A DNA stretch of 64,000 bases from Oikopleura dioica (lineage: Eukaryota > Animalia > Chordata). Position numbers and translations under genes: made by a program. Below are positions 1 to 64,000 of the stretch, in pieces. The stretch is taken from NCBI GenBank assembly GCA_907165135.1, contig OU015568.1, positions 434,001 to 498,000 of the forward strand, given 5' to 3'. Numbering within the stretch: position 1 is the stretch's first letter; each line of letters starts with the position of its first letter. The notes beneath the pieces are model-generated. The model searched no databases and had not been told where the DNA came from. It saw nothing but the letters and a program-made list of their open reading frames with translations.

Positions 1-3000
1 ACTGTACTGACAATCCCGGATCATACGACTGTGAATGCTGGGATGGATTCAACGACGTCAACGGAGATGGATTGATTTGCAATGACACCGACGAGTGTGC
101 CATCAATGACTTTGATTGTCCAACACATGCTTCATGCAGCAACACGTTTGGAGCCTACGAATGTTTTTGTAATATTGGATACGAATTCAACATAGCAGGA
201 GATGACTGTATCAACATCGACGAATGCGCTCGATCTTTGGATGACTGTCACATAGACGCAACCTGTTCCGACAACGCTGGAAGTTATTCTTGTGAATGTT
301 GGCTTTGTCGACAATCCAGATAATGCCAATGCGGCAAGGGGAACTGACTGTGTAGATTTTGATGAGTGTAGCATGGCCAGAACGAATGCATTTAATTGTA
401 GTGAGAACGCTGCTTGTGTCAACACTTTTGGCAGCTACACTTGCGAGTGTAATCTTGGTTTCGAAATGTCTGCAGACAATTACAACTGTTTAAATATCAA
501 TGAGTGCGAACTTGGTGTTTCCATCCATCAATGTGATGTCAACGCTATCTGTACAGACTTGATTCCCCTATGGAGCTGCACTTGCAATATTGGATTCAGA
601 GGAAATGGAACTGTCGGCCAGTGCGTCAACATTGATGAGTGTTCCGAAAACTCCCATAGTTGCTCAAGTAATGCGAGCTGCGAAGACTCGATCGGATCGT
701 TTTCTTGCCAATGTAATACTGGCTACACTGATGATGTCAGCTCGCCGGAAGCTGGATGGGTTTGCGTTGATGTCGATGAATGCGCTGCTCCGGAAAACAC
801 AATTTGCGATTATGACAATTGGGCCTTCTGCTTTAATACTGATGGATCTTACGAATGCCATTGTCCCGGAGGAAATCCTAGCGGAATGTTCGGAGGCGGT
901 GTTCCAGAAGATCCTTGCTATTGTGGTGTAAACGAAGAGTATTCATTGTGCTCAGAGAGCTGTCACCCTCTTTGCCAAGATGACGTGCCGCTTTGCGAAA
1001 ACGCCTGTGTTCCTGGTTGCAATTGTCTCGAAGGTTTTGTCCGAAGTTCAGAATCAGCCAATGCCGAATGTGTCAGATCAGAAACTTGTCACGATTTCAA
1101 TGTTGCCGAATGTAAAGAAAACGAAATTCCAACGAAATGCTACAACGATGGTTTTGAGACTTGCGAATCTGTCAGACTTGGTGAATTACGAATGCAGAAT
1201 AGCGAATGGTGTTCTGGAGGTTGTGTCTGCGAAGAAAACTTTGTCCGATTGAATGCAGATTTACAGAGTCCTTGTGTTCCGCGACAGGATTGCTTTGACG
1301 TGTACACAACTTGGGAGAAAGCGGATCTTGTCTATATTTTTGAAAAAACAGCACCGAGCTTTGACTTTGAAAATCCCTATACTTGGCGAGATCTGATGTT
1401 CAGGTTAAGAAATGATGAGCATTTTTCTCACATCGGGGTCATCGAAATACGCCAAAAGGAAATCTCCTATTTCGATGAAAAGCATAATTTTATTGTGAAA
1501 GAAATATACATCGCGCAGCTTCATATTGTGGCTCCAACAATAAGATCTTTGATGTTCAGCTTCTTTTCTGCCGCTGAAGAGGCCGGAATAAGCGGCTACG
1601 ACTTTGCAATGGACTGGGATCGGGACTTCGAAGAAATCATTGAAGAAAATGATTTTGAGTTGCCATGCTACAATCGGGAATGTCTGATTGAAACTCTCGC
1701 TTGTCATCCAGAATTCGAAGAGGTTGGTTGTCCAGATGACGTTGGACCCACGTGCAACGATACATACACTGAGATTTTAGACGAGCAAATAAACACATGG
1801 AATGAATTTTCCGGAGGAGCAAGAATTTCTCAGGACTGTGCAGATAAAGACCTCCAGTGCGTCTGTAAAGACGGTTTTTATAGGGAAAACGATGACCCAT
1901 TTTCACGATGCGTCCCGCTTTCCAGTTGCATGGGCGGCTGTCCTCGCCACGCCCGATTCATTGACAAGATGGATTACTGTGTTCCGACATGTGATGATCC
2001 AGATGGATCCAAATGCGTTGCTCAAGCTACTCAATTGATCTCAAATTTCGAGCAGATTTCTGATCAACTGATGATTCCTGGCTGCGTCTGTCGATCTGGA
2101 TATCTTAAAAAAGATCGAAACCCGTTCGCAGAGTGCATTGAAGAAAAAGAATGTATTCGAGTCGAGCCAGAATGCGGCGAGAACTCTTCATGGAGCTGGG
2201 AAGCCCCAGGCTGTTTCAAGAGCTGTAAGCATCCATACGAACTCGAATTGGACTTGCCTTGTCATTCGAGGACATTGGAAATGTGCGTCTGTGATGATGG
2301 ATACGTCAAAGAAACCAGAAAGAAGGAATCTGCGTGTATTCCGATAGAAGAATGTTTCCATTGCAAAGAAACAGAGGTTTTCAAGACTTGCAAGGACACC
2401 TGCTTTCACGATTGCCACACAACGGCTTTCAATAATTTCGAGAGTAAGATTTGCATCGAAGATGACAAGTGCAAACCAGGCTGCCAGTGTGCTCTCGGCT
2501 ACATCTACCGCTCGGGCAAAACAGTTGTCGACGGCAACGGTGGCGAATGCATTCCTATCAATGAATGTCCCCTTCCTAAAACGGCAACTCTTGATTTCAT
2601 CAGTCAGGAAAACGATCTTCCTGATTATGTCGACTTGGAGAATCCGTCGTCTTGGGCCGGATTTTTAGATCGATTCGATATTGAAGAAGAGCTAGAAATT
2701 CTTAATATGAAGGAAGTTCAGGCTGCATCGGGATTGAGCCTTGAAAACTACGGCCGATTTATATTGGCAACTGAGAATGAATTCATGCGATCTGTCACCT
2801 ACATGATCGTCGTCCAGGCTATCGTGAGAACCGAAAATGACAAAATTGATCCAATTGCAAGCAAAATTGCAATTATTGAGTCCAAATTAGAAGCGTACGG
2901 TGGTGCTACTGGCTCTCAAATAATTAAGTCATCCGACAGTGGATTCGACGAGCTCATTGAAGCGCTCAAAGTCACTGTTCCGCCTGCACCAGCGCCGACA

Positions 3001-4430
3001 GCGCCGCCAATGCCAGCGCGGTGCACTGGTAATCAGACTTATGACGAGAACCTTGAAGGCGACTTTATCTGGCCAGGAATGTACATAAATCGGGTGAATA
3101 GAGGCCGGGGGAATTCTACTCATCAATATTGGCATCCGTCTTTCAATGGAGAGGTCTATCACGACGAAGGCGACCAGTTAAGAATGGCATGTAAAAAGGG
3201 ATATAGAAACTCGATAGGAAAGCCGTTTGTTGGAGCGAAATGTGTTTGTGCTGTTAATCGCTGCGATTGGGTTCTTGCCAGACCGACACGGTAAAAGAAC
3301 TTTTCTATTTTTCGATTTCACTCTTTTTTCTATAATTAAGATGTATTCCGAGCAGGGCGGTATAATTTGCATTCTTGTAAATAATCTCGAAAATTTGCGA
3401 GATTAATCTTCTTTGGAAAAAGATTCTGAGATTAGTCAAGACTGGACTAGTTTCGAGATTAATCTTTTTAGCGAGGGTCGCGTGGCTCGGGGAAAAAATT
3501 TTGGTGGCGCTGGCGAGCTGTGAGCAGTGCGAGGCGGCGCGGACAAAATTTCAAGCTGCGCTCCAAGCATGTTTGAGTTTCATTTTTCTCTCGCGCCGTC
3601 GGCCATTGGTCCACCAATCACAGCGCGCGTTTCAAGATTATTTGAAATAATCTCGGAACTATTTCGAAAATTTCCCGAATTAATCTTTTTTATTCAAACA
3701 GACTAATCTCGCGTCGAGATTAATCTTATAAGAATAAATGAATAGTCTTCGGAAAAAAGACTATTTACAAGAATGCAAATTATACCGCCCTGATTCCGAG
3801 CGAAATCGCCGGCATGCCCGTCTGGTCGGGCAACAAATTCAACCAAGTGCGAGAAATCGAAAATGGGTACATCAAAATGAAGGCTAGAGGCATCTCTTTG
3901 CTCGCTTCAAAGAACTGGACGGATAATGGAAATATTGATTACGATGCCCATCCAGAATATGAAAGCAGGGAATATTGGGAAAACGCTAACTTTACGCTGT
4001 TTGTTTACTGCCCATTTAATGTTAAGCTTGGTGGCGCCAGTAAAGGTACTGTACAATCAGTGGCTCCATTTTTTTTAGCTTATCTGTTTTTCAAGGGCTT
4101 GGAGCAATGACCTTCCCCGATTTCTATCCCGCCGAGAATTCCGAAGACGGCCGTCTTTGGTCTTTTCTCTCTCGCCCCGGAGTTCACTTGATCAAGAAGA
4201 GCCATCCAAATCCGAAAAAATCTGTCTATTTTAAGGGATTCATCGACCGGTCGAACAAGATCGATGAGCAAGGAGAATCGTCCACTTTTACAATCGGAAG
4301 AGACCAGGCAACTTGCGAGACGGGTATCCTGCCCGGGCATCATCCTTTTGCGATTTCAAAACTTGTTGAAGAATTTGATATATTTGAGGGGGGCGATTTT
4401 ACGAACCTCGAAAAATATACGAGAAAATAA
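1..4430 (+). pseudogene. Large extracellular Cys-rich protein (Ca-binding EGF repeats, TIL domains, two SEA-like spacers, Sushi/CCP domain), oikosin/zonadhesin-like; 5' end outside window; frameshift at ~295 and MITE insertion at 3353
   Basis: cbEGF motifs (DIDEC...C.N..GSY.C.C) from base 3 to ~870; TIL-type CxxxC...CxPGCxCxxG(F/Y) repeats at ~900-2580; Sushi-like end (ACKKGY...CVC..W..PTR|C). Introns 3291-3340 and ~4049-4097 link the ORFs to the stop at 4430. May be a damaged allele or an assembly error rather than a fixed pseudogene. Confidence 0.7.
3353..3792. mobile_element. hAT-type MITE, 440 bp
   Basis: Perfect 31-bp TIRs (CAGGGCGGTATAATTTGCATTCTTGTAAATA at 3353-3383; inverse at 3762-3792); 8-bp TSD ATTCCGAG at 3345-3352 and 3793-3800; repeated subterminal GAGATTAATCTT motifs. 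Confidence 0.92.
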
Positions 4431-4526
4431 ATTTTTGTTCTGATTATTCTTGTCGATTATTGTAATAAATAAAAAGTGATTTTTTGGAATAAACAATTTG
4501 AAAAATTATTACGCACAAAGAAAGTT

Positions 4527-5978
4527 TTACTGATAAGGACGTTGATCATGTTTTGCAGTACAGAAATTCGACGGTGACAAGAATAGAATCGGGTAAGAAT
4601 AATATTTATCATGTTCTCCGACAACCTCGATTGCAGCAATATTGTCTCCGTCTTTAAAATCAGTTCACCATTTTTTCCTTCGAATTATCGAAAGCTTTCC
4701 GAAAGAAGTTTCTTGAAAAACTGGTCAACCTTTCCTAGATTTACGCGTTGTATCATTCGAGTTGTTTCGTCGCTTTCTCCAGGGAATAAATATATAGCGT
4801 CGCCGACTTGAATCGATGATCCAGAGTAAGAAGGCTGAAAAATATAGATATATTTTTTAATAATAAATATTATCAAATTTTCAAAATACCCCGAAATGAA
4901 CTTACTTGAAGCAAATTTCCCATTATTGTCCATCCAAATTCATTCAAAACGAAAATCTCCTTGAGAACTTCTGAATCCCCATCCCAACCTCCCAACGTAG
5001 CAATTGATCCCGACGGCAATCCAGCAACAGTAACAATCCTTATATCTCTTAAATCATGCTGAATAAAAAATTTGCAAAATAAAATAACCTGGGATGACGC
5101 GGCAGTTTTTCCCAGCCATTTTCAGTCAAGGTTTCCGTGTATCCTCTGTTCGAATAAGGATACATCTGACCGCCGACTGCTGTTGGCCGTCCTTTAAAAT
5201 GAGCAAGTCCACCGTCCCAGTGCCCTTCTCTTGGTTCGAATGCGAGTTTTTCAACAGCAGTGCCGTTAAAAATCTCGCATTTCTTGTCTGTTTTCTCATC
5301 AAAACAAACAAGAGCTGAAAAGTGTAAAAAATAAATATATATTCTTGCGACGAACCTTCAGTTCCGTTTGAAATTGTGAGCGTCCTGCTTCCAGCATAAT
5401 ATTCATTCCGAAGCCGAATCGGGAGAAGCCTTAATTCGCATTCGACAAGAATAGTAATCTAAAATATAGTCAATAAGGAGTTTCAAAGAGCAGTCTACTT
5501 GTTTTTGTCTCTGACGGCCGCCGAAAAAATGCAACTGGCCTTTCACATGAGCAGCTTTAGATTCGTAGATTTTATTCTGAAGAATCGTTGGAACAATCAA
5601 GTTTGTATTTTCGTTTTTAAAGCCATCTCCAAACAGAGCATAATGGCGTGGTAATTCTGGTTCAGGTAAGATAACGAGAATCTGACTTGGTCGATTTTGA
5701 TAGAAAAAAACATTCTTGATTTCGGTTTCGTCGTCGAATTTAAAAAGTCTGACTCTCTTTTCTCCCATAGTTTGAAGCTCGTTCATTTGCCTTCTTGCTA
5801 TTTCCTGGCCCCTTTTCCTCACAACGAGGGAAACAAGTGAGTCGTCCTCGACTTTAAACATGAGTTCAAGAGATCTCCAATCCGTGCTTAACGGATCGTC
5901 CAAAGCGATCGATTCCCCGAAAAAGTCAGAAGAGATGGCAATGAAGTTGTTTTCAAAGGTTTCAACTGCAAAGATCAA
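4527..5978 (-). CDS. Kelch/galactose-oxidase-like beta-propeller protein (lineage-expanded family), multi-exon; start uncertain
   Basis: ORF 5403-5978 contains AAHVKGQLHFFGG; later exons contain SSIQVGDAIYLFPG and end YPILFLSPSNFC, resembling the gene at 36977-38077. Confidence 0.55.
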
Positions 5979-6530
5979 TTCTTCATTGTACGATCGAAAT
6001 TCCAGGATTTTCGCTGCTTTTGTGAGGGAAGATTTGGTCTTTGCGGAGTCAACAATACCATTTAAATAAAAATGATTCTAAAAGATAGACTCTTTGCTTA
6101 ATGTCCAAAGTAAGTTTTTGCGTTTCATTTAAGTCCAGTTCGAATGAAGAAATATGGAATAGAGACTCATCGAAAGACGAAAAAGGAAAATCGGGCAGAA
6201 TCGTCAATGGATATGGTGGAGACAAACTGCTCGCTGTTCGGGCTCAGTTTATCGCCATTAGTAACGACATGTTATTAAGAAATTGATCAAGAGCGTCGCC
6301 TGATTGCGGAAAAAGGATTTGTCTTTCGACAGCGTTTTTGGCGAAGTTCGGAAAGACATCTTTGTGAAATTCGAAATACGGGTTGCTAGTCACAAGCATT
6401 TTGTTTTCAGCACTTTGTTGCCGGAAATCAAGCTCGATGTGATCTTTTCAGAGGATTGACTTTTATCCAGAACTATACGAGACTCGGTTTGCGAGCTATG
6501 AACCATATTTGTTGTCTGACAAATATAACT

Positions 6531-7169
6531 CTAGTGAAGATCCTCTCCGAAGTCGAAAAATATTTCAAAGGTCGTGTCAAAAACAATATTCTGGAGGTAA
6601 ATACGATCGTTGTTTATAAACCCATTGATAAAATACTCACACTCGTCGTTGTTGGTTCCGAATGCATTTGAATAGGCGTAATCTTTCGGAGCGTACAAAC
6701 CAGAGAAACAACGCGATTCTCGCTCGTACTTGACCAAGGAGCCGATCCATTCATTGCCGAGCGTCAGGAATTTCCCTTCTTTTTCGAGTAAAAGTGAGTA
6801 TTGCGTGTTTGAGAGGGCAATGCTTCTAGTGACGAGGATCAGCATCAATTGACCAAGATCGATCTTTAAGGATTCACAGAAAAAGCAGGAAGAGCAAGGA
6901 AAAAATATCTTTTGAATCCGTTCCAGAGGAATCACGTGCACTGGATCAAAGTCGCGAAACATAGCTGGAACCGTGAACTCGTCTTTTCTCCAGCCCTTCT
7001 CCAACTGCTCCGTTGCTCGGATTGAGTTAAGAGCGACTGTTTTCGAAAGGGTGATCCAGTTTCTGCCGAGTCTCAAGCTCATCAAAATAAATGTGCCGCC
7101 GAAGCTAATTGAAGATGTTCGAGCGTTCACGTGGTTGCTCGCGATGTAGCCTAAAATGTCAAGGAACAA
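6531..7169 (-). CDS. Unknown protein (212-aa ORF); downstream sequence to ~6060 looks like degenerate coding sequence
   Basis: Long ORF with protein-like composition; no recognisable motif. Confidence 0.35.
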   Translation of the reverse strand: MFLDILGYIASNHVNARTSSISFGGTFILMSLRLGRNWITLSKTVALNSIRATEQLEKGWRKDEFTVPAMFRDFDPVHVIPLERIQKIFFPCSSCFFCESLKIDLGQLMLILVTRSIALSNTQYSLLLEKEGKFLTLGNEWIGSLVKYERESRCFSGLYAPKDYAYSNAFGTNNDECEYFINGFINNDRIYLQNIVFDTTFEIFFDFGEDLH

Positions 7170-7379
7170 GGAAAAGTAAAGGGCTGATTCTCACCTTGGG
7201 CTTCCTCGAATCTGTTAAGGTTATATTCCGGCGCGTAGTAGTAACATTTGTCTGGACGGTCATTCGGCGAGCTTTTATTGGTCAAAAATTTATAATGATC
7301 TTTTAAGTGTTCATCTGATTTTCGACCGTTTTCAAATAACAAGGACGGGGAAGATCTTTCGATCTCTGTCTTTCAGGCG

Positions 7380-8564
7380 AATCTCAATGTGGTGAGTTCC
7401 AATCGACGATTCAAAGTGGAAAACGAAACGGCCTCTTGAAAACGAAAAATTATTAGCGCCTTGGCGACACAATCTTATGCCAAACAAAAGCCTTGGCTCT
7501 TGTCGCGATCCAAACTTTGATCTTCAAAGAATATATAAATAATATGCGTACAAATCTTTGCGTCGATTCGGAACTAAAATCGGAGCATCGCCATTTTCTT
7601 TCATTTTCATCAAGTTACCAAAGGCATCGACCAAGTAATGCTCACCGTTGAGAAAGGTAGCACCAATTGACTTTTAAGTTTTGAAATATTTTAGTTGGAA
7701 ACATATTTCAACCTAATTTGAATCATCATCGAATCATCAAAACCGTTCATAAGAGTCCAAAAAATCAAAGACACTGATCTTTCTTGGTTCATTCTGACCA
7801 TTGAAATCTGCCAAAAAAATGGCATAATTTGGTTCTTCATACTCATAACCGGTTATCAGTTCAGTACTGCCATTTAATTGGGCGGTTGAACTGTCCAAAA
7901 ACAACGTTGACTGTATTGAGGTTGTCATTGGAGATGTTGCCGCCGAAGTTGTTGACTGCGTTGAGGACGACATTGTTGACCCCGTCGTCGAAGTGGACTC
8001 AGTTGAAGACGACTGAATTGAAGTTGACTCGATTGGCATTGAACTGGTTTCAGATTTTTGCAGATCAAAAACTGGAACAAGTTTTTGAGGCGACTCCAAC
8101 TTCTCACACTGGTAATGAGGACAAGGACAACCTTCGGAACAGTACTTCTGAAATGGGCAAACTTCTCCGGCGGAATCGAAGCTTCTTGTCAGCCCAAAAC
8201 AGATTGACTCGCAGGGCGTGATTGGATTGGTCCTCGTTGATTTCAAAACGAGCGTGTTCGAGCAGAGATGGCGGCAGACTCTTTGGTCGTAAAAGCGTTT
8301 CTTCTGACAGCGGCGGAGATTCACATCGTTTTCTTCTTCGGAAAAAACAAGCAGTGGCGCTTTGACATGCTCGACTTTCGAAACCGGCTCAGGAAGGATA
8401 AACTTCTTGGTCTCGCGGCATTGCTTCATTAAATGTCCGCAAAAGTCCATCGTCGAAATTCTAACGCATTTCTTGTAGTTTCGGTGACAGCTCGACGTCA
8501 GAAATGTCGTTGCACCGCGCGATTTCTCCAAGGAGGCGAAGTTTGCTATATTATTAAAATTCAT
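7380..8564 (-). CDS. Cys-rich plus Ser/Thr-rich (mucin-like) protein, probably of the same family as the kelch-like genes
   Basis: ORF 7737-8564 has CPFQKYCSEGCPCPHYQC (compare DCRNGCPCGADCKEGC at ~37950) followed by an S/T-rich tract; further short exons follow toward ~7380. Confidence 0.5.
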
Positions 8565-9684
8565 ATTAATATTATATTTAAATTACTGGAGAGATACCTA
8601 TGAGCATAACAGTGAGCCAGAAAACAGTCAAGAGTCAGATAGCTCCACTTTTGCGAATAGGTCGTGTTCCCGTGTTTCGCCAAGCCCATTTTCGCCGTCA
8701 CTTTTTCTTCCATATTTTTTTCTTTTTCGATTTTCTAACATCGTTTTCCTGGGTATGAATGCTCCGAGTATTCAAAACTTCCACGGGCATCAAATACACT
8801 TTCGTCCCTTTTTGTCTCAAAATTCCGATGCAGTCGCAATCAAGACACTAATGTAAAATAAAGTTAAATTTTAGGTGAGAATGAAAATACCTGAATTTTA
8901 GTTTTGACAATCGCATTTTCGATATTCTCGTTTTCTTCTTCAATCGCCATAGCGAGTGATCTCTGGAAGAGAAAAAGCTTTTCTGAAGATAAAACGAAAG
9001 GATGCTCGTAGATGAGGAGATAGGTCATCGCTTGGAGTTTTCTGACAGCTGGAGACTTGCTCTCCGTTTTTTAAAAGTCACATCTTCTAGGTGATACGGC
9101 CTTATTCTTCGGCTGGGGAAAAGAAATTCCACGGAAAATTTTCGAAAATTATCGTCAAAGTGAAGTTGAAATCGCGTCTTTGGTTATTTTTAGGAATTTT
9201 TTTTTCGATTTTTGGTTATTTTTGGCCATTTTCTGCGATTTTTTTTTGCCTAAAACATGATTTTGAAGCTAGGAAAAATGCAAAAAAAAAGAAATAACTA
9301 ATGTTCATTTTGTAAAAAAAAATAAAAATAGATGCCAAAAATAAAGAATCGAAGAAAAATTCCGGACCAACGGCCCCTAGCCGGGACTAGTCTAAGTTTA
9401 CTCGGTAAAAAAAAATTCGTTTGGCTCGCTGAAATTATGACCTTTGACTGAGTGAGACCTTGCTTTCGTTTTTTCCAGTACACGAAGTTATAGAAATTTT
9501 TAATCACAGATTTTTGTTGTCACGTGATAAACATTTTAATCAGCAGGAAACGTGGGGGCAGCAACCACATGTTTAAAAAACATTTATCAGCAAATTTCGC
9601 CGGAAACATCCTTCTTCTACCAGCGCGCTAAACATTTCCGTTCAAAACCCCGGTTTCTGGCAAAAAATCTCGTAGTTGGGGAAA

Positions 9685-11302
9685 ATGAAGCTTTTTGCTA
9701 CGGTTGTCGCTTCGGCGACGAGCCAGGGCTTCTACGACTACAGTCTGTTTAACAACTACGGGTAAGTCGCAAGAGAGAAGCTTAAAATTTTTAACATTGA
9801 ATTTCTAGAGCTCCGCAAGCGAGCTACGATGGAAAGTACGGAAACGTCGTTGGCAACACCGATACTGGCAACAACAAAGGTCTTCGGTCCGGCAATGGTC
9901 GATATTGCCACGCTACCAAAGACAACATCGTCATCCATCGATGGGACGTCTCCAAGACCGGCTTCTTCAACCACTACAACCGAATCGAGTGCGAGGGTGA
10001 AGAGATGTACTGCTTCCTCGAAGAGCGAGCTCACTTCGGACAGGTCATTGGAATCCGCGCCGGCTGCGCTCAGATGATGAACCATCCTCAAATCAAGCGA
10101 ACTCGACTTGGATCGCAGCAATCCTACAACAACAACAGGGAAGCTTTCCGAAAGCGAACTTTCACGAACAACCAGGGAAGCCTTGGAAGCGCACGAAGCA
10201 GTACGGTTCTCGGCTACGGTGTCGGTGGATGCATGGCCATGCAAGTCCAGAACCACAAGGACCAATTGGACAATACCTTTGACGGTAACGTTGGCGGAGA
10301 CAAGGAAGACAACATGTTCTTCTACGGAAGCTGGTACCAGGCCCAGTGTCTTCGTAAGGTCGACCGAGGCCAAACAGCTGGATGGAACGATCTCCTTCCA
10401 TTCGGCGTCTCCGTCTGTCGAGCCTGCTGCGTCGCCGGGTTGGATACCGAAACCAACTACAGTGCCGAAGGCAACGCTCCATGCAACTTCCTGCCCTACA
10501 AGCAGCCTGCAAATGGTGGTGACTTAAACCAGCGGCCACATATTCCATTCGGCTACGACTTTGCTTGCCAAGAGGGTTACCAGCAAGGCGTCAAAGTCGA
10601 CGCTCTCACCCACGAGTACATCGAAAATGCCACAAAGGTAAAATTGTTCCTTTTCTTATTATGTGTTAATCGATTTTTAAGGCAGGAATCATGTCACAAT
10701 CAGCCTTCTCTGCCGCAGCGCCGAACGACGGTGGTGGCGCTTGCGGGAGCACTTGCAATCCCAACAGAGCCGGCGACACTCTAGCTGACGTCACTGGTCT
10801 CCAAGAAGCAGCCGGTGGTATCACTTACCACTCACCAAGCGCGACTCCGTCGAAGATCCGACACTTTGCTTGCAACGATTTCTTTACATATACGCGAGGC
10901 TATGGAGCCGCGATTAATAAGCAAGACATCCAGGACCAGCCCCATCCTGGACACTGGAATTACGCCAAATCAGACGCTGACTGGTATAACACTGGCGCTG
11001 ATGGCATTTGCGACGGTACAGTCGGCGGCCAGAAAGAATGCTTCCCCAAGACCTTCGAAGAAAGTGCCAGACTCATCGGCGACCCAAGCGTAGCAACAAA
11101 CGCATTCGACTTCAACAGCCACACCTGGGTCGACAACTCTGACTGCGACATCTGCCAGAACGAGCTCGTGCCGCGATTCGACGCCGTCAACTACGACAGT
11201 GCTAGCATCGTCAACCTGTTCACAGCCGCTTGCAGCGACACCAACAAACGATGCGATCCTGTTGCCAAGACTGTCGTTGATATGCAGCTTCTTTTCAACT
11301 AA
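9685..11302 (+). CDS. Secreted Cys/Asn/Gly-rich protein, oikosin-like (mucous-house component)
   Basis: Signal-like MKLFATVVASATSQG at 9685; short GT-AG introns (~9762-9809, ~10638-10682); strong C-ending codon bias; stop at 11300-11302. Oikosin assignment is by overall character only. Confidence 0.65.
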
Positions 11303-11730
11303 AACAAGCGATGCATGCCTTCATGATCTCTGTCAAATCTCAAAATCCGAGCGAGCTGAGCCTGGGGAGGGTCAGCGAGCTTGGAAGGAGATGACGACGG
11401 AAGTCAAAGAAGTTCTTCTCATTTATCCCCTTCTACCTTTCACTTTCTATCTTTCTTTTCTTCTTCTATTTATTTTTTATTTATGATTTGCCTTCTTGCT
11501 ACAAATAAAAATCATAAAAAAACGGTTAAACAAAACTCGTCTTTTTTGTCAGCAAATTATTCACTTATTCATGAGAATTGATTTAACTGTTAGATGTGAA
11601 CTTTATTGTTCCCCCTCTTGGTAACCATAGTTTTTACTAATGACGTTGATCAAGTTCCGGGGCACTGTGGAGCAGAGCTATTTAAACTCAGTGGCTGGTC
11701 ATAAATCGATCTTTCAAACTGAAATTAGAG

Positions 11731-12378
11731 ATGGGTGAAGGAAACTGCCGGTTTGTACAGTTTTTTTCGGAATTATTTCAAGCTAATGCTTTAGGCGTAA
11801 TCTATTCATCAAGTCAATTTTCGTGACGATCTTCAACATTGTTGGATTCTCGCTTATTTTGGCGAACTATCTGAATGCGGACAAGGAGAAAAGAGACTGG
11901 AGCTGGAGAGAAACTGGAGCTGTTCTAGCATTTTCGTGAGTTTTCGTAAATTGATTTTAATTCTTCGTTCCGCGGAACAAATACTTCGGCGATAATTGAT
12001 CAAATTTGAGCTTCTCAGAAACAAAATCTTTATCAATAAGAGTCAATATTGACCCTCGAACTTTCGAGAGCTCCGTAGTTTTCAACTTTCCATTCTAGCC
12101 AAACTGGTTTCTGGTTTCCTTTTGAGAACCTGCCAAGCGCGAAGCGAAGATGGTGGGTAATTCACAAGCCGCTCCAAGTCGCCATTTATGCCCTCTCAAC
12201 CGTGCCAAGTATCTGTACTCCTCTCGTCAAAGAACCTCAAAAAATCAAGGATGATGAAAATGAAATGTATTCCTTCTTGGTTGCAGCGGCAGTGATGTTT
12301 TCCCTTTCCGGATTTCTTTCTTACATCATGAGCACCAAAATGATGAAATTAAGAAAACTGCCTTCAATTTTTCTTTGA
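11731..12378 (+). CDS. Small multi-pass membrane protein of unknown function
   Basis: Hand-translated exons FIKSIFVTIFNIVGFSLILANYL...WSWRETGAVLAF and RRWWVIHKPLQVAIYALST...YSFLVAAAVMFSLSGFLSYIM...IFL*. Confidence 0.4.
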
Positions 12379-12729
12379 AGAAAAATTCTAGCTGTGGCGA
12401 CAAACGAAAAGATTCCGGCGAAACTCATCTCTAAGAACCTTCCGCTCTGAAAACCGCACTCTGAATTCTAAATTTGTTTTGAATAAACCAAATGTTATTG
12501 AATTATTCTCTCCATAAAATCGACTTTTCTCCATTTCTTTTTTCATAGCGAGACTTTTGCGTTTTTTGAGAACGCTTGACTTTTGCTAAATCAAAATTAC
12601 AATGAAACCGAATTTTTGAATTTCTTTATCTCTTTTGAAAAACGAGAGATCAAGAGATAGTGTGTGGAATGATATATTTTTTTTATTTGAAATTTTATCT
12701 TGAGCTTTTTTAGCTTTAATGTATTTCAG

Positions 12730-13427
12730 TCGATGATCCTTGCGCTTGTGACCGAGTTGCGCCAAACTTGCTGACGGAGAAGGCGCTTTGGAAATGGCAG
12801 ATGATGAAGCCTTATTTCAGAGTAAGAGAATGATGGTAAAAAATTCCACTTAGCGGATCATTCAGACAAACACTGCTTCATCTTTCGTCATTTCCTCCAG
12901 CCGCGCTGCCGCCCTCAACGACTATCAGGGATATTTGATCTTTTCCCGAAAAACCTGCAAGCAGACCGTTCTCAACATGTTCCGAGGAGATGATCCCGAG
13001 TACGCCTTCAGCTTCGAAATTATGGACATGAGAGATCCCAAAACCGACCATCCCATGCCGAATTACAGAGCTTTCAACGCGACTTACTACCAGGACTACC
13101 CTAAGGATCAGAAAGATCATCGATCCATCACCATGGGATTCAAGTAAAACCAACTCCGCCCATTCGTCGATCTTTATTCTCAATTCTAGCGTTCACAAGA
13201 CCCAGCCAGACATCACTGGAAACCTGAAAAAAGACGCGTACATCCTCCAACTCAACTACCCCAACGGCCTGCCTGATACCGTCACCTGGAACGACATCTA
13301 CGACTGCGTCAATTTCGCCATTCCAGTGACCATTCCAATGGGACCAAACCAGGTCGCCGAGTTCGACATCGCTCCCACATGCGACTACACTACTTGTGTT
13401 GGCCAGAGTATCCCGGTTGGCTTCTGA
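12730..13427 (+). CDS. Cys-containing protein fragment, possibly oikosin-like; first exon not identified
   Basis: Exons DDPCACDRVAPNLL..., ORF 12935-13147 and VHKTQPDITG...CDYTTCVGQSIPVGF* separated by short GT-AG introns; C-ending codon bias. Confidence 0.5.
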
Positions 13428-13635
13428 AAACAGAAGAACTACAAAGACAAACAAATCTACCGAAATGCCACGATATTTCTTCATTTTACAACTTTATTTT
13501 ACGAATAAACCGACGAACAATTTTTGACTCAACATATAAGACTCCAATTTTTATTATTCGTCATAAAGAACATTTTCCCATGTGATAATCCAAATGTCAT
13601 AAGTCGTCAATTCAGCTTTCAAACACTATTTTTTT

Positions 13636-14306
13636 CTATTCGAGCAGGAGGTCAATTTCTCGCAAGAGCTGATGCAGCGGCAGTCCCATAACATTATAAT
13701 AACAGCCTTCGATGCTCTTGACAAGCACTGCTCCAGCTGATTGAAGTCCGTATCCTCCTGCTTTGTCCATTCCGTCTCCAGTGCTGACGTACCATTCCAA
13801 TAGTTCCTCCTTGTTGTCTCCGAAGTTGACTTTTGATTCGACGGAAAATGAGCGCGTCTAAAATGAGTTCTCAAGAAACAGAAAGAGAAGGGATTGAACC
13901 TTATTTTTGTACTTCAAGCAAACTCCAGAAAACACAGAATGGCTCCCTCCATTCATCGATTTCAGCCGTTCGAGTTGTTGAGTTCTGTCCGCTGGCTTGC
14001 CGAATATCTGAGCCCCGGAAGCAATTACTGTATCGCAGCAGATAAGAAAGTCAGTTGCTTCAAGATCAGCCACATTTTCAGCCTAAACAGATGTTGTTGA
14101 AAAAAGAAAGCAGTGAAAGGGCTCACCTTATTTTCTGCAATGAGTTTGACCAAGTTCTCGGGCGAAAGATCTGTTCGTTTCATTAACTCGGTTTCGTCAA
14201 ATTGCGGCGATTTCTGGACGAATTCCAAGTCCACCATTTTGAGAATATCCCTCCTTCTCGGACTCGTTGATCCAAGCACGAATCGACCGTTGAAGTTTTT
14301 GAACAT
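13636..14306 (-). CDS. Maf-family nucleoside-triphosphate pyrophosphatase (ASMTL N-terminal-like), 3 exons
   Basis: LGSTSPRRRDIL, ICCDTVI...IFGKP, SMNGGSHSVFSGV and DKAGGYGLQ...IEGCYYNVMGLP motifs; stop at 13636-13638. Confidence 0.9.
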
Positions 14307-15185
14307 TTTTCTTTTCTTCTAAATCCGATAATTAGGGCTCTTATTTCGATAAAATTGGAAAAAGATACAAAAGAGAAAAGGTCAAAATCAACGAAAAATG
14401 GCCAAAGTCGAAAATTTTGGTCAAAGAAAAATCAACCAAGAGAATCTAAGGCTCAAGAAAAGCATTTTAACGACAGCCATTTTTTCTCGATTCTTCTTTT
14501 TTTCGACTCACAAAGAAGATGCGGAAGAAACTCCATTTACTAAGAACAAAAGAATTTTTTTCAGAAAATTGGCTTAGAGATTTTTCATATAATTCACAAA
14601 AAATAACCACTTTTTCTCTAACTTACGCGAGATCCGAGTAACAACCTAATTTCTCAACCTACGCGGGGCCAGGGCTCTTGGCGCATTCTTCAAGAAGAAA
14701 ACGGAAGAATTGAAAAAATAAGAGAAAAATCATGATTTTCAACGGACCCGCTGGTTCGTTCCCTCTTTATCGATTTATTTTGGCGAACTTTTCTTTTGAA
14801 AAAAGTTGGAAGTCAGACTCGAAAATGAATCAATCTTTAGCTCAAATTTGAGCCTCAAAAGTGTAGAGAAAATTGCTGTAGAAAAAGAACTGTTCCCATG
14901 TTTCCTTTCATCGAAATCATCTCAATCATGTTTCAAATTTTAAAAATTTTAACCCATTCATATTTCCTGACCAAAATTTTGGCTCAATTAGGCGTTACTT
15001 TGCCTACCGCATTATTTCTGCGGCTCCTTTCTAACAAATAAAAATTTATAAAAAGGAGGATTTCTAGCATGATAAGCGTACCTTTGTGCGGGGTCAAACA
15101 AAATAATGCCTTATTGAACCAAAATATTGGCCAAAATCCGTAGATGAGTTAAATTTAAACTAACAATCTTTCTATTTCAGTCACC

Positions 15186-24451
<9,266 letters not shown>

Positions 24452-26778
24452 TGCTGAGGGCGTAAGTAAAGTCCATGTCGGATAGGGAATCGATCTTAGG
24501 AAGTTTTAGAGGAAGAATTGCTTTTGGGAAAACTTACAGATGAATCAGAAGTACAGTTGAAGTCGAGGTCCTCAAGTTGAGCATATTTTCTCGACTGGTG
24601 CTTTTCCTTGTAGCCAAGGTCAGAGAGAGATCTGCATCGCTCTACAATTCTGTCATGCTTCAAGCGATCGTACTGTGATTTCTGCTCAAGAAAATTATCC
24701 TGTTTCTGGCTCTTCGATGACCTTCGGGACTCTGATCGTGAAGGTTTTCTTCTTGGCTTTGATTCCTCTCTGAAAGTGTTGAATTTTTCTACTAGAAAGG
24801 GTCGTACCGGATGGAGGGTTTTCTCCTTGTTTTCGTCCGCCTTCTCTTCGTCGTTCCATCTGGCTTACTTTTGATATCATAAACGACTCTCTCATGAGAG
24901 CAACAACTTTCCCTGGAAGTCTTTCTTGGCAGACTTACGCTTGAATACCTACCGGAAATGTCCGGCTTTTCGATAAGCGTAACAACTGGCAAATTGCTCG
25001 GTAAATTTGGGGGCTTTTCAACTGGAGGCGGAGTGACTGGCGATTCCAGCTCATTTGATGAGTAATTCCCTGACGAACACCCTAACAAGAGTTATTTTGT
25101 TTATTTATTTTTTAAGGATACCTGAATCGCGGCTTCTCGAGCTTTCAGAATTCGCCACCGCCTTCATAAACACCATGTAAGTATCATTATCCGGAAGAAG
25201 TTTTTTCTTCTCCTTGTTGACCACGGGCGGTCTCACCAGCTCGCTGATCTTCTGCCCCTCCACCGGCTGTCCAGTCCCATCCCAGCCAGAAAGCGACTCG
25301 ATTAGATCAGCGAAGAGTTCTGCTCGAGCTCTTGCACGGAGACATACGAGCTTTTTTGATGCTAGAGCGGCGTTTGATGCGTTTATAAGAAGAGGAATCA
25401 GCACCTTGGGAATTGAGAGTTGAAATATAACTACATGTTATAAATTTAAATAATAAGCAATTTCATCCAAAAGGCCCATAAAAAAAGCGACTTTATTGGC
25501 AAATTCGTTGAACCCTGTTCCATAAAAACGCGATAAAACTATAAAATCGCTACGTATAAGTCTATTTTCAGTTTTTATATAAGATATTTATAAGACTCTA
25601 TCAAACCTGCTGCAGATTCTTTTTTGAAACCACCGAGGGCTCTGGTATTTTCGGTCCGAAGTCACCGACGCTTTTATCCGCGACAATCGAGATCTTGTAG
25701 CTTTCGTTTTTCGAAGAAAACTGAACAGGCTGGACGATGATGTAGACAAGTACGCGGTCCTCTCCCATAAGATCTGGAGAAAAAGGGGTCTGATGGCCTT
25801 GGAAGATGATTTGGACGAGTGGGGCGAGGGCTCGTTCTTGTCGCTCGCGGAAGGTTTTCATCATCGGCGCTGGGTGGATCATCAGATTATGCTCTGAAAA
25901 AGAGGTTTGGATTGAAATTTCTCGATAAAAATTGTGTTTAAAAAGGAGAGAATTCAAAGATACCGGAGTGCTGGGCATGATAGGCGGTTGAACCGTCTGT
26001 TCCTCTGATCGGCGACGAAATAGTAGCCAAAAAGTTGGTCAAATGTCGCGAAATCTGAACATTCGAAACCATCGTCAACGAGTCGTACTGCTTCTCCAAC
26101 TGTAGTAAAAGACCGATGTTGTGGATTTTCGATGTTGAGTGCTCGTCATAGCTCGAAATCGTCTCCCACGCATTGAGGCTGACAACGGGGCTGAAGGAGT
26201 CCATCGAAAGGGAGCCGAAAACAGTAGAAGCCCAGTCGATCGAGTCAGTTGGAGCAGCGACTTGGCGAATTTCAGTGCCAGAAACGGATCGCAAGACGAT
26301 GGAGTATTCTTCCTTTTCAAGCTGTTTATTGAGATTCTTACAAGATCGATAGAAGAGAAGTCCGAGCTGACAAGTCGAAGATCATCAAAATTTTCGGAGA
26401 TTTTTTACGATTTTCCGTTATTTCTGAGCTTAATTTTGACAAAGAATAATTGAACAAAAGAGACCAGTTTAAGAAACCGCGCTATTTTCACTCGAGCAAA
26501 CAAAAAGGAGTGCACAAATATTCGCATATTTGCGCATTGAAAACTCTTTTGATAGAAGAGAAATAGGAAAGAAGAAAAAAAAGAGAGGAAGGAAGAAAAT
26601 ACTCATCGAAAATCAACAAACTCTCATGAGTTAGAAATTAAAATTAAGACAGGTGCTTAATTGTAAAAGTAAGTCAACCCTCCTTTTTTATTACGCTGCT
26701 TGCCCCGCGGGCTGAATTCGATTTTCTAAACCCTCATTGATTTTTTTTTGACAGAGAAAATTTCAGGAACAACAGAAA

Positions 26779-29398
26779 ATGGAAGAGAACGAGTTATTAA
26801 TAAGAGCATCGAAATATGAAGAAAGATCGAAGAAAATCGCAACTCAAGACAGATATATTTTTATAGGAATTTTAACCGTAAGTCTATCTTAAATTTTTCC
26901 CCGAATTTTGAAAAATCTGAAAATTCTGAAGTCAACAAACAAGAATTTTTTGCTGACTATTTTTTAATTTATATATAGATATTGCTTGTATACTTCAATT
27001 ACACCCTTCAACTTGGCGATTCCAAATTCGATTGGGTTGTCACATGGGAATATGCAGCCTCCCCTCCCGTTTCAGAACCGCTTACTCCAGAACAAGAAGA
27101 ACGAATGGGTAAGCTAACAATTATCTGCAGCTTCTTTCAAGGCCCCTTTTCAGAGTCGGTCGAGAAGCGAATGCTCCGTCGTTATTTGGTCAAAAACCTT
27201 GCTTGTACATATCGACAACAACTTTACGCAATGGCGGCTGATAAGAATAACACGATTGAGGATCTACTTGATTTTCACAGACTAATCGAAGGTTTATCCG
27301 TTGAACCAGGCGGTGAACCGAAGGATCCGTATTCTTGGAAGCGATTTGATTCGATGGCTCCGATCAAGTGGAATGATAAATTCGGCTCCAAATATTCCCA
27401 AGCATCCAATATTCTATCTCGTTTGAAAAAAGTCAAAGTTTGGAGCCAAATTTCAGTGTTTTCTCCTTACGCCACGCTGACTCCCAAAAAGTCAAAAAAG
27501 ACTTCCTGATTTGCCTCCCACCTAAAGCCGGGACATCCAACTGGCAAATCGCCCTCGCAAAACTTTCCAAGACGAAAGAAGAAATGGCCGCAAAAGGCGT
27601 CGTGCTTGAGGACGACTCGAATAAAAACGTGTTTTATCCAGCAGCTTTGTATGGCTTTGTTCCGAGGTTTCATACAGTCAAGCATGCTGCGCTGTTGCAG
27701 GGGAAGGAGAAGAGATATATAAATACGAGGGATCCATTTACAAGGGCAAGATCAGGTAAAATATCATATTTTAAATATGAAAAAGAAGTGGTCAAAAGAT
27801 AGAGCTCTGAGACCCTTAGGATCGTCAAAATTTTCTTATGGGCGATTAGTTATGGCCTATTAGTAATAGGCTATTACTTACAGGCCTCCTAAAAGTAAAT
27901 AGATATAATCAACAGCTGGATTTTTGGAAATCTGCATAACAGATGGCCTATAAAACACCTGAGATAGAAGGAGGTGGCGCGCTTTTTATGAAAATAAAAA
28001 TAGCTCTTCAAAATTTTACTTGATTTCAGATTAACAAATGAAAACAAAAATGTATTCAACTTGACTTTTTGTATTCGCACGGCCAAATTCTGCTAAATAT
28101 TTGAAATGAATCGTATATTTTTATAAATCCTGATAATATTGACTGATTTTTAATATAAATGATACTCTCATTCAAAGTTGTTAAAAGTATTTTCAACTGA
28201 CTCTCGATATTCAATTTACCCTTCTTTAATTCTCAATATCTTCCATGAATCATGGAACCATATTATGGACCATGATTCCAAGATTTTGAGATCATCTCGG
28301 GCTTATTCCGACAGAAGAAAGAATCAAAAATGCCCACTAGACATCATCAACGAAAGATTAATTCTTAGATAATGAAACTCTAAATTTCTTTTAGGCTGGA
28401 GAGACAAAATCCAGTACTACCCAGAAGATCCTGCGCACGAAGCAAACAACAGACAATTCAACTCCTATATCGAAAAAGCCCGAAAAGAGCCTGGCCCACC
28501 CGCTCCGCCAAAATTCAAAGTCTCCCTTGAAAAATGGCTGCGAATGCTGGTTCATGACACAAACGACGCGGCAATGAATCAACATTGGAAAGCTCAAGAC
28601 GAATGTTGTCATTTTGTAAGTTCCTGTTTTTTGACCATTCGCTGTCGAAGACTAAGTTCAACGGTTTACCGCCGGTTATGTTTTGACAGCTTCGATCAGT
28701 CATAACATGAACAAGCTTAGTTTTTATGGGAATTCGTAGAATGAGTAGCAAAAACATTATGTTTTCCAAATCTCGTCATTTCCTGACATTGAACACGAGT
28801 TTTCCGAAACGAAAATCTCTTATCTATAATTCTCCGCAATTTTGACGTTATGATGATTTATACTATCTGACAGCAAAATCAAGCGGCAAAATATTCATTC
28901 GAGCCTCGAAAAAATGCTAAAATTGGCAATTTATGAGCGAAAACCAGGCAAAAATGCGACAATTTCGACCAAAATCTTGGTCAGATTTTTGACAAACCAG
29001 ATGTCGACATTCGACCGGCCAGCCAATCAAATTTGAGAAAAAAAAATTGTCCCGAAAGTCGAATTATTTGTTGCATCTTTCAATCTAAGAATATTCTCTA
29101 GTGTGCGATGGACTACGAATACATCATCCACGGCCGTCGATCAGAAGAAGAATGGCCTTGGGTCCTGGACAAGCAGGGCCTGACCGGCATTCTCGAGCTC
29201 GCCCCTCGCTACGGCGGCCCAGACCCCGATTCCGGCTGGTTTCATCACGAAGCCCAAGGATTCGTAGAAATACCAATCGACTTGATAAAAGAACTTTACA
29301 GACGATACTACTTTGACTTCGTCGCTGGAGGGTACTCTCCTCAATTCGTTGAAAAATTCATTAGTGCAGTTGAAGAAGCCCAAAATAACCTAAGATAG
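26779..29398 (+). CDS. Carbohydrate sulfotransferase (Sulfotransfer_2 / CHST-type), type II membrane protein, nested in a Rap1GAP intron
   Basis: N-terminal TM segment; 5'-PSB motif CLPPKAGTSNW; 3'-PB motif RDPFTRARS|GWRDK; HWKAQ and YEYI...ELYRRYYFDF C-terminal motifs. Confidence 0.85.
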
Positions 29399-30866
29399 AG
29401 TGCGAAAAGTGTTCAAAATGCCAAACAAAAATATTCTGTAAAGCATAATTTTAGCCAAAAGTGTTCAACAAAAATTATTCTATTCATTTTTAAAAGCTGT
29501 AATAAATATTTATTAGAACGGTTTTGACGAAAATTTGCAGGCCCAAAATTCTCCATTTTTAAAAACGCCCATTTTTATATAAAACTGACGTAAGAACCTT
29601 CAAAGCACCAAAAGCTTTATCGTGAAATAAATTTAAGAATCTATCCTTTATCGAAAGCACAAGCGGTCCCCAGAGTCTACTGTAGCCGACCAGATTGAGA
29701 TGTTCTTTTCCGATGAATTCTTCTCGGTAAAATAGTGTTTTCTTGTCGATTTTGACGGATGTATCGATGTAGGCGATGTCGACGGGTTTGAGTTCTTCGA
29801 CGGGAAGGAAGAGGGTAGGGGCTCGGTGGCGAAAACCTCTTTTAATTTTGGTCAAAAAATTAGCGGCAGGATTTTAAAAATCTTGACCAAATTGGTCTTT
29901 CAAGCATAAAGAAACTTTTTTTTCATCAAAAAACTTAAAAATGGTTAAAAATTTCATAAAAATTTCTTTTTTTTTTTTAATAATTTTGGTCAAAAAAATG
30001 ATTTTTGACCAATTCCTGACCCACCAACCATTCGGCGCAACAACTTGCGGAAAAGGCGCTCCATTCCTCAAAACTTCGGCAAAGCTGGGCTCAAGCAGAT
30101 CTGACCCTGACGAGATGCCACTGTCAAGTCTTCCCATCGTACTGATCGAATACTGTGGCGCGGAAATCTCCGATCCATCGTGTACTTCGTGCAGCTCTTC
30201 GTAAACGGGCTCCTTTGAAAGAGATTTGGGCTCTTTACGGAAGATCGACAGGACGCGGGAGATTTTGCGGCCGAGTTTTGGCTTTTGTTTCTCCGGCGAG
30301 TCGCTCGGGCATTCTAGATTTGTTTCTCTTGGAAATGAAGGTTTTCTCTGTTTCTTACCGTCATAATGATGCTCCACCTCGTTCATATTTATTTAGAAAG
30401 TGGCGGGAAGAAAACTTGGAATGCTCTGAGCTCGCTGCTAAATTCGCGTATTACCGCGGCGTGAAATCCATCCGCCAAATTGCGTGCCACATGGTGCGCG
30501 ACCACAGGCAGCGCGTGGCAAAATGTTTACCGTAAGTCAATGTAATAAATCACCGGTAAATTGAGATATTGATGTCATTTATTAAAATCTTAAGAGCCTG
30601 TAGTTTTATTTTTAGGAAGGGAAAACGGGGTCTTATTCGTTGTTTCTCCACAATTCGTCGAAATCGGGGGCAGTGACGCTCGAAAATTTGCCGATATCGG
30701 AGGTCAGTTGGGTGGCCGTGGAGTGTTTTGGAAGCGATTGCTACAATAGAAATTCTTGATAAGGATTTTTTTCATCAATCCATCATGGCTTCCCATTGGT
30801 CAAAATGATCAACAGTCGATTTTCGACCAATAGAAACTCGAAGAAGCTGATGGAAAGAGCTATTAA

Positions 30867-31205
30867 GGACCCCCCGTCAGCTTTTTTCGAAAAATCGATT
30901 TTCGGAATTTCAAAATTTTGACCCCGGAAATGGATTCTACGTGTCAAAAAACGTTTTTGATGCTGCATTTTTTGGGGGTCTATCTCGACTCTAACACCCT
31001 CAAAATCGCGTTTGAAAATTGGACTTTTCGTCGAAAAATGACGAAAATGTGCAATTTTTGGTTCAATTTTTGAGTTTTCTTGGTCAAAACTTGCTTATGT
31101 CAAGATTTTATACTTAATCTAACTTCCAGACGCATTCAGAACAAAAATATGGCATTTTTGAAAATTTTCATTTTTTGAAGAAAAAAGCTGACGGGGGGGG
31201 GGTCC
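30867..31205. mobile_element. TTAA-flanked MITE (Kolobok/T2-like), 339 bp
   Basis: TIRs GGA(C)nGTCAGCTTTTTT at both ends (6 versus 10 C); TTAA at 30863-30866 and 31206-31209; a diverged relative lies at 55744-56255. Confidence 0.8.
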
Positions 31206-31209
31206 TTAA

Positions 31210-34200
31210 CTATTCACTTACGAAAGAAGTAGCATTCTGAAGATTCATTACTGACATGTGAGATGGGTCACGTGCGTAGCCAGTTGCAGTTACTCGGCCA
31301 TCCGGGTCATTTCCAGCGACGACTCGTGCCTTGAAAATCTGTCAACAAAGAATTAATTTTTTCTTTCCTACAATTGCTGGACTTCTTGGTAGCTGCACCA
31401 CGCCGCCATTGGTTCTGTAAGTATCAGAATATCTCGGCACCGGCTCGTATGTATCCTTGCTCTTCTTGTATCTCACACAGGCGAGGACTGTTATCGACAG
31501 AATCGTCAGCAAAACAAGCAATACCGTCATGACAACAGTAATCGTGCACTCCTTGGTCTTGCACAGCTCTTCTTCAGCAATTGGGCAGATTTTGCAACAA
31601 TGACCTTCGGCGAAAATCGGTTCCAAGCCACTTTCACAGGCTTCGATTGGAGGACAGGGGTCGACAAAACAGCTGATGTCGCCGCGAAGACATTGGCAAG
31701 TCGTACAGACATCCTAAATTGTTGGTGAAATGAGGAAGGAATTTCTAGCAATACTCGTTTCCAAGTGGTTTCAGAAAGTCTGTCATTCATTTCATTGTCG
31801 ATACAACTGTCTTCCAAATGCTTTCGAAAATTATTTCACCAAAAAAATTCTTAATAAAAATGCCTTCAAAAGCAAGTCCAATCCCTGGCGGCGTAAAATC
31901 AATACAAATCGGGCAGCATGTATCTTTTCTGATGACCGGATTTTCGCAATCCACTGGTTCGCAAATTTCATTGCGGCACACGATCTCTCCGCCATCGCAG
32001 TAACAACTCTTGCAGTTTGAAACTCGCCAACTTTGTCCATGTTCGATCGCTCCTTTTTCTTCGCTGATACAGAGGCGGTGGTTGAGAGGATTGGAGATTT
32101 CGCAAATTGGACAGCAGCTAGAATTTTCAGCTATTTATTTGGAAGAATTTTTGGCTTCTGCGCTGACTAATTTTTCTTCTTCAATTTCGACCTTCGGGAA
32201 CAGTCTATTTTGAGTCAATGGTATTTGACGATAGGTCAGTTGTTAGTCTCAAGAATCCTGACATTTTCGACGTATTTGCTACGTACTTTGTCGTAATGCC
32301 CAAAAATCTTTTTGAAGGGTGCTTTTCACGCAAGAAAGCTAAAAATCTACCTTCCGGGAATCAGTATTGGCTCATCACAAGTGACCGGTGGGCAGACATG
32401 ATAGGAGCACATGACAAAAGATGCCATACATCCGCAAATGAAGCAATTTTCTTCTGTTGGTCGCCAAACTTCTCCGTTGACTAGACCTAATTCGTCGCAT
32501 TTTTGCTAAACGATTGCCATAATGCGAAAAAAGGAAAAAATACCGGTTTGAAGAAATCGGCTGATGATGTAGAAATTTCAGTAGAATTCGTATTTTCAAC
32601 TAAAGTCAAACACTGTGGGCAGCATGAGTCTTCAGGGAATACGACAGCTTGACAGCCGGAGACATCTGGGCATTTGATCAGGTTGCAGAGAATCGAGCCT
32701 TCGTTGTTCTCATCGAAGCCGGAATAGCAGAAGCATAGATGACAACCTTTGATTTTGTTAGCGAACTTATTTTTACCGGGTTTAGAACTGCAAAGGATGT
32801 ATACATTAAGTTTTTAGAATCAACTTCAAAAATTATCAAAAATATTTTATTTCAAAAATTCTTCCCACAATTATGGTTTTCAGAAACAGTTCCTGATTTC
32901 CACATCTCCCCCTCTTTCTTCTTACTAGTTCCCACAGTACAAACGCTTCCCGCCCTTTTCTCAGTCAGCGCCGTGTCATTTTCATTTTTCTTCCTGCAGC
33001 GGCAAATTCGACATCCGCTGTCGTTGATCACCATGCCGTGCGGGCAAATGAGCTGCGTCATGACTCCGAAAGTGTCACGTGATTCGCAATTGAAGGACGG
33101 ACATCGGCGGCATTGGCAAATCTCGCAACCGTAGTTGTCCTGGCGATAACCATAAGGGCAGACTAGACGACATTTCAGAATTAAAAAGTTGTTGAAAGCG
33201 ATAAGTTTTTATCGAAAAGGTAAAAAAGGAAAGAATCGCATCGTCACTTACTCTTGACACAGTCACCCAGGTTCGGGCACTTGAGCGGAGTTTTCTGGCA
33301 TTTACAAAGTTTGCATTTCGTAGTTGGATCGCGCTTGAATCCAAACCGGCGACAGGTCTTCTGACAGCCGGATAGCGACGGGCATCCGTCTTTGGTGATA
33401 ATTTCTGACGACGAACTCAGTCCGTCCTCGTAAGTGTAGTCGGGGCAATGACAGATTTCGCAGTCGCGGGAGTCGAACTCAATTTGGCATGGAAATACGC
33501 AGCGGGGCATCCTAGAAATATATTAGGAATAAGAATTCTTATTATTTTTACAAACCTCGGACAGGTGTCTTCTTCAAATATAAAATAATCGTAGGTCTCA
33601 CACTCAGCCCTGCAGCACTTATCAAAATGCGCCTTGTCCTTCTTTTCATAATTCTGACACGTTTCCGGGGTACAAGCAAACGCCTCACAGTCAGTTCTAC
33701 CATCCGCCTTGCAAGTGCATTTTGTACACTCATCCGACCACCACGTATCTCCGACTTTTCTCAGCTGCCCGTCGAGCTTGCCACAGAAAGGAGTCACCTC
33801 GGAAATCGACGAGTCAATGTTTAGGTCAGAGAGGCCGCCGCATTTTTCTACGTCGCAGCAGGTTCCGGGAATTCCGTTTCCTTGCTGAAGCAGAATCTTT
33901 GGAGTTCCATTTCCGCAGAGGGTTCTCGGGCAGGGTTTGCAGATGCAGCTATCGGGCTGTGGACAGCATCCATCATCGCTCCATTCGCCTGATTTTAAGG
34001 GTTGGAAAATGCGTTTGAAGCTCTAAGGAAAATGAGACTTCTGATTGGCCCCTGCAATCTATGCTCGATTTTGATTGGCTTGCATCCGCATGAACCAGCC
34101 CTTAAATTAATGCACCCTTTCCTGGTAGAATTTCACTATCAACCGGACACGAAATTCTCCTATTCTTATATCTCGGACATTTTCTCTTCTCACATCTTCT

Positions 34201-35564
34201 GATAAGCGCCAATTGGCAATCCTCAATCGTCAGGAATGGAAATGGGTCGATGCAACTCTGTTCTTGGCGACATTCACAAGTATTCTCAACAATTTCGCAG
34301 CCTTTGAAAACGAACATTTTGCAGCTGTCATTTTCGGTCTATCACCGAGGATCTTTTGTATAAGAAAAATGAAAGGCTTGAAGGTTTGACTCCTTCAGAC
34401 AGTTAAGAGTCAGGAAAATCTTCCAGCTTGATTTGATAAGGTCAACTTTCAAGACAAATTCCCTGAGAATCTTAAAAAGTCTGACTCAAGGAGAATTTCT
34501 TCTTAGAAAAGACCCTTCCCATTAACGACTTGCAAGTGCCAATAACATTTCCATCATTATTCAAGCTGCTTGGAATCACGCAATACAGTCCCTGATCCGG
34601 CGCACATTGACCACTGAGTCCATACATTCCTCCACAAGACTCTCCCTCCGTCTTCCCGCAGATTTTGCAGCAGTGACAGCTATCAAAAACTTTTCTTCCG
34701 TCACAATCATCATTTTCTGCTGAGCAGCGTCGCTCGTATATCGTTCTTATCAAAATGGTACTCTTTGTTCTTTTTGTAGAATATAATTTTTGACTGATGT
34801 TTTAGATAGAAATAGAACAGACCTTTTCTTATCTATTTTTATATCTTTCTACATTTGTATTAACTTGCTTGACCTAAACTAGTCAAGACTAGTCAATCGA
34901 TTTATCAAAAGACTTTCCATAAAAAGACTACAGTACCAAAACTAACAGAGCAATCTTCTGGCAAACAACTGAATCCAACCACTCTCTGTGCAAATATCTC
35001 TAGCAAAAAAATGAACAAGAAACTCATGCTCGAAAAATGGAGAAAAAAGCTCAGTAAGAAGAAAGGGATGACGCGGGGATTGAGTCTGAACTTGACCTTG
35101 TCACCTGGTTGGACCCCCTGCGCGGATTCAAGAGAGAGAGAGAGACTCGATTTTGAAATTGAGAATTTGAAAAATTTGAATTGTGCTTTATTTGGATTGT
35201 ATTCTTTTCAGGGCTGCTCTTGGCAAGATGTTCGGAAGTTATCAGCAGTCGGGGCCATTCGGCAGTAAGAACAGGCAGACACTTCCATTGCGGAGACACA
35301 GTCGTAGACTCTTCCCCAGCCGAGGGATTCCCAGTGGACGTTGCAATGCTTAAATATATAAATAAGAATATAGCGGGCAAATATAGGCGTGTCTAATTAT
35401 CCATAAGTCTGAAAATAAAATATTTAATTGCGGATCTTCTTTTAAGTTTTGTATTTACAAGAACATTGTATACTAATATCCCAACTAAAAAACCTGAAAC
35501 ATCAAGAATCAAAATATACCTTGACATGAACTTCTCCCCGGCCACTGCCTCGAATGTCGGCCAT
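31210..35564 (-). CDS. CRIM1: Cysteine-rich motor neuron 1 homologue (IGFBP, vWC and antistasin domains, TM, cytoplasmic tail)
   Basis: IGFBP motif (SCHCCKICGKTEGESCGG...GQC); vWC repeats (GDTWWSDECTKCTC...CC); antistasin-like repeats (CPHG..INDSGCRICRC); TM ITVVMTVLLVLLTILSITVLAC; stop at 31210-31212. Start codon tentative. Confidence 0.88.
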
Positions 35565-36084
35565 TCTGTTGCATCGAACACTAGTCACGCCCGAGATTCC
35601 ACGGCCATGCAGATCTCCCTAGAAACAGCGTTAATTTCACCTCTTCCTCTCATATTTAACCTGATTTTGAGCAGCAGTAAGGGCTTGAGAAACAGCGTTC
35701 AAATAAAACTGGCTATTGGAAGCTTCGGAGGGAAATTGAGGGCCGAAAGCAGAGGCAGAAGCAGCGAGGGTCGCAAAAATCTTCATGATGTTTTCTTTCT
35801 TTTTTTCTAGTGTCTTGTCTTTTTTGGCAAAGACGGCTTGGTTTTATATCGCGGCGATGGAATGAGCAAACAAACAAATTGATTTCGAAAGAGTGTTTAG
35901 GATTTGAAGAAGTTACTCAGCAACACATGACGCACATTGAGGAACACAAGACGCGGAACACAAGATTCTCAAAAGTTTCAAGGACCAATTTATATCAGCA
36001 TAGATTCTGGCAGCTTTTTCGAAATTATCAGGCTCTCCAAAAGTATTACAAAAATATCCTGGTACAGATTGGACCTTTGAACGC

Positions 36085-36128
36085 TTAGGGTTAGATTTAC
36101 CCTTGGGTTGGTTAGGGTTAGGGTTAGG
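36085..36128 (+). repeat. Short degenerate interstitial (TTAGGG)n tract
   Basis: TTAGGGTTAG...CCCTTGGGTTGGTTAGGGTTAGGGTTAGG. Confidence 0.7.
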
Positions 36129-36407
36129 CCCTTACATTTTTTCTGAAATCTGATTTGCCCTACCGGCAATCTGCGGAAATCTTATTTGTCTTAAATTTGA
36201 CCAAAATTTTGGTAAAAATTTTTTGTCGAATTGAGCCATCTCCTCTCATTTTAGAATAAAAAATCAATCAGTTGCTATTAGCATTTACTGAGTATTTCAA
36301 GGATTCAAATTAAAAAATAGTTTATTCACAGAAAGGAAAGAAAGACGTATCTCTAACTGAATTTGGAAAATGATAAAAAAATACAAAATAAAATGGCAGT
36401 TTTCCGT

Positions 36408-36662
36408 TCAGGCAAATCGGGTGTTTATAAATCTGCTATCCGCACAGCATAATTGCACCAGGCTAGGGCAGCTTCTTCGTATAAGTTCTTCAGAACTGTT
36501 CAATCCTCGTCGAGTTCTAGCGGTCATGATCTTCGGACATTTGTTGCAGATCTGCCTTCCATGAGTCATACAAAGAGCAGAATGAAGATGTGCCACTCGC
36601 TTGTCTCCGAAACACTCACAAAACGAAAACAAGAAAAGAAATTGGAAAAGAAGAAATTTCAT
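36408..36662 (-). CDS. Small secreted Cys-rich peptide precursor, 84 aa
   Basis: Signal-like MKFLLFQFLFLFSFCEC; C-x7-C-x2-C, then furin site RTRR, then C-x6-CC. Confidence 0.6.
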   Translation of the reverse strand: MKFLLFQFLFLFSFCECFGDKRVAHLHSALCMTHGRQICNKCPKIMTARTRRGLNSSEELIRRSCPSLVQLCCADSRFINTRFA

Positions 36663-36976
36663 TCTCTATCTTTTGATTGAAGTTTTTTTCAAATTCTGAA
36701 ATCTAATTTGGACAGTTTCTGGAAAGAGGTATTCCCGGTTAAATAGTCCGATCACGAAGCGCGAGCGCCATCATTTGTCCGAGAGTTTTATGAACACGCT
36801 GTTTTCAAGGCCCTTGCCGAGTCAATTATTGAAGAAAATTAGGGTTCTCAAAGGAATTTTTTATTGCTTGCTCTTTCGAACTCTTTGCGTGGATTTTCGG
36901 ATTTTCGGAAAAAAAATATATTTTGAGATCGAAAAATAGAAAGATTTGCTTTTTCTGGTCTCGCATCTGCTAGTCT

Positions 36977-38077
36977 TCAGACACAAAAATCCGCGGGAAC
37001 CAAAAGAAGGACAGGAAGGTAAGTTGAGACAGTGTTTCCGATGATTTCTTGATTGACCATTTCATCCCCTTCAAAGTCAAGACGAACAATCGCATAGGGA
37101 TCGTTGTAGCCAGAAACCAGGAAAATTGAATCGTTGTACATGATTGCTGATCCGCGGGCGTCAGCCTTGAAGGTTATCAATTTTTGTTCCAGTTTTCTGA
37201 AGACTTACATTTTGAAGATCCCCGATTTGTGTCCAAATTTCATCTTGAAGAAGCCAAATCGCCGTTTGGGAAAACCAGTCATTCCCCTCAAAAAATCCTC
37301 CTCCCGCGAGCAAAACACTTCCACTAGGTAGCCCGATCAAAAAGTGATTGCCGGTTCGCCCCGGAAAGTCGTCCAAAGTAGACCAACCAGAAGAGCTCGG
37401 ATCATCAGTGAGTCTCAGAGTTTCGACTATATTCTCATAAGTTTTCAAGGAGTTTCCAACAGTCAATGGTTGTCCCTTATAGAAGGCAAGTTTCCCGCCA
37501 CCGTGCGGATATCTGGTTGAATTTGTGTAGACAGAGATTGTCGTGTCAAATATTTCACATCGTTGCGGACTCATACTATATTGAAAGCAAATTAAAGCTT
37601 TAGTCCCGTTGTCAATAGTCAGCGCGGCAGATTCTTGTTTCATTGGGTTGATTAATTTTGGAACCTGTTCTATCCACTCGCAGCCAACCAATTTCGCAAT
37701 CTTGAAATTATTTTCATTAAAATTTTGACTCTAAAAATTCTGGTTACTTTCATTGTATTTTGCCCACCAAAGATGTAAAGCTCATTCTTTATAAGAGCAT
37801 GAGGAGCCAATTCAAGGTAGTCGTCCCTCGGTGCTGAAATGGTCGCTTTCGTACTCGTCTGTCCGTCGAAAGAAATCGAGAAAGCCTCGTTCACGTCCGC
37901 GCCGATAACCAGAATACCCACAGGACAGAGGGTATTTTCGCAGTTATTGCATCCTTCTTTACAGTCAGCTCCACAAGGACAGCCGTTCCGGCAATCTGGG
38001 GAAGATAATAACTCACTTCTCTTAGGACTTACTGTCGTATTCCCTATCGCAAATGGATTGACAGTATTCCGTCTCAC
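36977..38077 (-). CDS. Kelch-like beta-propeller protein with N-terminal Cys cluster (lineage-expanded family)
   Basis: ELYIFGG, PHGGGKLAFYKGQPLTVG, SVLLAGG, SIFLVSG blades; ends LPVLLLVPADFCV*. Confidence 0.75.
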
Positions 38078-38761
38078 AGAGGAGACGGCATCGATTGAAT
38101 TCTAGTCTGCAGATTGACTCGCATTCTATTTGCAAGTGCTCATCACTAAAATTATTGTTTGATTCATGCAGAGCAGTTTATTTTTATGTAACTTACGGGC
38201 ACTTATCTTCTTTAGCTACAATAGCACTTCTATTCTCAATCGACGGGCGTGCTCTGAAGCTACAGTTAGCGCGAAACACGCCCTCGAAAAATATGAAAAT
38301 GCTGAGAAATCTCATCTAAGAAATGATATTCAAAATCGTTATAGTTTTTCAGGAGTACAAGTCGATTGATATGCAAATATTCAAAACGCCCTCGAAACCG
38401 ATTTGATATTTGACTACGCATAAAAATATTTAGCACCGGATAATTTAACTGTTTTTTGACTTTTTTCTAGAAAGATTTTTTTCTTCCTTGTTATCGAAAA
38501 TCTGAAATTCAGTTTAAAAAAATGGTAATTATCTTAATAGAAATCATGAGTGTAACTGTCGAATAAATTACTGCTTGTTTGGGCAGAGGACTCTGAGATG
38601 AGTTATTCTTTATTTGAGTCTCCTTTTGTCTGCACAGTGTAGTGCTAACACAAGCGCTACCACAATGGCCTCGAATTGTGCTTATTGACCAACAGGAGGA
38701 GTTTCAGATTTTCAAAACTTACGAGTTCAATAAAAAAGCAAACAAATACTAATTTTTGTAG

Positions 38762-40336
38762 AAGAAGGCAAAGAGTTTTACGAGCATGGAGTGCCAGTCA
38801 AGGCCGTCGATTCCGTCAAGATTCAAGGTGCAGATCTTGCCCAATTCACTTGAAAAAAAGGCTTTCTGTAAGTAAAGAACTGAAAAATTTTATCATTCCT
38901 ATCCGTCAGTTATTTTCCTCTTATAACTTGAACTAAAATTTCTTTCCAAAAATACTCAAATTGGAATTATTTATAAACCAAATTGGACAGTTGACTTGTT
39001 ATAAAATTGATTACAAAAGAAGTTCCGAGCAATTTCTCAATTAACTATTTTCAGCATCAACAGAAGCCCGATTCAAAGATTCAAATATCTCAGAAACCCC
39101 TGGTCCAGGAGCGTACTCAAATCAGAAGGATTGGGGAGTCGGTGAATCGCCATCTTTTGGAAAGCGTGGAACTGGCTATTTCGCCTCGCAATCAAGGTTG
39201 TTTTTATCAATTGTTTTATTGCTGAAGTTGTTATATAAATATGTCTTCGGCTATTGAATACCGCATTTTATAACATTGAAACTCGGGGACAAGACGCTAA
39301 TCTCTCATATAAAGCAATGAACATACAAGGCAATAAATAGTGTTCACGGTATCACAATAATTTTCCAGCGACTTGAATCTAATAAAATCGGACAAAGGCG
39401 TCTTTTAATTCTGAGTTCACGCGCTTAACTCTAGGTTGATGTAAACCTTTTAGGCGTTTACCTCGGATGAAGAAGCAGGGTGGCCCGTCAGCAAGTACTT
39501 ACGCGATTTCAACAAATTTTTCGGATAGAAAAGATTTCTCCCGAGCTTATAGCTACGGTTTTCAGATCCCAAGAACCCAGGTAAAGAAGACTTTGAAAAT
39601 CTAAATCAATTTTTACTCAAAGCCAATCAAAAAAATTGCCGAGAAAACTCCTGCTCCGAACAAATACGATCCTGTCAAGGTAAAAAATAGGCTGTTTACC
39701 CATTTATTTATCCTCTTCTAGAGCTTGCAAAACCTGGAAAAATCACAAGGAACCACTTCTGTATTCAAAAGCAAAAGCAAAAGGGGACTGAAGACCAGTG
39801 CTTCTTCCACTGTTGCGCCAAATGCATACAATCCAAAGCCGCTGGAAAAGAAATCCTCTACTATGAACTGGTTTAGAGATACTGCTGAGCGATTCCCTTT
39901 GAAAAATGAGTACTCAGGTAACGATAACTAAATAAATCAGCGTTTATCTCAATTTCTAGATGGGCCAGGACCGGCAGCGTACTCCAGCAGCACAAATCTG
40001 AAAGCTTCAAAAAGCAATACAACGAATCAACCATGCAGAGGATGGAATCTTATTTCCGCTCCAGCATTGCCAGTTGACAAACCAGGTCCTCTTCCTGGAC
40101 CGGGGCAATATGGTAAAGGATGTTTTTTTGTTCTCAGTCTTATTTGTTTATTAGATGTTGGGGTCTACAAATCCCCAGTTAAAGAATCCATGGGAAGCTA
40201 CATGTTCAAATCCAACTCATCCCGACTAACCAAGGCAAAGATTGCAAGTCAACCCGGCCCGGGAGCCTACACGCCGAAAGAATTCGAGCGTTTTTCTTAC
40301 AGACATCCAGCAAGCAATCACTTCGTCGCTGCGTAA
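38762..40336 (+). CDS. STPG1: Sperm-tail PG-rich repeat (SHIPPO-repeat) protein
   Basis: Repeats TPGPGAY, TPAPNKY, VAPNAY, GPGPAAY, PGPGQY, PGPGAY in small exons; N-terminal SIPSRFKVQILPNSLEKKAF resembles STPG1. Confidence 0.75.
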
Positions 40337-40743
40337 ATTCTTCTTACTCTCTTTTACATTTTTATAATTAATATAAATATTTTTGTACACTTTATATTCA
40401 TTTATTTTTGAATGATCAAACATATGTCAAAATCGTCAAGCATAACGACGAAGATGAAAATACAAGAAGATCGAAATATTCTGATGTATTGTTAATATTA
40501 TTAGTTTTCTTTTGCCACGTCGTTTTCAAATTCACGGCCGCGGGTAAAACTCGCCGTCGCCCGGGGCGCGCTTGAGTCGGTGCATTGCCTCGGGCCGATA
40601 ATTCTCCTGCTGCATTGCGCTCAGCTATCGGTGAGTTCTACCCATTCTTTTCATTCTTTTGAATTGTTGTTTTTGGTAAATCCGGAGAGAAATCAACAAC
40701 GACTCATCTTGTAAAGAAATTTTTTCAGATTGGGAGACAGTCG

Positions 40744-43700
40744 ATGAAACAATGCCTTGGCCTTTTAGGGCTGTTCAGCCCTGTCAAAAGGTTTAAAAAT
40801 TTGATAAGTTTTGAAGTTAAAGGAGAATTTAGTGGCTATTTAACGAATAATTTTGTTGTCGAACTTCAACCTGAATATCTTCCTGAAACTCAATCTCTTC
40901 TCAAGGTATCCTTATTTTATAAATATAAATCAGATAGCTCTATTTTTTCTTTTTGATTATAAAAATGAGCGGTTAAGATGGTCGTTATCGATTTTTATCT
41001 CGCCTAAACCTGACCTTAATTGAGCAAATTCAAGCGTGTTTTTAAGCCACAAAAGTGGGTATAATTATAAATGAGGTCATTATTATATTACCGAAGCCCA
41101 GAATGCATCTTTCATTCGGTCAATGAAAGAATGTATGCCAGTGATTGGCCCGATCGATCGATCCCTCAGCCAGCTTCTGTTTCGGATCTCCGTCAAGTCC
41201 CATTTGAAAGCCCGAGGCTTGAAGGCTTTAATTATTGACGGGAGTAATCTGTTGGTTAACATTGAATTTTAGCGACATGGATTGGAAGTGCGATCGGTTC
41301 CGGATGGACTTCTTGGGGAGAATACCTTTTTGCTCAAGCGATCTGGCATGCCAAATTTGCTCAAGAAAAGGTATACTTTCTAGGGTGCGGGTAAGAGCTA
41401 GGCCCTTATCTGTTCATTTTGAACAAAGTCAAAAAAATTTCGAGAAGAAAATTTTTTTTTCGCAATAAAAAATTCTATAATAAGCATTCTCGATAAGTTT
41501 GAAATAAGAACCAATAAAATTGTCTGCTAGACAAATTGTAGCAAGGCCTTTTGTACAGAGACAGACACTCTGAGCAAGAACTGTTTAATAATTAATGATA
41601 GAATCTGATTCTTCTGCGTACTGAGCGTGTCAGAGTCTTTACTTATTGTTTCCACTAGCCAAGCAGAAAACTACATGAGGGAACTTGCACGCGACTACAG
41701 AATCCGCCGTACATATCCAATGGAGCCTCTGAGGCGTGACAAACGCGGCATGCGAGGGGATACCTTTGAACCGGATACACGGGCAAAGGGTGGCTATCAC
41801 GGTCAGGTTAGTGCATTTTTTCGTTTTCGTTTTTCGTTTTCGTCATCAATTATTCCATCTTTTGCGCTGCGCAAAAGTAAGGCCGATAGTCTGACAACAA
41901 TCGGATAAGCGCTGCTGACGTCAGCATAAATATAATTAAAACGCTTCTTCAATGATTTTTTCAGGATCCTCTGTGGAACGCTGAGTGGTACATTCAAAAC
42001 ACCGGACAAGATGATGGAACACCTGGACTTGATTTGAATGTGACTCATGTCTGGCAGCGGGGATTTACTGGCAGAGGAGTTACAGTCGCGATTCTCGATG
42101 ATGGAGTTGATTACAACCATCCTGATCTCTTCCCGAATTACAGGTTCGATTAGCAACTAGATAATGGAATAAAGCAATATTCTAGCCCGGAAGACTCGTG
42201 GGACTTCTCCGGCAACGACCCGTATCCCTACCCCCGTTGGACTTCAAACGGCTTCAACAGCCATGGAACCCGCTGCGCAGGTGAAATCGCTGCCGTCGCT
42301 GACAATGGAATCTGCGGAGTCGGCATCGCATACAACTCGAAGGTAAAAAATATATAAATTGATGGCTAGACGTTGATCGTAAAGGAGGATGTTGTGAATA
42401 AATGATGTTCAGATCGCGGCAGTACGTATGCTCGATCAACCCTACATGACGGATGCGATCGAAGCGAGTTCCATGGGCTTTAGGCCGCAGAATATTGATA
42501 TTTACAGGTAACAATTATGATTTGTACAACATCAAAAAAAAAAAACCATAATTAGTTTCTATGCTTTAAATTATGGATTTTTTTCTTTTGTGGCGTTTCT
42601 GACAACTTTGAGTTATCATTAGCTCGTTCAAAAGATCGCTCGGGGCTTTATCTAAGAATTATCTATGAATTTCAAACAGGTTAAAAATGTTCTATCAAAA
42701 TAAGTCATTGAACCTTCAGCGCGTCCTGGGGGCCAACAGATGATGGAAAAACTGTCGATGGTCCCCGAGAGCTCACCCTCCAAGCTATGCGAGACGGAGT
42801 TAACAAGGGTCGAAATGGAAAAGGTACCTTTTTGATGAAATATTTTCTTATTACTCATCAGGCTCAATCTATGTGTGGGCATCCGGAGATGGAGGACCTT
42901 TCGATGATTGCAACTTAGACGGTTATGCAAGCTCCATGTGGACCATCAGGCTCGAGTTCAAAGAGAATCAACGAATTAATATATATGTGGAAAGAATATT
43001 GGCAGTTATTTACTCGATATGAAGCATTAATTCGGCTGTCAACGACGGCGAGACGGCGATCTACGACGAGTCCTGCTCCTCGATCGTCGCATCGACTTTT
43101 TCATCGGGCAAGGTCGGCGCTCGAAGCAATGCGGGCGTCGCCACCACTGATCTGTATGGCAATTGTACAATGAAGCACTCGGGTAAGTAGGCCGGCATGT
43201 CCTCGAGCGGGGGAATTACAGTTATACATCCATTAGAGAGAGATCCAGTAAATACTTTATTGACTAGTTTATTATAATATTCCAAGAACGATTCATTTGG
43301 ATACAGTATTGAACAAAGAGTATGGTAACTGTAAGCTATTTTCAATTTTAGGCACATCAGCCGCAGCGCCAGAAGCTGCTGGCGTAATCGCGCTCGCCCT
43401 CGAAGCTAATCCAGATTTGACGTGGAGGGACGTTCAGGAGGGTTTTATTATTAATCCCATAAGTCAGAGTCAATCACTTTTCCATTTCGTACCCCACTTT
43501 CAAAACTATTCCGAAAGCATCTTCTCGTTTACACATCAAAGAAGCGAACGCTTTCGGATCCGCGACACCCTTGGCAGGTCAATGGCGCTGGATTCTTATT
43601 CAACCATCTTTTCGGGTAGAAAAATTTTGGGCTCAAAAGACAATTTTTTATGAATTCAGGTTCGGAGTGATCGACGCAGGATCGCTAGTTGAAGAAGCTT

Positions 43701-45021
43701 TGAAATGGAAAAATGCGCCAGAGCGAAAATCTTGCATCGTTGGAGAAATGGAGATCGACAAAATGACATTTACAGGCGGCGAACCTGTAGAAATGTCTTT
43801 CAATACAGGTTTTTTCTTTCCTCTATCTCATCCTTTAAATTTTTTCCTAGATTCCTGCGCCGGAAAAAGCAATGAAGTAAACTACATCGAACACGTCCAA
43901 GCTTTCATTTGTACGTACTCTTCCTTGATTTCAAAAAGATCAAAACATGAATTGTAGCCGTGAAAACATCTCGACGCGGAGATTTGGCGATCAATATGAC
44001 GTCTCCTATGAGCACAAGTAGGTCTATCTTTTTCTGTTGATGACAGTTCGCCCTTGACGAGCAGACTCATTTGAGAATCTTTTTATAAATACCAGATTTA
44101 TCGGTCGAGTGAGCCAAATATAAGACTGAATCGTTCCTTCGCAAAACTCAAGTCTAGTTTTTGTTTCTCGAGGGACTCGAATTCATTCTTTGCTTCGGCA
44201 TTTTTGACTGTTTCTTCTCTTATATCCAAGAATCACATGAGCTGTCTAGAAACAGCAAGCTTTTATTAATATTAATCTCTTTATTTATCAGCTCACTCTC
44301 TTTTTGAAAAGCCTCTCTCTTTTGCCAAAGTAATAAGTGTCGATTTTGTCAAACAAAAACTGAATCGTTCCTTCGCAAAACGATTTTAAATTCAGCTTTT
44401 CGAAGAATTCGATTTCATTTTCTTCTTTGACAATAATTTTTCGATTCTCCTTCTTGTTTTGTTGGACGAAAACTCCCTCGAAAATGGGTTTTATGCCGAG
44501 AAATAATCCTCGCAAAAAGTCACGATGGATCAAAACATAGCTCCTCGACCTTTCAACTTCCCATGTTTCAACTTCCAGATTATCATTTACGATCATTTTC
44601 CAAGCTTCAAAGAAACGAACCAAGTTTTTTAACTCCTTTGACAGCACTTAGTTAAAATAAGAAAATCCATTTTTCCGCGAATAAGTTTAAGAACAAACCT
44701 TTTATAATAAATATTTGATTGATTGCGCGTTTTAAAATATTGAACAAGCAAGAACACTTACTAAATACTTCAGCGTCAAAACTTCTCCAGCCGAGGCCAA
44801 GGGATGACGATAGCGTGGTTGGGCTGAACGAATGGCCTTTCGTTTCGGTCCAGTTCTGGGGTGAGCGTTCCAGAGGAGAATGGAAGGTGCGAGTCGCCTT
44901 GAGCGAATTAACCCTGCAACAACAACAAGCCAAAGTCCTGAAATGGAAGCTCGTCATCCACGGAACCAAAGACCCCTGGAGTCACATTCCGAGCCACATG
45001 TCTGACAAAATCAAAAGTTGA
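40744..45021 (+). CDS. PCSK2: Prohormone convertase 2 (subtilisin/kexin type 2)
   Basis: Catalytic [15 protein letters not shown] and HSG|TSAAAP; PC2-diagnostic [10 protein letters not shown] and oxyanion Asp in YVWASGDGG; P domain RGDL...WGERSRGEW. Confidence 0.93.
44100..44647 (-). pseudogene. Antisense coding-like fragment inside a PCSK2 intron, with an internal duplication
   Basis: 119-aa ORF 44288-44647 within intron ~44020-44773; 22-bp direct repeat CTGAATCGTTCCTTCGCAAAAC at ~44127 and ~44361. Confidence 0.4.
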
Positions 45022-46138
45022 TTTCAAATTTTTAATTATTCTTATTCTGCAGAGTCTTCAACGCAAAACTTTCTTCAATCTTTTTTCTTCACCTCGTTCA
45101 GTTTTTATTTTTTAATTTTTTGAATCCATGAAGTTCATCAAAACATCTTTTCATTTTTTTTTTATTTTTTACAACTTTTTTCTTCTGTCCTTCTTTCTGA
45201 TTTCTTTCCTTTTTCCGCACTGTTTGTTTATTTATTTTTTAAGAAAAAAAATCCCGCTAATTTATTACTAAAATTTATAATTAATAATTTAATATTGTGA
45301 ATTATACACTAGTCGACTAGGGTGCCATTCAAAATGTTACGCTAAAAAAATCAAAAATAATAAAAAAAATTCATCTCATCATTGCTTGTCTTAATTTCTC
45401 AAAATAAGGGTATCAGTATTTTAGTTTTCATGTATTTTTCTCGCACAGAGGGGTTATCATTTGAGCCTTTCACTTTCAGTTTTTCAAAAAAACGTTTTAA
45501 AACTCATTTCAAGGCCGATTTTCGGATAATTTTCAAAAGATTATCGAGTAAACTCTTTCAAAGTACCCTTAGTTTTCGGATAAAAAATTCTCATTTGGGC
45601 GTTATGAGCAGATGAATGACCAAGGATCGGTCGCGTGGCGCATCTTGGCGGGCTAAGGTTAATTGTTGAAACTTTCCATTAAACATTCTCCCTGCATTTT
45701 ACACTGCAACTTGAAGTCTGCAAGTTCTTTTGAGAGCCTGTTTTAAAAAATGGCAAAATTAAAATGAATGAGTCAAACAAAGGATCGATCAAGAATCTGG
45801 GATTCGGCGGCAATAGAGGTCTTGTTCGAAAAGTCTTTACGAAAACGAAAATTTTGACAAAAAGTGACAATGTTTATAATTTGCCCTGACTGTTTGTGAG
45901 TTGGAAGGGTCCAATTTTTTTTTGCTTATAAAATGAGAATTTTTTCTTAAATTTTTTTTTTATTTTTGAGTTTTGCCTTGCTCAATGTACTGGACTCAAT
46001 GTGACTGTAGCATATTTATTACACAGTGGTTAAATCACTGGGCTCCTGCTTGAGTGTGTGTTTTGTAGAGTATCTATTGCGTGAGTGAGTGATCCTTGCG
46101 GATCGTGCACAGAAAGGGCGATGGGAAACGCTCACTGC

Positions 46139-46647
46139 TTACATTCCGGCTTTTGCAATTGAGTCGACAACTTGCATGAATTTAGTGTCAGCAAATCTTT
46201 TTTTCTTCTTTTTGCCGAACGTTGCTGCCAATATTTTCCTTATTTTCTCCATGACTTTTTCTTGCTCCATTTTTTTCCATTCTGGGGTGCCTGGTTCTGG
46301 TTGAGGTTTGTTGTAATTGGTCTCAGGACCATCAGTATAGTCTGCATTGTCTTCCTGTCCCGCCTCGATGAGAGCGCAGAGGAAAGCGATGAACTCGATA
46401 AATTCACCGAAGGACATATTCTCGTCGAGGCCCTCGTCCAACATCATCATGAGCCCATTTGAAATATCTTTGGAGGAGAACATCTCGTCTTTATCTAAAG
46501 CTTGTTGTTAAGAAAATTTAAGCACTTTGCTAACTTACCTTGAGCCATCATCTTCAAGAGCTCTTCTTTGGAGAGCATTTTGTCATCACCAGCGTGGTCG
46601 TTGAAGATCTCAATCATCGACTTCGTCAAATCGAATATTTTTGCCAT
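46139..46647 (-). CDS. S100-like EF-hand protein with a C-terminal extension; 2 exons (intron 46501-46538)
   Basis: MAKIFDLTKSMIEIFNDHAGDDKMLSKEELLKMMAQ resembles the S100 pseudo-EF hand (cf. S100A10 MMFTFHKFAGDKGYLTKEDL); LMMMLDEGLDENMSFGEFIEFIAFL resembles the canonical hand. Confidence 0.75.
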
Positions 46648-46749
46648 CTTTGCGTTTCACAGAAGTGAATGAACTTTAGCGGAAACGCTCGATTTTATTT
46701 GTAAAATGCTTCCGGTATTATTCATTATCACGCTCTTCAGTGGGTTTCA

Positions 46750-47509
46750 GAAATGCGCATTTTGCGCGAATATTCCACAAAATTTTTATAAATTCGCAAT
46801 CCACAAAACGCAATTTTCATGGATTTTGCGCAAAATTTCTGCGCTTTTTGCGAAGATTGGCGGATCAGATTCTCATTTATCATCGAATCAACAACTTTGG
46901 CATTAATTTGCGGAAAAAATTTCTGTATTTACACCATCTGCTCATCAGAAAGCGATTATTTTCGATTATTTTCGAGAAGTGCCGTTTCAGCCCCGTTCCT
47001 TGATCTCTTAATTAAAGGGGCTTGAGAAAGGCTTGGAAGTCTGAGTTGATCAATCTCAGTTCTACCCACACCTATTATTTAAAAAATTCATATTATCTTT
47101 GTTTTTAGCTTAATTATGGTTTTTTTTGAAAACCTTGAAAATAATTTTTATAACCTCGTTATAATGTCCCCTTTTTATAAAAATTTTAAAATTTTATCTC
47201 TTCATGTCAATTGGAAAAAAAACGGGGCGAAAATATCACAAAAATCGCAGATTTTCGCGAAATGTGCAAAAATCCCGCAGAATCAGCCTAATTCTGCATA
47301 TTGCGCGTTATTTGCGCAATCCGCAATTCCGCAAAAAACGCAAAATCCGCAAATTTTCCGCAAAATAAAGAAATTTCCATTTCCCGCAAAACTGCGCAAA
47401 ATTCCGCAAATTGCGCGATTTTCGGATTTCGCAGCGCAAAACAGCGCAAAATCGCACCCGAAAAATTCCGCAATCGTAGCGCATCGCAAAGCAAAAATTT
47501 CTGCGAATA
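46750..47509. repeat. Low-complexity array of degenerate (GC)GCAAAATT(CCGC)-like motifs, two blocks around an AT-rich core
   Basis: Dense GCGCAAAA / TTTTGCGC / CCGCAAAA motifs at ~46750-46900 and ~47240-47505. Confidence 0.6.
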
Positions 47510-47955
47510 TAAAATAGGTGGTGGCCTAAAACGTCGTCCAGTTGCTGCATATGCGGCCTTGAACGTCTCTCCTGTTCTTGCATGTGTAGGCCTAAAACGT
47601 CTTTCCTGTTGCTGCATGTGTTGCTTAAAACGTCTTTTGGGCCCCTAGGCTAATATCTATTTTTCCTGTCTCATCGTTACGTAAGAAGCCGAGTCATCGT
47701 CGAGGCTAGCTATTATTGCTATTATTGGGCTGTTAGGCGACGTGGCTTTACCAAGCATCTCTCGACTCACTCATTCATTTAGCCTAGGGGCCCAAAAGAC
47801 GTTTTAGGCAACACATGCAGCAACAGGAAAGACGTTTTGAGCAACACATGCAGGAACAGGAAAGACGTTTTAGGCCTACACATGCAAGAACAGGAGAGAC
47901 GTTTTAGGCCGCACATGCAGCAACTGGACGACGTTTTAGGCCACCACCTATTTTA
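47510..47955. mobile_element. Foldback-type element with modular inverted arms
   Basis: Arms 47510-47652 and 47780-47955 are reverse complements built of ~33-bp units (3 left, 4 right) around a 127-bp spacer; TA at both outer ends. Confidence 0.85.
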
Positions 47956-47988
47956 CATCCCTGGTGACCAAATATTATAGAAAACCGT

Positions 47989-48266
47989 TTACAAAACCTT
48001 TAAAAAGCAGGAAACAAGGGATTTCTAGAACGTTTCGGATTTTACCCTCCGAGTGCCGGGATTTCAGGTTTTTTCCCGGCACAAGGAGGGTACCCGCTTT
48101 CTTGCGATCATATTGATCTCGATATTGGAATCGATCACGAAATTGGTCGCTCTGGTCCCTAAACTGATCGCGGACCTGGTCGATTTGATCCCTGAACTTG
48201 TCGATTTGGTCACGGATGTTGTCGCGGAACAGGTCGGTTTCGGAATTCGTCGGTTTCGTGCTGGCT
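47989..48266 (-). CDS. Orphan exon encoding RDQ(I/F)DQ heptad-like repeats
   Basis: Follows an AATTAG acceptor; reads ...DLFRDNIRDQIDKFRDQIDQVRDQFRDQSDQFRDRFQYRDQYDRKK...; no ATG of its own. Confidence 0.35.
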
Positions 48267-48760
48267 AATTTAAAAAAATGCTGATTTTATTTTTGATGAT
48301 TTGCATTATTTTACGACGTAAAATAGACGTTCATTAAAATGAAAGTACGGTCAGTTGATGTAAGAGTTTATTTCCGGTTCGAATTTAGACCCTTTGCTAT
48401 TTGGGTAATTCCGAAAAAGGGATATCAATAAGTATGTATATTTTTTGGTTTATTTTTTGGCCCGTAGTAAATATTGAGCCTCCTGAAAAGAAGAGACTTT
48501 CATTAGTATTTTAGTAAAAAGGTCTGCCGAAAAGTTTTTCCCAAAAAAATGATTTCCATTTCGGCACTGTGCATAAAAGTTTTCTTGAAAATAGGCTTCA
48601 AAATGGAAATGCTTTGCGGCATTTTTGCCGAAAAGGAAATCTCTACTACCGAAGATAGCACCTCCTATTATTAAATAACGATTTTATTTGCATTTTACAC
48701 CTTCAAAATAATAACTCGCTAAAAGCAAAACCACCATTTTTCACGCAATCCCCTGAAAGC

Positions 48761-50173
48761 ATGAAAGCCTTAGTTCCCTTTTTCACTGGAATTTCCGCCA
48801 TTGGCTGGTCCCCGGATAAGTCTATCGGTGACCCAAAAGTCCAACCATTGGACTGCTACCACTGTACTTACAGAGAGAACTCCGATGGAACCACTTTTGG
48901 AAATGAAGCTTGTCAAGACGTTTCGGACCCAGAAAAGTCGAAACCGTTCAAGATCACCATCCCGAACCGATTTTACAACGTGACCGAGCCAACTCCCGTC
49001 GTCTATCGATACGACTGCGCCACCTACTGGATCACCGGAACTCGCTACGATAGTAAGCATTGATCCTCTTCAAAATGTCAGCGACAATTTAAAGCAACTG
49101 GATCCGGGGAGACGAAAAAGACGACCTTTACGGAGCTCAAACGGGACTTCATCATGATCCCAGATTACAACCCCCTCTTCGACTACGGAAAAACCGGCGC
49201 TCGTCAAGCGGAGCTAACGATCAAGGTAAAGATTCGAGGTTAAAAATGCCGCTTTGAGATTGATAAATAGATTGATGACACTCTTTGTGGAAGCCAACAA
49301 ATGGCAAATTGCTCGAAAGCTGCTACTTATCCCGACTCGCTTTTTGCTCTTGACTTGGAGGAGCCAAGGACTGGCTTGAATAAATTAATACAAAGTTTCG
49401 CTTATTCCCGGACAAAATGTCTAGCCCTGATCATAGAGACACCGGAAAGTGCTACAAATGCGAGGGAGCCGAGTACAAAGACAAGAACAACAAGTGGCAG
49501 CATCCACAAGCGCATGAAGAAGGATGTGCAAGTCTTAATACCGATCAGCCAGTCCGACCATGTGACGTAAGATCTTATCAATCTATCCGAAAAGACTGCT
49601 GACTCATAATTTTTTATTCTAAGGCGACTTGTGAAGTTTTGTTGATGAGTGTTATGCAAGGAAAGCATGAAGATCCGGTTCTACGATTCATTCAACGAGG
49701 CTGTCTGCCGACGAACATGGATGCTCATACAGTTGCTTATCTCGAAGTCGATAGTATGTTCAAATGCAAAAAATCCCTTCCGATTGAAATTATCAAAAAA
49801 AAAATAATGGCGACAAAATTTGCGAGGGCGGCTATTCGGCCGCTGATTGGCCGGTTCGACAAATACGAGCCTCTGATTGGTCCAAATATTATAGATATTA
49901 TAGAAATATTATAGATCCAAATATTATATATAAATGATTAGAGCGAATCATTTTCGGGTCGAAAAATTTTGAAAATATAATTTTTCAAATTTTTTTTTCG
50001 AGGGAGAGCATTTTTAATGCCTATTTATCATAATTCTAGAGAAGAACAAATACAATATGGAGACATGCTACGACAGCCTTTGCAATACTGGATGCACGAA
50101 GAAGGGATGCTCTGCTGCGGGAACTACAGTCATCTCTTTATTCTTACTGATTTCATCCCTCTTTCTTATCTAA
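48761..50173 (+). CDS. GPI-anchored Ly6/uPAR (three-finger)-like protein with two Cys modules
   Basis: Signal-like N-terminus; DCYHC and KCYKC module starts; last exon reads ETCYDSLCNTGC...AAGTTVISLFLLISSLFLI* (CN motif plus hydrophobic GPI-like tail). Confidence 0.6.
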
Positions 50174-50479
50174 AAAACAGAATAAACCTAGGCGTATTTC
50201 TAAATTTGGGTCTCTTGAAAACGGAAAGTTCGACTTTCAAAAGTCTGAAATTTCAAATAATTTTTCGATTTAAAACAGCTTTGGGGTGTCTCGTTACCAA
50301 TTTCGTTCTTGAATTTCGTTTCATAATGAGATAATGACTTTTGTTGTGCAATCAAGAAGTCATCCCTTCAATCCGTGGACAAAATAATGATTACACGCGT
50401 CCGCGGGGAGCGTAGATAAGATATAAATATATCCCCGCGCCGCTCGGCGAAAAATATTCAGTCTGAAGATAATTTAGAA

Positions 50480-51365
50480 ATGAAATTGTCAACTATTTTT
50501 TCCGCCATCAGGAGAGCTTTTTAACATCAGAGAATATACTTCAATAGCAACTTGGCTCTAGAATTAGGCCTTTTTTGCTTCAATTAAAAAGCTCCGAAAA
50601 GCGCCGTTTCCGCCACCGTCGGTAACACTGTCGATGACTGTACATTGGACCACTCCGTCCTTTCCGGCGACACCAGAATCTTCTCCGCCTTCAACCGAAA
50701 CAAGAAGGTCCCCCGCCCAGGCGCAGTTGGAGACGACTCGGCCAAGATCAAGTTCACTATTTACGGATCCGTCGACACGGATTACACTGGCTTCCTCCTT
50801 TTCTTTAAGCAAGACTGCGGCATTGACTTCCTCCGAGGTACGTAAAACCCACTCTTCATTCGCTCTTGACAAAATATTCAGCCCTCGAAGACGGCCGAGT
50901 AACCTGGGACATCCTTGACCGAGGAAACTACTACACTCCAGAATTTGTCTACCACCGAGTTGACAAGACACAAACCAATGTTGCTCTCCAATTCCGGTAA
51001 ATTTAAATGAAAACTTGGAGATATTTTATCAGTCAAAGTCGTTATTTTCCAGATTTTTAAAGACCACCTTTTTTCATGTCTGACTGTATCTCATTTAAGA
51101 CACGCTGGTGAGCCAGCATCCGGCACCGTCTGGGGCAACTCAAAGAAAGATATGTTCGCTCTTCAACTTCACGGTATAATCACCCTTCCCTCTTCCCAAA
51201 AGACCGTTTTCAGGACTCAAGAGCGTCAACTGGGGCAACTTCGACATGAACACTTGCCTTACCACCGGTATGGCCGGAAAAATGCCCGACGGTAAAATCC
51301 CCGCCGGCTCCTCTGTTGGCGACGACTTTTCCGCCTGCGCCGCCTGGGCCCGAAACATCTGGTAA
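50480..51365 (+). CDS. Small secreted protein, oikosin-like
   Basis: MKLSTIFSAI start; exons DDCTLDHSVLSGDTRIFSAF...KQDCGIDFLR and later, ending CAAWARNIW*; C-ending codon bias. Splicing of the first intron(s) unresolved. Confidence 0.55.
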
Positions 51366-51740
51366 ATCGCCGATTTTTGACCTGCTTTAATTCATTGAGC
51401 ATGAAAAAGAGACTAAAAAGATTAAGCCTGAAATAAAAAATACACAAAAATCGAATGAAAAACTCGTTTTTTTTTTTACAAAAAGACGCAGCCATGGCAG
51501 AATGTTTATTTTTCGGGACATAAAATAAAGAAAAAAGGGATGAGGAAGAAACCACTCGGCTGGGCAGGAGTTAAAGAACTTGAAAGGAATAAGGAACTAC
51601 CAGAGTTCTAGAGATAGAGAGGAGAAGATCTGTCGCGGGATTTTTACGAGGATTATCCGCAGAAGCGTTTCTAAATTATCAAAATCCCGTGTCCTAGGCG
51701 TTATCATCATAATACCAGCAAGTGCTTTTTTCTCTCTAAA

Positions 51741-52795
51741 TTACGAAAGATAAAGCCCACACGCAAAGCCGCCGCTGCTCAGGCGATCGAGACCGCGGAA
51801 GCAGGGAACTTGCGGGCGACGATATCGCGTTGTCGGCTCGGAGAAGTCAGACAAGTGCTTACGGATACGGTCGTGCGTCGGAGCTCTAAAATGACAGATA
51901 AGAAGAGGCAGTTGTGAAATGGGGCTTACGGGTTGAGGGACCAGCTCTTGAGCTTGTGGAATCCGACGTTGCTTGTTAGTCGACGATCCTTTTTGTTTTT
52001 CTAAATACAGCTTATTAATGTACCATCTGAGGGCTATTCTATTATAATGAGTCCATCCGACTTGCTCGTATACCTATTAATTTTTGATCGGACGAATCGT
52101 GATTACAAAAATTTTCATTATTTTAAAGAAAAGAGCCAATTATGGTTCTTCCACACATAAGAATTAGTCTGGAAGAATCTTCCAGGTAGATATCATTATC
52201 TTGACATTTTTGGTATTCATTTTTCTTTTCTAGGAATCTGGAATAAAATCAAATATTTTTCGAATATCAATCAAATCAATCTTGCGTAATCAAACAATTA
52301 TTTGCTTTTAATTTTCATAATACCCGTTTATTTCGCTTCTTTCTCTGCTAAAAACACATAAAATGTAGCATTTTATCATCAGTAGAAAGCATTTAACATT
52401 TTAAATTTGGCCTCACCTTATCCTTGTTTCGTCTTCTTCGTCTATTTTTCTTCTCTTTCTCCTTGCGTCTTCTTTCCTTCTTGCTTCTTCGATGTTTGCG
52501 GTCATGTCTCAGACTTCGACGGCTTCTGTCCACGAGGGAATCATCGTCTGCAAGATTTTCTGAGATTTCAAACTTCGTGATTTCTGGAATCTTTGAGATA
52601 GCATTCTGATCTTCCAAAACTATGTCTGTCAATGGCAGGCTTTCCAGGGCTAGAATTATCAATTTTTTCCGATTTTCTTTTAAAAAAATACTTTGAAAAT
52701 CTCTTCTATGATTTCAGTTAGGTTTTATTTGAGCCCAAGTTCCTGTTAGTAAAATGAAAAGTTGTTGTTAGGACGGCCAAATTGACGAATTTCAT
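51741..52795 (-). CDS. Prepropeptide with a C-terminal natriuretic-peptide-like disulfide ring; 4 exons (52795-52743, 52639-52417, 52000-51930, 51885-51741)
   Basis: Spliced translation MKFVNLAVLTTTFHFTNS-LPLTDIV...DRSRRSLRHDRKHRR...KDK|KNKKDRRLTSNVGFHKLKSWSLNP|APTHDRIRKHLSDFSEPTTRYRR-PQVPCFRGLDRLSSGGFACGLYLS*. Introns 2 and 3 are GT-AG and frame-consistent; intron 1 is modelled as GA-AG. Confidence 0.7.
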
Positions 52796-53024
52796 ATTTT
52801 GTTTCTCTTTTTTGGTTTTTCTTGTGTCTGTGATATGGGATAGGACTAGCGACTTCCGGATGCTGGGCTCTGTGTAAATTTGAACACCTTCCGATTTTCA
52901 CAAAACTTAGTTCTGGGTTTTCCCATTTTGAAACTTCACTGCAAAAATTTTTGAGAATAAAAGGGTCAAAAGTTTATTTTAGAGGAAATTTTAAGATATG
53001 AAATCTTCGTCTTTTTTCGAGAAT

Positions 53025-53181
53025 CTGCGCAGAAAACCTGAGTCAGGGTCCTGAAAAAGTCACATATAAAAATCTGAGGGTTAAAATTACTGAGCCGCTT
53101 CGCGGCTTTATTTTAGAAAAAGCCGCTACGCGGCTTTTCTTCAGAGCGGGCTTACTACCCTGACACAGGTTTTCTCCACAG
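53025..53181. repeat. Short foldback element, same family as 15998-16091
   Basis: AGAAAACCTGAGTCAGGG (53031-53048) versus CCCTGACACAGGTTTTCT (53158-53175), 17 of 18 complementary; a partial relative lies near 55670-55730. Confidence 0.6.
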
Positions 53182-53619
53182 GTTTTTTAGTCAAGATCTT
53201 TTGGTTGGTCATTAATCCCTCTCCTAGGGTTTCAAATTCGTGATGGCTCTCTTTCTTTTTTTTTCTCAAAATGGAAATGTACAGGGGCGATATTAAAGAC
53301 TCCAGTTGGAATCACTAGGATTTATTCAAGAATTGAAGTTCAATCTCTGCAGGAGATGGAGCTCCTGACAGCGTTGCGCGGGGACGTCACGATCACCCCC
53401 GCGGCGAATCTACGCCAGAGAACATAAAAAAGGCCACCGAGTCGATAGATCAAAAATCATGAATGGGAGCAACTTGCTTTCATGTTATCAAACACGTGAT
53501 TCGACGCAATCTTTCGATATATCGCAAATACTCATTTTCAACGAAATTATTTTCTGATGGAAATTAATATTTTATTTTAAACAGTAGAATATATTTTTCA
53601 TCAACTATGTTTCATTTCG

Positions 53620-54513
53620 TTATTGTATTATTGTCCACGTAATTGGTATTTTTGGAAAAGATCTCATGCGAGGTCTCCTTTTCCATTTATGTTCCCAGTC
53701 GTCTGTCAAGGCGCCGAAATACATGGTTATTGTGTCGTCGCGGCCAATCATAGTTTTTCCGTAAACATAAATTTTACTGCCGAATTCTTCCTCCTCCTCT
53801 TCTGTCGTCGACCAATGACGTAATTCATCTTTTGGGTCGGACGACTGCGCGAAAATCTCAAAATTTCTTTTTTCGGGAGATTTGAGAACAATTTTGTAGC
53901 GAAATTCGTTATAAAATTCTGTTTTTACACCTCTTATCCAGTCTAGGAGAGTTTCTGGGTCGTCGGGGCCGGTCCAAAGGACCCTTTCTATAATGAAGAA
54001 TTGAATGCTGAAGTCGTTATAAGTAATTGGGTATCGAAAAAGTTGATACACCTCTTCGTTATTTGTTTTGTAGAATTCTGCCGAGGTGAAATCGATTTTC
54101 AGATTGACGATCTTTCTTCCAGCGACAACTGCCTTCAGGAAGAGGTAAACATCTGATTCGTCGTTTGCGACTCGAGAATCAATTTAAAGGATGACAAAAA
54201 ATTGAGAGTGATAAAATTATCAATTTCTTAAATTTTGCCATCCATGTTCATAAGTATCTATTTTTTGAAGCATTTTCTTGTTTGATAGTTTTTCGAGATC
54301 GTCTTGAGTGAGATCATTTTTTTGTTGAAGTTCGAGCTGCTGAACTTTCTCTCGAAGAGATGCGATAGTATTCTCCAGTCTGACAATGTGGCTCATTGGG
54401 CGGTTTTGAACAGATACATCTGATTCTCGTGAATAAGAAACGCTGCTCTCTGAGATATAGGTTTGATCATCGCAAGTTTGAAAAGATTCAGCATCCTCAT
54501 TTTGTTCTGACAT
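53620..54513 (-). CDS. Lineage-specific protein: acidic N-terminus, coiled coil and unknown C-terminal domain
   Basis: ORFs 54220-54513 and 53620-54051 joinable across a short intron near 54185-54260. Confidence 0.45.
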
Positions 54514-54847
54514 ATTTGGTGAACTAACAGAAATTTAACTAAAGAAAACTGATCATGAAAACCATCATAATGGTCATAAAAATGTGTTTTATTGCCTATT
54601 TTTTCCTATTGATTCATAGAATGAATCAGAACGCGACAGAATATCAGCAGTTAGAAAAGACAAAGTTTCTAAACTTTTAGGTTTTTATCTATTTAGCCTA
54701 AAACAAAATTATCAGAATTTCAAAGAAAAATATAAAATCCGACAAAAAAGACAAAAAGTGCGCAGATTTTGAAGAGAAAGTAAATATTTTTGGAAATTTT
54801 TCGATTTCGGGGTATTCTTCGATCGTCTAAAAAGATAAACGTATTTT

Positions 54848-55561
54848 TTAATCGATGATTTGCTTGCAAACCTCGAAACAAAGACCATGTGCTTCCGGGA
54901 AGTTGTTAGTTTGTCGCTGAAACATGCCATCCTTTGAAATTCCACTGAACTTATAGGAGTTGACAAAAACTTCATTATCCGTATAAAACCCCAATATACT
55001 TTCAAACTTGGTGAATAAATCATCTCTCTCCAGTTTTCTCTTAAAATAATTTTCAATAATAAAATAACAAAGACTGAGAATCAAACATTCGTTTCGAATT
55101 CGTAAAGACTCGTGTCGCGGAGATATCCATTCATCCAGATGATATCCTGTGTGACTTCCGGTAAGATCTCGTGGAGAAAGGAAAGTGAGTGCGATTTACT
55201 TGGCCGGTACAGTTTTGAACCTTCATTTTTGCACTGAGCAACCGCCTCGCTAGAAATCGCAGTAATAAAGCTCTATGACTCATAGACTATGAAGCAGGCT
55301 TCCCCTTACTTATGTTACTTACAGTATTTTTCTCGGCCTTCTGTTCAGAATTTTTCCTATTTCTTTCGTTGTCAAATAATTATCGAATCTCAGACTCATC
55401 GGATCTTCCAGCTCCCAAATTCTACTCTCGTTTATATAATCTTTGTTCATGTATGTCTTCAAAGCAAACTTAGGGTCATCATGTTCGCAAAAGAAAGTTG
55501 CTTCTGTTCGATTGTCGCAGATTGAAAAGCCCATTTCGGTTCCATAAGCTTCACTACTCAA
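54848..55561 (-). CDS. Unknown multi-exon protein or degenerate gene
   Basis: ORFs 55319-55561 and 54848-55084 with protein-like composition; no motif recognised. Confidence 0.3.
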
Positions 55562-55743
55562 GTAAGAGCGATGAAGGCAGAGACCAAAGTCAATTCTTTA
55601 ATTTTGATTTTGGTCGAACAAGTAATACGAACAAATAAACCTTGGATTTTCATGTTCTTAACCCGGGCTCGAAAACCTGTATAGAAAATCTGAGTCATAA
55701 TCTGGAAAATTTTAAACGAAAAGCCGCAGAGTAGTTTTTTTAA

Positions 55744-56255
55744 AGGCCCCCGTCAACACTTTTCCTCAAAAAATGGAAATTTCAAAACAGCCGTATTTTC
55801 GCTTCTTAGTGTGCCCGAAAATTTTATACATTATGTAAACTCGTAGCAATTTTTGACCAATAAAAATCTAAAATTTTAGCAAAATTTGGACTTTTTCGTC
55901 ATTTTTCGTCGAAAAGCCAACTTTATAACGCAATTCTGAGGGTACAAGAGTCGAGATAGGACCCCTCTCCCCCGTCAACAACTTTCGAAAAATCAAATGT
56001 CGGAATTTTAAAATTTTGGCCCGGAAATGGATTCAACGGGCCAAAAACGATTTTGAGGCTCTATTTTTTGGGGGTTACCTCGACTCTAACATCCTCAAAA
56101 TCGCATTTGAAAATTGTACTTTTCGCCGAAAATTAATTTGCCCTTATTTTGGCAAAAATATTGATTTTCTTTTGTCAAAATTTACTCTTATCAAGTTTTT
56201 GAAGTAAGTTGAAGAACGCATTAAGAATCAAAAATGTGAGTCCATTTTTAATTTG
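55744..56255. mobile_element. Rearranged, diverged copy of the TTAA MITE family: inverted partial copy fused to a forward copy
   Basis: TTAA|AGGCCCCCGTCAAC start; 55744-55960 matches the reverse complement of ~30975-31205; 55959-56255 matches ~30867-31170. Confidence 0.7.
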
Positions 56256-56469
56256 CCAAAAAAACATTTTGCGAAATTTTATTTTTGCATAATTTCTTTT
56301 CCTTGAAATCTTTATTTTACAAAATATCTTTTTAAAAAAATTTTATTTTTGCGAAATTTTAAATTTACGAAAATCGGATTGTGCGGTTTTTTGGCAAGAA
56401 CTTTTTTTTCGCAAAAAAACAATTTAACATAAAAAAAATTATTTTCTAAAATAATAAGTTTCAACCTTA

Positions 56470-56560
56470 CAACTAACTAACTAACTAACTAACTAAACTA
56501 AACTAACTAAACAACCAAATTAACTAACTAAACAACTTACTAAACTAACTTACTAAACTT
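56470..56560 (+). repeat. (CTAA)n microsatellite, degenerating rightwards
   Basis: AACTAACTAACTAACTAACTAACTAAACTAAACTAAC... Confidence 0.9.
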
Positions 56561-56760
56561 AGTTAATACCTTCCTTATACTAATTTCTCTATTGTTTTAC
56601 ATATTATTTCTCACTAATCATCCATTTCTATACTATTCCTACTACTACTATCTCTTCTGTTATCTACTATATTGCGCGCGGAGCGCGCTCCCTGTATTAT
56701 GTTTTCGCGAAAACTTTTTCGCACTTTTTTTAAAATTTTTTGTACCCATGCTTTGGTTCC

Positions 56761-56781
56761 GGGTAGGGGGTGGGATGGGGG
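56761..56781 (+). other. G-quadruplex-forming motif
   Basis: GGG TA GGGGG T GGG AT GGGGG: four G-tracts with 1-2 nt loops. Confidence 0.7.
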
Positions 56782-57332
56782 TATTTTCATTTCTTCCTCT
56801 TAGCGTTTTCATCATTTTTTTTTCACTTATTATTTTGATTTTTCCAAATTTTTTTTTGGCTGTTTAATCTCTATGAATTTGAAGCTTAGATTCCTTCCTC
56901 TCATTATTTCACATATTATTCGTCTCTTTATTTCTGCAACTCTTCTACAGGTATTGCTTTGGATGAAAATGGACCGTGGAATCTTTGGCAGAAGTTTTCA
57001 CGGTTCATTTTTCCAAGCCATAGTTATTAATTATGTTATCTTTTACGGTCTGAATGTTACTGTCTTTGGCAGAAGTCAATAACATTCTCTGAACGTTTTA
57101 GATATTTTCACTTCGCTTATATTATTCCTTTTTCATTGGTGCTCCGCGGCCAATCATTGCGCTTCTCGCGGCTACGCGCCAACTTTGATTCTCTCTATTC
57201 TCCCGTGTAATTTCTTTATTACCTTGTTTGCTGTTTATTTTTTTTATTCTCATACTATATTCTGTGATGCTGTGCATTTTTCTCTCTGTTTTTTTGCATG
57301 TTTGTGTTAGTTGTTTTTTTCTCGTTTTTAGT

Positions 57333-59690
57333 ATGATTAGTCGGAATCCTTCGAAGGATGCTGTCGATATTTGGCTATGGATCAAAGATACCTGTCGGGT
57401 CTTGGTATATGACGATGATACCCTTTTTCTTGAACAGATGAATTATGCTTCATCATATTTATTAACCCAGGCGCGTTCTCACGGCCTGACGCCTCCACAA
57501 TCTTATACCACTGCCATTGTCTACGGTGCGTGCAATATCTCTCAGGTCTGTCATTTTGTTAATAATATTGCTGCGCCACATTGTATGGACCGTGTTATTA
57601 TCTCCTTTCCGTCCACTAAAGAATTTATGATTCTAAATGAGATGGAACTTCATAGTCCAACTCTTTCTTCACATTTTAATTCTGTTATGTTTCTTCCCAG
57701 TGGCTTAATCGATGTTTTGCCGCCGGTTGCCGATTTTCCACTGCCTCAGTTTACCGATTGGGAGTCAATTTGGAGTGCTATTCTCTCTAAAACTACCTCG
57801 CTTCATCGATCGATTTTTTCTGATTCCTATGCTAACTTATCTTCTAATGACCATTCCCCCGAATCTTTGTTCCGTAACTTTCTTTATGATGGGTGTCTCA
57901 ATCGTGATGCTCTTCTGAATCTTCTTAATAGCGGTGTTCTTGTTCATTCATCTCCTGATGACTTCCGTCTCACTGGCAATGCTGTGGCAATGGATTCTTC
58001 TGTGTGTGCCTCCTCTTCTATTGCATCAACTGGAAAGTCTGACCCCAGTTCTACATGTCTCATTATTCCTGGGAAGTCCTCTTACCAGTTGGTATGGCGT
58101 CCCAAACAGTCTCTGATGAAGCGCGACCATTCCCGTGAAGCGCGGATGGAGCCAAAAAGTTTTCCATCATTACATGTCTTTTCCAGTAAGGTTTACCCTT
58201 TATTGGATTTTATCTCGTTTCTATCAACCTCAACTCCTTCCTCGTCATCGATCGACCGCGCGCCTCATCTCTACACTGAAATTATGCCCAGGAAAATTGT
58301 TTCATCTCTTCTCGAGTTCACGCGTCCTGTTTGGTTTCGGAGGTGGAATAATTTTGACTTATGGAATCCTAAGTATTTTCTCACGCATATTAATGATGTT
58401 ACATTTCTACGTTTTTGGAAGTCGGCCTACGATACTTTTTCTCGGAAAACAAAAAATTTACTTCTCTTCCGCGGCTCCAACCTTCATGACGACCTTGAGC
58501 TCTGGTCCCTTATAAATACTCGTAATCGTAATGCTTCTCTCTTCAAAGATGAGTTTTTTCAACTCATTACGCGTCCGCCTTTGTCCGACTTCGTCAATGA
58601 GCCTCATCTTTCAACTTTTACATCCCTCCTGGCTCGTTTTCATACCCTCTCTGATACTGCTCACTCTTTTTCTCTTGACTCTTTGTTGAATGGCGCTGGT
58701 CCTTCTCATATACTTAATTCTGGTCCACTGTTATCCAATATTATTCCCTTTTCGTGCCTGCCTTCTTCCACACGATTCGGTTCTCTTTCTATGGAAGCTG
58801 TTCAGGAGGCATCTTCATTAGTCTTTACTCTCCCGCTTCGTGGGAACTCGCTATGGCAACCCTCTGGCTCTGACCCCCATGTATCTTTGAAATGCAAAAG
58901 TGGAAATTCCTACTGTTTTGGTACCGCTGTTACCTGTATTACACCAATAATTTCTGATTCGGCATTCGCTTGTAAATGTTCCTGCTCCCCCAATGCTTCT
59001 GGTGATGAGAATGTTGCTGTAAAGCTCGAGTGGTGGGTGTTATTTATCTATTTATCCTTATTTTCTTTCTAGCGACGAAAACTAGAGCTTTGGACGCCTC
59101 AATTTTTGTGTGCTACTTTCTCAAAGTCTTGTCAGTTATTATGTTTTCTTATTTTTGTGTTGAATTTACTATTTTTCACTCATATAGAGTTGTCCTAGGG
59201 TTTTTTTAGTATGGGTACTCAAAACCGGATTCAATCTGGCCCTATTGTCGTTCCTGCGGTTTCTTCGGGGCGCCTCGAAGTCGATCTCCAAATTCTATAT
59301 CATTCTACGAACATGGGCAATTATCAAATTGCGATGATGGACGATATTCTCCTCATTCTTGAGGATCCCATATATATTATGCATCTTGGCGATGAGTTGG
59401 GCCAGTCTTTGCGGGAGAAGCTTTTTGTATGTATCCCTTCGTGGGAATGTGTAATATTAATATTTGTCATAGACGTCTTTGTTTTAACTTGTTTATTTTT
59501 GCCCCTAGTTTATCTATGCTTTTAGTTCGATTGGCAACTTGTGAAGGACAATAATGCTGGCTTCTCCGATGTTCTCGTTCGTTGCGATGAAATTGTTTCT
59601 CAAATCAATTGGTCGTCCCTGTCCACCGATCTTGCTGGACAGGCCCAAGTTCGTGTTGCTGCTTATCAACACATGAAAGCCGGGCTCTAA
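57333..59690 (+). CDS. Large orphan gene, possibly a highly diverged KDM3/JMJD1-type JmjC protein
   Basis: ~570-codon first exon (ORF 57228-59072) plus short exons at ~59073-59125, 59210-59427 and 59527-59690 ending QAQVRVAAYQHMKAGL*; strong T-ending codon bias. The JmjC call is motif-level inference. Confidence 0.5.
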
Positions 59691-62600
59691 TTTTTACATG
59701 TTGGTTTGATCTTTGTTTTCCTTATGTATATTTATTGTGAGCCCCTCCTTGCCTCTTCCGCCGAAAAACTTGCCTTAATCGAAGCTCATTTTCTTCAAAA
59801 TTTTACTGCCTAAAAACTTTCATCGGCGATGGCTGTGAATACTTGAATATCGTTCTTTGGCTACTTTTCAACTGTTTCGGGAACTTATATTTGCTCTTTT
59901 TTTTTTATGGTATTGTTTTAGTATGATGTGAATCTTCAAGATGCGACTGCGGCTAATTTGCGATGTGTACTACGAGGACGAACTCCTAAAGAATCTTTGG
60001 AAGAAAAGGAGGACACCGCCGCCAGCATACTCGTTGATGTCACTGAAGAAAGCGATCATGCACAGTGACTTTAGTTGCACTTATCGATTCGTAGTTGTTT
60101 AATTTAATGATTTTAGACACAAACCGAAGCTCAGAATCTCAAATTCCACTGGTTACGCCATTTCATCCGACGGAAGGACCAGATAATCTTGGTATTGTCT
60201 TATAAACCTACCGAAACAGCTGTTGAACTTATCGCCTTACATGTTGAGTTAGTCGGTGAGTCAGGAGGGGTTTCGCTAATCATGCGAGACGTTGATCTTT
60301 CGATATTTTCTATATCTAGCATAGTCCCTGATTTTTCTTGATGCAAAGAAGGTGATTTTTGAAAAATAATGTAAAAATGCTTTAGGGCTTATCTTTTTAA
60401 CAAGAGTGTGTTCTTGGCTTTAATTATAGTTTTTTGTTTTTGAATGTTTCATGTGTGGATTCTCTTGACTAAGTTATAAATGACAAATCAATTCCTAAAA
60501 ACACTCAGGACGGCGGTTATCTTTTGGAAAACGACGATTCTACCGAGCATGAGTAGCGGAGAAACGAGAGTGAACAGTTGAATCTGCAGCCGCTGGCCCA
60601 GAACTCGAGGTTTGTTTCTGATTAAGAATTCCAAGTCAAAAAGCCACTTTACCTGAAGGCGAGGGAATGCAAATAAAGCCGAGCAAGTAATTGAAGGCCA
60701 TAGTCGATCCTGACTATCGGTTAACCTTCTATTTTCTGTTGAAGCGATTTTACTTTACAAAGAGCTTTTTTTCATCATTCTTTAACTGATCTCTTGAATG
60801 AAGTACTCACCTATTTTCTCCGCGTGCCCTGAGAAGTTCTGGTATAATCTGTATTATGGGACATCTCTTTTAAATTTATTATACGTTGTTTCGAACTTAG
60901 CCGTCAATAATTAACTATGGTTTTATTTTAGAATGGCTATTAACCCTGATATCCTTGATTTGAATGATGAAGCGCAAGTTAATAACATTTTCTCTATATT
61001 ATCTTCTGCACGATTGCTTTATGGTGATAGACAAGTTTGGGGAGAAAATGTAAACCGCACCGAAGCATTGTGGAACGTTCGGGCAAATTTTTTTTTGTAT
61101 TCGGCTGCCCGATTGTTGCCGGATTTTTTTCCTTTGGCGGGTCTGATAGTTGCCTGATATTTTCCCTTCCTTATTTACCCGGGCGCGACTGATGTCCGGA
61201 AATTTAAAAATCTGTATATATTGAGGGAAAAAGATTAGTTCCTTTTTCGTAGTAAGAAAGACGCTCATGAAGACCCGATTCCTGATGCTTTAGTGATAAT
61301 TTTGTATTTACGGCCCATTAGTTGTCATTATTACTCTGTGCCCAGACTATCTCCTGGCGCCGATATTGCCCGTTTCCTGACCTTTTTTGCTTCTTAGCAT
61401 ATAAATATGAATCCTACGCCGCCTGTTTGCCTGTTCGCCTTGTTTTTTTGGCTGGGTTGCTCGATTCGTCCGTTCCGAACGTTTCACCATGCTTTTAGAC
61501 AAGGCACTTCTCCTTTCCAATCTGCACTGTGTGACTTTTACCTCTCGTCTTGGTTTGGTTGATTTGGAGGACGTAGAACTGCTCCGGCGGGCAATTGGTT
61601 TCGATATTTTGAAAGTCGAGTACTTGTTTCCCAACTCTCTACTTATCCTCTACTAATTTGTCTCTGTCTAGTTACTGCATCTCTATTCCTTATTGAAGAA
61701 TGGGCTGTTGTTTCGGAAAGAAGAGATTGCAGATGCCCTTATCTTTAAGTCCAGGCTGACTTATACCAATTTGCATCTCGTTAATTAATTTCATTCATTA
61801 TATATTCTTTTCGTTTTATTAAGTCACTGTTATGCTTCTCTTCTGTAAGTTCCAAATGGGCTTCAGAATCAACTATTGACGCCATCTCCTGCTATTTGGA
61901 TGTTCCTGGGGTTGATCAATTCGTTGCCAGGTATTTTATCAGTTTGAGGTTATGGAAGGTGAGTTGGCCATCCCGAACTGATTTTTAAAAATGATTATAG
62001 CTAAATTAGCGAGCTCGGAGCTTAAAAGACCAACAATGCCAAATGCTACCTGCTTAGTGATATAGATTTGCATCGGCCAAAGAGAACACTGACTCGAATT
62101 TGGAAATTTGAGGATATATTTAAAAATCGATCATTTTAAAAATTTCTACCTGCTAACATGAAGCTGCTTAACAGAACGAGACGCCAATTGTTGTCAAAAA
62201 AGTTGTCGCGCCTAAAAGCACTTATTTTCAAAAGCAAAATAAGCCTTATGGTTTTTCAAATCAGGTTTTTAAGCGCCATTTTTAAGCTGCATTTGCAGAA
62301 CGCCGTTCCCCTGCAGAACGTGGCCGCCCTACACCCCTGGGTGGTCGACTCACCTTCCATCCCTCATCAGTTTATAATTGCTTCATTATATTTTTAGTAA
62401 ATGTCGTGATCATTCTCATTACGCCTCTATTTTTGTTGGAGCTGGTTCACCGTCGTCAACTCAAATTTCAGCCAATTTCACCCCCTCTCATTTTGCTGCT
62501 ATTTCTGTTACCGACCATAATACTGCCTGGAATTAATAAACAATCGAAACCAATTATTTGACCGCGCTGCGTATGTAAGGGCGATTTCAAATTTTGTTGA

Positions 62601-64000
62601 CGGGCATTAATATTTTTTCGTTTTTTGCCGATATGAAAGAGCACAAAAAATGAGGCAGACTAGTGTATAAATTATCATCGTGGCTTTGTAATTACCTTAA
62701 TATCTTTAGGAGAAAGTCCAAAAATATTAAAACTTATCGAGTCGCGCTCTTATCGAGCTCTTATCGAGCTCATTCAATTTTCAGTTATAATAGAGCATGA
62801 TTTTACCGTTTCCCTGGCGTTTGCTTTAGCTACCAAAATTTGCTTTGTTAGAATCACTGATATAAGAAATATTTGATCTTTATATTATATAAATTATATG
62901 ATTTATGGCTAACTTTATAATAATACCAATTCGAATGAATGACTTAATTTTTTATTACCAACCATAGTTGTAGAAAGAACATTTATATTGAGCTTGGATT
63001 GAAAACAAGTTATGGTTTTTCAAAAATCATATCAAGAAAGTTTTCCTAGTAAAAATAAAAATAAGGCTACTTCCGCATTTCCCAAAATCCTGGATTCTAA
63101 ATCCTGGATTTCTTAAAATCCTGAATTTGAAATGCTTGAATCTGAAATTTCGTCATAAATACTTGGCTGCAGGTTGATATTGTTATAATTGTCGATATGA
63201 GATTTGTTAATCTGATTCTTTTTTTTTCAAATGGTTTATCTTGGATTTGAAATTTTTGTTTTTAATGCTTTATTGCTGCTCTGTCTTGCCTTGATTTTAA
63301 ATTAGCCTTTCTCATAATTGATTTTCTCTCTATATGATTAATTGGTTTTGGTGCTTCTCGGTGCTTCACTTTATGTAGATATTAAGGCTTGCATCGCGAT
63401 AATAATGTGTATATTAACTGGAATTCGAGTTTTATCTTGTTCCATTCAAATATGTTGCATGGTGCATATATTATTTATTTCTAAATAGAACAAATGAATC
63501 ATTCTCTGATTTTCTTACGGTTTAGTATTCATCATCCTTTTATCGTTGCACATAATAATTTTTTTTTAATTTTATCTGATAAGTTATTATCGATGAATTC
63601 TTTATAATTGTGCCGGTCCTTATTCTCTTCAAAAATGTTGGCGCTCAATTGTCGGTTATATCCTCTCTTCGATCTTCTTGGGGTCTGTGGGTTGGGTATT
63701 TATTTAAAATTTTTTTCTTGTAGTATTCTTTCTCATTATATTGATTATATGCGTTTTCCAGTTCTACTTTTGGCATATTTTGTTTCTAGTTGATTATTAG
63801 GTACCCTTGTCGAATGGTACTCATTTTCGTAGCTTACTTGACTCATTCTTCCAAATGACTGAATTGTATTTTTTGAAAACCTAAAACATCGTCCTTCTTA
63901 CCATTCGTACTGGGTCCGTGATACTTCTAGTCACTCTTGGGATCTCTTCAGTGACAATCAGTGGTGCCGGATAATGCTGCGGTAATGGGCTCATTGGCGT

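What the first reader, a model, noticed from the sequence alone, without database searches (positions are those of the whole stretch)
51741..52795. Candidate natriuretic-peptide-like hormone in a tunicate
Seen in sequence: a signal peptide, an acidic then polybasic pro-region, a furin site RYRR (51827-51816), then PQVP-C-F-R-G-L-D-R-L-S-S-G-G-F-A-C-GLYLS*. The two Cys (51803 and 51761) are the only ones in the precursor. Established: vertebrate rings are CFGxxxDRIGxxSGLGC (CNP: CFGLKLDRIGSMSGLGC), C-terminal and released by furin or corin. The CF, LDR(L/I), S and G-hydrophobic-small-C positions align, with a 15- rather than 17-residue ring and a short ANP-like tail. To my knowledge NP genes are described only in vertebrates, including cyclostomes. 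Inference: this could push the NP/guanylyl-cyclase system back to the tunicate-vertebrate ancestor. The ring exon has no ATG, so the ORF track misses it.
Basis: partly seen in the sequence, partly recalled or inferred. Interest (0 to 1): 0.95.

Follow-up and report, generated by a model that had tools for sequence, protein, structure and literature searches.

The report
Natriuretic-like ring peptide gene in Oikopleura
A small, already annotated but uncharacterised Oikopleura dioica gene encodes a probable secreted precursor ending in a strongly conserved 15-residue disulfide-ring peptide that resembles vertebrate natriuretic peptides more than chance predicts, yet it fails every formal test of family membership, so common ancestry is unproven.

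Summary
The same four-exon gene is intact in the Atlantic lineage (CBY24936.1) and in a third lineage from marine metagenomes. Whole-gene dN/dS is 0.11-0.18 at dS up to about 1.1. The PQVP-ring-tail segment is among the most constrained parts (0.03-0.08).

The ring (CFRGLDRLS[SM][GS]GF[AGR]C) resembles NP rings beyond chance:
- hhalign gives P of about 6e-4.
- Column shuffles reach the real score in 0 of 750 full shuffles and 2 of 750 block shuffles.
- Random rings match with P between 2e-4 and 3e-6.

It still fails the family tests. The ring has 15 residues, not the invariant 17. CFG, DRI and SGLGC are not kept. Pfam ANP gives no hit, and an HMM of NP precursors is nominally significant for one lineage of three.

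The proposed furin site RYRR is not conserved (HYRR in one lineage, HYRP in another). An invariant RIRK lies further upstream. The signal peptide is weak.

A 2019 paper (PMC6878697) already listed an uncharacterised O. dioica NP-motif protein and called it convergent.

Best reading: a lineage-restricted secreted ring-peptide precursor. I put true NP orthology at about 20%.

The parts
52743..52795 (-). Exon 1: start codon plus a 17-residue hydrophobic leader (MKFVNLAVLTTTFHFTN), the putative signal peptide
   Evidence: The leader is conserved as MKLLNLAFLT[TAV]FH[FL]TN in the other lineages. Its hydrophobic core is weak, with mean Kyte-Doolittle 1.7-2.2 against 2.8-3.1 in vertebrate NP precursors.
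52640..52742 (-). Intron 1, non-canonical GA..AG
   Evidence: Follows from the P0001 sequence (FHFTN|SLPL) compared with the genomic sequence. The spliced junction is seen directly in the cDNA-like contig L002 and in the MERC protein P0008. The intron is retained and read through in the JGI gene call P0007.
52417..52639 (-). Exon 2: an acidic stretch, the invariant LVDRSRR site (DRSRR = 52516-52530), and the start of a polybasic run of about 45 residues
   Evidence: AlphaFold2 predicts the polybasic run as the only confident element, a helix with pLDDT 87-96.
52324..52347 (-). Alternative 24-nt mini-exon (QRKKRNKR) used in isoform t1 (P0004, 171 aa)
   Evidence: A flanked 21-nt equivalent is present in L001, L003 and L004.
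51930..52000 (-). Exon 3: the end of the polybasic run (KNKKDRR) and the start of the conserved middle peptide (..GFHKLK..)
51886..51929 (-). Intron 3, GT..AG, 44 nt
   Evidence: The equivalent 40-nt GT..AG introns sit at the same codon position in L001, L003 and L004.
51741..51885 (-). Exon 4: the invariant APTHDRIRKHLSD, a variable linker, PQVP, the ring, the tail GLYLS and the stop codon
   Evidence: dN/dS of the PQVP+ring+tail segment is 0.03-0.08.
51858..51869 (-). RIRK: the last basic site before the ring that is invariant in all lineages, and so a candidate processing site
   Evidence: Alignments. Cleavage at this site is inferred, not shown.
51816..51827 (-).
   Evidence: It reads HYRR in P0002 and L003, and HYRP in L001 and L004. 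The next residue (P1') is Pro.
51759..51803 (-). The 15-residue ring CFRGLDRLSSGGFAC (Cys144 to Cys158)
52796..52935 (-). Conserved proximal 5' flank (promoter or 5' UTR) containing CCGGAAGT at 52852-52859
   Evidence: Mean column identity is 88% across three lineages whose synonymous sites are near saturation.

Best explanation
Gene g8529 of Oikopleura dioica encodes a small prepropeptide so far found only in the O. dioica species complex.

Inferred mechanism:
- The 17-18-residue hydrophobic leader directs the protein into the secretory pathway.
- Proprotein convertases cut at the invariant basic sites: DRSRR, KHRR, the polybasic run, KKDRR and RIRK.
- This releases a C-terminal peptide of 38-43 residues. 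In two of the three lineages a further cut at YRR could trim it to 24 residues.
- The peptide's two Cys, the only ones in the protein, close a 15-residue disulfide ring, CFRGLDRLS-x-x-GF-x-C, followed by the tail GL-x-LS.
- That ring peptide is the bioactive product and acts as an extracellular ligand.

The ring resembles the vertebrate natriuretic-peptide ring (CF, LDR[L/I], S-x-SG-[F/L]-x-C), so a receptor guanylyl cyclase is the most obvious candidate receptor.

Shown here: the gene model, its conservation, the purifying selection, and the better-than-chance ring resemblance. Inferred only: secretion, cleavage sites, the disulfide and the receptor. Whether the resemblance reflects common descent or convergence is open. 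I treat family membership as not established.
For: The annotation was built with RNA-seq intron and exon hints (PMC8008620). A cDNA-like contig L002 and the MERC protein P0008 show exons 1 and 2 spliced, and L002 also shows exons 2 and 3 spliced.

The same four exons, splice sites and open frame are present in L003 (Atlantic type) and in L001 and L004 (a third lineage).

Whole-gene dN/dS is 0.11-0.18 with dS 1.1. The ring segment has 0.03-0.08, with many synonymous changes in the ring and Cys codons.

The protein has only two Cys, and both are invariant.

Ring against NP rings:
- It is the best of 509 Cys-to-Cys segments in the window.
- Against random rings, P is 1.7e-4 (Okinawa), 3e-6 (Atlantic) and 2.4e-4 (third lineage).
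- Full column shuffles reached the real score 0 times in 750, and block shuffles 2 times in 750.
Against: - The hydrophobic core of the leader is weak, and no signal-peptide predictor was available.
- A conserved run of about 45 basic residues, predicted helical and itself under constraint (dN/dS 0.04-0.14), is unusual for a prohormone spacer. It would also suit a nuclear or nucleic-acid-binding protein.
- The dibasic site next to the ring is lost in one lineage.
- No peptide, expression-site or receptor data exist.
- No Logan transcript-derived protein for this gene appeared in the searches.
- Conservation is shown only across about 25 My, within one species complex (PMC11067885).
Confidence: 0.55

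Rival explanations
1. It is a true orthologue of vertebrate natriuretic peptides, closest to the CNP type. On this view it was inherited from the tunicate-vertebrate ancestor and shortened by one residue in each half of the ring. It would signal through an Oikopleura NPR-type receptor guanylyl cyclase to raise cGMP.
For: The Atlantic ring CFRGLDRLSMSGFGC aligns to CNP (CFGLKLDRIGSMSGLGC) with 11 identities plus 2 conservative matches over its 15 residues, with two 1-residue gaps. hhalign gives P 5.7e-4, and no full column shuffle out of 750 reached the real score. The ring sits at the C-terminus of a leader-bearing precursor, as in NP genes. There are weak collinear echoes of NP pro-regions: LVDRSRR matches the teleost CNP-1 processing site (..LVDRSRRGWNRGCFG..), and an H-x4-LPL-x-D..QN stretch aligns with the conserved NP pro-region. 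Receptor guanylyl cyclases predate NPs, and earlier readers noted such receptors in this genome.
Against: The 17-residue ring and the CFG / DRI / SGLGC residues are invariant in every NP retrieved and are not kept here. The position before the last Cys varies (A, G or R) where NPs have an invariant Gly. Pfam ANP gives no hit at E<=10, against 53 bits for a pike CNP control. An HMM of NP precursors scores Okinawa 1.9 bits (P 0.05-0.11) and the third lineage 0.3 bits (P 0.2-0.4); only the Atlantic form reaches 9.6 bits. The pro-region matches are not significant (P 0.014-0.086), and I noticed them post hoc among hits selected by shared words. With local composition kept, P is only about 0.003, which is modest for a genome-wide, many-family scan. 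No counterpart was found in any other tunicate, amphioxus or echinoderm protein among 1.8 billion representatives. Grandchamp et al. 2019 concluded such non-vertebrate motifs are convergent.
Confidence: 0.2
2. It is not a secreted hormone. On this view it is a small intracellular basic protein, nuclear, nucleolar or nucleic-acid-binding, whose long K/R/E-rich helix is the functional part. The C-terminal Cys pair and the NP likeness would then be incidental.
For: The polybasic run is the only confidently structured element (helix, pLDDT 87-96). It is highly conserved, including in the more diverged P0008 whose acidic part differs. The only Pfam matches, all far below threshold, fall on this run (POP1_C, CDC45, Spem1). 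The leader's hydrophobicity is low for a signal peptide.
Against: The segment under the strongest constraint includes the ring and tail, not only the basic run. Both Cys are invariant despite codon changes. An MK-hydrophobic leader encoded by its own first exon and an acidic propiece before multiple RXXR/RR/KR sites fit a convertase-processed precursor. The Pfam matches are low-complexity noise (E 0.2-9).
Confidence: 0.2
3. It is a chance open reading frame or an annotation artefact with no function.
For: The bare motif is expected about once per genome in six-frame translation. The gene has no homologues outside O. dioica.
Against: There are two independent annotations, a spliced cDNA-like contig, an intact frame and splice sites in four further loci, dN/dS of 0.11-0.18 at dS up to 1.1, and highly conserved 5' flanking sequence.
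Confidence: 0.03

Closest known systems
Vertebrate natriuretic peptides, especially C-type (CNP); Pfam PF00212
   Same: Both have a single disulfide ring at the C-terminus of a short precursor. Both rings begin CF, have a central [LM]DR[IL], and end S-x-SG-[LF]-x-C. Basic processing sites lie upstream. A short C-terminal tail follows the ring, as in ANP, BNP and DNP.
   Different: The ring has 15 residues, not 17. It lacks the Gly of CFG and the Gly after DRI. It has Leu in place of the invariant Ile, and the invariant Gly before the last Cys varies. There is no Pfam hit. The precursor carries a 45-residue polybasic helix and a second conserved middle peptide that NP precursors lack. The gene is known only in O. 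dioica.
The uncharacterised O. dioica 'natriuretic-peptide-like' protein of Grandchamp, Tahir and Monget 2019 (PMC6878697)
   Same: It is an uncharacterised O. dioica protein with no BLAST homologue, found by an NP-motif search (C-x12-18-C). It has two entries, which fits the allelic pair CBY24936.1 and CBY36825.1. In silico it docked into the NP pocket of human NPR3.
   Different: No accession or sequence is given in the held text, so identity with this gene is probable but unverified. The authors classed O. dioica as a protostome and reported a single exon and no cleavage. They did not examine precursor architecture or conservation, and they concluded the motif is a fortuitous or convergent resemblance.
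Osteocrin/musclin NP-like motifs (linear NPR-C ligands); recalled from memory, not checked with a tool
   Same: As I recall it, the osteocrin motif ..FG-x-PLDRLS-x-GS.. shares F, G and LDRLS-x-G with the Oikopleura ring. This would show that an LDR[LI]-centred motif can bind an NP receptor outside the canonical 17-residue ring.
   Different: Osteocrin is linear with no Cys ring. It is confined to vertebrates and regarded as derived from the NP family.
Echinoderm sperm-activating peptides (speract, resact): peptide ligands of invertebrate receptor guanylyl cyclases (established knowledge)
   Same: They give a precedent for a lineage-specific small secreted peptide acting on a receptor guanylyl cyclase outside vertebrates.
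   Different: They have no sequence similarity to this gene. Their precursors carry many peptide copies. Their function is in egg-sperm signalling.

Membership tests
Natriuretic peptide family (ANP/BNP/CNP; Pfam PF00212) | A match to the Pfam ANP profile at or above its 27-bit gathering score | tested here: not met
   There was no ANP hit at E<=10 for the Okinawa, Atlantic or third-lineage forms, whether as ring exon or full length. The control, pike CNP-1 (P0123), scored 53.1 bits.
Natriuretic peptide family | A 17-residue disulfide ring | tested here: not met
   The ring has 15 residues in all three lineages. All NPs retrieved have 17.
Natriuretic peptide family | The invariant ring signature C-F-G-x3-D-R-I-x3-S-G-L-G-C. 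The PROSITE-style pattern used was recalled from memory; the invariant columns were confirmed. | tested here: not met
   The regex fails for all three Oikopleura rings and passes for CNP, ANP and BNP. Kept residues are C, F, D, R, one G and C. Lost or altered are the Gly of CFG, Ile (now Leu), Leu (now Phe), and the final Gly, which varies as A, G or R.
Natriuretic peptide family | Statistically significant sequence similarity to NP peptides or precursors | tested here: inconclusive
   - hhalign on the ring gives P 0.002 and 5.7e-4, with probability 13-30%.
- Shuffles reached the real score in 0 of 750 full and 2 of 750 block runs.
- Shuffling each ring's own residues gives P 6e-3 to 2e-4.
- The NP-precursor HMM is nominally significant for one lineage of three.
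- PDB phmmer found no hit.
Natriuretic peptide family | The ring peptide lies at the C-terminal end of a signal-peptide-bearing precursor and is released at basic sites | tested here: inconclusive
   The C-terminal position is confirmed. The leader is plausible but weakly hydrophobic. The adjacent RR site is present in two of three lineages, and the invariant RIRK lies 28-33 residues before the ring. Cleavage has not been shown.
Natriuretic peptide family | Activates a particulate guanylyl cyclase (NPR-A or NPR-B type) or binds NPR-C | not testable with these tools
   This needs a cGMP assay with synthetic peptide. The only related evidence is the published in-silico docking of an O. dioica motif to human NPR3.
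Proprotein-convertase-processed neuropeptide or hormone precursors (general class) | An N-terminal signal peptide, a conserved bioactive segment flanked by basic sites, and stronger constraint on the peptide than on the spacers | tested here: inconclusive
   The ring segment has the lowest or near-lowest dN/dS, and the acidic spacer and linker are the most variable parts. However, the basic run is also constrained, and the signal peptide was not verified by a predictor.

The most novel reading that the evidence does not exclude
The ring peptide is a genuine, shortened natriuretic-peptide orthologue, or at least a functional ligand of an NPR-type receptor guanylyl cyclase, in a tunicate. That would place the NP-guanylyl cyclase hormone axis in the last common ancestor of tunicates and vertebrates. 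It would overturn the current view that NPs arose in vertebrates after their receptors.
Probability: 0.2. Interest if true: 0.9.

Novelty: new variant of a known kind. Interest (0 to 1): 0.55.

Why it matters
Natriuretic peptides are textbook vertebrate-only hormones, while their receptor guanylyl cyclases are ancient and have unknown ligands in most invertebrates (PMC6878697, PMC1868935).

A conserved NP-like ring peptide in the sister group of vertebrates gives a concrete and cheap test of that view: a synthetic 24-38-mer in a cGMP assay on a handful of Oikopleura receptors.
- If the assay is positive, it dates the NP axis to the tunicate-vertebrate ancestor, or it shows convergent evolution of the same pharmacophore. 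It would also deorphanise a tunicate receptor.
- If it is negative, the gene is still a well-defined orphan peptide-precursor candidate in a compact model chordate.

Tried and rejected
- **Pfam scans.** Scans of every exon and of the full-length proteins gave no ANP hit, only low-complexity noise (Med19, POP1_C, CDC45, Spem1).
- **PDB search.** phmmer with the ring exon found nothing.
- **First homologue search.** A homologous-protein run with the ring exon alone came back blank because of the length filter.
- **P0003.** This HMMER hit (690 aa, 10 stretches) is a translated tandem repeat with no Cys, so it is spurious.
- **L005.** This soil-metagenome locus is a chance match to the back-translated PQVPCFRG pattern, with stops all around it.
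- **BLASTP against a mudminnow CNP-1.** The alignment gave E 0.017. It was one of about 120 comparisons and aligns the Oikopleura leader with an NP pro-region, so I treat it as chance.
- **Full-length profile comparison.** The profile-profile match in the pro-region gave P 0.014-0.086, which is not significant.
- **AlphaFold2.** On the four-sequence alignment the mean pLDDT was 57 and the ring scored below 50, so it says nothing about the peptide.
- **Rfam.** Around the gene there is only a sub-threshold snoR1 match on the opposite strand inside intron 1 (27 bits against a 49-bit threshold).
- **Accession search in papers.** Nothing turned up for the protein accessions.
- **Upstream in-frame ATG.** The MGKPRTK.. 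start of the JGI model P0007 is not a conserved ORF. It has a stop in Okinawa and reads ACG in L003.
- **N-terminal extension of CBY24936.1.** The 81-aa extension is a mis-fused conserved non-coding element.
- **Synteny with vertebrate NP loci.** I did not pursue this. The neighbours noted in the window (S100-like, Rap1GAP, JmjC) are not NP-linked genes, and O. dioica gene order is scrambled (PMC11067885).

Full report
**What is there**

On the minus strand, window:51744-51884 translates without a stop to a 47-aa stretch ending RYRR-PQVP-CFRGLDRLSSGGFAC-GLYLS, followed by TAA.

These are 52417^52000 and 51930^51885.

An exhaustive HMMER search of 1.84 billion representative proteins with the ring exon found three hits:
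- P0001 (163 aa) is 100% identical and ends exactly at this exon.
- P0002 (250 aa) is 83% identical.
- P0003 is a spurious tandem-repeat protein.

The cluster look-up names the first two. P0001 is CAG5076726.1, Oidioi.mRNA.OKI2018_I69.PAR.g8529.t2, from Oikopleura dioica (Okinawa). Its sister isoform t1 (P0004, 171 aa) adds an 8-aa mini-exon at 52324-52347. P0002 and P0005 are CBY24936.1 and CBY36825.1 from the Norwegian reference.

The window is therefore O. dioica, and the gene is annotated but uncharacterised. The annotated model uses a non-canonical GA..AG first intron (52640-52742). The Okinawa annotation was made with RNA-seq intron and exon hints, and about 11% of this genome's introns are non-canonical (PMC8008620).

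**Is the gene real and conserved?**

A full-length search added marine-metagenome and metatranscriptome relatives (P0006, P0007, P0008). Fetching their contigs and scanning JGI metagenomes with the ring-exon alignment gave these loci:
- L001 and L004 are one lineage, seen in two independent samples.
- L003 is the Atlantic or Norwegian type.
- L002 is a cDNA-like contig in which exons 1-2-3 are already spliced, before a chimeric join at an A-run.
- L005 was a chance pattern match.

In L001, L003 and L004 all four exons, their splice sites, the open frame and the alternative mini-exon are intact.

Nei-Gojobori estimates:

| Comparison or region | dS | dN/dS |
|---|---|---|
| Okinawa vs the others, whole gene | about 1.1 | 0.14-0.18 |
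| L003 vs L001, whole gene | 0.47 | 0.11 |
| PQVP+ring+tail segment | - | 0.03-0.08 |
| Acidic spacer and pre-ring linker | - | the most variable parts |

The PQVP+ring+tail segment has the lowest or near-lowest ratio of any region, alongside the middle region and, in the L003-L001 pair, the basic run. Both Cys are invariant through TGC/TGT changes.

The three lineages match the published Okinawa / North-Pacific / Atlantic cryptic species, which split about 25 and 7 Mya (PMC11067885). A chance ORF is excluded. However, conservation is demonstrated only within this species complex.

**Anatomy of the precursor**

The parts run in this order:
- Leader: MK-[FL]-[VL]-NLA-[VF]-L-T..FH-[FL]-TN, encoded by exon 1.
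- An acidic stretch. It is replaced by a different, longer sequence in the more diverged P0008.
- The invariant LVDRSRRSLR.
- A K/R/E run of about 45 residues.
- The invariant KKNKKDRR.
- A conserved middle peptide (..GFHKLK..APTHD).
- The invariant RIRK-HLSD.
- A variable linker with a 5-residue indel.
- [RH]-Y-R-[RP]-PQVP.
- The ring CFRGLDRLS-[SM]-[GS]-GF-[AGR]-C.
- The tail GL-[YN]-LS.

It reads RYRR in Okinawa, HYRR (dibasic but not RXXR) in the Atlantic form, and HYRP in the third lineage, where two independent contigs agree. In every case the P1' residue is Pro, which by established convertase specificity rules is unfavourable. The nearest invariant basic site is RIRK, which would give a 38-43-residue peptide.

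The leader's hydrophobic core is weak. Its best 9-residue mean Kyte-Doolittle value is 1.7-2.2, against 2.8-3.1 for pike CNP and macaque ANP leaders.

AlphaFold2 on the small alignment is confident only for the polybasic helix.

Secretion, cleavage and the disulfide are all inferred.

**Is it a natriuretic peptide?**

Formal tests fail:
- Pfam ANP gives no hit at E<=10 for any Oikopleura form, whereas a pike CNP control scores 53 bits.
- phmmer against the PDB finds nothing with the ring exon, while CNP-22 and ANP queries retrieve every NP chain.
- Every NP retrieved has a 17-residue ring with invariant CFG, DRI and SGLGC. The Oikopleura ring has 15 residues and lacks the Gly of CFG. It has Leu for Ile and Phe for Leu. 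It varies (A, G or R) at the invariant last Gly.

The resemblance is nonetheless better than chance:
- The Atlantic ring shares 11 identities plus 2 conservative matches with CNP over its 15 residues.
- The ring is the best-scoring of all 509 Cys-to-Cys segments in the window's six frames.
- Random rings of window composition reach its score with P 1.7e-4 (Okinawa), 3e-6 (Atlantic) and 2.4e-4 (third lineage).
- Shuffling each ring's own residues gives P 6e-3, 6e-4 and 4e-3.
- hhalign P is 0.002 with three sequences and 5.7e-4 with four.
- The real score (28.6) was reached by 0 of 750 full column shuffles and by 2 of 750 shuffles that keep local composition.

Other tests weigh against a strong claim:
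- An HMM of 12 NP precursors scores only the Atlantic form above its decoys (9.6 bits, P 2.5e-4 and 3.7e-3). Okinawa scores 1.9 bits and the third lineage 0.3 bits, neither significant.
- Weak collinear echoes of NP pro-regions were noticed post hoc and are individually non-significant. One is LVDRSRR, identical to the processing site of a teleost CNP-1. The other is an H..LPL.D..QN stretch.
- This scan looks at a whole genome with many hormone families in mind.

Taken together, the similarity is suggestive of homology or convergence on a common pharmacophore. It is not proof.

A mixed Oikopleura-plus-NP profile search returned, apart from the Oikopleura proteins, only proteins carrying the Pfam ANP domain among its best 120 hits. 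All those with a species name are vertebrate.

**Literature**

NPs are treated as a vertebrate innovation (PMC1868935). [quoted passage not shown]
- They searched non-vertebrates with an NP motif and list an uncharacterised O. dioica protein with two entries and no BLAST homologue.
- Its motif docked into the NP pocket of human NPR3.
- They misclassified the species as a protostome and reported a single exon and no cleavage.
- They concluded the resemblances are fortuitous or convergent.
- No accession is given, but the description fits CBY24936.1 and CBY36825.1.

The resemblance has therefore probably been seen before. The precursor architecture, the splice structure and the cross-lineage constraint shown here are new.

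**Verdict**

The most likely reading (0.55) is a lineage-restricted, convertase-processed secreted precursor. Its C-terminal 15-residue disulfide-ring peptide would be the active product. A receptor guanylyl cyclase is the leading but untested receptor candidate.

True NP orthology gets about 0.2. An intracellular basic protein with an incidental C-terminal motif gets about 0.2. A non-functional ORF is essentially excluded.

The decisive experiments are simple: mass spectrometry for the peptide, and cGMP assays of the synthetic ring peptide on Oikopleura and vertebrate receptors. A search of other larvacean and tunicate genomes for intermediate forms would complement them.

Noticed in passing
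window 52324-52347 (-); L001 947-967; L003 about 2113-2133: An alternative polybasic mini-exon, 24 nt in Okinawa (QRKKRNKR) and 21 nt in the other lineages (RRKRQ[AT]K). It has AG/GT flanks and is conserved in position in all lineages. It accounts for isoform t1 (171 aa).
   Followed up: partly
window 53255-53460 (-): A non-coding element of about 200 nt lying 460-660 nt upstream of the ATG. Mean column identity across three lineages is 86%, although synonymous sites are near saturation. It contains AATAAA and may be the 3' end of the upstream minus-strand gene or a regulatory element. Rfam gave no hit and no covariation was found. The Norwegian model CBY24936.1 wrongly translates it as an 81-aa N-terminal extension.
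   Followed up: partly
window 52796-52935 (-): The proximal 5' flank is 88% identical across lineages and contains an ETS-like CCGGAAGT at 52852-52859. The upstream ATG (MGKPRTK..) is not a conserved ORF: it has a stop in Okinawa and reads ACG in L003.
   Followed up: partly
window 51684-51706 (-): A 3' UTR motif, TGATAACGCCTAGGA-nn-CGGGAT, is conserved 35-60 nt after the stop codon in Okinawa, L001 and L003. Its function is unknown.
   Followed up: no
window 52516-52536 (-); P0098 residues about 138-144: The invariant Oikopleura heptapeptide LVDRSRR is identical to the stretch just before mature CNP-22 in a mudminnow CNP-1 precursor. DRSRR is shared by the other teleost CNP-1 precursors retrieved. 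It is probably just a shared furin-type site, but it is collinear with the ring match.
   Followed up: partly
L002 1-979: A chimeric metagenome contig. Spliced Oikopleura mRNA (exons 1-3) is joined at an A-run to unrelated AT-rich sequence, one of whose ORFs hits Pfam TusA. It is useful as evidence of splicing but is an assembly artefact.
   Followed up: partly
P0008 (MERC, 109 aa): A more diverged relative. Its leader and basic run are the same, but its acidic region is different and longer, with a duplicated LVDR. It may be another Oikopleura lineage or species. Its C-terminal part is not available.
   Followed up: no
window 52648-52735 (+): A sub-threshold Rfam snoR1 C/D-box match (27 bits against a 49-bit threshold, E 0.01) inside intron 1 on the opposite strand. 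It is probably chance.
   Followed up: no
window 53620-54513 (-): The upstream neighbour on the same strand has coding exons ending ..KIPITWTIIQ. I did not identify it. Its adjacency to this gene is kept in L001 and L004.
   Followed up: no
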